A stretch of DNA of 64,000 nucleotides from Octopus vulgaris (lineage: Eukaryota). A program made the translations under genes and the position numbers. Positions within the stretch are counted from its first letter, which is position 1; each line of letters begins with the position of its first letter. The stretch covers positions 140,306,001 through 140,370,000 of the forward strand of contig OX597817.1 of assembly GCA_951406725.2 (NCBI GenBank), written 5' to 3'. Under the pieces are notes generated by a model. The model was not told the DNA's origin and did no database searches. It saw only the letters and a list, made by a program, of their open reading frames with translations. This document shows positions 1 to 64,000 of this stretch, in pieces.

Positions 1-19
1 TTTTAATCTGGAGATTTCT

Positions 20-146
20 TTGTTGTTGTTGTTGTTGTTCTTCTTCTTCTTCAGCAACAGCACCACAACAACAACCACCACCACCACCACCACTACTACT
101 ACTATTTCTACTACTGCTGCTACTGCTGCTGTTGCTGCTGCTGCTG

Positions 147-215
<69 letters not shown>
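20..215. repeat. Compound trinucleotide microsatellite (TTG/TTC/CAA/CAC/GCT/TAC)n
   Basis: Read directly; explains ORF 20..220. Confidence 0.95.
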
Positions 216-744
216 AATAAGTCGGGTTGATAGATCACCTCCACTGCTTTGTAATACATCGAAACTAAATTACCTGCTTAATTAGTCCTAGAATAACGGA
301 TACTGAAAATCGAGCTCGAATCCCGCTGCAGGCTTTGTTTGTCCTGGGTCACCTGAATATGACAATTCGGGGCAGACAGAGCCCTGTAACATACTTGCTT
401 GTTATTGTTGTTATTGTGGTGGTGGTTGCTCCTTAGCTCTGGGTCAAACTTAAGCAAATCGACCTGTGATCAAAGGTTATTTTGATACAGGTGGTGGTGG
501 TGGTGGTATGTGGTGGGGAGATGTAGGTAGTAGGGAACTGTATATCTGGGACTACATTATACCATGGTGGCAGACATGTCCGGAGAATGAAGAGATTTTT
601 CCCGTCAATATGAAGTCTTACGTGGAATCTTGGGCAAGTATCTTTATAATTGCCCCACGTTGCCCCAGAGCCTTGTCAGTGAAATTAAACAGATGGAACC
701 TATACAGAATCCCGCTGAATGGATGTTTGTAATTCAAACGCGAC

Positions 745-900
745 ACTGTGACACACTGATACACTGATTCTGTCAAAGAATTATGTTAAGAGTACACGTG
801 TCCCTGGAATACTCGGCCACGTGCACGTCAATTCACTGACTGGACAGTGTTATTGATCAAAAAATTGAAACATTCATCGTCGAAGCCGACGAAGTCCCAT
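745..900 (+). mobile_element. Degraded 3' part of the tRNA-derived SINE family seen intact at 42890-43278
   Basis: gttaagagtacacgtgtc...cattcatcgtcgaagccgacg aligns by eye to 43150-43266. Confidence 0.65.
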
Positions 901-1207
901 CTGTCTTTTTATTTTACATTATCAAAATGCTTTCCCTTGATTTAAGACGATTATGTTTTAAGGGTGATTTGGCTGATATTTCTAGCTGGTCAGTCAACCA
1001 CAAACTTTATAAATCCAACCAAACTGAAATAATTTACTTTGGTCACGTGACTTGTACCAATAAGCGCATTGTCACGTGAGTGAATTGCATAGTTCAAACC
1101 CCACCAATTGATAACGTTAAATATGTCTGAAATGAGGGGCTTGGAGCCCAACTACAGAATGAGAATGATCGCCGTCGTCATCGTTGTCGTCGTGGTTTCA
1201 GCATCTT

Positions 1208-1218
1208 CGTCATCATCA

Positions 1219-1276
<58 letters not shown>
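1208..1276. repeat. (TCA)n/(TCG)n microsatellite
   Basis: Read directly. Confidence 0.95.
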
Positions 1277-1512
1277 GGCTGAAACAGTCTGGTTTTATGA
1301 GACGTTGTGTATGGTCCCAGGGGTCTGTTACCCTATAATGCTGAGTTACACAGCAAAGAACACTCGGAAATGTATGAACATCACAGCTCATTGTTTCTTC
1401 ATTTTTCTAAATTTCCTCTATTCAAACTCAGTGAACAATTGGGCAATGTACCGCTCACCAGATGACTTGGCTCTTTGGTTATTTGTTTCATAGATTTGTA
1501 CAGTGGCCCCCA

Positions 1513-1571
<59 letters not shown>

Positions 1572-1836
1572 TTGTGTGTGTGTGTTCATCGACTCTGTTA
1601 TTGGTGTACGTCTGCGTTTGTTGTCAATTGTGTTGTTTGGTAGATTGTTCGATAGTTTAGTTCATCGATGCCGTCTTCTAACGTCTGCCCTTAATGGACA
1701 ATCTGAATGCTGTTTGATAAATCAGTCTGTTTAGTGTGTATGGGCATATGTGTTTGATGGATATGTGCACAAAGTACTCATGCTTGATCGATTGCCACCG
1801 TGTCGGATGGGTTGTTCTATTGTCAATTGATGTTTA

Positions 1837-2214
1837 CTAGCACTATGACCCGGCAACGCCGGGTCATAGTGCTAGTGCATGCATATACAGCTGCGTGCGT
1901 GCGTGCGCACATACACGCGAGGACTGTCCAAATCTCCGACCAATCACATACAGTTAACTGGCATTCAATTGGCGTATCAAGTTTCGGGCATTTTGATTGG
2001 GTTTTGGATAGAAAATTCACAAAAAAGTCACTTCTATTGATTTTTTTAATGGCTTTGCGGGGTTACTGGGGGAAATGTAAATATGTGCACGACCACCCTT
2101 GGACGGTTTTGAATGACAATAGAAAGTGCGAGCTCTCTAACTGAAAAATTTTGGATTTGTGTAAAGGACACACACACACAGACAGACATTTTGCCGTTTA
2201 TATATAGAGAGAGA
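1837..2214 (-). mobile_element. Non-autonomous Helitron (~378 bp)
   Basis: On the minus strand it starts A|TC(tctctctatatataaac), has a short TG/CTGT tract, and ends in a GC-cored hairpin plus CTAG|T; inserted between A and T with no TSD. Confidence 0.75.
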
Positions 2215-2638
2215 TGTTGAGTTGAAGAGTGCTTGATGAACTTACCAGTTATGTCAATCTCCGTGTGTTTGAGGAATCTGTTACATAGCTTGATTTCAAG
2301 TGTGTACTTGATAAACTTATTCCAATCTGCGCGTTTAATAAACCTGTTCAGTGCATGTTTCATGGATCTGCTTATTGAGTGCTTTCAAATAGATTTCATT
2401 GTTTCTATCAGCCTCCTAAACTCTTTTATGAAACACATTTCTTTCTGCCAACATTTATAAATTCTTACAATGGTAAAATCCTTCCACCTCCCCCAGTATT
2501 TAGCTAGTATTTTATTGTACCGATCTCGTAAAAAGATCAAATGCAAAAGCCAACCTCAGTGAGCGTTGAAATTAGAATAGACGGGGGGGGGGGGTCCGTA
2601 ATTAAATAATTCTGTTGATTTTGCTTAATTCTAACATC

Positions 2639-2676
<38 letters not shown>

Positions 2677-2689
2677 CATAATCATAATC

Positions 2690-2723
<34 letters not shown>

Positions 2724-2724
<1 letters not shown>

Positions 2725-2935
2725 CCTTTCTATTATAGGCGCAAAGCCTGAAATTTGGGGAAGGCGGTAGTCGATTACATCGACCCCAATACTTAATTGG
2801 TACTTATTTCAAGACCTCGAAAGAATGAAGGGCTAAGTCGACCTCGGCGGAAGTTGAACTCAGAACGTTAAAGCTGGGGAAATGCTGCTAAGCATTTTTT
2901 CTGGCGTGCTAACGAGTCTGCCAGCCCGCCGCCTT
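2724..2935 (-). mobile_element. tRNA-derived SINE, family A (Meta/MESC-like central domain), between (AAT)n tracts
   Basis: Reverse complement matches 5444-5676 (A-box-like gctggcagaa..gttagc, B-box gagttcaaattcc, gcctttcatcc..gtcgataaa..agtaccag core); second degraded copy at ~2990-3345. Confidence 0.85.
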
Positions 2936-2936
2936 A

Positions 2937-2985
<49 letters not shown>

Positions 2986-3863
2986 TAATCTTTTCTGCTA
3001 AAGACACAAGGCTTGAAATTTGTGGGGAGGGGACTAGTCGTTTACATCGTCCCCAATGTTTTCAGGGGCTAACCCAAGAAAAGAAGTGTGCCCTTCTAAA
3101 TAATGTTATTACGCCCTTTTTTTCCTGAAATTATATTCCCTTCTGACCTTGTTCTACACCCTACGAAAAATTCCTGGGACTGCATCTGGTTTCAACGGTA
3201 ATTATTTCATCGACCCCCGACCCGAAGGGTTGAAAGGCAAAGTCGACCTCGGTGGAATTTGAATTCAGAACATAAAGACGGACAAAATATCGCTATGCCT
3301 TTTACCGGGCTAATGAGAGAATGATTTCTTGCATTGGCCAATTGGCCACAAGGACACAACATTAGAGACCGTACAAGAACGAAATACAAAAAGAAAAGTT
3401 AATTTTGAGTAAACGCACTTCAGTAGATTCTCCATGAAACTGTATGTCTTTGTATTTACGAGAATACTAAGAAATATCAACGATTGCGTATTTGAAACTA
3501 AACAGTGTACATGACCAGTTGAGAACTTCGTATTCCACTCTGAAGAGTTACCCCACGGTGGTAGTCATCGCTAAATATTTGATGAAGAATTAATAATCCC
3601 GATCAGTTCTGACCCATTTGGGATTCTCTATCTGGGGGGGGGGGGGCGTAGTTTTACGATGCTTTTCTTTTTGTCTTGGCGTTTTGTTGTTGATGATGTT
3701 GATCAAACCTGTCCCAGAATGTATTCTGGCCATGGCCATCCTTTTTTCTTTGAGGTTACGACTCTAATGTGTCCCTCTTCTTTATAAGATATTAAAGTAT
3801 GATTTGAAAGAGATTTGACTGCTGTTTTCCTTACAATTGAACGGACCACACGTTCTCATTTAT

Positions 3864-4274
3864 CGAGCTGGCAGAAACGTTAGCGCGCCGGGGCGAAATG
3901 CTTAGCGGCATTTCGTCTGTCGCTACGTTCTGAGTTCAAATTCCGCCGAGGTCGACTTTGCCCTTCATCATTTCGGGGTCCATTAAATAAGTACCAGTTA
4001 CGCACTGGGGTCGATGTAATTGACTTAATCCCTTTGTCTGTCCTTGTTTGTCCTCTTTGTGTTTAGCCCCTTGTGGGTAGTAAAGAAATAGGCATTTCGT
4101 CTGTCGTTACGTTCTGAGTTCAAATTCCACCGTGGTCGGCTTTGCCTTTCATCCTTTCGGGGTCGACAAATTAAGTACCAGTTACGCACTGGGGTCGATG
4201 TAATCGACTTAATCCCTTTGTCTGTCCTTGTTTGTCTCCTCTATGTTTAGCCCCTTGTGGGCAGTAAAGAAATA
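3864..4274 (+). mobile_element. SINE family A, head-to-tail dimer (184-bp unit)
   Basis: Unit 3907-4090 repeated at 4091-4274. Confidence 0.9.
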
Positions 4275-5199
4275 TATTATTGATCACCGAGTTTTTCCAG
4301 AGACCCTTATTCTATTTTATCCGGCATATTTATAAGCAATCACCTAAATAGGTCATCGTGAATATAAAGAAACTCAGAAAATTGATGGTTTACTGTGTGG
4401 CGAAAGAAATAATTGAAGACTTATGTTCGTTTCCTTGATTTTCTGAGACTGTGGATTCCAGTCTTAAAGACAGTCTCACCAACAGTTTATGATAAGCAGG
4501 TATAGAACTTATTGGTTCATTGGAGGAAGCTTTTGCCCGCAAATACAGACCTTGGCATAATATATAAGTCTTGGAAGGAACATGTACAGGTCTAAAAAAT
4601 GGTGGGTAGTGCTATTCATGATCCCGGGCGAACTCAGCACTGGAATCTGAAGGGCTGTGCGTTCATTTACGTATAGTTCTTTGTTCTTTTGGTGACTTCA
4701 TTCATTGGACTGCGGTCATGCTGCAGCAATACTTGCAACCATCTTATGTTAAACATTGTAGCTGCTCTTCAAGAAGTAAGAATGTTATCCCTAATAATTT
4801 AACTTTCATACTGTCGCAGTTTACTTCAAGATCAGCCACGGTAAAAGACATTCCTTTCACGACCATCTTATGATAATTGCCGGTGAAACATTGCGGGCGG
4901 CGTTCATTTGCGCTCAGTGACCCCTATCCACTATTTACACACCAATATCGACAAGATTTACTGTGGCAAGTTCCAGACTTTACTTTCAGCCTATTATTAT
5001 TTCATTTAATCAGGAGAAAAGCTTGAACGCCACACGTTCATCTAATCAATGAATGTCGGATACTTTCAGTTTCTCAGACAAAGAATTTTAATTCCCCATC
5101 ACATGCAGCTTATTTTAACCCCTTTCCTCAAGAAATAATTTTACGCAATACTACTGCTCACCTTTGGCACACGTCACAACTTGGAGGGCCAAATCAGTG

Positions 5200-5330
5200 T
5201 TTAGCAACCTTTTACTGAATCAGGCTTCAGTAGTAAAGCAATAACGTGCCATTATATACTATCGCTCGTAGTTGCTTCACACCTTTATATATGGGAAACA
5301 TAACAAGTATTCATTGGGCAGACAGAAAAC
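5200..5330 (+). pseudogene. Heavily degraded Penelope-like GIY-YIG endonuclease fragment
   Basis: Translates NVPLYTIARSCFTPLYMGNITSIHWADR, resembling the PLE pattern NVxYxIxCxxCxxxYIGETxxxLxxR. Confidence 0.35.
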
Positions 5331-5443
5331 CTAACTGGTGGACTGGTCAGGGCTACATATCATTGGTCCTTGGCTTCATTTGGCAGAGGGTTCTCTAGCT
5401 GCAGACATTTAGACAAAATCTCCATAACGGTATAACCTGTTCA

Positions 5444-5676
5444 AAGGCGGCGAGCTAGCAGAAGCGTTAGCACGCCGGGCTAAATGCTTAGCGGTATTTC
5501 GTCTGCCGCTACGTTCTGAGTTCAAATTCCGCTGAGGTCGAGTTTGCCTTTCATCCTTTCGGGTTCGACAAATTAAGTACCAGTTACGCACTGGGGTCGA
5601 TATAATCGACTTAATCCGTTTGTTTGTCCTTGTTTGTCCCCTCTGTGTTTGGCCCCTTGTGGGTAGTAAAGAAATA
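5444..5676 (+). mobile_element. SINE family A, full-length monomer
   Basis: Pol III A/B-box-like head; flanked by an imperfect TSD gtat(a/t)acctgttc. Confidence 0.9.
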
Positions 5677-6088
5677 AGTATTACCTGTTCTATTTCTTTC
5701 ACCAGTCTTGAATACACATACTCACGCACACACATACACATACACCCACACACAGACATACACACGCTCGCACCCATATAAAGACCATCCCATAATAGTA
5801 TCGGTGCCCCGATATTATTATGGGATGGTCGTAGATGGAACGCCAATGCGTAGCGGGACAGATTCAGAACCACGTGACAACTGCTTATAATGTCCTCCAA
5901 ACTACATACAGCTCTATATTAATGGAACACCCACTCACACATTCATACATAGAAGCCGAGTTCAAAGGCTTCCCCACAATCAGATGTTTCCGGGTTCGAT
6001 ACGTATATGTGGCTTCTTGCGTAAATATCTTCCACCACAACCTCGGATTAACAGTACGCTACTAGTGACTTTAGAATGGTTGTATGTG

Positions 6089-6141
<53 letters not shown>

Positions 6142-6651
6142 TCATGCGTACGTGCGTGCGTGCGTGGTGACATCACTTGATCTGTCTTCTGGTTTAGAAA
6201 CCACTTCCAGGGCCCTTGTTACCTTTAAGGGTGGCAGATTTAATCTATTCTCTTCCAGTTTCACACCATCAATTGACCTGGTGTAAGAGCAAAGAGCAAC
6301 TCTTAGTTCTGAAGATAACAGATGAGACTTGTCTTTTTCCTCACTCACCCTTCACCACCACCCCACCACCACCACGACAGCAAAGGGTTAAAGATATTTT
6401 CATTTCTTTTCTAATGAAGCCACAAATAATTATTGTATAAGTCTTAAACCCTTGAAGCTTTTAGCTTTGGTCCTATTATAGCAGGGACAACAACGTCAGG
6501 GCAAATACCAGTTATATTTGTGGCACACGCTGCCAAAATGGATTTCAGTACTTGGAAATAATGACTACACACACAAACACACAAAGATGCACACACATGC
6601 ACACATATATTCACACACGCATTCATACATACGTACATGCGCGTGCGAACA

Positions 6652-7765
6652 CATTTTTTTCTATTCTTCAGCTAAAACAGTCTCCAGTTCTTGTAGAGAT
6701 GGTGGTGGACGATATTGATTCCTTACTTGTTTTTCTAAAATGCACAATAACTGTTCAATAATATTGAGATCTGGGGACTGTGGTGGCCATATAAGATGTT
6801 CCTTGTGCCATTCAGTAACAACTTTAGCTGTGTGAATTGGTGCATTATCATCCTGAAAGATTGCGTTTCCCTCCGGAAACGGTTCTGCAAACATGGGATG
6901 AATTTGATAAGACAAAATGCTTAAATAGTCTTGACTATTAATTCTGCCATGAAGTGTAATCATTGGGCCGGCGAATTTCCAAGATATAGCCCCACCAGAT
7001 CATCACAGATCCTTCTCCATGTTTAACAGTTGGAAAAAGGCAGTGTGGATCAAGTGCTTCTTTTGGCTGTCTTCACACGTATACACGGCCAGTGGTTGGA
7101 AATAAGGTAAAGGATGACTCGTCCGAGAAAATAACATTCTTCCACTGCTCTAGGGATCAATTCCGTATGTTTTTACTCCACTTTAAACGCTTTGCAACGT
7201 TTGTTTTTGAAAGTAATTGTTTTCTGATTGCAGCCCTCCCGTGAAATCCGGCTTTGTGCAGCTCCCAGCAAACAGTTTTTGTGGAAACTGGGTTCTCGAG
7301 GTGGTCATTAAGTTCTGCAGTAATTTTGGGAGCTGTACTTTTGTGATCCTTTCTAACAATTTGTTTAAGAGTTCGATGATCCCTATCTGAAAGTCTTGGT
7401 TTTCTTCCGGAGTTTTGTTTTGACGAGGAGGTTTTTCCCTCTTTTTCAAAGACTGCCATTACTTTCGAGACAGTACTATTTAATACACTAAACATTTCGG
7501 CTGTTTGCATTACGCTAGCGCCTGCCATGTGAGCACCAACAATTTGACTTCTTTGAAAGTCCGATAGATCTGTTAGTTTAATGAATGTTAATTACATTTT
7601 TCTAACGATATCTAAAAAGAAACAGCGATTTTAGCAAAATATATAGTGCAACACTAGTAATAAATCAAAAAGCATAAAAATAAGCAAGCTTTTGACGGTT
7701 ATATAGATATTTCAAAATTATGATGCTATGATGCTAGGTGTTTCCATTATTTTGTCCAACCCCTG
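6652..7765 (-). mobile_element. Tc1-like (DD34E) transposon, 3'-truncated, transposase pseudogene
   Basis: TIR CAGGGGTTGGACAAAATAATGGAAAC at 7765 followed by TA; HTH region (ORF 7157..7528, SGRKPRLSDRD); catalytic motifs FSDESSF, FQDDNAPIH, SPDLNIIE; stops and frameshifts. Confidence 0.95.
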
Positions 7766-7775
7766 TATATATATG

Positions 7776-7847
<72 letters not shown>

Positions 7848-8152
7848 CAGATACCCACACACATATGGGTAGATGAAGAGATATATGGATAGTTAAAGGG
7901 AGAATCAGAGAAAGAAAGAAAGAAAGGAAGAAAGAAGAAATGGAAAAAAGAGAAAGAAAAAGAGTCAAACATGTAATTCAGTATCAAAGATGCCAATATC
8001 ACCAAATACCAAATCTCTCTGCTAAAGACTAAGCCGAATTCTTCAAAGCCAGGAAATTCTTCATCTCAGATCAGTTGCTGACTTTCAATAAAACACAAAC
8101 AACACGCACATTTAAGTACTGATACCATATATGGAACAGTGCTACTGTTACA

Positions 8153-8205
<53 letters not shown>

Positions 8206-9032
8206 ACACACACACACACACATCTTCTATGTGGCGTCCTTTAAAAGAGCATCCATCTGATTGACACGGCTTCATTTGCCAACCACAGGCTGTTTCTTAT
8301 CTCTGCCACCAACACATCGATTCTGCTGGTGTAAACCACATTCGCTCTGTTCTATCCAATAAACATGTTTCTGTCATTCTCCGTACCTCAATCCTAACCC
8401 CCGCCACCCACACACACATACACGAAACACCTTCATAACTCATTTCTTCCCAAAGCTGCTGTTTCTCTAGCGAGTCTTTTTACCTTTATTTTTTAAAAAT
8501 TTATTTTCTTTCTTTTCGTCTTCAAAAGTCAATCAACTGAAGTTCACATTTTGCATCAATCGCATCGACCTCACCACGCTTCGACTAATTGTCAAAGACA
8601 ATAGTTTATAAGCGATTGCGTAATTACTAGATAAAGACTTTCGCTCGAGGGCCCCGGCGTCTCTCATTTCTGATCAGTCAATCTCTGTGGAATTTATATC
8701 AAAACATGTGACACAAGCTATCGATTCACTTTCCGTAATCAAAGACCGACTAATCAAAGATTGACTAAGTAGACTTAATGACATCGATACGAACTCTCCC
8801 CTCCCTCTCCCCCTCCCCCCCACTAAATGTGCTGCTCTAGCACGGTCCTAGCCCTTGGGCTGGAACGAATCAAAGTACAACAAAATCGCTCAAGGAACCG
8901 AATCATAATTAAGGACTGTTCCAATTTTAACCCGACTGAACTCCTCAAATGTACACAAAGGATATAGAAATAGAACACAGCATATCTCCATGGCATGATA
9001 TGAGAGATTTAATTTATCTGCGCTCCTAAGTC

Positions 9033-9610
9033 AGCGAGCTGGCAGAAACTTTAGCACGCCGGGCGAAATGGGTAGCCGTATTTCGCACGTCGCCACGTTC
9101 TGAGTTCAAATTCCGCCGAGGTCGTCTTTGCCTTTCATCCTTTCGGGGTCGATAAATTAAGTACCAGTTGCGCACTGGGGTCCATGTAATCGACTTAATC
9201 CGTTTGTCTGTCCTTGTTTGTCCTCTCTGCGTTTAACCCCTTGTGAGTAGTAAAGAAATAGGTATTTCGTCTGCCGTTACGTTTTGAGTTCAAATTCCGC
9301 CGAGGTCGACTTTGCCTTTCATCCTTTCGGGGTCGATTAAATAAGCACCAGTTACGTACTGGGGTCGATGTAATCGACTTAATCCGTTTGTCTATCCTTG
9401 TTTGTCCTCTCTGTGTTTAACCCCTTGTGGGTAGTAAAGAAATAGGTATTTCTTCTGTCTCAACGTTCTGAGTTCAAATTCCGCCGAGGTCGACTTTGCC
9501 TTTCATCCTTTCAGGGTCGATAAATTAAGAACCAGTTGCGTACTGGGGTAGATCTAATTGACTGGCTCCCTCCCCCAACATTTCGGGCCTTGTGCCTAGA
9601 GTGGAAAAAA
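9033..9610 (+). mobile_element. SINE family A, trimer-like multimer
   Basis: Units restart at 9261 and 9445; the last unit ends in the alternative tail also used by the 2724 copy. Confidence 0.9.
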
Positions 9611-9988
9611 TATATATCTGCGTTCGTATGTGTGTGTGTGTGTGTGTAACGCATACATACGTGCACACATAGAATATACCAACAGTATAATATTTTTTAG
9701 AGTTACAATAAACTTCCACACATCACCTCACCGTCGTCTCCAGTCATGGATTTTATATGAATCGAATGAACAAAACTCTTTATATTTCCTTATGAAACGT
9801 TTTAATCAAACTATGAACATTATATAAAACAACGGACTTCCGCTTATATCTCTTATCTTCTCATTTGTTTCTCCTCAAGGCTTTCTTTTCCCATACATTC
9901 AAACCAAATGAAAACTAGCTATGACGTTTGACATACTGGTGTTAGTGTTTAGCCCCAGGCCGTACCTGATCCAGCTGACCTATAATCA

Positions 9989-10418
9989 ATGGACACATTG
10001 AAACTCCGACGTCTGGCAGCTGACTTGGCAGACACCCATAAAATTATTAACTATCTTACAAACAATAACTCTGAGCACCTTTTCAAACTCCACCTGTCTA
10101 ACATCTGTGGACATGTTTACAAAGTCAGAAAACAGCACAGCTCCCATGACTTTTGGAAACATTTTTTCACGCTAAGAGTTGCTGAAGCATGGAACAAACT
10201 GCCGGCATCAGTTGTTAGTTGTCGGAGCACTGCATCCTTCAAAACTTCCATGCTTCCTGAGATTCGCCAACACTACACCTGATTTTCTCCCCTCCATACA
10301 CACGCCAGCATGTATCTGACTCATACACTGTTCGCTTTCCAGACATTTGTACACTACTGCATACACTTTATACGCACTTTTGACAAGTTGTGGTGCACCT
10401 GAGCACTGTATACAATAT
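9989..10418 (+). mobile_element. 5'-truncated CR1-group LINE 3' end
   Basis: ORF 9989..10282 has CR1 ORF2 C-terminal motifs (LRRLAADL, GH..K, KHFFTLRVAEAWNKLP..VV...S...FK); its 3' UTR recurs inverted at 42742-42827. Confidence 0.85.
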
Positions 10419-12220
10419 AGTAATGCCCATTCTTGTTTTCGATCATTTCATTATATTACATGTTTTAGTTTAGGATGTAATGTGAGGATGGTTTGAGAGT
10501 TTGCTATTTCTAAGAGATTAAGCGTTGTGCAAAAGGTTCTCTTGGTTCATTTCCATTTTTTATTTTTACTTTCCTAAATGTAATTTCTTTTTTCTGTTTT
10601 TTCTTTTTTTTTTCTTGTAGTTTTTTTCAAATTTTCGACAAATAGTCGTACAATAAAGGATGGAGTCTCACACATTTTCCGACATCTGAAGACCTTTAAA
10701 ATGGCGTCTTTTAGAGTCAGCATTACATTAAACATTCTCTATAAGAAACGCTAGGGAGCATCTCGATAGTCACTACACATCATAGAAATAGCAGCCATAC
10801 TCCCTCACATCTAAGTAGACAATGTCTCTTACAAAAACTAAAGCTTACAACACCTGTTGTGTAAATCCTAGATATGCAAAAAGATGGGACGGTTAAATTT
10901 GATATACCTAAGATTATAAGGCTTGCTCAACCGGAACTGACCTGGGGCTACAGAACAACGACAACAACAACAACCTATCTGGAATTATCTCACTGTCTTT
11001 GAAATTGGAATCTAAACGAGATCGTTATGTCAGAAATATAAATAACATTATAGTCATATCAAAATTCTGTCTTGATATGGAGATTAAACTGTTAAAAACG
11101 AAACAAAAACAGATTTATTGGTTAACGAAGATACTTTTGCATTTTAAAAGTGAAATTGTGTCTTATAATATCTCTTTAAAATACAATTATTCACGTTGTA
11201 CTTTCTGCTATTGACAATGGTTACAACGTTAAAAGTGAAACACAAACGAAACTCCATAAATCTGCTTTCAACACTGAACGTACTTTGGCTGCTGGCCAAC
11301 TCGGTTTCTTTTCCGCTTCTCTGTTCTAATAATATACTAAAACACTCTTAACTCTTCTTCCCATCACCTTATTGAACGTACACCATTATCACCACCACCG
11401 CCATATAAATCTATGAATTCAATCCAACGAGGCGGTCGTTCAATCTGCCAGATCTAGCAAGCAAATCTCCCTCAAATTTCACCTTGCTGCCTTCAAAAGA
11501 GACAAATACATTGGATAATTTCATCCATTGTCTGGAGAAAGGAAAGCCAGTCGACATGGTAGACGTGGGTGAAGTACGTTTGAGCATCACCCGATTCAAT
11601 TTGGAGCGATCTGATGCTAAACCTCAACAACTACTTCTTCATTGTAACCAACTTGTTTTCCCTTTGTGATGCATACAATAACTGCCCTCCTCGTCCTCTA
11701 ATATCTACACGCTATATATAAAAGATTTACCCACCATATAAGAACGCGTTATGTATAATATCCGCTCGCTTTGCCACAGAATGTCAGCTACCAAATCGGC
11801 CTCCATAAATTATTGGGAGTTCCTCTTAGACTTCTGTTAAAATTCCAGAAATCGGCGATGTTTTTTTAGGAATATCAGTTCAAACCAGTTGTACTGGCTC
11901 GAACTGGGCTGAGGGCCAAGGTTTGGGTGATACTCCGAGGGTGCTAGGGGCAGACTAACGTATTTACTGTTTTACGGTTTTAGTGCAGATTAATTTACTT
12001 ATTACTGTGAATCCAAACAAAATGTTTAATCAATTGAAGTTATAACCACAATGAGAAGACTAAGCCACAAATGTTAATGATAAGTTTTAAGAAAAAAATG
12101 CAAGGGAAAAAACTCCGAAATTCAGGTAAATAAAAGGTGAAAATAGAGATATGAGTGGAAGGTTGGTCTGACGTGTAGTGGACAACCCCGACATGTTTCA
12201 ACCTTTTTGGACATCCTCGG

Positions 12221-13047
12221 TGTTATATAATCATCACAACAAACATGAACAATCAACGTCGCCCATTGTCTCCCTTGATAAAAGGACTTTCACTTTGTTT
12301 CTCGCCAAAACAATTAACTTGTACAACAACGGCAGTCGAATAAAGTATCTTGTATCGTTAACACGTTGTTTCAGTCTCTCTCATTTTCTTAATCTTTCAT
12401 ACTAAGTACTCACTACTTCCTTTAATACTCAATACTATATATATATATAACAACAACATGGTGTCAGAATACTAAAAGAACCCAAAATACAGAAACCAAA
12501 GGGGCAAAATAATTAAAAAACTAGAGCAACCTCGTTCATACTTAGTAATAACAGAGGAAGGAAATACAGTCAAACGAAATAGACAACATATTCTTAAAAC
12601 AAACGAACACGTTCGCATAACAGAAGAATTAGATTATGAAAATATATTTCCAAAATCAACAAACACGCATGAAAAAACAAAAACAGCACAACTACAGAAT
12701 TCAACACTACAAAATAATAAAACCACAAAAAGTGGACGACGAATAATTATTCCCTGTAGATACAGATGATATAAAAAAAATAAAAAAAAATAAATAAAAA
12801 AAAGGAAGATGTTATATAATCATCACAACAAACATGAACAATCAACGTCGCCCATTGTCTCCCTTGATAAAAGGACTTTCACTTTGTTTCCCGCCAAAAC
12901 AATTAACTTGTACAACAACGGCAGTCGAATAAAGTATCTTGTATCGTTAACACGTTGTTTCAGTCTCTCTCATTTTCTTAATCTTTCATACTAAGTACTC
13001 ACTACTTCCTTTAATACTCAATACTATATATATATATAACAACAACA
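12221..13047 (+). mobile_element. TRIM-like miniature LTR retrotransposon derived from Ty3/Gypsy (827 bp)
   Basis: 238-bp LTRs at 12221-12458 and 12810-13047 (TG..CA, one visible mismatch); TSD CTCGG at 12216-12220 and 13048-13052; PBS TGGTGTCAGAA at 12459; purine tract before the 3' LTR. Confidence 0.95.
12503..12769 (+). pseudogene. Gypsy integrase C-terminal remnant inside the mini-LTR element
   Basis: ATG-less open frame GKIIKKLEQPRSYLVITEEGNTVKRNRQHILK...TKSGRRIIIPCRYR*; PRSYxV...G...RNRxH and SGR...P.RY are typical Gypsy pol C-terminal motifs. Confidence 0.8.
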
Positions 13048-14559
13048 CTCGGTGATATATACTTTAACAGGTACATACCAAATTATGTCCTTTATCATTT
13101 AGTTAAGCAAGAGTGTCGTTGCGCCCATGTCTGTTGGAGGGGAAGGAGGGGTAGAGGTATTCTCAAACCAGAAACCTGATCCGAATTCTTACAACAGAGT
13201 AAACTCTGCTAGAAGTACATTAGGTGTCATGTGATGATTTTTAGAGATTTGTCTTTTCAGTGAAGACGGCGTAATAATTGGAAAATTATAAAACAATAAC
13301 GCTGGAATATCTACCATGGATGTCTCCTTCGTGAAGAACATATAGTTAACTGTGGATTAATACTTAACTAACCTGTATCTGAAACTAGTTCTTCTTAAAA
13401 TAGACAAGTTAAATATGTTATCTTTTTACCAAACACCAACAATTGATAGCCTCATTGTACAGATATGATTATGCTTAGCAAGCGAACATAATCATATACG
13501 ATGTCTACGCAGTTATCAATGACGTTTACACTATTATATATGACATTCCAACATATTCTGCTGAGGTTTCCACAATAATAAATTACGTATAGCGAGACAT
13601 CTTTGTCGTCGCTTCAATTGATTCTGACGTCAACGCATTTTTCTCTATTGGTGCTTCGTTGCTAAATATCTAATTATCATTCATGTATCTTTGATGATAA
13701 TGCAGTTGATGGTATAGATGTTGACATTATTGAGTTATGAGCAAAATTCCCTCACGTGATGCTTCAGTCCTTTCTGCTTACACAAATCCAGTTTTATATT
13801 TCTCATCACATCGCCATTGTTACATCCAAATACTATTTTTTTTCTTGATAAGTACATTATTGACAAAGCAATGTTCATTTTTATATTTACCATTTTTATT
13901 GTTTTACTCCATCTTTACTCAATTACTCTAGCTCCATTTTTCATATTTTTGACAGTCACAAAACATTGTCTAGTCGTAGACAACGAACAAGTGTATATAT
14001 TATCAGTGACAATAAAAATAATTATTGCTATTAATCTTTACTACTACAATATTATAGTTCTATACATCACCATACAAACTGGCTCTTCTGTTTAATGATA
14101 ATACTGTTGCGGCGAATTTCTCCTAAATTTCCATACTCACTCACACACAGGAATATGCACATACATGTATGCATCTTTGTATGTATGTATGCATTTGTAC
14201 ATGCCTGATAATTAGCTAATGACAGGCCCAATTGCCTTCGTAGTATGAAAACCAGTTAACAATATGCTGTTGTACTTACTACATTTATGTCGGTGAACAT
14301 AATACAGCAATATTTAATTTTCTCTCTTTCTGCGCGAAGGCCGGTAACAGATGATGTTAGATAGGGAGGTGCATCGTGTAGAGATGTATACGTTAGAGCT
14401 TCTCTATGGAATGCAGACGGATTGGCTTTCCTTTCAGGGAAGAAGACGGCCTGTCCGCCTAACCAGCTGCTTGGCATCTTTCGAAAGCTAAAACAATTCG
14501 AGGAAATGCATTGCGCCCAGCGATATATAATATTGTCTGATGGTCTGGTGGATACAGCA

Positions 14560-14592
<33 letters not shown>

Positions 14593-14974
14593 AGAGGAAA
14601 AATTATAATAAGGCAGAATGCTAAATTGAAAGTAAATTTTAATAAAAATGGGTGTATGGAAAATTAAAAAAGAAAAAATAATAAATCAAACCAGTTTTCA
14701 TAGCAAGGCAAATTTTCAAGATTTGGAAGGGGAAAAGAAAATTTTTTTTTAAATTGAGGAAGGGGAAAAAAGAAATTTACAATGTTTTTTTGCAAAAAAA
14801 TAATAATACATATATACAAAAATTAATAAATAAGTATACCAATACATTGAAGAATCTTTATGCTTTTAGAGTTCAATAATAGTCCTTGGAAAAATTTCTT
14901 TGGGGGATTAAGATCCATGTGCTTAAAAGTGGTGCTTGGTTTAAAGCGTTTGGTAAATATATATATATAGGCAT

Positions 14975-15625
14975 TTATGTGGATACACAAATTAGATATA
15001 TTAAATATATTAAATACATTAAATATAATAGTTTGGGTACCAAATACAAAATACGTATATATGTATACCTGAGAAACGAGAGAAGACAAAAGATGGAGAC
15101 TTTCAGATGAGTTTTTAAGTATAAATATATAGATATTTATATTAATAGCTCTAACTTACGCAGAGTACAAACGACCGAAAAAGTTAAAGGGGAGGAAAAA
15201 AGGTGTCCAACAGCTGTTTCTGGGAACTTGGAGATTCATAATGATGCTGGTAGATGTAGTTCATCACAAAATGCAGCCGTGTGGATGCAGTTAACATTGG
15301 ATAAGATGAACCCCCATCATCAGCGTAGAGAAGATCTTACATTTCAGATCTTAATGCAGAGAAATTCAAAGATGGAATGCTTAAATGTGAAGTGGTCGCT
15401 GTATTAGAGGATGGACGTAGGAAGGTTGGTGGGGTTATTTAATGTATTTGATACATATAATTTGTTTATCAGCATAATTGCCCATATACTCGCTCAAATT
15501 GATACCTCTTATACCCTTTCTTTACCTTGTGGAATCGAGATGCCCTGTAAAGACATAAGAGTGTAAGTTTGAATCCTTTGAGCACTACTGTCTTCTATGC
15601 TGAGAATCTCTGAATATCATCTGTT
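14975..15625. mobile_element. PLE-derived repeat next to (TA)n; related copies at 16130-16660 (partly inverted) and 59335-59615
   Basis: Shared blocks such as ctttctttaccttgtggaatcg...cctttgagcactactgtc; hammerhead-like core on the minus strand at ~15205-15326. Confidence 0.6.
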
Positions 15626-15791
15626 GACTATATATATATATATATAAATGTATGTTTGTATTTCAGTGTTTACAAATAACACGGAAAAAATGAATAAATA
15701 GTTACCAGGGTAGCAAAAAGTACCAAGGATGTGACAGCCTTCATATAAATCTAGAAACTCCAGGTTTAGGTGAAATGATTTGGGCTTAACT

Positions 15792-15844
<53 letters not shown>

Positions 15845-15934
15845 ATCCAAACATGAACAAAGAGAAAACACAACAATGTGAGGACGTGGAACAAGTACAG
15901 TGTTATTGGACGCTCGGGAAAGGAAAGAAAGAGG

Positions 15935-15969
15935 ATTTAACGTTTCGAGCGGAGCTCTTCGTCAGAAAC
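15935..15969 (-). ncRNA. Minimal hammerhead ribozyme-like motif in a PLE-type repeat
   Basis: Minus strand reads GTTT CTGACGA AGAGC-TCC-GCTC GAAAC GTT AAAT; palindromic stem III AACGTT. Confidence 0.55.
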
Positions 15970-16053
15970 ATAGGAAAAAGGAAAGGTCCAAGGAAGGGAA
16001 GACGGAGAAAGAAAATCGCCAACGATACACACGCGGATATATATATATATATT

Positions 16054-16107
<54 letters not shown>

Positions 16108-16859
16108 TGTGTATGAGTGTGTATGTAAAAGCAATTATGGGGATAAACAAATTAGACGCATTAGATATATTAAATATATTAAATGCATCGAATAAAAATA
16201 TACACGCGTGCAAATCGAGAGACAACAAAAAGTGGAAACTTTCGGATGATGCATTTATAAATACAGGGATATTGTGGTGAACTACATCTACCACCATTAT
16301 CATAGATCGCCGAATCCCCCAGACACAGCTGTTGGACTTATAATACCTTTCTTGCACCCCTTTAATTTCCTCTGTTGTTTGTACTCCATGTAAGTTGAAC
16401 CCATTAGTATAAACATCTATAAATTTATAGAAATAAATTCATCGGGAAGTTTCCACTTTTTGCTTTCTCTTGTTTTGCATGTGTACATCTTTTGTATTTG
16501 AAGTATTTAGCATATTTAATATATTTGATGTGTCTAATTTGTTAATTGCTTGTCTACCTGCTCAACTTGATCCCTCCTATAGCCTTTCTTTACCTTGTGG
16601 AATCGGACCCCTGTAAAGACATCTCAGTCTGAGTTTGAAGCCTTTAAGCACTACTGTCTGTTATACGGAGAAAAACTGGATCTCATCCGTGAACTAAATA
16701 ACAGTTTGATTCGGCACCACATTACTTGAAGTTTCTTGGGCACGGAGTATGTCCACCTCCACACACGCGCACACACACGCGCACACACATACACGCATAC
16801 AAGCACACATATAAAATGTACACATATATATAACAACAAAATTCATCTTTCTGTATAAA

Positions 16860-17188
16860 AAAAAAAATGTCATGACTTATGTTCAAAAGTTGAATATGTT
16901 ATTTGGAGGGATAAGTGTTCCATCAACTGTAAGAGTCGCTTTTAAGTGCTGGAAGTACGAGGATATTTCTGTAATACTTAAACATGGTCTGGATCTTTTG
17001 ATATTTTGGCACAGGCGTGATGCTAATTGGGATTTGTTTCGCTTTAAAAATGAATTACACCATTCAGCTGAAGGAAAAATTGTTTTTAAGTTGCGTTATT
17101 GTGCGACCTTGAGCTATGATATAAAGAGGAAATAAAATATTATATTTTGTTCAAAATTACCCCCGTGTTCAAGGTAACCCCATTTCAC

Positions 17189-17191
<3 letters not shown>
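16860..17191 (-). mobile_element. Possible Tc1/mariner-pogo-type DNA transposon end fragment
   Basis: Terminus reads TA|CCGTGAAATGGGGTTACC on the minus strand, abutting (TA)n; partner end not found. Confidence 0.35.
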
Positions 17192-17236
<45 letters not shown>

Positions 17237-17363
17237 CATACTACTATCATGTTCTTAAGAATGAAATTAACCTCTCTGTCTATATATCTACCCTCTTTAT
17301 AATGTTGGCAAATGAAATAGGGATAAGAATGTGCATTGTCCGTTTAATTGGAAAATTCTATAT

Positions 17364-17449
17364 GTGGCTGACGATTGCTTGACATTTTAAAACTGATGTA
17401 ATACTTACAGTGTTAAATAAACTGAAGTAGCATGAAACAATTGTACTAC
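17364..17449 (+). ncRNA. Type I hammerhead-like motif with long stem-II loop (copy A), in a repeat between (TA)n tracts (~17235-17563)
   Basis: GTGG CTGACGA tTGCT..~50 nt..AGCAt GAAAC AATT GTA CTAC. Confidence 0.65.
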
Positions 17450-17562
17450 TCTACCTTGGATATCCTTGTTGCTTATTTTGATTATAATCACCCCATTTGA
17501 TTAATATGGATAATACCATACAAAATTCTGGTGCCTTTAACTTAAGTACCATATTCATCTGA

Positions 17563-17622
<60 letters not shown>

Positions 17623-18471
17623 GTGTGTGTGTGTGTGTAGACAGACAGACAAAGATAGCTAGATATATATATATAATTCAGTATAGAAAATAAAAAAGAA
17701 ATAATTAATGTAATATCACTCGATAAACAGTATTTTTCTCTTTGTTCTCTGTTTGAAATATATTTCAGAAAAGATATTTCCTCCGTAACCTTCAGTGTGG
17801 AATTTATATTTGACTCTGAAAAGAAACTAAACGTCTTCTGTTTGAAAGCAGTTACTTGAAGTTTACTACCAATGTTGGAATTTCTTCATTTACATTGCAA
17901 TATGAAAACCTGACAAAGAAACGTTGCCTAAAACGCTAAAATCAAATGGAAGATTTGATGCAATTAAATTAATTCTTCTGATGTGTAAATATACACCTTG
18001 GTGAATTATAATTCGCTGCGCAGACTAATGCTCTTTAAAAAAATATGATAATCTATTTCAAAGTTTTATGTTTAATGTTTACAGCTTGAGGGCTGAATCT
18101 TAACTTGTATCTGTCCTTGAGCAGAGTTCTTGACAGAAACGGTGGATTAGCCTTAAATGTTCGTCATGAGAGCCGTGAATAGCTGACATTTGTGTATGCT
18201 GAGAGGGAGAGAGGGGGGCGTTAGACATCCATAAACACACACACGCGCGCATATCCACACATCTACACACAGATTTACATCTTCATTCCAAGGCGCAGAA
18301 GCATCGCTACGTGGGTAAGAAATTCTTTTCGCAGCCAGATTTTTAGGGTTCGATATCTCAGGAGGGAAATAACATCTGCTATAACCCCCGGGCCACCAAG
18401 CAACCGATCAATGGTTTGTGGGGGAATTTGGTGGACAGAGAATGTGCGGAAGACCATCGTGTGTGTGCATA

Positions 18472-18504
<33 letters not shown>

Positions 18505-18758
18505 GTGTGTATAAGCATTTATGTATGTATATATATATGCGTGTATGTGTGCATGCATAGGTGTATGTGTATATGTATATATTATGTACGTGTGCGTATA
18601 TGTATTTATGTATGTATATGTGTGTGTAGTTAGTATGTGCACGTATACATATGTATGCATGTATATAATGTATGTATGTTTGATTGTATTTGTTATATAT
18701 GTTTGTGTATAGGTATGTGTGCATGAATGTGCGTATGTATGTATAAAATATAAATATA

Positions 18759-18923
18759 GGCGCAGGAGTGGCTTTGTGGTAAGTAGCTTGCAAACCAACC
18801 ACATGGTTCCGGGTTCAGTCCCACTGCGTGGCATCTTGGGCAAGTGTCTTCTGCTATAGCCCCGGGCCGACCAATGCCTTGTGAGTGGATTTGGTAGACG
18901 GAAACTGAAAGAAGCCCGTCGTA

Positions 18924-18977
<54 letters not shown>

Positions 18978-19187
18978 TGTGTGTGTTTGTGTGTCTGTGA
19001 TTGTCCCCCTAGCATTGCTTGACAACCGATGCTGATGTGTTTATGTCCCCGTTACTTAGCGGTTCGACAAATGAGACCGATAGAATAAGTACTGGGATTA
19101 CAAAAGAATAAGTCCCGAGGTCGAGTTGCTCGATTAAAGGCGGTGCTCCAGCATGGCCGCAGTCAAATGACTGAAACAAGTAAAAGA
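18759..19187 (+). mobile_element. tRNA-derived SINE, family B (CORE-like segment, internal TA/TG microsatellite)
   Basis: A box tggctttgtgg, B box ggttcagtccc, tcttgggcaagtgtctt segment, 3' stem-loop cagtc-aaat-gactg and gtaaaaga tail; near-identical inverted copy at 27462-27864. Confidence 0.9.
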
Positions 19188-19869
19188 ATATGCTATATAT
19201 AGATATATAAACCCACATATGAATAGCTTGTGACTTATGTTTAATGCAACAAAGGACGAAATCGCGTTATATCCGCGACTTCACCGAGATTTACAAGCTT
19301 AGCTCTACAGAGACACAAGACTGTGGATAATTCAACTAAGAGCCGCAACGATTTTCATTTAGTTAATTACTTAAATTTTTAGTCTAAAATGATTAAACTC
19401 ACTTCGGGATTTGTAAAGTCAAATCAACTGACACGGAGGTGCTGCTACTGTTATTGTTGTTGTTGTTGTTGTTGTCGAGTGCAGTGACCTCTAACGTGCG
19501 AGAAATTCTCCGATAATCCAGCAAAGTAAATTTTTACTGCATCTTATCCAAGAAACAAAAACACCACAAGCTAAAACTGCCATTCCCTTAAGGCACTATT
19601 TCATCTTAACCCTTTCTCGTCGTTATTTACCTCATCATCAACACAACTCGTTGTGCGTTTATTATTCATTTTCTCACTAACCGACTGAAATTTAACCCTG
19701 ACCCTGACCAACTCACAATAATATATTTGTCATTGTCCCAGTGATCTCTCCTCTTACATTCATAAATACACATCACAATTTGCTGCATCCTTATCTTCAC
19801 ATACCAGCGGCACTATGTCCTTAATTTAACTGATTTTCTTTTTTCCTGGACCTTCATAACTCTTATTAG

Positions 19870-21400
19870 CCATGATTGTAAAATCCCTGTAAACTATCGA
19901 ACAATCCCCAGCAACGAAGAGCTCTTAGCCCTTAAATATTTCTTTGACTCCCGATCTTCATTTAAACTTTGTAGCGCCCGACTTTTTCGTTTTCCACATG
20001 AAACGGAAAATAAGGCTGGAGAAGAAATGCCTGTCGCAAGGTGTGTTTCGTAAAAGATGGAAGTATATAGCAAGTATGTTGCGAGTGAAAGAACCTGTTT
20101 AAACGAGAATATAAAAAAGGAGAAAGCAAAGTCTTCAGTGTGAGTATGTGGTTTGTGGGGTCAACCGCGCCCTCCGCTTCATTTTTTGTTAATCACTCAT
20201 TCTCATTTAATTGTATATATTTTAATTGTTTGTTTATTCATACGTTTCGTCTCATTCGATAACCTGACCCCAATGTTTGTTTTGTCTGTTCTCGTATCGT
20301 CCCCTCTTTTTCTCAACCTTATGGTGAATAAGGAAATACTCTTCTCTGCTTGAATGAATTTCTAGTTAATTATTTCCCTTCCCCAGAAGACAAACTTCTG
20401 GTTCTCTCTCTGGCTTCAGAGTTGGCTCCCAGTTATACCAACCTCTTAGTGGACCATAGCTCCGACCCAGGTCTTTTCTGTTCTCTGAACCTATCTCGGA
20501 TGCATATCAATGACTGCATCAACGCTGCTGCATTCTTTCAGAATGAATTCATTACTTTCATTTCTGTTATCAGCGGTCTTCATTCATCTCTGCAATTTCC
20601 TTCTGCAATCTTTAACATTCCCCTCTGAACCTTCGTAGTTATCTGTGTCGTTGTCAATAGGGATCTTTTCGCTTTGACAGGCAGATTTTAAAAATAATTT
20701 CTGGCGGTGTCATGTGAAAATGTCACCCATAATTATGACCCTAGTATCGATCTATTGCATTTCAATCTGTTTTAGGGTTAGGGTTAGAGTTAGAGTTAGT
20801 TAGGGTTAGGGGTGGGGGAAAGAGTATCTTTTTTTTCTTCTGAAGTGTAAATAAACCCAATCTGTTTCTTAAACGAGGTACATTTTCATATGAAACCGCC
20901 AGAAAATTTTTACGGCAGAGAATGTTTTCACCTCAATAGACGTCATTGATTGGTTGCAATTGCCAAAATTTAAGAAAATATCTTACAAACTACAGAATTT
21001 TCTCAAGAAAGCCAAGAGAAAATGATGTTTTATAAACACATTCTACCAGTATACGAAGTTTAAAAGTGTTTAGTTACATGGAAATTATTTTTAAAATCTG
21101 CCGGTCAAAGCGAAAAGATCCGTCAGTAGTCCTCCGCTCATTATAAACCACTTCCCAACTCACACTATTCCAACTCACTCTCGCAATTCCTTCAACTCTA
21201 AACACCATTCCTGCTCCACACCGTGTTACCTTTTCTTAGTTATTTTTGCATTCCAAAGAGAATGGTCCACATCATTGACAGAACTGTCGCACTTTTACAA
21301 CAAATGCACACCTCCGAAGAAAAAAGACCCCTTTCAACTGTTCTTCATCCGTCAAACCGTTTCGAAATAACAATCGAGTAATATTCCAACCCGTGTTTGA
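19870..21400 (+). pseudogene. Degraded Penelope-like reverse transcriptase interrupted by two insertions
   Basis: Remnant motifs MD.K..../IPSNEELLALKYFFDSR, HINDC (YIDD-like), FI...LHSSLQF, and HYKP after the MITE. Confidence 0.55.
20661..21121. mobile_element. Merlin-like MITE (461 bp) with internal TTAGGG-like tract
   Basis: ~40-bp TIRs beginning GGATCTTTTCGCTTTGAC; 8-bp TSD gtcaatag/gtcagtag; ttagggttagggttagagttag at ~20772-20812. Confidence 0.8.
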
Positions 21401-21944
21401 ACATTTTAACTCACCAGGTCAACCTTTAATTAACCGTATGTGTAAGTGCGGGAGTGACTGTGTGTGAGTGTATGCGCGCGTGCTTGTATGAGTGTGTGTG
21501 TGTGTGTATGGCTACCACGTGTATGCTGTGTGTGTTCGTGTTCATATCTTCATACATGCACGTGTATCTGCGTATATAGATAATTAACGAGGGTGTTCTT
21601 TTATGAGATTCACTCGCTAAAAATAACAGCCGAATCTTGGACAAATTACACCCAACCATCGTTGAAAAGGAGCTGCCCTTATAATTTAATGCTAGATATA
21701 AATAAAACAACTAAAACTAAGATGGGTTGGTCACGTCTGGAATACTCAACCAGGACTGTCCTGGGGTTAAACCACTTGTCACTATTTTAATGGATTTCCT
21801 TCAGTTACACTGGAATAATTGGTTAAATCTTTACAATCTACGCAATTAAAACGTTTACTTTCTCATATTTTAAAAGTTTTAAAGTTACAGAAATAGCAAA
21901 AGCTACCTTAAACAACTGCTTACGCCTATGGAACAGCATTGTTG

Positions 21945-22052
21945 GAGAGAGGGAGAGAGAAAAAGAGAGAGAGGGAGAGAGAAAAAGAGAGAGAGAGAGA
22001 GAGGGAGAGAGAGAGGGGGGGATGAGAGAGCGACAGAGAGAGAGAGAGAAAA
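21945..22052. repeat. (GA)n-rich microsatellite
   Basis: Read directly. Confidence 0.9.
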
Positions 22053-22584
22053 AGGCGGAGATGGTGGGAGAAACATTTTGATCCCCGATGCTGTTATATA
22101 CACACACACAAACATATTTGGCCAGAATAATGTAATGGTGTTGCAATTACTCACACCACCATATTTGGCTGCCACGCCCAAAAGAAGGCCATTTACTTAA
22201 TTGACATTAATCCACCCACCAACAGACATCAACAATAATATCCTTCAGACATACTGTTTCTTCTCGCTTTCCCATTTCTAGTTTTCTACAATTAACCCCA
22301 GCATCAATGTTCCACTCCTCTCACATGTAAACGTTATTCGCATCTGAACTGAGCATTTTAAACACATACACACACATTATAGTGTATACACATAAAAACA
22401 TTGATTGAAAAACATTGGGGAATGAATAAAGATAGAGTAACAGGTTAGTACAATTCGACAATCCTTCGATATCAGTGCATGACGTCATTCACCCATGCAA
22501 CCTTTGCTCTGAAAAAGTGGATGCATGACGTCATCTCCTCATACCGACACTCTGTAGACCAATATCGAAGGCACGCCAATGTAC

Positions 22585-22797
22585 TTAGTATAGAAGGGAG
22601 TTCAGCGTAGGTATTCCCTTTTTCACTGATCTTCAGCTTTATGTTAACATCCACTGGGCAGCTAATTTCCACAACTGTGCACAGTTTCTCTTCTCTATCC
22701 CAAATCACTAAATCAGGTCTGTTGTGCTTATATTTTACTGAGGTCTTCACTGGGACATTCCACCAGTATTCTTTTTTATTATGTGTGGCTATGGCTC
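22585..22797 (-). mobile_element. R4/Dong LINE fragment (RLE endonuclease region)
   Basis: HNRPDLVIWDREEKLCTVVEISCP (PD..D/E nuclease motif); closely similar to 54750-54891. Confidence 0.85.
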
Positions 22798-23429
22798 AAA
22801 TTTGATATGTAGATACCGACGGTATCAGGGCGTGTAAAAGTCTTGAAAAAATTTACAAAAATCGATTCCAGGTGAGAATGCGGTCGATATAGCATTCTTT
22901 GGAATAGAAAAATGTCTATCTTTATTTCTTCTTTTGCTGGTGTCTCAAATTTAGGTTAAATCGGTGTTTCTCAAATGGGAGGCCTATGGGACGGTCGGAC
23001 AAGTTGCTTTGAGAAAATTTGGTTTAAATGTTTGACAACACAGCACCGTCCATTGGACGGGGGACGTTTTGCTTGTACTATGTATAACAACATTATATAT
23101 AGCAACACTATTTACGATAATACTGTTTAGCTGTTAGTAAAATTAATTTGTCAATCATTAACTGCTTGAGAAAGATAGCAAAATATATGTTCAGAGTGCT
23201 TTGTTGAGGAAATGCTTTAGTTAGAAGGCTTATGTTTTTTTACCCTGGAGGGGTGAAAGTCAAAGTGGGTCTCTATGGGATTTGAACTCATAATGTCTAT
23301 AGAGCAAAGCATTTTTCTCAATGCTCTTAATGCTTCTGTCCCTATGAATACACGGAAACATCTAAGTATACACACACACATGTATATTACATGCTCCAGC
23401 ATATGGCTAAAACCAACCGAAGATAAAGG

Positions 23430-23600
23430 ACATTTATATGTAGTTGAAATTTATAGAAAAACAAAAAATAAACGAAGACAGGTGTATGACCAACAAGCAG
23501 GTGTATTTGTTTGACTCTCGGAAAAGTAGAGAAGTCTTTTACGTTTCGAGCCTACGCTCTTCAGCAGAAAGGAATAACAGAAACTAAAGAGAAAGTTTTT
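23430..23600 (-). mobile_element. Short PLE-type repeat with hammerhead-like core; related copies at 30100-30285 and 58533-58725
   Basis: Minus strand CTTT CTG(CT/TA)GA AGAGC-GTAG-GCTC GAAAC GTA AAAG at 23536-23571, 30193-30228 (decayed) and 58625-58660. Confidence 0.6.
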
Positions 23601-23624
23601 TTTAATCTTGTGGATTTAGCGGTC

Positions 23625-24397
23625 AAGTTTGCAATGTTTCACGAAAAACGAGAATTACAAATTTCACTAGATGTGACTAGGGTGTTTGGAAACACCTACA
23701 TTGCTAGAAATAAGAGCTAAAATGCTTTAACACTGTAGTTAACGCACGTGGGTGAAAACATTTACACGAACAGGGACCGTAATCTTCCGAAAAGTGTCGA
23801 TCGAGAATTCTTAATACTGACGCGTCAATTTTAGCAATTTCCGTTGTCTCATTAGTGAAGACAGCTCGATTTCGCTTCTTTCCAGACTTGCTTCGCCATT
23901 AATGTTTATGCTTTCGTCATTCAAAAATTGGATGATTTAGTGATTGGCTAATGTGTATATATATATGAAATGAATATAAACAGCAGTTTGCACCGTTGCA
24001 CCAAAAAGGAGAATTACAAATGTCACTAAATGCGACTGGTGCGTTAGGGAACACTTACATTGCTAGAAATAAGAGCTAAGCCGCTTTAATGTTGCAATTA
24101 TATACATTACCCAACCGCTAAATTATCTAATTAATTGGATAACGAAAATATAAATACTGATGACGAAGCGAATCCGAAAAGAGCCGAAGTCGAGCTGTCT
24201 TAACTGATGCTTCAACGGAAATTGCCGAAACCGATGCGTCAGTATTAAGAATTCTCGATCGGCACTTTTCAGACAATTATGGTCCGTATTCGTGCATATG
24301 TTTCCATTCTTGTGCATTAACTACATCATTAGAGTGGTTTAGCTCTTATTTCTAGCAATGTAGGTGTTTTCAAACACCCTAGTCACATTTAGTGACA

Positions 24398-24402
<5 letters not shown>
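23625..24402. mobile_element. Inverted pair of ~300-bp PLE pseudo-LTR-like repeats plus a central partial direct copy
   Basis: 23655-23960 is the reverse complement of ~24100-24402; 23985-24100 repeats 23625-23735; hammerhead-like core at 24204-24243. Confidence 0.75.
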
Positions 24403-24435
<33 letters not shown>

Positions 24436-24676
24436 TACAAATGAGTATATTTATATAAATATATTATATACTATATTTATTATATTTATATAAATACATA
24501 TATGTGTGTGTGTGAGTGTGCACATGTAAAAATATATGTATATATATATTTATACACCCCAGCACCTACCTATCTATTTATATATGTATGTATATATATA
24601 TATATATATATATATCACTCTATCTCTCTCTCTCTCTCTCTCTCTGTATATATATGTGTATACACACACACACACA

Positions 24677-24757
<81 letters not shown>

Positions 24758-25120
24758 AATATCAATATGCAAATAAATAATTATCTGATCTTATCTGAAC
24801 TCTGAAACTCTGTTCTGCCATCTCTTAAATCTAAACTAATGCACTCCTATCTCCTCATTTGGCTATTCCTGGTTGTCGTCATCAACACCAGCCACCATTA
24901 GATAGAGCCGCAAAAAAAAACAAAACAAATATAAATAATAATAAAATATATCGCATTTAAAAGTATGGCATATCAAATAAGGGCCATAAATTATGAAACG
25001 TATAGCTAAACTATTATTAGAATCTAAAGTACATAGACACCATATAGATTTACAGAAACATATATAATATGTATGTATATGTGTGTGCGTGCGTGTGTGT
25101 GCATATATATATATGTGTGT

Positions 25121-25152
<32 letters not shown>

Positions 25153-25703
25153 ACACATTACTTGTATGAAGGTGAAACACATTTAGAACCATCATGTGAT
25201 GTCAAGACATGAGTACACACACACACACACATACACATCACACACACTTTAAAATATGTGTGTATGTATATATGTATGTATGTATATAATCAGCCTCATC
25301 ATTATTTAATACCTGTTTTCCATCCTGGCATGAGATGGATAGTTTGACAGGGGCTGACAAGTTGGAAAGCTGTACCAAACCCTAATTGTATGTTTTGGCA
25401 TGGTTTCTATGGCTGGATGCCCTTCCTAACACCAACCACTTTACAGAGTGTACTGGTGCTTTCTATATGACACAGGCATGGTTGCCGTGAATTCGCAAGA
25501 CAAGTACCCGAAAGAGGGGGTGGGGTGGAGGCATGACCATGAAGGACATACCTATGTGTATAGATGGCCACAGTTTTATCCTACCTTTTGTGTTTTCTCA
25601 AGTTCCTTGTCATCTCCTGAGTGAGGCCCAACGTTTGAAGATCCTTTCTCACCACTTCTTCCCATGTCTTCTTGAGTCTACAGCTTCCCTCTACAATTAT
25701 ACA

Positions 25704-27065
<1,362 letters not shown>

Positions 27066-27073
27066 TGAATAGT

Positions 27074-27159
<86 letters not shown>

Positions 27160-27461
27160 TTATATATAATAATTATTATTTGAAGGAATATAAATTCAAA
27201 CTTAGAGGGAAAAAAAATTCAATTTAGTAATACTAAATTAAATTTCACACAATATAATATATATATAAAAAATTTGAAAATTTCTACCAATTATATACGT
27301 TTTTATTATTTTTTTTGCAATTTACTTAATCATTGATATTTTATTGTTATTTTAATTTTAATATTTCTATTATATGTAATTTTCTAGATGGCGTAATTTA
27401 ATTGTTCATTTTGAATTGATAAAAGGTGTTTTTTTCTAATTTTGTATATATATATATATAT

Positions 27462-27864
27462 ACTCTTTTACTCTTTTACTTGTTTCAGTCATTTGACTGC
27501 GGCCATGCTGGAGCACCGCCTTTAGTCAAACAAATCGACCCCGGGACTTATTCTTTGTAAGCCCAGTACTTATTCTATCGGTCTCTTTTTGCCGAACCGC
27601 TAAGTGACGGGGACGTAAACACACCAGCATCGGTTGTCAAGCAATGCTAGGGGGACAAACACAGACACACAAACACACACATACATATATATATATATAT
27701 ACGACAGGCGTCTTTCAGTTTCCGTCTACCAAATCCACTCACAAGGCATTGGTCGGCCCGGGGCTATAGCAGAAGACACTTGCCCAAGGTGCCACGCAGT
27801 GGGACTGAACCCGGAACCATGAGGTTGGTTAGCAAGCTACTTACCACACAGCCACTCCTGCGCC
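27462..27864 (-). mobile_element. SINE family B, full length
   Basis: Reverse complement of 18759-19187; older copies at 27900-28040, 44500-44660, 45405-45565, 50386-50850, 58300-58520 and 62745-63308. Confidence 0.9.
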
Positions 27865-27899
<35 letters not shown>

Positions 27900-28279
27900 T
27901 AGGCTTCTTTCAGTTTCCACCTACCAAATCCACTTCCAAGCTGTTAGCTGCCCTGGGGTAGAAGACATTTCTAAAGGTACCATGCTGAGATTTGACCTAG
28001 GATCATGTAATATGAATTGAACTTCTTCGCCACGCAGCCACATCTTCATCTTGGGTAGATGAAGCTTTACTGTATCTGTTTAAGCCTAGGTTTATCCTCA
28101 TACGGTCAACTTATTATTTCTAACCGTTTACCATTCAGATTATTTTTTGAAATGTCAGGCATATTTACTCACAGTGTTTGGAATAATTCAATATGAATTC
28201 CTCATGGTGGTAAGAATAATATTATAGGGCTATTAAATTCTCTATTTTTAGTGACCCAGTTCTTGAGGTTTACTGAAAT

Positions 28280-28780
28280 TAATTTTCCTCTAATCTCAAG
28301 AACCTTTCTTAAAATTCTTGGAGAATCCAAGATGGCACTTTTCTACTAACCAGCAATGCATTTTTCTAGTATCCTTCACTTTCTTAGGTATGCTTTGGGG
28401 TGTTGAACCAACAACACCTTATTACTTCAGTCCCAATTTTCACCATTTTCTTTCCCAAGCTCTTCATGTCTCTAGCAATCTCCTGATTACTTCTCCATTT
28501 CTTTCAATTTCTTAGACATCGACTCAATTATCATTTGCTATCTCAAACTCTATGCTCATACACTGTTTGCTTATACTGTCCTCTATAAGCGTATCTAGTC
28601 TTCTTGCTTCAGTTCTATGGTCAGTCCCATAATGTCGTGTAAATCTTATTCACTATCACAGCCCCTGGTTCCTGCTCCTTTTCAGTCACTTTGATTCCAC
28701 TTTGAACCCAACCTAACATCTCCAACATTCTTTTACTGACACTCTCATGTCTACGCTTATACACTTTTTTTGGTACTGAC
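28280..28780 (-). mobile_element. Degraded R4/Dong LINE C-terminal region
   Basis: Remnants DH.TEARR.D, VVGS and KSAILDSPRILRKVLE (compare the R4/Dong QK.ALLGTARILRKVL terminus). Confidence 0.6.
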
Positions 28781-28799
28781 TTGCTGTGTTGGTTAATAC

Positions 28800-29042
28800 T
28801 TTCTTCTTCTTCTTCTTCTTCTTCTTCTTCTTCTTCTTCTTCTTCTTCTTCTCCTTCTTCTTCTTCTTCTTCTTCTTCTTCTTCTTCTTCTTCTTCTTCT
28901 TCTTCTTCTTCTTCTTCTTCTTCTTCTTCTCCTTCTTCTTTTTTCTTCTTCTTCTTCTTCTTCTACCCCTCCTCCTCTTACTCCTACTCCTCCTCCTCCT
29001 CCTCTTCTTCTTCCTCCTTCTCCTCCTCTTCCTCCTTCTTCT

Positions 29043-29077
<35 letters not shown>

Positions 29078-29090
29078 TTCTTCTACTCCT
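28800..29090. repeat. Long (TTC)n/(TCC)n homopyrimidine tract
   Basis: Read directly. Confidence 0.97.
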
Positions 29091-29317
29091 CATTAAGATG
29101 CTGTATAGTAGAATCTGTTGAGTAGTGACCAAAAACAATCTTGTAGTATCTAGTTATTCTGCTTTGGTTTGAGTGTTCAAATCCCATCAGGGTTGATTTT
29201 ATTTTACATCCTCTCAAGGGATAATAAAATAATTACCAGCCAAGTTGATTGAATTAATTATGCTCTTCCCACACAACATGTGGCTTTGTGCCAACATCAG
29301 AGATTATCATCATCAGT

Positions 29318-29492
29318 TTAAATATTATTATTATTGTTGTTGTTGCGGTGGCAGTGGAAGCAGTGATGATGATGATGAGGAGGAGGAGGAGGAGGAGGAG
29401 GATTGTGATGATGATGGTGGTGATGATGATGATGATGATGGTGATGATGGTGATGATGATGATTGTGATGATGATGGTGATGATGATGGTGA
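29318..29492. repeat. Compound (TAT)/(GAT)/(GAG)/(GGT) microsatellite
   Basis: Read directly. Confidence 0.9.
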
Positions 29493-30062
29493 GGTTGAAA
29501 CTTCTTTCAGCTTCACTGGAGCAGAACTACACCATAAAACATGGACAATTTAACAATTACAAATATAATTTAACAATTCTAAACAGCACATCTTCAGCAA
29601 CAGAACCAAACTTAGTGCATAGATATTGTATTATGTTACCAACTCAGAGATCATGAGTTCAAGCTGTTAGATCTTTTGTCAAATATTCAAGCAGTAATTC
29701 TCTTTTCTGAATTGCATCTGTTGCTCTGTCTGTTAGGAAATGGTACCATGCCATTTGGGCATGAATTGAGGGAAAGAAATATAACTTTCTCTCATACAAT
29801 ATAGAGGACTGATCGTTAAAGGCTCCCTTGAAGTAACTGGAGACATTTACAGACATTTAGAGAGATTTAGAAAGGTTTATTCAATCAAGATATATGACAC
29901 AATGTCCAGTGGGTCAATGTGACATGATTGTGCCATTCCTTGTATTTGGTTATCTTGCTAATGTGATTCAGGTTTTGGACTTTATGCATAAAGGCACCAA
30001 CTGCAAAGGTATTATCTGGTATTGAAGTGCAGCTTTACATTTGTGTATGCGTGTTTGTGTGA

Positions 30063-30102
<40 letters not shown>

Positions 30103-30649
30103 AGGAGAATTCACGAAAAAAAGAAAAGACGAAGACAGCTGGTGTAGAAAACAAACAGATGTATTAGTATAACGCTTAGGAATTGAAAAAGTCATTTATG
30201 TTTTGAGCCTACGCTCTTCTACAGAAAGGGACACAGAAAAAAACAAGGAGAGAAAAAAACGTGCGTAGTGGCTACCAATCTATCATATATCTATATATAT
30301 ATATATATATATATGAATTAGAGATAAAACCACTATTATGCAACTCAAACAGTGATAGACATAAACCAATACAGAAATAACAAATAATATAAATATAATT
30401 AATATAAAATATAATATATATATTATATTTCAATAGTTTTAACTGATTTTCCTGTTGTTACAACTCTATTGTAATCAATTGAACTGATGAAGGCCTGTTG
30501 TTTATTCATTTCTTTTCTTTCTTTGTTTTTTCCTATAATGTGTGTAGGTGTGGGTGTTAGTTGTTTTAGGCTTATTTTATACTATTTTCTTCCTGTATTA
30601 CCAGAAGTGTTAGGCATCGTTTCCTGTATTAGTATAATTTCTGCTATCT

Positions 30650-30917
30650 GGCCTCCGTGCCGGTGGCGCATAAAAAGCACCCACCAATTGAGGCTGTTGC
30701 CATCCCCGCCTGACACCTGTGCCGCTGGCATGTAAAAAGTGCCCACTACACTCACGGAGTGGTTGTCGTTAGGAAGGGCATCCAGCTGTAGAAACACTGC
30801 CAGATCAGACTGTAGCCTGGTGCAGCCTCCTGGCTTCCCAGACCCCGGTCGAACCATCCAACCCATTCTATCATGGAAAGTGGACGTTAAACAATGATGA
30901 TGATGATGATGATGATG
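30650..30917 (+). mobile_element. SINE-like family C with (GAT)n tail
   Basis: ttaggaagggcatccagctgtagaaac...ccaacccat..catggaaa..gacgttaaa + (gat)n; copies at 25295-25480, 31365-31445, 32140-32330, 37670-37860, 38129-38347, 41080-41235, 45165-45390, 51040-51210 and 58850-59145. Confidence 0.85.
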
Positions 30918-31896
30918 TTTTCATGTTTAGTCTTTTGGTGAACTGCAAAGGATTTCTTCGACTTCAACATATTCTATTGAGCTCTGGTGTTACTCTATGG
31001 TATTTTGATCAGACATGCATGTTTGATTCTTTTCACCATCATGTTCCCACCAGAATTCTGCTATTCTTTCATCTACATAGCGGCATACACACAGGCCATA
31101 CACATATCAACACAAAATACTCAGAACCACTCTTAATACTCATTACAAGAAATAATACTCATAATTGCATGCGATGCTCATAATTAGACTCAAAAATCAA
31201 AGCCAAACACGATACTCAAAGTGCACAATATGAAGATAAAGAATTGTGCAATGGAAAAACACAGCACCAGTTAGAAATTATTCAACACTCGCATGAGTTG
31301 GGAAGGCAGATTACTTTGGATCTTTCAAATGCTTCAGTATAATGACTGTCCAAAGAAACACACATCATCATCATTTAACGTCTGTTTTCCATGCTAGCAT
31401 GGGTTGGATAGTTCGACCGGTGTCTGGTAAGCCATGGAGGCTGCACTATAAAAGAAATATACAAATGAAATGGATTCTATGGCCACACTACAATGTTCCG
31501 AGATTTCACAGTGATGTGACATTGAACATTCACTTGGGTGATGTGAACAACATCCAGAGAATTATGCAACAGATCACAATAATCTCCCAAATCCTGGGGC
31601 CACCGTTTGCAGCAGTCAGTACTTGATATGTGGTTGAACCTGATTGTCGAGCAACTAATCAAATATTGATCTGGAATAAGTTTGCTTGATGATTTGGGGT
31701 TATTACATAATGATGTATTGAATCGCATGGATATTGTCTGTCTTACATAACTGAATATGTATGCTATGTCACATAAATCTGTAAATGAAACATTGTAGCA
31801 AGACCTTTTAATCCATTAATCTGTTTTCTCGTTATTATGTTACTCCATGCTAAAAGTTCCACTCTCTTTTGGATACTCATGGTTTTATGGATCATT

Positions 31897-32022
31897 ATTA
31901 TTGTTGTCCAGATCACCAGTGCTGTGCAACCAATATTTACCCAAATAAACAATTTACTGTAATACTAAAATAATACCACATCATCATCATCATCATCATC
32001 ATCGTCATCATCATCGTCGTCG

Positions 32023-32066
<44 letters not shown>

Positions 32067-32085
32067 GTCATCATCATCGTCGTCG

Positions 32086-32138
<53 letters not shown>

Positions 32139-32771
32139 GTCGTCATCATCTTTTAACATCTGCATTTCATGCTGGCATGTGTTAGACAGTTTGGCCGGAG
32201 CTAGGCAAGCTGGAGAGCTGCATCAAACTCCAGTTTTCTGTTTTGGCAAGGTTTCTACTCTTGGATGCCCTTCCTAACAACCAACCACTTTACAAAACGC
32301 ACTGGGTGCTGTTAATATGACACTAGCATCGGATAATTTTCATCTTTTCCCTGTCTCTGTAGTCGAGGCAATTAATTTAACCTAACTTAAAATAAATGAA
32401 TTATTTTGCTGTCAATAGGAAGAAAAACCAAAAGTTTCTCTCTCTCAAATTCCACTCCCAAGGAATTGGTCAATATTGATTAACAACAGAAAACACCTAA
32501 CCATGGAGAGGGATTGAACTCAGTACTACAAGATTGCAACGTAAACTTCTTAACTTCAGTGTTATGTGTGAGCCATATTTATTATATGTAAGATGATGAT
32601 TTGTATGGAGATGTGTTCAGCTTTGATTCTGATTTTCTGGATCCTCACAGAAGTTGAGCAAGGGTTTATGCATAATACATGGACTTTTGTGTCATCAATG
32701 ATCATTGATGAGATCTATGAGATCAATTGATTGATTGATACCTGCTCATTGAGACTGATGGGTAATCAATG
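31897..32771 (+). repeat. Local direct duplication, copy 1 (copy 2 at 37528-38522)
   Basis: Colinear similarity from attattgt(tgt)ccaga through gagactgatgggt.atcaatg. Confidence 0.9.
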
Positions 32772-33189
32772 AATCCTTCACTAATGGATTATCTTTTGAT
32801 TTGTGTGTGATACGATTCATTTTCATCTGCCTCAATCTTTAAGTAGATTCCCTTCAATCAATATCTGTCTTGTCTTTCATCTTTTATGTTTTGCTTGTTT
32901 CATTCTTAGACTTCATTTCCAGTCTTCCATGAAAACATGCCTGGCCGTGGGCAAATATTGTTTTGCTCGCAAATTGATGAGGGTTGGTAACAGGAAGAGC
33001 ATACAGCCATAGAAATCTACTTTGACAATGTCTATCCAATAACAAAACAATGATGATGATGCATTACATACATACATGGATGTGTGTGTGTGTGTGTGTG
33101 TATCTCTATGTATTCGTATATGTAGATATATGCATCTGTCTATCAATCTATCTATCTATGAAATTTATCTATCTATCTATCTATATGTA

Positions 33190-33241
<52 letters not shown>

Positions 33242-33244
<3 letters not shown>

Positions 33245-33837
33245 GGGTTGGACAAAATAATTGAAACCTTAAAATTTTGAACAAATTTATTTTAATATGG
33301 GGTGGGACCAACTTTGGCAGTAATTACAACTTGAATTCTATGCGGTATGGACTCATACAAAGTTTGAATTGTTTCCAAAGGAATTTTTGTCCATTCTTCA
33401 GCTAAAACAGTCTACAGTTCTTGTAGTGATGATGGTGGAGGATATTGACTCCTTACTTCTTTTTCTAAAATGCACCATAATTCTGCCATGAAGGGAAACC
33501 ATTGGGCTGGCGCATTTCCAAGATATAGCCCACCAGATCATCACAGATCCTCCTCCATGTTTAACAGATGGAAGAAGGCAGTCTGGGTCAAATGCTTCTT
33601 TTGGCCGTCTCCACAAGTATACTTGGCTGGTGGTCAGGAATAAGGTGAAGGATGACTCGTCCAAGAAAATAACAATCTTCCATTTGCTCTAGGGACCAAT
33701 TCTGTAGGTTTTTACTCCCCTCTAAACACTTTGCAATGTTTGTTTTTGAAAATTGTGGTTTTCTGATTGCAGCTCTCCTGTGAAATCAAGCTTTGTGCAG
33801 CTCCCAGCGAACAGTTTTTGTGGAAACTGGGTTCTCG
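33242..33837 (-). mobile_element. Tc1-like transposon 3' half (same family as 6652-7765), internally deleted
   Basis: TA|CAGGGGTTGGACAAAATAATTGAAAC TIR; DESSF...VKHGGGSVMIW; lacks ~200 bp including the DNAPIH and SPDLN motifs. Confidence 0.92.
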
Positions 33838-34902
33838 TGACTTTGTTTCACATAAGGCTCTTAATCCTTTAAGAACATAAGTTGTATCTTGGATATTATT
33901 TTATTAAGGCAACTTGAGCCCATCTCATGTCCAGGTCTAACTCCAGCCAATTTTTCCCAGAGAATAAGGAGGAATAGTGATCCCATAACTTGACTTGTAC
34001 ATTATTTATCAACCAGAAAGTATGAAAGGTTGACCTTGGTAGCAGATGAAGTCACAGGGCTGAGAACCAAACCAAATACTGAAAGGTATCCATCAGACAC
34101 TCTACAGACTTCAACTGTTTGCTTTCATATGACATTTCATTAACATTGCTAAGTGTGAGAGAAAAACCTGTAAATAATAATATTTTGTTAATACAACACT
34201 GATTTCTGTATAATAGAAAATTGTTTCGAATTGAAGCTTGAATTATTATTAATTAACAGCCTTGAATTATTATTAATTAACAGCCTCCCTCCTCTCTCTA
34301 TGCAACCATTCAAGTCTACATTCATTTACATTTTAAAGTTATCTCCCTTGACTTTTAAGACCAAAATTATCAGTAAAATAAATAAGCTTTTTCTTCTCTC
34401 TTCACAATATGGGTGTCATTTTAATTAATTATATGCTTTTACTCACACCATTAAATGTGTTCGTCTCACTTCATTATCCTCAAATTAATTGGGTTTTTAT
34501 TCCACAAAATCTCTTGGCTATTGGTTCTAATTTGTATTGCATGTGTTTGAGAAGGTTTTGATGTCACAATTTGCTCTGTCCTGTCCAAAATAATTTCTAA
34601 AAGTCCATGGTCGCTTGTTGATCTATAGATATTAGTTTTAAAAACCTGATACTTGCCAGATTTGCATGTTGTTAAAGGGCAGACCACATTTTGGACATGT
34701 TAAAGGTGAAGGGATGACTGTGATTTTTATTGATCACTCATTGGAAATATTAGGTTTTTACAAGGTTAAACATGACAACCAACTCTAAATGGCTTCAGGA
34801 AACCAATAAAGGTTAATAGCTTAATAACTCTACAGTGGTGCTCAATGTCTATCTGACTGAATGTGTAAAAAGAGCAGTGAGATTCTATATAAGAATATAT
34901 AT

Positions 34903-35265
34903 CATTTCATTTTTTCATTTCATTTCATCTAGTTTCAGCTCACGAGCTGTGGCCATTCGGTGTTGCTACATGATTTTACTTCACGAATGCTTTTTAGGAA
35001 TTGACATTTGGTGCATGAGAGAGTTTGATGCAGCTGCCCTCATCTGCACCTCCTGCTGTGAAGTTGGTTCATCTGGGACACCTGACAGGAAGAAGTCCAG
35101 CTTTATTTTGAAGACATCTGCATCCACCCCATGCAGGTCTCTCAGGTCCTTCAGGAGGATATTGAAAACCTGTGGACCTCTGAAGCCCAGACTATCGCAG
35201 TATCTTGTCCTACATCTTGATGGTAAATTTTGAGTCCTTGGCACTATGCAGTGGCGCACAGTTCT
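34903..35265 (-). mobile_element. 5'-truncated CR1/L2-group LINE 3' end
   Basis: SLGFRGPQVFNILL...FKIKLDFFLSGVPDEP...RAAASNSL*; 3' stem-loop cagctc-gt-gagctg and (tgaaa)n tail; short tail copy at 58750-58812. Confidence 0.8.
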
Positions 35266-35347
35266 ATGTATATATATATATATATACATACATACCTAGC
35301 ATATATATTTGTACACGAACACACACAAACACACTCACACACACACA

Positions 35348-35400
<53 letters not shown>

Positions 35401-35674
35401 CTGTATGTGTGTGTGTTTGTGTATTGTTTGTGTGTGTGTGTGTGTGTGTGTATCATTCCTTATATTTCCTTACTCTTCCTCTCCCATGCTTGATTAAACA
35501 AAGTTCTGGCAAATGACAGATTCCAGTTTTGGTCCAATTAGATTTCCATAACATTTGGTATTTTTCTATAGTTAGACTGTGTATATCTACATAAATAAAT
35601 ATACATACATGCAATCATATCTCTTTATACATACATACATACATAATACATACATACATACATACATACATACA

Positions 35675-35735
<61 letters not shown>

Positions 35736-35787
35736 GTGTGAGTGTGTACATATGTATACCTATTTATATACATATATATGTATATAT

Positions 35788-35840
<53 letters not shown>

Positions 35841-35881
35841 CACACATATATTTATTTATATACATATATATTTATATATAA

Positions 35882-35919
35882 CCGCCTGATGAATAGGAAC
35901 ATGAAACTCTGAGTAGCAG
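35882..35919 (+). ncRNA. Minimal type I hammerhead-like motif at the start of a (TA)n-adjacent PLE-type repeat (35881-36040)
   Basis: CCGC CTGATGA ATaggaacAT GAAAC TCTGA GTA GCAG; canonical core, ACTC/GAGT stem III. Confidence 0.6.
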
Positions 35920-36128
35920 TTTTTTGTGATATTTTTGTGATGGTTTTGCAGCTTTAATAATAAAGTATATTACTCTATCTCTGGTATTCGAGTACTACTT
36001 TTTCCACCTTCTTTCACATTTATATTCTTAATTGAGTATACGTGTGTGTGTGCACATATATATATATATATATATATAAGTATGTATGTTTTTATGTATG
36101 TATATATGTATGTGTGTATGAGTATGTG

Positions 36129-36174
<46 letters not shown>

Positions 36175-37162
36175 TATATATATATACACTCACACACACA
36201 TACATATTCACATGCACATACACACACACACACATTTTGTACATTCTGCGTATCCAGAATTAGTAATAATGTAATGTAGATTTAGTTATAAATGTGTGTG
36301 TATAATTATGTAAAGCACCATCATGCATATTAATTAATTAATTAATTAATTAGACAAAATAAAAATAGTCTTGCTCTAAAATAATTAATCTGTTAGCAGA
36401 TTAGATGAAAATATTAATGAAAAAAAATTACAAACAAACACACCATGATTAAAATGTATAATTAGTTGTATCAATAAAATATGAAAATGAAACTAATATT
36501 ATTTGAGATAATAAAAGGTGTTGATAGCGATCGTTCTGAATGGAAGAGTTATTAAGACAGAGTGTAGTTATTTGTATTTATAGCTCTCTATCAAAGAAGT
36601 AGGCTATCAACACACAGAAATATAACACTGACCATAAAAATTGGTGAATATTAGATGAAATAAATTCTCAGTTGGATGCCTGTTACCATATTCTATCTTA
36701 TTAAAAAAAAAGCGACAAGAAAAACAAAGCAAAATTTCCTTGTTGACTATCAAATGACATTGTCTAGTTTTGCAGAGCATTTCTAGTGAAATCTAGAATG
36801 ACAGATGCTGAGTTGATTCAGTTGAAGAGAAGAAGCCATATTGATAGTCAATCAGATGTGAATGCAATTGAAGAAGTGAAAGGAGTATCATTTTCATAAT
36901 TCCAGTGGGAGACTTGTGAAGAAGGAGAGAGAGAGAGGGAGCGAGAGAAGAGGAGGAGGTTAGAGGTGTGAAGTGGAGTTAGTGGCTTACTTCCTGTGAA
37001 AGCATGCCGTCAATTAATAATGTTATTAAGGCGTTAACAGAATTAAGTGAAATGCAAAGATGTGAAATGAGACTTTGAGTTTTTGATGTTTGATTAAAGC
37101 CAATTGTCTGATGCTTGGTCATAGAGTATGTTTGTTACACAAAGTAGCAATTACTAATATGA

Positions 37163-37390
37163 TATATTTCTTTACTGCCCACAAGGGGCTAAACATAGAG
37201 GAGACAAACAAGGACAGACAAACGGATTAAGTTGATTACATCAACCCCAGTGCGAAACTGGTACTTAATTTATCGACCCCGAAAGGATGAAAGGCAAAGT
37301 CGACCTCGGCGGAATTTGAACTCAGAACGTAACGAAAGACGAAATATCGCTAAGCACTTCGCCCGGCGCACTAACGTTTCTGCCAGCTCT
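37163..37390 (-). mobile_element. SINE family A monomer
   Basis: Reverse complement of 5450-5676. Confidence 0.9.
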
Positions 37391-37527
37391 GACCCTGTAG
37401 ACATACTGGCTATTTGGTCAGCAGTATCAGAACAACTGACCACAGCTATACTAAACTGAGATAGTAAAGAGGCAACTGTTCAGAAAGAAGCAACTGACCA
37501 GCTACTCTCCTAAACTGTAGCAGTAAA

Positions 37528-38522
37528 ATTATTATTGTCCAGAACACCAGTGCTGTGCAACCAATATTTACCAAATAAACAAGTTACCATAATACTAAAA
37601 TAATACCGCATCATCATCATCATCATCCTCATCATTATCATCACCATCATCACCATCATCACCATTCATCATCGTCATCATCTTTTAACATCTGCATTTC
37701 ATGCTGGCATGTGTTGGACAGTTTGGCCGGAGCTAGGCAAGCTGAAGAGCTGCATCAAACTCCAGTTTTCTGTTTTGGCAAGGTTTCTACAGCTGGATGC
37801 CCTTCCTAACAACCAACCACTTTACAAAATGCCACTGGGTGCTGTTTACATGAAACTAGCATCGGATAATTTTCATCTTTTCCCTGTCTCTGGGGTCAAG
37901 GCAATTAATTTACCCTAACTTAAAATAAATGAATTATTTTGCTGTCATTAGGAAGAAAAACCAAAAGTTTCTCTCTCTCAAATCCACTCCCAAGGAATTG
38001 GTCAATATTAATTAACAATAGAAAACACCGAACCAAGGGGGTATGGAGAGGGAGTGAACTCAGTACTGCAAAATTGCAAAGTAAACTTCTTAACTTCAGT
38101 GTTATGTGTGAGCCATATTTATTATATGCCAGTACCGCATGACTGGCCCCCGTGCCAGTGGCACGTAAAAAGCACCCACTACACTCTTGGAGTGGTTGGT
38201 GTTAGGAAGGGCATCCAGCTGTAGAAACTCTGCCAAATCAAGATTGGAGCCTGGTGCAGCCATCTGGTTCGCCAGCCCTCAGTCAAAATCGTACAACCCA
38301 TGCTAGCATGGAAAGTGGACGTTAAACGATGATGATGATGATGATGATTATTTGTATGGAGATGTGTTCAGCTTTGGTTCTGATTTTCTGGATCCTCACA
38401 GAGGTTGAGCAAGGGTTTATGCACAATACATGGACTTTTGTGTCATCAATGGTCATTGATGAGATCTATGAGATCAATTGATTGATTGATACCTGCTCAT
38501 TGAGACTGATGGGTCATCAATG
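37528..38522 (+). repeat. Local direct duplication, copy 2, with an extra family C SINE at ~38129-38347
   Basis: Colinear with 31897-32771 apart from the insertion and the microsatellite. Confidence 0.9.
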
Positions 38523-38867
38523 GGATCTACTGACTGGTTTATGATCGATTTGATCATTGATTAATGATCGATCTAGTGTGTTCCACAAAACAATTGTACA
38601 ACTAATGTGACCCACTGGTTTATGTGGAATCAGTGGAATCCACTAATCAAAGTGTGATCGATGTGATTGATTTATTGGTGTGTTATCAGTGTGATTTGTG
38701 ACTGATGAGATCACTATTGATTTGTGATTTGTGGCTTCAATGATTGATGCATTATGATCCTTTTTGACCCATTGATCTGTCCAAGGTTAGTGTCGTGCTT
38801 CATTAAATATATCTAATGAAGCACGGCTGCTCAGCTTATCTAAGTAAGTCATCATCTGTAGGGCAGT

Positions 38868-39052
38868 ATTGTTGGCATCCTTTTTGTCTCGGGAGACAAT
38901 GGAGTTGCGCATAAAATAATCTAGTCCGGCTTTTTCATTTCATGTCCTAATACATCACCTGCTGTGGCTGTGTAGTCCTATCCTGGACAAACACTCCCTC
39001 TGCCAGGTACTGCAAATGTAGCGAAGACTTTGCTTGGCTGGTTGTAATGTCA
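38868..39052 (-). mobile_element. RTE LINE extreme 3' fragment
   Basis: Reverse complement of ~61585-61768. Confidence 0.9.
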
Positions 39053-41047
39053 TACCTTCTTTTAGGGCAGTAACACATTTAATATTAAGAGAGGGCAGGA
39101 TGGGATGCTTGCGACAAATTCAAAATGTAAAGCAGCAGTGTTTTGTGTTTGGATACCACAGGATATAGTCCCAATTAATGCAGGTAAAGACACCACCATT
39201 AACATAATAAAGCATTTAATAAAATGTGACCCCAGTCTCCTGTGCAACCTTCTACTTTCATTGGTCAGGGTTCTATTACCAGTAATTGCAAGTAACAAAT
39301 CCGTATCAATGAAACCTTTGATAAACTATGGCACCTCAATCTGCCAACCCGAATGACATTTTGTAGATTGTCAGGAGTGAAGACTGTGAATGTGAAGTTT
39401 TGTCACATCAAGTTAATGCTGTCTTCTTAATTCCCAGCCTTTTCAGTTTTGATGTCTGACTGAAAATCTGTCAATTCCTTGATAATATTCTTCCTTGTTA
39501 CCAGTAACTTGCTAAGTCACCATTTACTCAAAATAGATGTCACATGTCTCTGTCACCATTCATATGCTTAAGTTCACTGTTCTATCATCCACTGCTAATA
39601 TCCTGTGTAGAGAAGAATGAGGCAGCTTCTGCCATCAGAATGGTTGTTCAAGAAAATGTTCACTTGGCAGCAAGTATTTTGTAATGTTTAATGGGATCAA
39701 TATAAATCGATGATCATTCCATAGAAAAACAAGTTGCACTCCACTCACATCCTTTGCCATTAAGAATTCCCAAATGAAAAGATTTTCTTCGCTACACAAT
39801 GCTAGCAATCACCAATTCCACCCAGCTATTGTGTAAACCTCATATTTGCAACATTACTAAGACTACATTCGTCACACTTGACTTCCTCTTTCCATACAAG
39901 AATTGCTAGAATATTTGGCAACATGTTTGGTTTTAATTGCCAGGCAAAAACGAATGAAAGTTCTTCAGGCTTTTATGAAGAAATCCTTCTTTGATTGGCG
40001 GAAATTATCGCAAAATGGAAATTAATCTCTATTATAGAATTTAAAGAGAGCAACACTTAAATCTCTCTGGATGGTTGGTGCTGATAGCAATTAAATGGAT
40101 TAAATGAGTTGGTAGACTGACAAATCCTTTCTCATATATCTGTATGTGTATCTTTAAGTTCTGGTTTCAAATCGACCCAAAGCCAACCAGTATCTTGCAT
40201 CAGTCTTCATTTAATAAGAATAAATACCAGTAAGAATTTGGGTCAGTCTAACTGTTTCTACTTATTCCCTGTCTTTGAGGCTTTATGTCTACATAGAAAG
40301 TTTGATAATGGGGGAAACTACTAAGAAGGATGGCATATCAGACAGAATGGATTGATAAGGGGCGTGGGTGGGGGTTGATTGGTTCTGTAAGGGGTGATTG
40401 GTATTTTTATGAGAAGCAGTTCAAGGGGAGGACAAGTTTGTCCGGATGAAGAAGTATGGAAGTGTCAGGTTGAGGGTCAGGCTGAAGTCCTGCAAGAAGT
40501 CCTTCATTGAGTAACTTCACTGTATACAAGCTTTTAATGTCGAGAATGAACAGAAGTTGAGAGGGACCAGAACATATATATATAACTATAATTAAGGGTT
40601 TAGCAACAAGTTGTTTTACCACATACTGAAAATTTAGAAATAGCAGCCAAAAGACTGTTATTTCTTTTCACTACAAAATATGACTCCACAGATAACAATA
40701 TTTACCCTATATCTGTAATGATATATATATATATTGCAAGGGAGTGAATCACTCCACTCCAGCTTGACAAGACCGGTAGAGCATTGTTTTTATATATATA
40801 TATATATATATACATGTACATATATATGTATTTATGTATGTACATATGTATGTATATATATGTATATATATACATATATGTGTGTGTGTGTGTGTGTGCG
40901 TGTTGGGTGTAATAATAAATGCAAACCAAATTGTAATATTTTGAAATGTAATAGATATTATATAATAAGAAATGCATCTATTAAGACCGTGCTCAGTTAA
41001 AGCATGAAATGGTTAAACTAAGGAAGATTTACATAATGGATGTATTT

Positions 41048-41082
<35 letters not shown>

Positions 41083-41236
41083 TCATCATCATCATCATTG
41101 TTTAACGCCCGTTTTCCATGCTGGCATGGGTTGGATAGTTTGACTGAGGACCAATGAGCCAGAAGGCTGCACTAGGCTCCAATCTGATCAGGCAAAGTTT
41201 CTACAGCTGGATGGCCTTCCTAATGACAACCACTCC

Positions 41237-41271
<35 letters not shown>

Positions 41272-41294
41272 TATATATACATATATATATATAC

Positions 41295-41411
<117 letters not shown>

Positions 41412-41419
41412 TATATATA

Positions 41420-42273
41420 CGAGGTCTGATCAGTAAGTATCTGGACTATTGCCATAGTAACGAAGCTGAAGCACACAGAATAAAGCCACTTGGCAAACAT
41501 TGACCTTGAACTCTGCTGTGCAGGCACACTAAGTTTTAACATCCTAACTCACTTCCGCTGTTTACAGCAGTGCCTGGAAGGAAGGTATGTAGTGTATGAT
41601 TGTTGCATTGACCATGACAGAGAAAGTTGTCATGGCAATGCCTGCCCAGAGGCCTACACAAAGTTGCAGAAAGTGTACATAGAGGAGTGTATGAGCTGCG
41701 CAGAAGTGTACGAGTGTTTCAAACGTTTCCATGCTGGCCGAAAAAATGTCAATATTAATAAATGTTCTGGGAGACCTACAATGAGCAGAACTGAGAAAAT
41801 CATTGAAGATGTGCGGGTAGCTGTGAGGGAAAACCGTCGAATCACCCTCCGTGAGTTATCAGAGGATGTGCAGATTAGTTACGGTTTAGTTCAGTCCATT
41901 ATCACTGAAGATTTGGGTATGAGACACATGCCTGCCAAATTTGTTCAGTTGCACAAAATCTCATATATTGTGTTGAGAATGATGAAAACTTTGTGAAAAC
42001 TTTGCATAGGCCTCTTAGCACATATCACCAAGCTGTTGGAAAAATTTGATGCAGATTCTCAGCTTAACTTTCTGTGTTATGTTCAATGTGATGATCATAG
42101 AGTACACATCTTCCTTCCAAGCACTGCTGTAAATAGCAGAAGTAAGCAAAATATTAAAACTTAGTGCACATGCATGGCAGAGTTCAATGTCAATCTGTGC
42201 CAAGCAGCTTCACTCTCTGTAAATTAGCTTTGTTACTATGGCAACAGTCCAGATACTTACTGATCAGGCCTTG
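41420..42273. mobile_element. Mariner derivative built from two inverted 5' ends
   Basis: TA-flanked C(G/A)AGG(T/C)CTGATCAGTAAGTATCTGGACT termini; left arm encodes the HTH region (EVYECFKRF..G...SGRP..S, RRITLREL, LGMR...AKFV); right arm on the minus strand encodes LRICIKFFQQLG. Confidence 0.9.
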
Positions 42274-42279
42274 TATATG

Positions 42280-42334
<55 letters not shown>

Positions 42335-42409
42335 TATATTATATGTAATTTTTTAGATGGTGTAATTTAATTGTTCATTTTGAATTGATAAAAGGTGGGT
42401 TTTTTTCTA

Positions 42410-42459
<50 letters not shown>

Positions 42460-42741
42460 GTGCATGTGCATACACACACACACACCCACACATATATATG
42501 TACTTGTGCATACACACATATACGCACATACATACATATGCACATCCACATATATTTCATGACATATCAAAGCCAGCATTGTATGTTGCAATACACTATT
42601 GGATAAATATGTTATCACATGTATTTTAACTCTTTGAATATCATTCCATTGATGACCATCCTTTATTGAAATTTATCCAAACAAAAAAATCTCCCGGCTT
42701 ACTTTAAGCTAATTAAAAAAAAAAATAATAATAATGAAATT

Positions 42742-42827
42742 ATTGTATACAGTGCCCAGGTGCACCACAACTTGTCAAAAGTGCATATAAAGTATATGCA
42801 GTAATGTACAAATGTCTGGAAAGCGAA
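42742..42827 (-). mobile_element. CR1-group LINE 3' UTR tip
   Basis: Reverse complement of ~10331-10417. Confidence 0.85.
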
Positions 42828-42889
42828 GCGATTTGTACATTACTGCATATACTTTGGATGGTAATGCATGGAATGGTATTGAAAGAGTT

Positions 42890-43278
42890 GTGGAGGCGCA
42901 ATGGACCAGTGGTTAGGGCAGCGGACTCGTGGTCATAGGATCGTGGTTTCGATTCCCAGACCGGGCGTTGTGAGTGTTTATTGAGCGAATACACCTAAAA
43001 GTTCCACGAGGCTCCGGCAGGGGATGGTGGTGATCCCTGCTGTACTCTTTCACCACAACTTTCTCTCACTCTTACTTCCTGTTTCTGTTGTACCTGTATT
43101 TCAAAGGACTGGCCTTGTCACTCTCTGTGTCACGCTGAATATCCCCGAGAACTACGTTAAGGGTACACGTGTCTGTGGAGTGCTCAGCCACTTACACGTT
43201 AATTTCATGAGCAGGCTGTTCCGTTGATTCGGATCAACCGGAACCCTCATCGTCGTAACCGACGGAGTGCTTCCATCC
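42890..43278 (+). mobile_element. Full-length tRNA(Arg)-like SINE, family D (possibly octopus OR-type)
   Basis: A box tggaccagtgg, B box ggtttcgattccc, TCG at the anticodon position; perfect 12-bp TSD ATTGAAAGAGTT (42878-42889, 43279-43290). Confidence 0.9.
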
Positions 43279-44646
43279 ATTGAAAGAGTTAAAATACACA
43301 TGATAACATATGTACCAAACACCAGCTTAATTCATTATTTTAAAAATTTGATGCAAAAAAACAGTGCACTTCCACAGAAATATGATAACAAAAGGGTTAA
43401 AATGAATTAAAACCTTCCATCAAAATGTCTTCTTGATTTATGTTAGAATCCCCCAATCACCTGTGGAATAATGACAAAGTTATTTAACGGAATTCTTTAT
43501 TATTTTCAAAATTAATTCAAACAAAAAGCAGTTTATTTCAATACAAATAGAGTAACAAAGGGTTAAAGTGATGAAAATTAATGCCTTCTTTCAAAATTTA
43601 ATGTTAATTTATGTTCTGAACACTGGCTTGATAATGACCAATTCTTCATTATTAGAAATTAATTGAAGCAATAGGAGAGGATGTCAACAGAAATATGGTA
43701 ACAAAAATATTAACAGGATTCTCCATGTTGGCTGTTTGTAAATATATTTTCTCATTCTCCGCTTCCATCCAGAGCCATTTATCATTGTCTTTCAGTTTTC
43801 ATCTCACTTCTTTTGACTTTCTCTTATCTCATTAAAGTTCCTCTTTCACTTGATTCTTTGACTCCAATTATTTTGCCATTCCTATCTCATCTATTTTCCT
43901 TATGTCTATACCACTATATTAATCTCAATCACAAGCCAAACCTTAAGCGGTCTTAACTCATTTCAGCACACCCACCTCTCTCTCTCTCTTTCTTTGTTTC
44001 TTTCTCCCCCTCTCTCTCTGTTTCTCTCTCTCACTTTCCCTCCTCCCTCAGCAAGTCGTTGTTACCTCATTTCAGATTTTCCCAAATCATTATCTGCAAG
44101 TGTCACACTGATTATTAATAGAAAGCAGCATCCAATTATTGGCCAAAATTTTGGCAGATGCTTTTAAACTTGCCAAACCTATGAAACATTAGTTCCTCTG
44201 TTTAAACGAAGCACACCTACTGATGTTCTCACCTGGTTAACAAAATATGTTATTTCAAAGGAAGCTCTCTGCTCAAAGTGTTAGGTTGTAAATACAGAAT
44301 GACAAAGTAGCAATTCGCTAGTCTACAAGAATTTGCTAGCTAATTGAGATGCTGTACAATCTCACACCCTCTCTTTCTCTCTCCTTCCTCTCTCTCTCTC
44401 CTTCCTCTCTCTTCTATGATTTGGATAGACAGTATTCCTGTTTCTACACTAAGCAGAGCAGTTTAACCTTTTCTATCATTATTCCTTTCTCCTTTCACAT
44501 ATTACAGTCACCGGATTGTGGCCATGCTGGGGCACCAAACTTATTCTTTTTAGGATTGATACTTAATCTATCATCCTCTATTCCCAAACTGCTAAGTTAT
44601 AGGGATGTGAACAAAGTAGCACTGGCTGTCATGAGGTTGGAAATGA

Positions 44647-44677
<31 letters not shown>

Positions 44678-47439
44678 TGATTTAGTTATAAAGATTAAAT
44701 AGAAACTGGGCGTGTTAACCCACATGAAGTCAGAAATGGTCAGGTATGGTAACATGGAGTTGATAGTAAGAATCATGTACTGGAAGGATACTGCAGGTAG
44801 ATAAGAACCAAATCCAATTTAAACAATAAATCCAAATCTTGGGTTGGTTCCAGGTATGACACAAGTAAACAAAGAACACAAACAATGTTTAAAATTTATT
44901 ACAGCTGCTTCAGTAGAATATTGTTGACGTAATCTATGAATACATCTGTAAGATTCCACAAAAACATCTTCAGTAAATTTATGACTTCATTTGTGTTCTC
45001 TCTTATACAAGCTAAGTAAAATTGTGGCCATCCACCCATACATGGCTATGTCCTCTACACCATTCTCTCAGCTGAGAGGTCCTTCTCTGGAGGGCTCACA
45101 GTTACTGGTGTCATATAAAAAACACTTATGTCAACGCCATCCTACCGATTCCATGCAAAAGTGCCCCTGCCAGTGTCAGGTAAAAGTGTCTGTGCTCATG
45201 TCAGGTAAAAACTACCCAGTCCACCCTGTGAAGTGATTGGTGTTAGGAAGGCATCCAGCTGTAGAAGCCATTTCAAGATAGACAAATTGGAATCTAGGTA
45301 ACTTCCCATCTGGCCAGCTCCTATGAAACCGACCAACCCATGCAGTATGGAAAGCAGACATTGAACGATGATGATGATGATGATGATGATGATAGATATA
45401 TGTAACAGACTTCCACACAATTTCCATTCATAAGATTCACTCACAAGGCATTGGTCAGCCTAGGCCTATTGTAAAAGACACTTTCCCAAAGTGCTATACA
45501 GTAGGACAGAACTTGAAACTACATGGTTGAGAAACAAACTCCTTAAGCACACAGCCCCACCTGCACCTCACTGTCCACTTAAATTTATAGAATCCTTTTC
45601 ATTTATTCTTTCTTCAAATAGTTTCCCTAAAATATTTATTGTGAAAGAAATATTCTATAGACTTAAATTCAAGGACAACATGTCTTGAAGGCAGGCAAAC
45701 CATGTTGTGATTCCAATGGATCAAAAGGATTGTCTCTTTAAACATTTCTGGCATTCAAGGTATCTTACAGAACACTTCTGACTGGTAAATCAATAAAGTC
45801 CATGAAACAGGGGGAGATGACATTTTCTGTTTGTAACTGTAGCACTGGGGAAGATTTCACAGGCAAGTTGTTTAACCCCAAATCAGCATTCATTGAGGAA
45901 AGTTTGAACTAAAAGCTTTCCAATCTTTTCAAGAACATTTAGAACTTTCTTATATGAGAGAGCTTCTAAAGGGGTTTTCTGCCAGCTAGAAACTGCAGTG
46001 AGATCTCCATTGCTAAGTTTCTGACATTTAGAGAAAAAAGATGAGACAGTCATGGCTGAAATGTCTTTTGATCAAAGCAGACCCGACCTGGTGTTAGACA
46101 ACAAGGATTACTTTAGAATCCCCTTAATTACCACCACCACCACCACCACCACTACTTGCTGTTCTTAAAAACTGAGCTCAGTATATTGGCAGCTCCTAGT
46201 TCTTTTCATATTTGTTGTAGATGAAGGAACTGTAATGTTTAACAGGTTTTCACAGAAGAAAGATCTGGTTGATGTTTAACTTAGAAAGTGTACAACTATG
46301 TTAAGATGAGGTGGGGCCCATGGGGCAGAGGGCAGTGGTGCTTAAACATCACGAACCCCATTCTTCTTTCTCATTAGTAATTATTGTCAAAATATTTATA
46401 CAAACATTTATTGATTGGTTTCAATCTATCATGTCTTTAAACTTATTTTGTAATTTCTATTTGGCTGGTAATTAAAACCTGTAATTATTGTCTTGTTTAT
46501 CATGTTCTCCTGTCCCACCTCTCACTTCATATCTTTCTGCATATTAGAGATTCCAGTTTTAATGTTATTCCAATATTTATCTTGTCTGTTCTTCAATTGA
46601 TTTGCTGTGTTTAGCAACATCTCTCGGAAATCACTTCCAGTTGGTAATGGATCCTCTTCCAGAAGCACTGTTGTCTTGTTAGCTTGTGGCATCACTTTCT
46701 CAACTAATCTATATGAAAGGCCTCTTCGCCATAGCTGATGGAATTTCAAAATACCATCTTTGTTGACGTTGATCCTTCAAATTGTTATCTTTATACACAA
46801 CGTGTATCATATATCATATCTTCCTTCATTCTTTGGTAAACAAGGAATATTATGACCGTCGCTGTGTTTGAACTGTCGACCTTCAGTTTTACAATCCAAC
46901 GTTATCTCTTCAACCACTGTACCCAGGATTAATATTTACTGATGGAAAAGTGAATCACAAACGACATTAAACCCACTAAATGTAATTACTTTCGACCCCT
47001 GCCAGCTTCAATAACCAACTTTTCCCACAATGTGCCACTTGTATGTTGATTTCCAACATTGGCACAGGGTCAGGCATTTTTAGTAGAGCGGGGGTGGGAA
47101 TGTGTTGTCGATTAAATCAACGCAGCACTTAACCAGCGCTTTGTTTTATCGATCAGGGATGGCGAACAAAGATCATTTTGGTAAGGTTTGAAGTTCAGAA
47201 CATAAACAGCTGCAACGAAATACCCCAAGACATTTCCACTGATGCTTTACCAATTCTTTCAATCCATTATGCTTGCAACACTGACATATTAACACGAAAC
47301 ATGTATATCACATATTAATATATTATCGTACTGCAGGCATTACATATTGCATATTGCATAAATTTGGCACAAATTAAACAGACGAACATTAAACTGGTTG
47401 AGAATACATCACAAGACTAAAGGCAGCTGGGTTTCTTCA

Positions 47440-47933
47440 CATACATACATACATACATACATACATACATACATACATACATACATAAGTACGTACGTAC
47501 GTACGTACACACACACACACACACATACATACATACGTACGTACGTACGTATACATACATACATACATACATACATAAGTACGTACGTACGTACGTACAT
47601 ACAAACACATACATACCTATACGTACGTATACATACATACACACATACATATATACATACACACATACATACATACATACATACATACATACATACATAC
47701 ATACATACATACATACGTACGTACGTACGTACGTACATACATACATACATACATACAAACACACATACATGCATACATACACACACATACATACATACAT
47801 ATATACATACATACATACATACATACATATACATACATACGTACATACAAACACACATACATGCATGCATGCATACATAAATGCATGCATACACACACAC
47901 ACACATACATACATACATACATACATACATACA

Positions 47934-47964
<31 letters not shown>

Positions 47965-47975
47965 GTACGTATGTA
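47440..47975. repeat. Compound (ACAT)n/(ACGT)n/(AC)n microsatellite
   Basis: Read directly; source of the MYVC- and HTYI-repeat ORFs. Confidence 0.95.
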
Positions 47976-47984
47976 CGTGTTGTT

Positions 47985-48260
47985 TTTCGTGTTTTATTGA
48001 ATCTCTTCTTAACACAGTTGAAGCCGGTCGCTAACAACGTGACCAGACATTTTAAATTAAGAGAATTCTCGGTGTTTGTGAATATGTGGTTGAGTGGTTG
48101 TATTGTTGGAGACGTCAATGCACACGCACGATTGTGTTCATTTATTCGCTTAAAGAGTCTCAGTCGCAGAACTTTCGGAATGTTTCAGAAATCTTCCCGC
48201 TGCCTCTAATACATTGGATTTGGTGATTCCGCACAAAGGTTCTTTTGCTCTATTTTCGAA
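47985..48260 (-). pseudogene. Degraded PLE GIY-YIG-region fragment
   Basis: Traces ETL..R.NEH.R, NH and LLA...N..KR. Confidence 0.35.
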
Positions 48261-48329
48261 ATTCCTAGCATTTCTCGGTTTTTGTGTGAATATGTAGAAG
48301 CCTAATGCACATGTGATGACAGGTACAAA

Positions 48330-48399
<70 letters not shown>

Positions 48400-49557
48400 A
48401 GTGAGTGAGTGTGTGTATGCACACATGCGTGTGTGTAAAATATTTGTGAGAAATCTACACACTAAGCTAATGGGTTTTCTTATCTAGAAATCAAAAAGCT
48501 AGTGGAAAAACTGAAGCTAGATGGCTGGGCACCTTCAACCTTTTCAATATAAGTTGTGCTTATAAATAAGGGGGTTTCTGTTAAGGTTGAATGCATAAAA
48601 GAAAAACACTGACAGTACACAAGAAAAGGAACAATTTTTGGAAACCTAGAAGTGAAACTGGAAGTAATACAGCGAAGGAATTCTTTAATGTAATGGATTA
48701 CCATTTTCCAACGGGAGATTAAAAAAAGAGATATAATAAAAGATATTAAAAAATATATATAATAAACTAGTGAGTAGGCAGTGTGTAAAGGTTTATTCGG
48801 CTTATAAGAATTTCGGTTTTTATATCAGAGGTTATAATGCTGCAAAGTAGAACGAAAACGATTGAGAAACAGTTGGCCAGCGTTGATCATACTAACTCAG
48901 AATTCATGCTAATTACCTATGGATGGTAACTGTTTATAAAGTAAAAACAAACAACAAAGATGAACCTGAAATATATATTGAAGCAATTAAATTGATGTAA
49001 AAAAAATCGATTTTATAAGCACAAGCATTTATTTGTCAACCACGATGAAAGAAAATTGCGCTGGAATAGTGGTTAAGGCATAAACACCAGAATTGACACT
49101 TGAAATCAAAAATGCAACTGCGAGCTTTGTTTGAGCGAAAATTTAAGAATTTTGTTTAAAGACAATAACAGTTTCAACAAAAAAGCAGAGTTGTTAGTTT
49201 GCAACAATCAGCTTCCTTAACATTCGATCTCGCTCGGGGAGTAAAAGAGTCGGTTTCGAATTCTTTTTTCCAAAATTGCTTTTTAAAATGTTGTTCAAAC
49301 AACCACGCAATTTCATAAGAACACGTTTTAGAGTGATCTCCTTTGTACGAGGTTTAAGAGCCTGTAGTTTTCCAGCGAGAAGCAGTAACGAAATAAAAAA
49401 ACATGTGGCTGAAACAGCTGTTTTTGCACATGTAGCTCGCACGATTTTTTTGTTTTTAAGATAAGCGTTTTCTTGATAACTTCTGTATAATATTTACGGA
49501 GATGTACTTGCATAGCGAGTGACTTGATCTGAGATCGTGTGCTGGAACGAAAACAAG

Positions 49558-49779
49558 TGCAGCGTGGAAGGTGTTTATAAGCCATTTAAGAAACACACAA
49601 AAACCGTTAGTTTCACTTCAACATTTAATTTGTCAAAATATTTTCGTCGCTTTGAGACCGCGACCTGTTCACTGTTCAAGCGAAGAAAATATTTTGACAA
49701 ATTAAATTTAAATGTTGAAGTGAATCTAACGGTTTTTGTGTGTTTCTTAAATGGCTTATAAATGGCTTATAAACGCTGC
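49558..49779. repeat. Near-perfect inverted repeat (~80-bp arms, ~25-nt spacer) at the end of a degraded PLE-like segment
   Basis: 49574-49652 is the reverse complement of 49678-49762. Confidence 0.9.
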
Positions 49780-50535
49780 AATTGTTTTCTGTATAATATT
49801 TCAAAATATATTCAAGCAACGTCTAATTCAATGCAAAAACAGACTCGGAAATTGTGAGCCTTTCAGTTATGATGTATCGAAAATACTCTACATTTAAGTT
49901 TGGCACAAAGCCAGCAATTTCATAGGTGGGGGGGGGGGGGGATAAGTCGATTATATCGACCCCAGTATTCAACTGCTACTTATTCTAGCGACCTCGAAAA
50001 GACGAATGGCAAAGTGGGCCTCAGTGGAATTTTGAACTCAGAATGTAAAGACGTACGAAATACCGTTGAGCATTATTGCCTGGCGTGCTAACGGTTACAG
50101 GTCACAATATTTAGATATAGAAGTCGACTTTGCTTTTCATCCTTTCGCGATAGATAAAATAAGTACCAGTTGCATACTGGGTTCAATGTAATGGACTTAT
50201 CCCCTTCCCCAAACGTGCTGGCCTTGTGCTAGAATTTGAAAGCAATATTGAAATGTAGAGAAGGGCTGTGAGTTGTCAGAAAGGTTTGCACGTTGGACGA
50301 AATACTTAGCGACACTTCGCCCGTCTTTACGTTCCCAGTTCGAATCCCACTGAGGTCGGTTTTGCTTTTCATCGTTTTTATAAACGAGCTTGTTTCCCAA
50401 CCATATTATTCTGAGTTCTGTCCTACTGCGTGGCAACTTGGGTAATTGTCTTCTACTATTGACTCGGACTGACCAAAGCTTTGTGAGTGGATTTGGTAGA
50501 CGGAAACTTAAAGAAGCCCGTCGTGTTATGTTATG

Positions 50536-50636
<101 letters not shown>

Positions 50637-50864
50637 CTTGTGTGTCTGTGTTTGTCCTACCACCATCGCTTGGCAATCGATGTTGGTGTGTTCACGTCCT
50701 CGTAACTTAGCGGTCCGGCAAAAGGGACCGATAGGATAAGTACTAGGCTTACAAAGAATAACTCCTGGGGTCGATTTGTTTGACTAAAGGTGGTGCTCCA
50801 GCATGGTCGCAGTCAAGTGACTGAAAGAAGTAAAAGAGTAAGAGTAAAAGAGTATACACACACA

Positions 50865-50865
50865 T

Positions 50866-50941
<76 letters not shown>

Positions 50942-50946
50942 GATAT

Positions 50947-51017
<71 letters not shown>
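50865..51017. repeat. (GATA)n microsatellite
   Basis: Read directly. Confidence 0.97.
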
Positions 51018-51018
<1 letters not shown>

Positions 51019-52312
51019 TGTATGTATGCATTTATTTGTCTCTTTCCATGCAGGCATGGGTTGGACGGATGACTTAGGGTTGGTACCAGTTTATTCATTG
51101 ACGAACCGCCTTGTTTGATGGTTCAGAGCTTTACGTTTGGCTCATACGTCTCATTTTTTGACATGGTCTTTTTATAACTGGATGCCCTTCCTAAGAACAA
51201 CCATTTTAAAGTGTGCATTGCTTTTTTTACAAATATTTTATATTATGATATCCAAAATTAAGAACTTGTCATTCCTCAACAATACTAAAAAGTGGTCTCC
51301 ATTACATTATGGAGTGAGGGTTAGGGTTAGGGTTAGGATCTCACTGGGGGGCGATGTGATCGACAAATTTCCTCCTCAAATGAAAATGCTGGTTTTGTGC
51401 CATTATTCGAAACCGTTTATTATTATTATTATTATTGTTGTTGTTGTTATGAAGAGGGTGTTGTATTGGCTGAAAGTTTTGAGCGACGGAGAAATATATA
51501 TCTTGTGGTATTCTGGTTGCTTATGTTTCGAGTTCAAACCACGCTGAGGTCATCTATGCCTTTCGTTCAAACTAGTTGATGCTGTGGAATTGAAGGCATC
51601 GATTAAGCTCCCACCGTTTTGTTCTTGATCAATGTATTGGATGAATATTTTAGGGCGCGAGACGAAATTTCATTGCTGTACTTAGTTACGCTTCATTATG
51701 TTCTGAATTCAAATCCTGCTGAGATGAATTTTATTTTCTATCGTCACGTGAGTTGGAGAACGATAAAATTATTTTTATGTCAAGTAATGAGATTGATTTC
51801 ATTGATTGATCCCACCCTGTACCATACACACACACACACAAACACACACATACATACACACACACACACATATATAGATATAAATATACACTGTCAGTAA
51901 TATTTGAAGGAGAAACGATAATTTTAATAATATAAACAGCTGTTCACTTTATTTCAATAAAGTTGAAGTAAGGTTAGCGCTTTTTATAAAACAAGAAATG
52001 GAAAATTGACGAAAACAAAGTGACAGAGAAAGCAAAAGCAAAAATATTTAAGAGCAATAAAAATCTAAAACAAAGCAAACACACACACACACACATACAC
52101 TGAAACACAGACAGATAGACAGACAGACAGACACAAACACACACACTTACGTACAACACAATAGCATTGCGTTCAACCTTCTAAATTTGGAATATCTCTT
52201 TCAGTATCAACACATTCAGAAGTGGAATTAATTTAAACCGAAATGTTCTTTCATTTAAATTATCCCTTTAAATAGAATGGTAATTGCTTCTATTTATTAC
52301 TTTAAATAGAAC

Positions 52313-52364
52313 GATCATCATCACCGTCATCAGCCTCCTCCCCTTCCTCCTCCTCCTCCTCCTC

Positions 52365-52398
<34 letters not shown>

Positions 52399-52551
52399 CC
52401 GTCATCATCATTGTCGTCATCATATTCGTCGTCGTCATCACCATCATCATTCTTCTTCTTCTTCTTCTTCTTCTTCTTCTTCTTCTTCTTCTTCTTCTTC
52501 TTCTTCTTCTTCTTCTTCTTCTTCTTCTTCTTCTTCTTCTTCTCATCATCA

Positions 52552-52586
<35 letters not shown>

Positions 52587-52600
52587 GCTGTTGTTGTTAT
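52313..52600. repeat. Compound (CAT)/(CCT)/(CTT)/(ATT) microsatellite
   Basis: Read directly. Confidence 0.95.
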
Positions 52601-52887
52601 TAGTGTTTTATTCTTCAGTCAGTCTTTTATCTTTTTTTTTGTTGTTTCATCCCTTTTTTATGTCTTATCCAACAATCTTCAAACTTTTCTATCAACGAGA
52701 AAATAAACTTACGCTCTTCCAGTGCAAAAAAACAAAACAAACAAAAACAAACAAAAAAAAAGACAGTTTCATTTTTCTTTTCTAGTTTGAAAGGCTGGCT
52801 CCACATCAAGGAATGAAACGGATGTACATACGTACATACAAACATATGTACATACATACATACATACATACATACAAACATACATAC

Positions 52888-52925
<38 letters not shown>

Positions 52926-53654
52926 GGAAACATAGATACATATATGCATACATACATACGTACAAACATATATATGCATGTGTATATGTATGCATGTGTG
53001 TATGCATATAAATATATACATATTTATATATTCATACTCACACATACACACACCAACACGCACATACATACACACATATGCATATATATGCAGAGAGTGG
53101 GGGAGGGAGAGAGGGAGAAAAGCAAGGAAGGAGGGAGGGAGGGGTAGAGAGAGAGACCAGTCGGACATATTGGTCTTGAATTTGCATTTGTCATACAATT
53201 TTGTCATTTCAGAATTCAGAAAATTCAGAAATTTTAATATCTTTGATCAAATTTTACTCCTGTATAATGGCTATACATTGCGTATCTTTATGCAAGGTAT
53301 ACTTGTATATATGTATATGTGTGTGTATGTATATGTAACAGTTTATATATTATATATATCTTTGAAGTTTATACATGGTGTTTATGTGTTTATATACGTG
53401 TGTATATGTATGAGTTTATATATATATTTATGAATGAGTTTAAAGATATATATGAGTGTGTGTGTGTGTGGGGGGGGGTGTATGTGTGTGTGTTGCGATT
53501 TAAGATTTCGCCAGTTATTCTGCTTGTTATGAGCGGTCTAAGATTTTCAGTCCATCTGTTGATTTTGTTTATGGCAGACATAAAACTCTGACATTTGATA
53601 TTGAAGACAATGAATATATACATGCATGAATACAAACATACATACATACATACA

Positions 53655-53683
<29 letters not shown>

Positions 53684-53685
<2 letters not shown>

Positions 53686-54892
53686 CCCTTCGGCAGCATC
53701 TTTTAACCACCAAGTGTCGACGTGCATCCCTTGACCAAGCTTGCATGCATGAGGCTGATAACATCATAAGACTTGGACGGCAGCTCCTTGAGCAACACTC
53801 TTTGTAGCCTAGAATACATACTTACTTACTTACTTGTACTTGTGGCGACATTCACCCTGGGCGGGTTGAGTCGGCTTCTTCTACCACCCTCGAGGCATCT
53901 CGAACCATGGCAGCCCACGCACGACGGTCCTGCGCCAGTTCATTGGAGATAGCGAGCCAGTCACGGTTCCATCGGCACAGGCCGACCACCTGCGAACCCG
54001 TGAGCACGGAGAGGTCCTCCTTGATCGTCGTAGCCCAGGTCTTGAGCTGCCCGCCAGCGCTTTTCCGCTAGTTGGGAAGTGGAGTTGGGAGAAGGACATC
54101 ACGGCTCAGTTCGCCCACCGGACGCCTACATGCATGGCCAAACCACCGCAAGCGCCGTTGCAGAAGGACAGATGGAAGGGGCCGTAGAGATAGGCGAAGT
54201 CGGAGATTGGCGGTGGGGACACGATCCACCCGACGGCAACGAAGAATGCACCGGAGGCAGTCATTGTCGAAGTCTTCCAGCCTTCGTTGAATACAAGGCC
54301 AAAGAAGTAGCACGACTCTACCGCAACGTATCACCAGATGAAAGGATGAGCCTATATGAGCAGAAGACTATGCATGGATATGTTAGTAGAAAGCTCCGAG
54401 ATGAAAGTAACATTGAACATCAAAGCAGTCTATCATGGATCGATAACTCGATTGCTACCTCCCACTTTGAAGGGTATGTGTTTGCAATCCAGGAACAGGC
54501 AATATCAACCAAATACCTGATGCACAAAAGGGACAGAAATGCACTAAGAGAAATAAAATGTGACAACCGATGCAGACTTTGTAGAGTTCACACTGAAGAT
54601 ATCACCCACATCATAAGTAGTTATCCGAAAATTTCATCACGGTGTTATCTACCCTGAGACATGAGGTTGTAACTGGGACATTCTATAATGAAATCTGTCG
54701 GAAGGACAACCCCGAGGAGAAAGAAATAAGAACCCACAGTATGGTAGAAGCCATAGCCACTCAAAATAAAAGGGAATACTGGTGGAATGTACTAGTGATG
54801 ACCTCAATAAAATGTAAGCACAACAGACCTGATATAGTGATTTGGGATAGAGAAGAGAAACTGTGTACAGTTGTGGAAATTAGCTGCCCAGC
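53684..54892 (+). mobile_element. R4/Dong LINE post-RT to RLE segment, inverted relative to its RT part and split by an RTE
   Basis: KTMHG, EGYVFAIQEQAIST, CRLC...E.I.HI.S zinc knuckle, RHEVV, RPDIVIWD..VVEISCP. Confidence 0.9.
53819..54287 (-). mobile_element. 5'-truncated RTE LINE nested in the R4/Dong element
   Basis: RRLEDFDNDCLRCIL...QRRLRWFGHACRR; (TAAG)n tail; TSD GAATACA on both sides. Confidence 0.9.
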
Positions 54893-56167
54893 TAATTTCA
54901 CTTTCCTTGATTTTGTCGTATTCTAAAATCCCCAGATGTTTATATCCATTAGTCTCAATATCTTTGATTTTCTCGCCGTTGGGTGCCTCTACACCATCAG
55001 ACGACACTACTTTGCCTCTTTGCATTAAAAGTATACCACACTTTTTAGTCCCAAATTCCATTCCGATATCCCCACTGAATATCTGCACTGTTGAAACCAG
55101 GCCATTTATTTCACGTTCGGTCTTACGCCAAATCTTTAAACCATCCATATATAACAGATGGTTTAATTTTCCTCCACTTTTCAAAGTCAACTCTGATGCC
55201 ACTTTCCGTAGTATCTGTATGAAGGGTAATCATACAAATCACAAACAGCAATTGCGATGGGCTGTCTCCTTGGAAAATACCCCTCTTGATGTTAAACCTC
55301 GCCAAAAATTTCCCACATGAAGTTAACTCTGTATTCCAGTTCTTTATGGATCCCTTGATAAAATTTGATATGTTATCAGAAACCTGTAGCAGCTCAAGAT
55401 TTTCTAAAATCCAGGAACGGGGGACCATGTCATACGCTTTCTAATAATCAATCCACGTCATGCCCAGATTAGTAACTCTTGCCATTCTGTCTATCAGAAG
55501 TTGGTCCCTTGTCCCTCGGTTTTTCCTTCTGCACCCTTTCTGTTCCACTGGCAGTCTGTCATTTATTACCAGGAAGTTATAGACATAAGTAGATATTATT
55601 CCTTTCATCAGCTTTCCCACCTGAGGCAGACAGGTGATAGGCCGGTAATTATCCCCTATATTACCTTTACTAAAATCCTTTTGGCAAAGAATTGTTTTAC
55701 CTGTGGTCAGCCACTTTGGGATTTGTACACCGTTGTTGATCATTTTATCCATTGGCATGGCTATTCTTCTGTGTAGTGTTGGGCAATTTTTCAACCAATA
55801 TCCTTGTGCTCCATCCGGCCCTGGGTATTTCCAGTTTGGTATCTTTGTTGTCTGTTCGGTTACCATTTCAACCGTTATTCTAATATTGCTCTGTTTCACT
55901 TCATACTTTTCCGATCTTAATTCATTCAACCATTTAGCGTCTTTGTTATGCTTTCTTCCATTATCCCAGATGTTACTTTAAAGCTCTCCACTTTCTTCAG
56001 TGTCTGATCTCTCATTGCTGTGTTAACCTTACCATTCAGCTGTTGATAAACCCTTTTCTAGTCTTGTTGGAACAATCTGCTGATTTTATATTGTTCAATT
56101 CTTTAGTCATATTTCTTGATCTTTGTCGCTTTAGCCTGTCATCTTTGTTTGAGCTCTTCAAGGACTA

Positions 56168-56169
<2 letters not shown>
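54893..56169 (-). mobile_element. R4/Dong LINE reverse transcriptase segment (pseudogene), 5' end abutting (TAA)n
   Basis: PGPDG..YWLK, NYRPITCL, EQKGC, DQLLID, WIDY.KAYDMVP, GIFQGDS, NHLLYMDGLK, DIGMEFG..KC, YKHLG. Confidence 0.93.
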
Positions 56170-56231
<62 letters not shown>

Positions 56232-56769
56232 GAGTGAGAGAGCAGTGCATGCCATCAAAGTAACACTGGGGTAAAATATACGAAGCCCAGTATACCCATC
56301 ATGACTACCCGTCTGATAAGGGTACACCAGGCACATGCATCACAACCATATGTGCGCAACATGGTGATCTCATATCAAGATAAACAGTGCATGATCTTGT
56401 AGGTGGGGCCCAGTTAGAATTTTCTTCTGGTCGAGGAGCTCATCCCGCTCAAAAGATCCCTGAATAAAGGTTGTTTAACGATGTTGAACGAACCACCCAA
56501 GTTTCCAAAGGTGAATTATCCAAACCTCTAAGAATTCTTTTTAACACATGGCTATGATGCTCCCCCACTATTTCTGCTGAGAATGAATATCGTCAGCCAC
56601 TAAGGGACATGGTTAATTGGTTAAGGTCAAACAACTGACAAGCAAATCTGTGGTATTGAGCAGAATATCTGCGGTAGCCCTTCTTTTATACCAAGACAAA
56701 ACAATGTACATGATAACACTTCGAATCAGTTAAGATCAGAAACCATGAGAACCACTGCCTGGTACTGCC
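56232..56769. mobile_element. ~540-bp non-coding insert bounded on both sides by (ATT)n
   Basis: Sharp boundaries within TAA tracts; no ORF; family not identified. Confidence 0.5.
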
Positions 56770-56824
<55 letters not shown>

Positions 56825-57933
56825 CATCATTATTATTATTATTAATCAAACACACTAATATATACATGAGTATATACAAAAACTTACATATGTGTGTGTG
56901 TGTGTGTGTGTGTGCGTGTGTGTGTGTGTGTGTGTGTGCGTTTAGAAATCAATGGCATTTAAGATTTTCAAAATATTTGTAAGTACAAGAAATAATAAAG
57001 ACAATGTTGAGATACGAACCCGGCTTCGATCACTTTCCAGTTGGTCCCATTACCGATTTCTCAGATAGGGATCAACTGAATTTCCAATGCTGCTACTGCT
57101 GCTGCTGATGATGATGATGACACACATCCCTCCCTCTATATACATGAGTACATCTTTTAAAATATAACTTCCTGTTTCATTTTTTTATATATTGAAATCT
57201 TCTTCGTCTTCTTCGTATTTCCCCGTTGATCCGTTATATTGTTGTTGTTGTTGTTGTTCTTGCTTAGTCCCAAACCAGCCCAAATCAAAATAGATTTATA
57301 ATAAGGAGTATTCCAGCCGTGACCATCCCGTCAGTTTGAATAGTAGGGATTAATATTGTTCACTGAATCCTTCTTTAGTTAAAGTTGGCAGGATGTGATT
57401 CGTTGTAGATTGTGGCTGTTATTTCTAGCACCGCGAAGGTTCACTTGAAGAAAGAACCTGAATGCGTTGAGGACTTCAAAAAAAAAAAAAACTGTTCAGA
57501 AATTATCTGGATTTGGTTTATAAAAATATTTTCTTGATAACATATTTACATTGTTGTTTTTTTTTCTTCAAATGATCTTAAATTGTCAAATAATATTTAT
57601 AGAAAAAAAAACAAAACAACTTATATTTCTATTTGTTTAATATCAATAATTATATTTTCAAAATAATATAATTACGTTTTCCGTATATTTAATATAATTT
57701 TCTTTAATATGGCTTCATTACATTCACCTCCAAGTATGTAAATATTCCTTGTATTTATTTAACGTGGTTTTCAGACAACTAAAGCTTCTCCGATTTAAAA
57801 CAACCACGGCTTTCAAACCTCCAAACGTCCCCGCCTTTTGTTCAACGCCTCCTCCTTTACATCTCACTTCCTTCTTTTAATGTTTCTGGTTTCAATTTGT
57901 TTTTCCTGTTGGTGATTATTCCCACACTTGTAA

Positions 57934-58272
57934 GGCGCATGGCTCAGTGGTTAGAGCGTCGAGCTTACGATCGTGAGGTTGTGAGCTCGAATCCCGGACC
58001 GGGCTGCGTGTTGTGTTCTTGAGCAAAGCACTTTATTTCACGTTGCTCCAGTTCACTCAGCTGTAGAAATGAGTTGCGACGTCACTGGTGCCAAGCTGTA
58101 TCGACCTTTGTCTTTCCCTTGGATAACACTAGTGGCGTGGAGAGGGGAGGCTGGTATGCATGGGCGACTGCTGGTCTTCCATAAACAACCTTGCCCGGAC
58201 TTGTGTCTAGGAGGGTAACATTCTAGGTGCAATCCCATGGTCATTCATGACCGAAGGGGGTCTTTACTCTTA
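57934..58272 (+). mobile_element. tRNA-derived SINE, family E
   Basis: A box tggctcagtgg, B box gctcgaatccc, central tgtgttcttgagcaaagcacttta...ttgctccagttcactcagctgta segment typical of CORE/V-type SINE bodies. Confidence 0.8.
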
Positions 58273-58812
58273 CGTTTGTTAATAAGCGCTGTTATCTTTC
58301 TTTTACTTGTTTCAATCATTAGACTACGGCCATGCTGGGGCACATCCTTGAAGAATTCTTAGTCGAATGAGTCACCCTCGGCATTTATATTATTATTTTG
58401 TGTTTAGCCTGGTATTTATTCTATTACTCTCTTTTGCAGAGACGTAAACATATTAACACCGGTTGTCAAGAGGTGGTGCGGACAAACACAGACACAAAGA
58501 CTCACACACACACACACATAATGCGTATATATAGGGAGAGTTTACGAAAAAAACAACAACAAAAGACGAAGACAGGCGGTGTACAAAACAAACAGATGTA
58601 TTAACGCTCAGGAATAGAAAAAATCTTTTAGGTTTCGAGCCTACGCTCTTCTACAGAAAGGGACACAGAAAAAAAATAAGGAGAGAAAAAATGTGTGTAG
58701 TGGCTAACGATCTATCATGGCGACTGATATATATGCGTATATATATATGATTGATTGATTCTAGTTTCAGCTCACGAGCTGTGGCCATGCTGGGGCACCG
58801 CCATTTGCTGGA

Positions 58813-58850
<38 letters not shown>

Positions 58851-59645
58851 CGCACCATCCGATCGTGGCCGTTTGCCAGCCTCGCCCGGCCTCCGTGCCG
58901 GTGGCACGTAAAAAGCACCATCCGACCGTGGCCGTTTGCCAGACTTGTCTGGCACCTGTGCAGGCGGCACGTAAAAAGCACCCACTACACTCATGGAGTG
59001 GTTGGCGTTAGGAAGGGCACCCAGCCGTAGAAACATTGCCAGATCAGACTGGGCCTGGTGCAGCCTTCTGGCTTCCCAGACCCCAGTTGCACTGTCCAAC
59101 CCATGCCAGCATGGAAAGCGGATGCTAAACAATGATGATGATGATATATATATGCATGTATGTATATAAAAGATAGTTCAGGAAGTTTGAAGGGTTAATA
59201 ATGAGGGTACTAAGGGAGGTGGTAGCAGAGGTGGAAAGTTGGGAGATGAATAGGAGGGTAGGGCAGATAGTAATTGGATGGTAGTCAGTTGTGTTGGGTT
59301 TGCCAAAGTTTGGGGATAATACCTATAGAATTATTGGAAGTCTCACCTTTTGCTTTCTCTCGTTTTGCATGTGTGCATATAAATGCATATTTTGGATTGT
59401 ATACCCAAACTATTATATTTCATGTATTTAATATATTGAATGTGTCTAATTTGTTTATCAGCACAACTGCCTCTATACCCGCTCAACTTTATTCCTCTCA
59501 TAGCCTTTCTTTATGCTGTGGAATCGATCCCCTGTAAAGTCATCGGAGTCTAAGTTGGAATCCTTTGAGCACTACTGTCTTCTATACGTAAGAAATCTCT
59601 GGATCTCATCTTTGGGCTATATACATACATACATATATATATACA

Positions 59646-59712
<67 letters not shown>

Positions 59713-60623
59713 CGGTTGTCCACACGAGACCGAGGAAGACTATCATGCACGGGCGTTGCTAGCAAAGTGCCAGCATCGCCCGTGCATGAGGCCATTGTAA
59801 ACGTTGTTGGTTTTAACCAGGTTCGCGGACGGCAACTTCCATACTCACCGTAGTCACCAAATGATGTTAACTTGAAACACTGTATATTTCTTCCCAAATC
59901 TGTCTCTGTCAAACTCTCAACTTTGACTAGTTTGAAATATTTTCAAGAGAAAGTTTACGATTCTGGTTGCGGACAAAGAAGACTGTGGGAACAAATTTAG
60001 CAATTTTTGGCAAAAAATGTTAGTGAAATATTTAAAATGTTTATAGTTGGCTAGATAGACAAATATAACAAAATAATTTGACAAAAAATGTGAATTTCTA
60101 ATTATTTTCTGAGATTTTACAAAAGCAACAAAAATGAGTCACCTCACCAGCTATTGCGGAACCTAAAAGTTTAGGTGTAGTAAGGTCCAATAACCCTTCA
60201 CAGACCCTCCCTACCTCATTAGCATGATCTAGAGACAAGCCATACCAATATATGCAACGCTAATATGACTCGCAGGCTCGGGAATGTGCGAGCAAAAATC
60301 GCAAGCGCAGGCAAAAGATCCTCAAAATGTTCGTCCCCATTCCTCGCATATCTAGTTTTATATCAGTGAGACACGGTTTAACAAAAATTAAGGGGTTCTT
60401 CTCTTCCAATGATCTTTTGGTATCCTGGACACAAACCCGGAATTTCCGAGGACCTGTGCTATTGCTGGACTGTCGTTGAACTCTACACTAGGTTCATCTG
60501 TCCTTTTGACGGCTCTTGTTTTTAGTCCTGTTGAGTCTCTAGCAACTCACCTCACCAGGCAAGCTTAGTAGGTTTCCATGTTACTAGGAGCACTCATGAG
60601 AGACCCTACAAGTGACCTGACTA

Positions 60624-60675
<52 letters not shown>

Positions 60676-61039
60676 TAGGGATGGTATTATTAAAATACCA
60701 TCACAAGTGGTAAGCGAATTATCAGCCGTACAGGCAAATTAATAAAATATATACATACAATATTAGATATGTACATATATACACAAGTGTACTACATGAG
60801 TACCTATATCGCTAATGATAGAAGTAAAAAAAATACTTCTGTACCACCGAATAGTCACAAATCCATCACAGACAAGATAGGAAAAAAATCAGTGAACAAT
60901 AATAATGTCTTACCTCAAATGGGTCAGAACAAGTAGATGCTGGTCAACCTAGTACCGGTATATATATATGTACAAGTTAAATTGACCTTTTGTTTTAGTG
61001 ACAACCTGTTCTTCTTTTACTTATCCTGATATCCTCCTC

Positions 61040-61975
61040 TTTTCTTCAACTAACTTGAATTCTTTACCTGCCCTTACCCCAATCCTTATAACTAAAGAAA
61101 TTTTCTTAGAGCAGTCAGTTGTATCCCAGGTTTTGGTCAGTTAGCATCTGAACTACACGACCTCATGTTCCTAAGATTCATATCTACATCTTTATCTGTA
61201 TATTTACCTTCCATAAGATGTTATTAATTAATTTGAAAACTTTATATTATTGGAAAACCTATATAAAATTTAGCTGAAGATTACTCATACGTCTCCTCAC
61301 ACAAAGACGTATGAGATGGCTTGGGCATGTTAGCCGTATGAAAGATGGCAGAATCCCCAAGGACATACTCTACGGAGAGCTTGCTAGGGGTACTAGGTCT
61401 GTGGGTAGACCGCTCTTACGTTACAAGGATGTTTGCAAAAGGGACATGAAGGCCTGCAACATCAATATTAGCGGTTGGGAGGCAGTTGGGAGACTGGCGA
61501 CGTACCGTAAGAGAGGGAATACATAGGAGTGACAGAGAGAGAGAGGAGAAATGGAAAGACAAGAAAAGACGTCAACAAGAAACTATGGCATTACAACCAG
61601 CCAGGAACAGTCTTCGCTACATTTGCGGTACCTGCCAGAGGGAGTGTTTGTCCAGGATAGGACTACACAGCCACAGCAGGAAATGTATCAGGACATGAAA
61701 TGTAAAAGCCGGACTAGCCTACTTTATGCGCAACTCCATTGTCTCCCGAGACAAAAAGGATGCCAACCAACCAACTCAGTATCTTAAATCTGCTGTAATA
61801 TTTACAGCTTTTAATAAAATGTTGTAGTATGAAACAATTGTACTAAATTACCGGATTCATTCTTGTTGCTTATTTTTTTATTATAATCATCCCGCATATT
61901 TTTATGGGTAACACCATACAAAATTCTGGTGCATCTAAATTAAGTACCATATTCATTTGAATCTAAATTATTGCT
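61040..61975 (+). mobile_element. PLE-type terminal repeat with hammerhead motif (copy C, 61270-61846) interrupted by an RTE
   Basis: Homologous to 17270-17563; TTAG CTGAAGA tTACT..[RTE]..AGTAt GAAAC AATT GTA CTAA. Confidence 0.7.
61288..61773 (+). mobile_element. 5'-truncated RTE (BovB-like) LINE
   Basis: RWLGHVSRMKDGRIPKDILYGEL..G.R..GRP..RYKD..KRD; C-terminal CxxC...SRIGL.SH.R.C; (CCAA)n tail; candidate TSD ACTCA. Confidence 0.92.
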
Positions 61976-61977
61976 GG

Positions 61978-62026
<49 letters not shown>

Positions 62027-63015
62027 AATTATGCATGTATGTATGTAATAATAAAACAAACGAAGGAGATAACGAATGCCAATATAGACATAAAATTAGT
62101 TCTCAAATCTCTTCCTACAAATCTCAACACTACAAAAAGAAATTGATAGAATAAAACAAAAGTTCGTCGATAATGGTTAAATCACACAAGTCAACAAAAT
62201 AACACAACAGAGGTTCATCACAATAAACTCACCGATGCATCGTAATCCGATTAAAAGCAATAAAAATCCACAAATAACACATAAGCCAATTGCATTCCGG
62301 CTCTGGAAGAGATGAACACACACACACAAACACACACACACGTGTGTATGTGCGTATAATTATATTTATATGTATATATAATCTCATTCAATATGCCACA
62401 ACATGTGTTACATAATAATCCTAATAGTTAAAATTAAAAGATTTTCCGCCTCAACAACAAACCAAAAAAAAAAAAGACAGTGAGATGCTGAATGAAGTTG
62501 AGTTGAAATAAGGCAATTAGATATTCAGGTGGAAACATGGTGGCTCTAATTTCATGAGTGGAAACAATGAGGTTGCTGCACATGGCAACTGACGATGCAT
62601 CGGCGTTAAGTCGTCATTGCACCCAGTTGCATGGCACACGACACAACGAAGCATTAGACATTATTAACTCAACGATCTTGTTAGAGAAAATAACCTCATT
62701 CAATCGATGGCAGCAAATTCTTAAAAGGACAAATGTTGAATCGTGTGGAAGTCCGGAAGTTTTCTTCCCGAGCACATGGTTTCAGGTTCAGTCCCACAGC
62801 GTAACACCTTGGGCAAGTGTTTTCCACTATAGCCCTTGGTCGTCCAAAGCCTTCTAAGTGAATTTAATAGACGGAAACTAAAAGAAGCCCGTTACATGTC
62901 TCTGTGTGTGTGTGTGTGTGTGCGTGCGTGTCGGTGCGCGTTTTGTGGTCTCCCCTCCCCACTCCGATGTTGTTTGCTTATGGACCCGTAACTTAACGGT
63001 TCAGCAAAAGGGATG

Positions 63016-63184
63016 GGCGATTCTTCGGTATAGGTACCGTAAGTGGCTTTGTTTACATTTCTGAAGATAACAGAAACCCTTTTCTCTCACCACTAACCCT
63101 AACCCTAACCCTAACCCTAAAAAAAAAAAAAAAACTTTCTTGAAATGTATCTGGTACTTCCGGTACCTATACCGAAGTTACGCC
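63016..63184. mobile_element. Merlin-like MITE (169 bp) with (CCCTAA)n, inserted in a family B SINE
   Basis: TIRs GGCG...CTTCGGTATAGGTACCG.AAGT; 8-bp TSD aagggatg/aagagatg; telomeric repeats at ~63094-63120. Confidence 0.8.
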
Positions 63185-64000
63185 AAGAGATGGTAGAATA
63201 TATACAAGGGTTTAAAAAAGTAAGTTCTGATACTGATTTTCTCGACTATATCCCTTCAAGGCAGTGCCCCAGCTTGGCCTCTGTCCAATGACTGAAAGAA
63301 GTAAAAGATAAACGGCGTCTGAAGATAAGAAGCGATCGTAACAGAAGGTAGACATCTTCGACCGATAGGTCTACTCGTCAGGGACTGACCTATGGCAGCA
63401 CAACACAATACAAGATTAGTCACCGAAGCTATTATTAATAGCGAAATATATATATAAAGAAAAAAAAAAACAAGAATCGATAGACAATGCAATCTTGATA
63501 GCAAAGCGACACCAGACACCACGGCCAAACTATTTCCTGATTGATGAAAGAAATCTGACACGGGCGGTCAGAGAATATTCTAAAAGTCTGGTGACAATCG
63601 ATAAAAAAAAAACAAGACACATCGCTACATATTCACTCTTTCTCTCTCTTTCTTTCTCTCAACAGCAGACAGTAGGTACAAATGCTGCTACTAATGAGCC
63701 GACTTCAACGAGAGAAAAATAGCAAAATGATCTTGAAATGGTGTTGGAAAAATTATTGTTCCAGAACATATTTCAAAAAGAAAACAACGTAAATTGGGTA
63801 TTAGTCAATAAAACAGGTTACAAAAAAAAAACAAAAACAACAACAACAGAAAACCTGCCCCACTCCCATCCTGAAGTATACACATATGCGAATATATTAC
63901 ACACACATACACACGCACAACATATACGCACACGCACGTATTTTCTGTTCGCTTGTTTTTATATATATTTGAAATAATCCTCTGTGTACGTGTGTGTGTG

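What the first reader, a model, noticed from the sequence alone, without database searches (positions are those of the whole stretch)
12216..13052. Very young TRIM-like mini LTR element whose PBS appears fused by microhomology to the integrase tail
Seen: two 238-bp TG..CA LTRs differing at one visible base, TSD CTCGG, PBS TGGTGTCAGAA, a purine tract, and a 351-bp interior that is only an 88-codon Gypsy integrase C-terminus. The PBS runs straight into gtc-aga-ata (VRI), the motif that normally precedes this integrase segment. Known: TGGTGTCAGAAGT is complementary to the 3' end of tRNA-Leu; TRIMs are non-autonomous LTR elements described mainly in plants and a few animals. Inference: gag-pol was deleted via the shared GTCAGAA, leaving all cis signals. 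This could be a recently mobilised TRIM family; I do not know of one described in cephalopods.
Basis: partly seen in the sequence, partly recalled or inferred. Interest (0 to 1): 0.8.

Follow-up and report, generated by a model that had tools for sequence, protein, structure and literature searches.

The report
Gutted copy of young Gypsy retrotransposon
This is a recently inserted, 827-base jumping gene that kept both end repeats and lost most of its middle, likely in a single deletion accident; its longer relatives are abundant, the shortened form was not found in any of five sequencing runs checked, so it is likely an ordinary broken copy rather than a new family of miniature elements.

Summary
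The anatomy is real: 238-bp LTRs differing at one base, TSD CTCGG, tRNA-Leu-type PBS, PPT, and an 89-codon Gypsy integrase tail. Two runs of related organisms show the exact empty site, so the insertion is recent. The proposed PBS-to-integrase fusion is wrong. 'VRI' is out of frame with the tail. Contigs of a longer form match the PBS plus leader to 12502 and the integrase tail from 12499, so the break lies 30 bases past the PBS, at a 4-bp AAGG overlap. The longer form runs at roughly 75-125 times flank depth. No contig across the junction was seen in any of 5 runs laid (of 24 listed); in two, depth there equals the parent contig exactly. Contigs drop rare variants and no genome was held, so a few extra copies are not excluded. 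Best reading: a one-off internally deleted copy of a Steamer-like (C-clade-type) Gypsy family (0.55 after insertion, 0.13 at copying). Assembly collapse 0.17; true low-copy TRIM family 0.12. The scan holds no look-alike note. Interest low.

The parts
12216..12220 (+). Target-site duplication, left copy (CTCGG)
   Evidence: empty site with one copy in X6 and X10 (table 5)
12221..12458 (+). 5' LTR, 238 bp, TG...CA, AATAAA at 12339
12459..12469 (+). Primer-binding site TGGTGTCAGAA, tRNA-Leu type; matches 11 of the 12 bases given for Steamer
   Evidence: PMC8905726 section 9; ARAGORN test
12470..12502 (+). Start of the parent's own 5' leader; the out-of-frame 'VRI' (12463-12471) straddles PBS and leader
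   Evidence: X8 record 25 and X6 record 19 match to 12502 with 0 other letters, then run on unlike the window; frame check
12499..12502 (+). Deletion junction: 4-bp overlap AAGG shared by the 5' and 3' halves of the longer form
   Evidence: loose ends behind 12502 (X1, X3, X6, X8, X10) and before 12499 (X3, X8, X10)
12500..12769 (+). Remnant of pol: last 89 codons of a Ty3/Gypsy integrase plus stop; no start codon, no catalytic core
12796..12809 (+). Polypurine tract, 14 purines abutting the 3' LTR
12810..13047 (+). 3' LTR, 238 bp, one difference from the 5' LTR
13048..13052 (+). Target-site duplication, right copy (CTCGG)

Best explanation
This is one recently inserted copy of an abundant Ty3/Gypsy LTR retrotransposon whose gag-pol interior is missing between two AAGG words, likely removed after insertion by microhomology-mediated break repair, and it is likely a single dead-end copy rather than a family. 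Shown: the insertion with a 5-bp TSD, the empty site in relatives, the break point at 12499-12502, a longer form that continues on both sides of the break, and its high depth. Inferred: that the longer form is an autonomous, single-ORF Steamer-like element of about 4.5-5 kb (so about 3.5-4 kb were lost); that the loss came after insertion; that repair rather than chance made the overlap; that no other locus carries the junction.
For: Empty site in X6 and X10 (table 5). Loose ends place the break at 12499-12502 in 5 of 5 runs for the 5' half and 3 of 5 for the 3' half. X8 holds just two contigs on 12455-12574, one per half, running on for 622 and 674 letters; X10's 3' contig runs on for 845. 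Depth over 12503-12526 equals the parent's 3' contig exactly in X3 (5842.7) and X8 (925.1), leaving nothing for a bridging contig; X3 was read whole and keeps variant contigs at depth 4-9 nearby, against a flank depth of 46-54. X3 has an LTR at this site (record 23 crosses the right border by 39 letters, record 16 the left by 28) yet no junction, which fits a loss after insertion. Read by eye, the 30 loose letters before 12499 are stop-free in the tail's frame and put Arg-Ile 20 codons before the Pro of PRSY, the commonest spacing in relatives (VRx 21 residues before Pro in 14 of 34 hits that have the motif): the true motif lies in the lost part. Full-length relatives of the tail have protease-RT-RNase H-integrase order in one ORF of about 1,300 aa. 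Young LTR elements with large internal deletions bordered by 1-11 identical bases are described in maize (PMC4806543, passages).
Against: The junction itself was not seen in any run, so it rests on the assembly alone. X1, whose flanks are identical to the window (0 of 1069), was only 80% read and lacks the parent's 3' contig as well, so it neither confirms nor denies. Contigs drop rare variants; X8's graph is clearly simplified. X3's allele could be a solo LTR, which would say nothing on timing. An overlap of 4 or more bases arises by chance in 2-6% of random joins, so the case for microhomology is modest. Only 30 letters of the parent are visible on each side; its coding capacity was not seen.
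Confidence: 0.55

Rival explanations
1. Assembly collapse: the individual carries a longer element here and the 827-bp form is a mis-join.
For: No bridging contig in 5 of 5 runs, including X1, which matches the window's flanks exactly. The window's A at 12655 is G in all covering contigs of X3, X6 and X10, so this copy has at least one letter seen nowhere else.
Against: The window has no N in 64,000 bases. A join at a 4-base overlap is typical of repair, not of overlap or k-mer assemblers (general knowledge). X1 was 80% read and has no cover at all at 12503-12518.
Confidence: 0.17
2. Born deleted: reverse transcriptase jumped between the two AAGG words during minus-strand synthesis and the short cDNA was integrated once.
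For: All cis signals are intact, the TSD is clean, and template jumps at short overlaps are a known retroelement error (general knowledge). Unchecked scan notes report mis-copied LTR elements elsewhere in this genome.
Against: X3 has an LTR at this site but no junction contig; if the copy were born short, a two-LTR allele in X3 would carry it.
Confidence: 0.13
3. A true, very young TRIM: the short form has been copied in trans by its parent to a few other loci, below what these contigs show or only in the assembled population.
For: Size (827 bp), LTR length, PBS and PPT fit the TRIM definition (PMC6934838 introduction). Near-identical parent sequence is abundant. Plant TRIMs arise this way (OsajRetroS10; PMC4717578 section 18).
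Against: No bridging contig in two informative whole runs, one of the same organism label as the best holder (X8) and one that keeps depth-4 variants (X3). No second copy in the 64-kb window. Only 44 bases of 5' interior remain, so a packaging signal may be lost (inference).
Confidence: 0.12
4. One reading: deletion through GTCAGAA shared between the PBS and the integrase's VRI codons.
For: The letters read VRI and lie 67 bases before the Pro of PRSY, near the 19-27 residue spacing of relatives.
Against: Out of frame. Parent contigs match the window through the PBS to 12502 with no difference and diverge only there; the integrase side begins at 12499.
Confidence: 0.02

Closest known systems
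Steamer and other C-clade (Mag lineage) Ty3/Gypsy elements of molluscs (PMC8905726 section 9 part 1 and passages read; PMC6238403 passages read)
   Same: PBS TGGTGTCAGAA directly behind the 5' LTR (Steamer: TGGTGTCAGAAG, tRNA-Leu, with 1-2 changes in the last three bases); short TG...ACA LTRs; relatives of the tail are single-ORF gag-pol proteins of about 1,300 aa, many named K02A2.6-like, the label that paper links to the C-clade.
   Different: LTR is 238 bp (Steamer sub-families 153-219) and starts TGTTATA, not TGTAACA. The clade is defined on an RT/RNase H tree, and those domains are missing here. The family seems more abundant (about 75-125 times flank depth) than the at most 15 full-size Steamer copies per bivalve genome.
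TRIMs, especially rice OsajRetroS10 derived from OsajLTRA10 (PMC4717578 section 18 read); biv-TRIM (PMC6934838 first fifth read); Helenus and Ajax (PMC10886601 passages read)
   Same: Under 1 kb, two LTRs of 100-250 bp, PBS, PPT, 5-bp TSD, no mobilising protein, derived by internal deletion with a break just past the PBS.
   Different: TRIMs are multi-copy families; here no second copy of the junction was seen. The interior is mostly a recognisable integrase tail. The overlap is 4 bp, not a 25-bp duplicate.
Internally deleted LTR copies, e.g. maize centromeric CR elements (PMC4806543, passages read)
   Same: Young element (near-identical LTRs) with a multi-kb internal deletion bordered by a few identical bases.
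   Different: Animal Gypsy family; the deletion leaves only 351 bp.

Membership tests
TRIM | Under 1000 bp with two 100-250 bp terminal direct repeats | tested here: met
   827 bp; 238-bp LTRs
TRIM | PBS behind the 5' repeat and PPT before the 3' repeat | tested here: met
   of 129 motif matches in 120 metagenome loci ARAGORN called 68 tRNAs, 52 of them Leu; host tRNA not available
TRIM | Encodes no protein for mobilisation | tested here: met
   only an 89-codon integrase tail without start codon or core
TRIM | Integrase-made target-site duplication | tested here: met
   5-bp CTCGG; empty site in X6 and X10. It may have been made by the full-length ancestor
TRIM | The short form itself is mobilised in trans (several loci share the structure) | tested here: not met
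   no bridging contig in 5 runs; zero residual depth in X3 and X8. Contigs can drop rare forms and no genome was held, so a few copies are not excluded
Ty3/Gypsy LTR retrotransposon (parent family) | Protease-RT-RNase H-integrase order, integrase last | tested here: inconclusive
   integrase tail sits last before the PPT; the order was seen in 4 of 4 full-length relatives scanned (protease not matched in one), not in the parent itself
C-clade / Steamer-like (Mag lineage) | Monophyly on an RT/RNase H tree with reference elements | not testable with these tools
   RT and RNase H are deleted; the parent's sequence could not be fetched
C-clade / Steamer-like (Mag lineage) | tRNA-Leu PBS TGGTGTCAGAAG directly after the LTR | tested here: met
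   11 of 12 bases (against PMC8905726); descriptive for Steamer, not shown to be exclusive to it
Steamer family proper | LTR of 153-219 bp starting TGTAACA | tested here: not met
   238 bp, starts TGTTATA

The most novel reading that the evidence does not exclude
A TRIM caught at birth: a Steamer-like Gypsy derivative that kept every cis signal, has about a hundred near-identical helpers, and has begun to copy itself to a few loci in one population. It would be the first cephalopod TRIM (none found in searches) and an animal TRIM with its parent and exact break point known.
Probability: 0.12. Interest if true: 0.55.

Novelty: new member of a known kind. Interest (0 to 1): 0.2.

Why it matters
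As a single deleted copy it is ordinary. Two things are useful: it is a clean presence/absence marker among four labelled organisms, and it points to a young, abundant Gypsy family with little sequence variation among its main copies. If the short form proved to have moved, it would allow a direct test of how TRIMs arise in animals and how little 5' leader a Gypsy RNA needs to be packaged.

Tried and rejected
No RNA holder listed; not evidence either way. Word-based search with the 97-residue frame found nothing among 55 candidates and Pfam gave no family for it; phmmer found the relatives. X1 shows no cover at 12503-12518, uninformative because the run was 80% read and the parent contig is missing too. 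Paper search for the PBS letters returned 510 papers; the 25 listed were unrelated. PMC11046912 describes a Steamer-like element with an Asn PBS, so this PBS is not universal among such elements. Self-BLAST found no other copy of the element in the window (output partly cut, the visible top hits were the two LTRs and simple repeats). Scan notes: none by sequence, none nearby. BEL/Pao or Copia identity was considered and dropped: relatives of the tail have integrase last and Gypsy-type names. No fold or complex was run; it would not change the reading. Supplements of the cited papers were not opened; repeat libraries in them (e.g. PMC13282606) might hold this family or a short derivative.

Full report
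Observation. Two 238-bp direct repeats at 12221-12458 and 12810-13047 start TG, end CA and differ at one base. CTCGG flanks both ends. The 351-bp interior starts with TGGTGTCAGAA and ends with 14 purines against the 3' LTR. An open frame of 89 codons runs 12500-12766. It has 83 relatives at E<=0.001 among 1.84 billion proteins, the best at 60% identity. Of 22 relatives scanned, 3 pass the Pfam integrase-core cut-off and 1 more hits it weakly, upstream of the matched stretch. A profile of 26 relatives plus the window's frame found 757 longer proteins; most of the 120 listed carry RT, RNase H and integrase domains, and many of the named ones are 'K02A2.6-like'. The window's frame aligns to their last 100 or so residues (best E 1e-16 within that set). 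Four scanned in detail have RT, RNase H and integrase in Gypsy order. So the remnant is the tail of a Ty3/Gypsy integrase.

PBS. Steamer elements of bivalves have TGGTGTCAGAAG directly after the LTR, described as complementary to tRNA-Leu (PMC8905726 section 9); the window matches 11 of 12. As an independent check I scanned metagenome contigs for a T-loop motif (recalled consensus) followed by the PBS complement. Of 129 matches in 120 loci, ARAGORN called a tRNA at 68; 52 were Leu (28 CAA, 19 CAG, 4 AAG, 1 TAA), 16 were other types, and 61 matches had no call. These are not the host's tRNAs.

Age. No genome is held, so I used public runs. Twenty of 24 listed runs hold the stretch; I laid 5 of them (X1, X3, X6, X10; X1, X3, X6, X8). 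X6 (organism C) and X10 (organism D) each have one contig joining 12215 to 13048, skipping exactly the element and one TSD copy. X3 (organism B) has contigs crossing into the LTR on both sides (39 letters on the right, 28 on the left), and X1 (organism A) on the right (30 letters, one short of the tool's bar). Flank differences from the window are 0 of 1069 (X1), 2 of 1074 (X3), 8 of 1073 (X6) and 13 of 1072 (X10), gaps aside. The LTR pair differs by 0.42% (95% interval 0.01-2.3%). This fits an insertion after the split from the C and D haplotypes and before the A/B split. X1 may be the source of the assembly and is not independent support.

The junction. The VRI codons (12463-12471) are 67 bases before the Pro of PRSY, one base out of frame with the tail, and their frame closes after 17 codons. 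The resemblance is understandable: in 34 of 60 anchored relatives a VRx motif lies 19-27 residues before that Pro, most often 21. The contigs settle it. In all 5 runs a longer form matches the window to 12502 and then continues with other letters; in X3, X8 and X10 a longer form matches from 12499 on and has other letters before it. The two halves overlap in AAGG at 12499-12502. X8 has only these two contigs on the stretch, with no mismatch, running on for 622 and 674 letters; X10's 3' contig runs on for 845. Read by eye, the loose letters before 12499 are open in the tail's frame and hold Arg-Ile 20 codons before the Pro, so the real motif is in the lost part. The PBS and the 33 bases after it are simply the parent's own 5' end. 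An overlap of 4 or more bases arises in 2-6% of random joins: suggestive of microhomology, not proof.

Family or single copy. The parent's 3' contig runs at about 75 (X10), 87 (X1), 113 (X6) and 108-127 (X3) times flank depth. The tool warns that depth is no copy number, so these are rough. A contig carrying the window's junction would have to cover 12503-12526. There, total depth equals the parent's 3' contig exactly in X3 and X8, both read whole. X3 keeps variant contigs at depth 4-9 in the same region, well under its flank depth of 46-54. In X6 the depth steps are explained by contigs that start at 12502 or later (45 pieces were not listed, so this is arithmetic, not a listing). In X10 the 3' contig is unbranched through the site (its piece table was cut). 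X1 has no cover at 12503-12518 in the 80% read. So a junction family of tens of copies is unlikely in these runs. One or a few copies cannot be excluded, since contigs drop rare forms. It also means the junction has no support outside the assembly.

Mechanism. Most likely a full-length Gypsy copy inserted here, making the CTCGG duplication, and later lost its interior between two AAGG words during break repair. Shown: insertion, break point, overlap, abundant longer form. Inferred: the order of events (X3 has an LTR at the site without the junction, though that allele could be a solo LTR), the repair pathway, and the size lost (about 3.5-4 kb if the parent has the 1,300-codon ORF of its relatives; at least about 1.4 kb from the contig overhangs if they do not overlap). 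Rivals are an assembly collapse (0.17), a reverse-transcriptase jump before integration (0.13), and a real low-copy TRIM (0.12).

Comparison with what is known. It looks like a TRIM: under 1 kb, 100-250 bp repeats, PBS and PPT (PMC6934838), and rice OsajRetroS10 arose by a similar deletion just past the PBS (PMC4717578 section 18). It fails the feature that makes a TRIM a family, mobilisation of the short form, as far as tested. The parent resembles Steamer-like C-clade elements in PBS and protein relatives but is not Steamer proper by LTR length and start, and the defining RT/RNase H tree could not be made. Single young copies with large deletions at 1-11 identical bases are known (maize, PMC4806543 passages). 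TRIMs outside plants are reported from hymenopterans, cestodes, bivalves, nemerteans and vertebrates. Searches listed no paper on a cephalopod TRIM by title or abstract start, and the O. vulgaris repeat paper uses 'trim' only for curation steps (PMC13282606 passages); its supplements and repeat databases were not seen.

Verdict. New member of a known kind; interest 0.2. The novel reading, a TRIM at birth, keeps probability 0.12 and would merit 0.55.

Noticed in passing
window 12499-12763 and 12819-12939, run X10: The family's main contigs in organism D differ from the window by 1 of 265 (interior) and 0 of 121 (LTR) letters while the flanks differ by 13 of 1072; small numbers, but it hints at recent activity of one sequence type across the labelled organisms. 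LTR depth is 2.07 times interior depth there, as expected for mostly two-LTR copies.
   Followed up: partly
window 11700-12215, run X1 record 1: The left-flank contig stops aligning at 12215 with 10 letters left, the same cut point as the empty-site contigs of X6 and X10, while the right-flank contig enters the LTR. X1 may carry both an empty and a filled allele. Unresolved.
   Followed up: no
window 12455-12502 versus 12499-12574: The parent's 5' half is deeper than its 3' half in X8 (1409 against 925) and apparently X3, but about equal in X6; other derivatives or subfamilies may share the 5' leader.
   Followed up: no
window 12655: The window has A where all covering contigs of X3, X6 and X10 have G: a private change of this copy or an assembly error.
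   Followed up: no
window 6661-7591 (-): Broken Tc1-type transposase: HTH_Tnp_Tc3_2 (E 2e-14) and DDE_3 (E 2e-9) in separate frames.
   Followed up: partly
window 41484-41996 (+): Mariner-like transposase fragment, weak HTH_48 hit (E 6e-4, below cut-off).
   Followed up: partly
window 54046-55981 and 22472-22795: Fragments of a non-LTR retrotransposon with RT-like, zinc-finger (zf-RVT E 0.008) and restriction-like endonuclease-type motifs; pieces lie on both strands. Family assignment is from recall.
   Followed up: no
window 9090-9560: Three head-to-tail copies, about 190 bases apart, of a repeat containing GTTCAAATTCCGCCGAGGTC, resembling a tRNA-derived SINE head (by eye).
   Followed up: no
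window 12018-12083 and 13155-13349: Short stretches of raised depth and loose ends in all four runs: small pieces of other repeats in the flanks.
   Followed up: no
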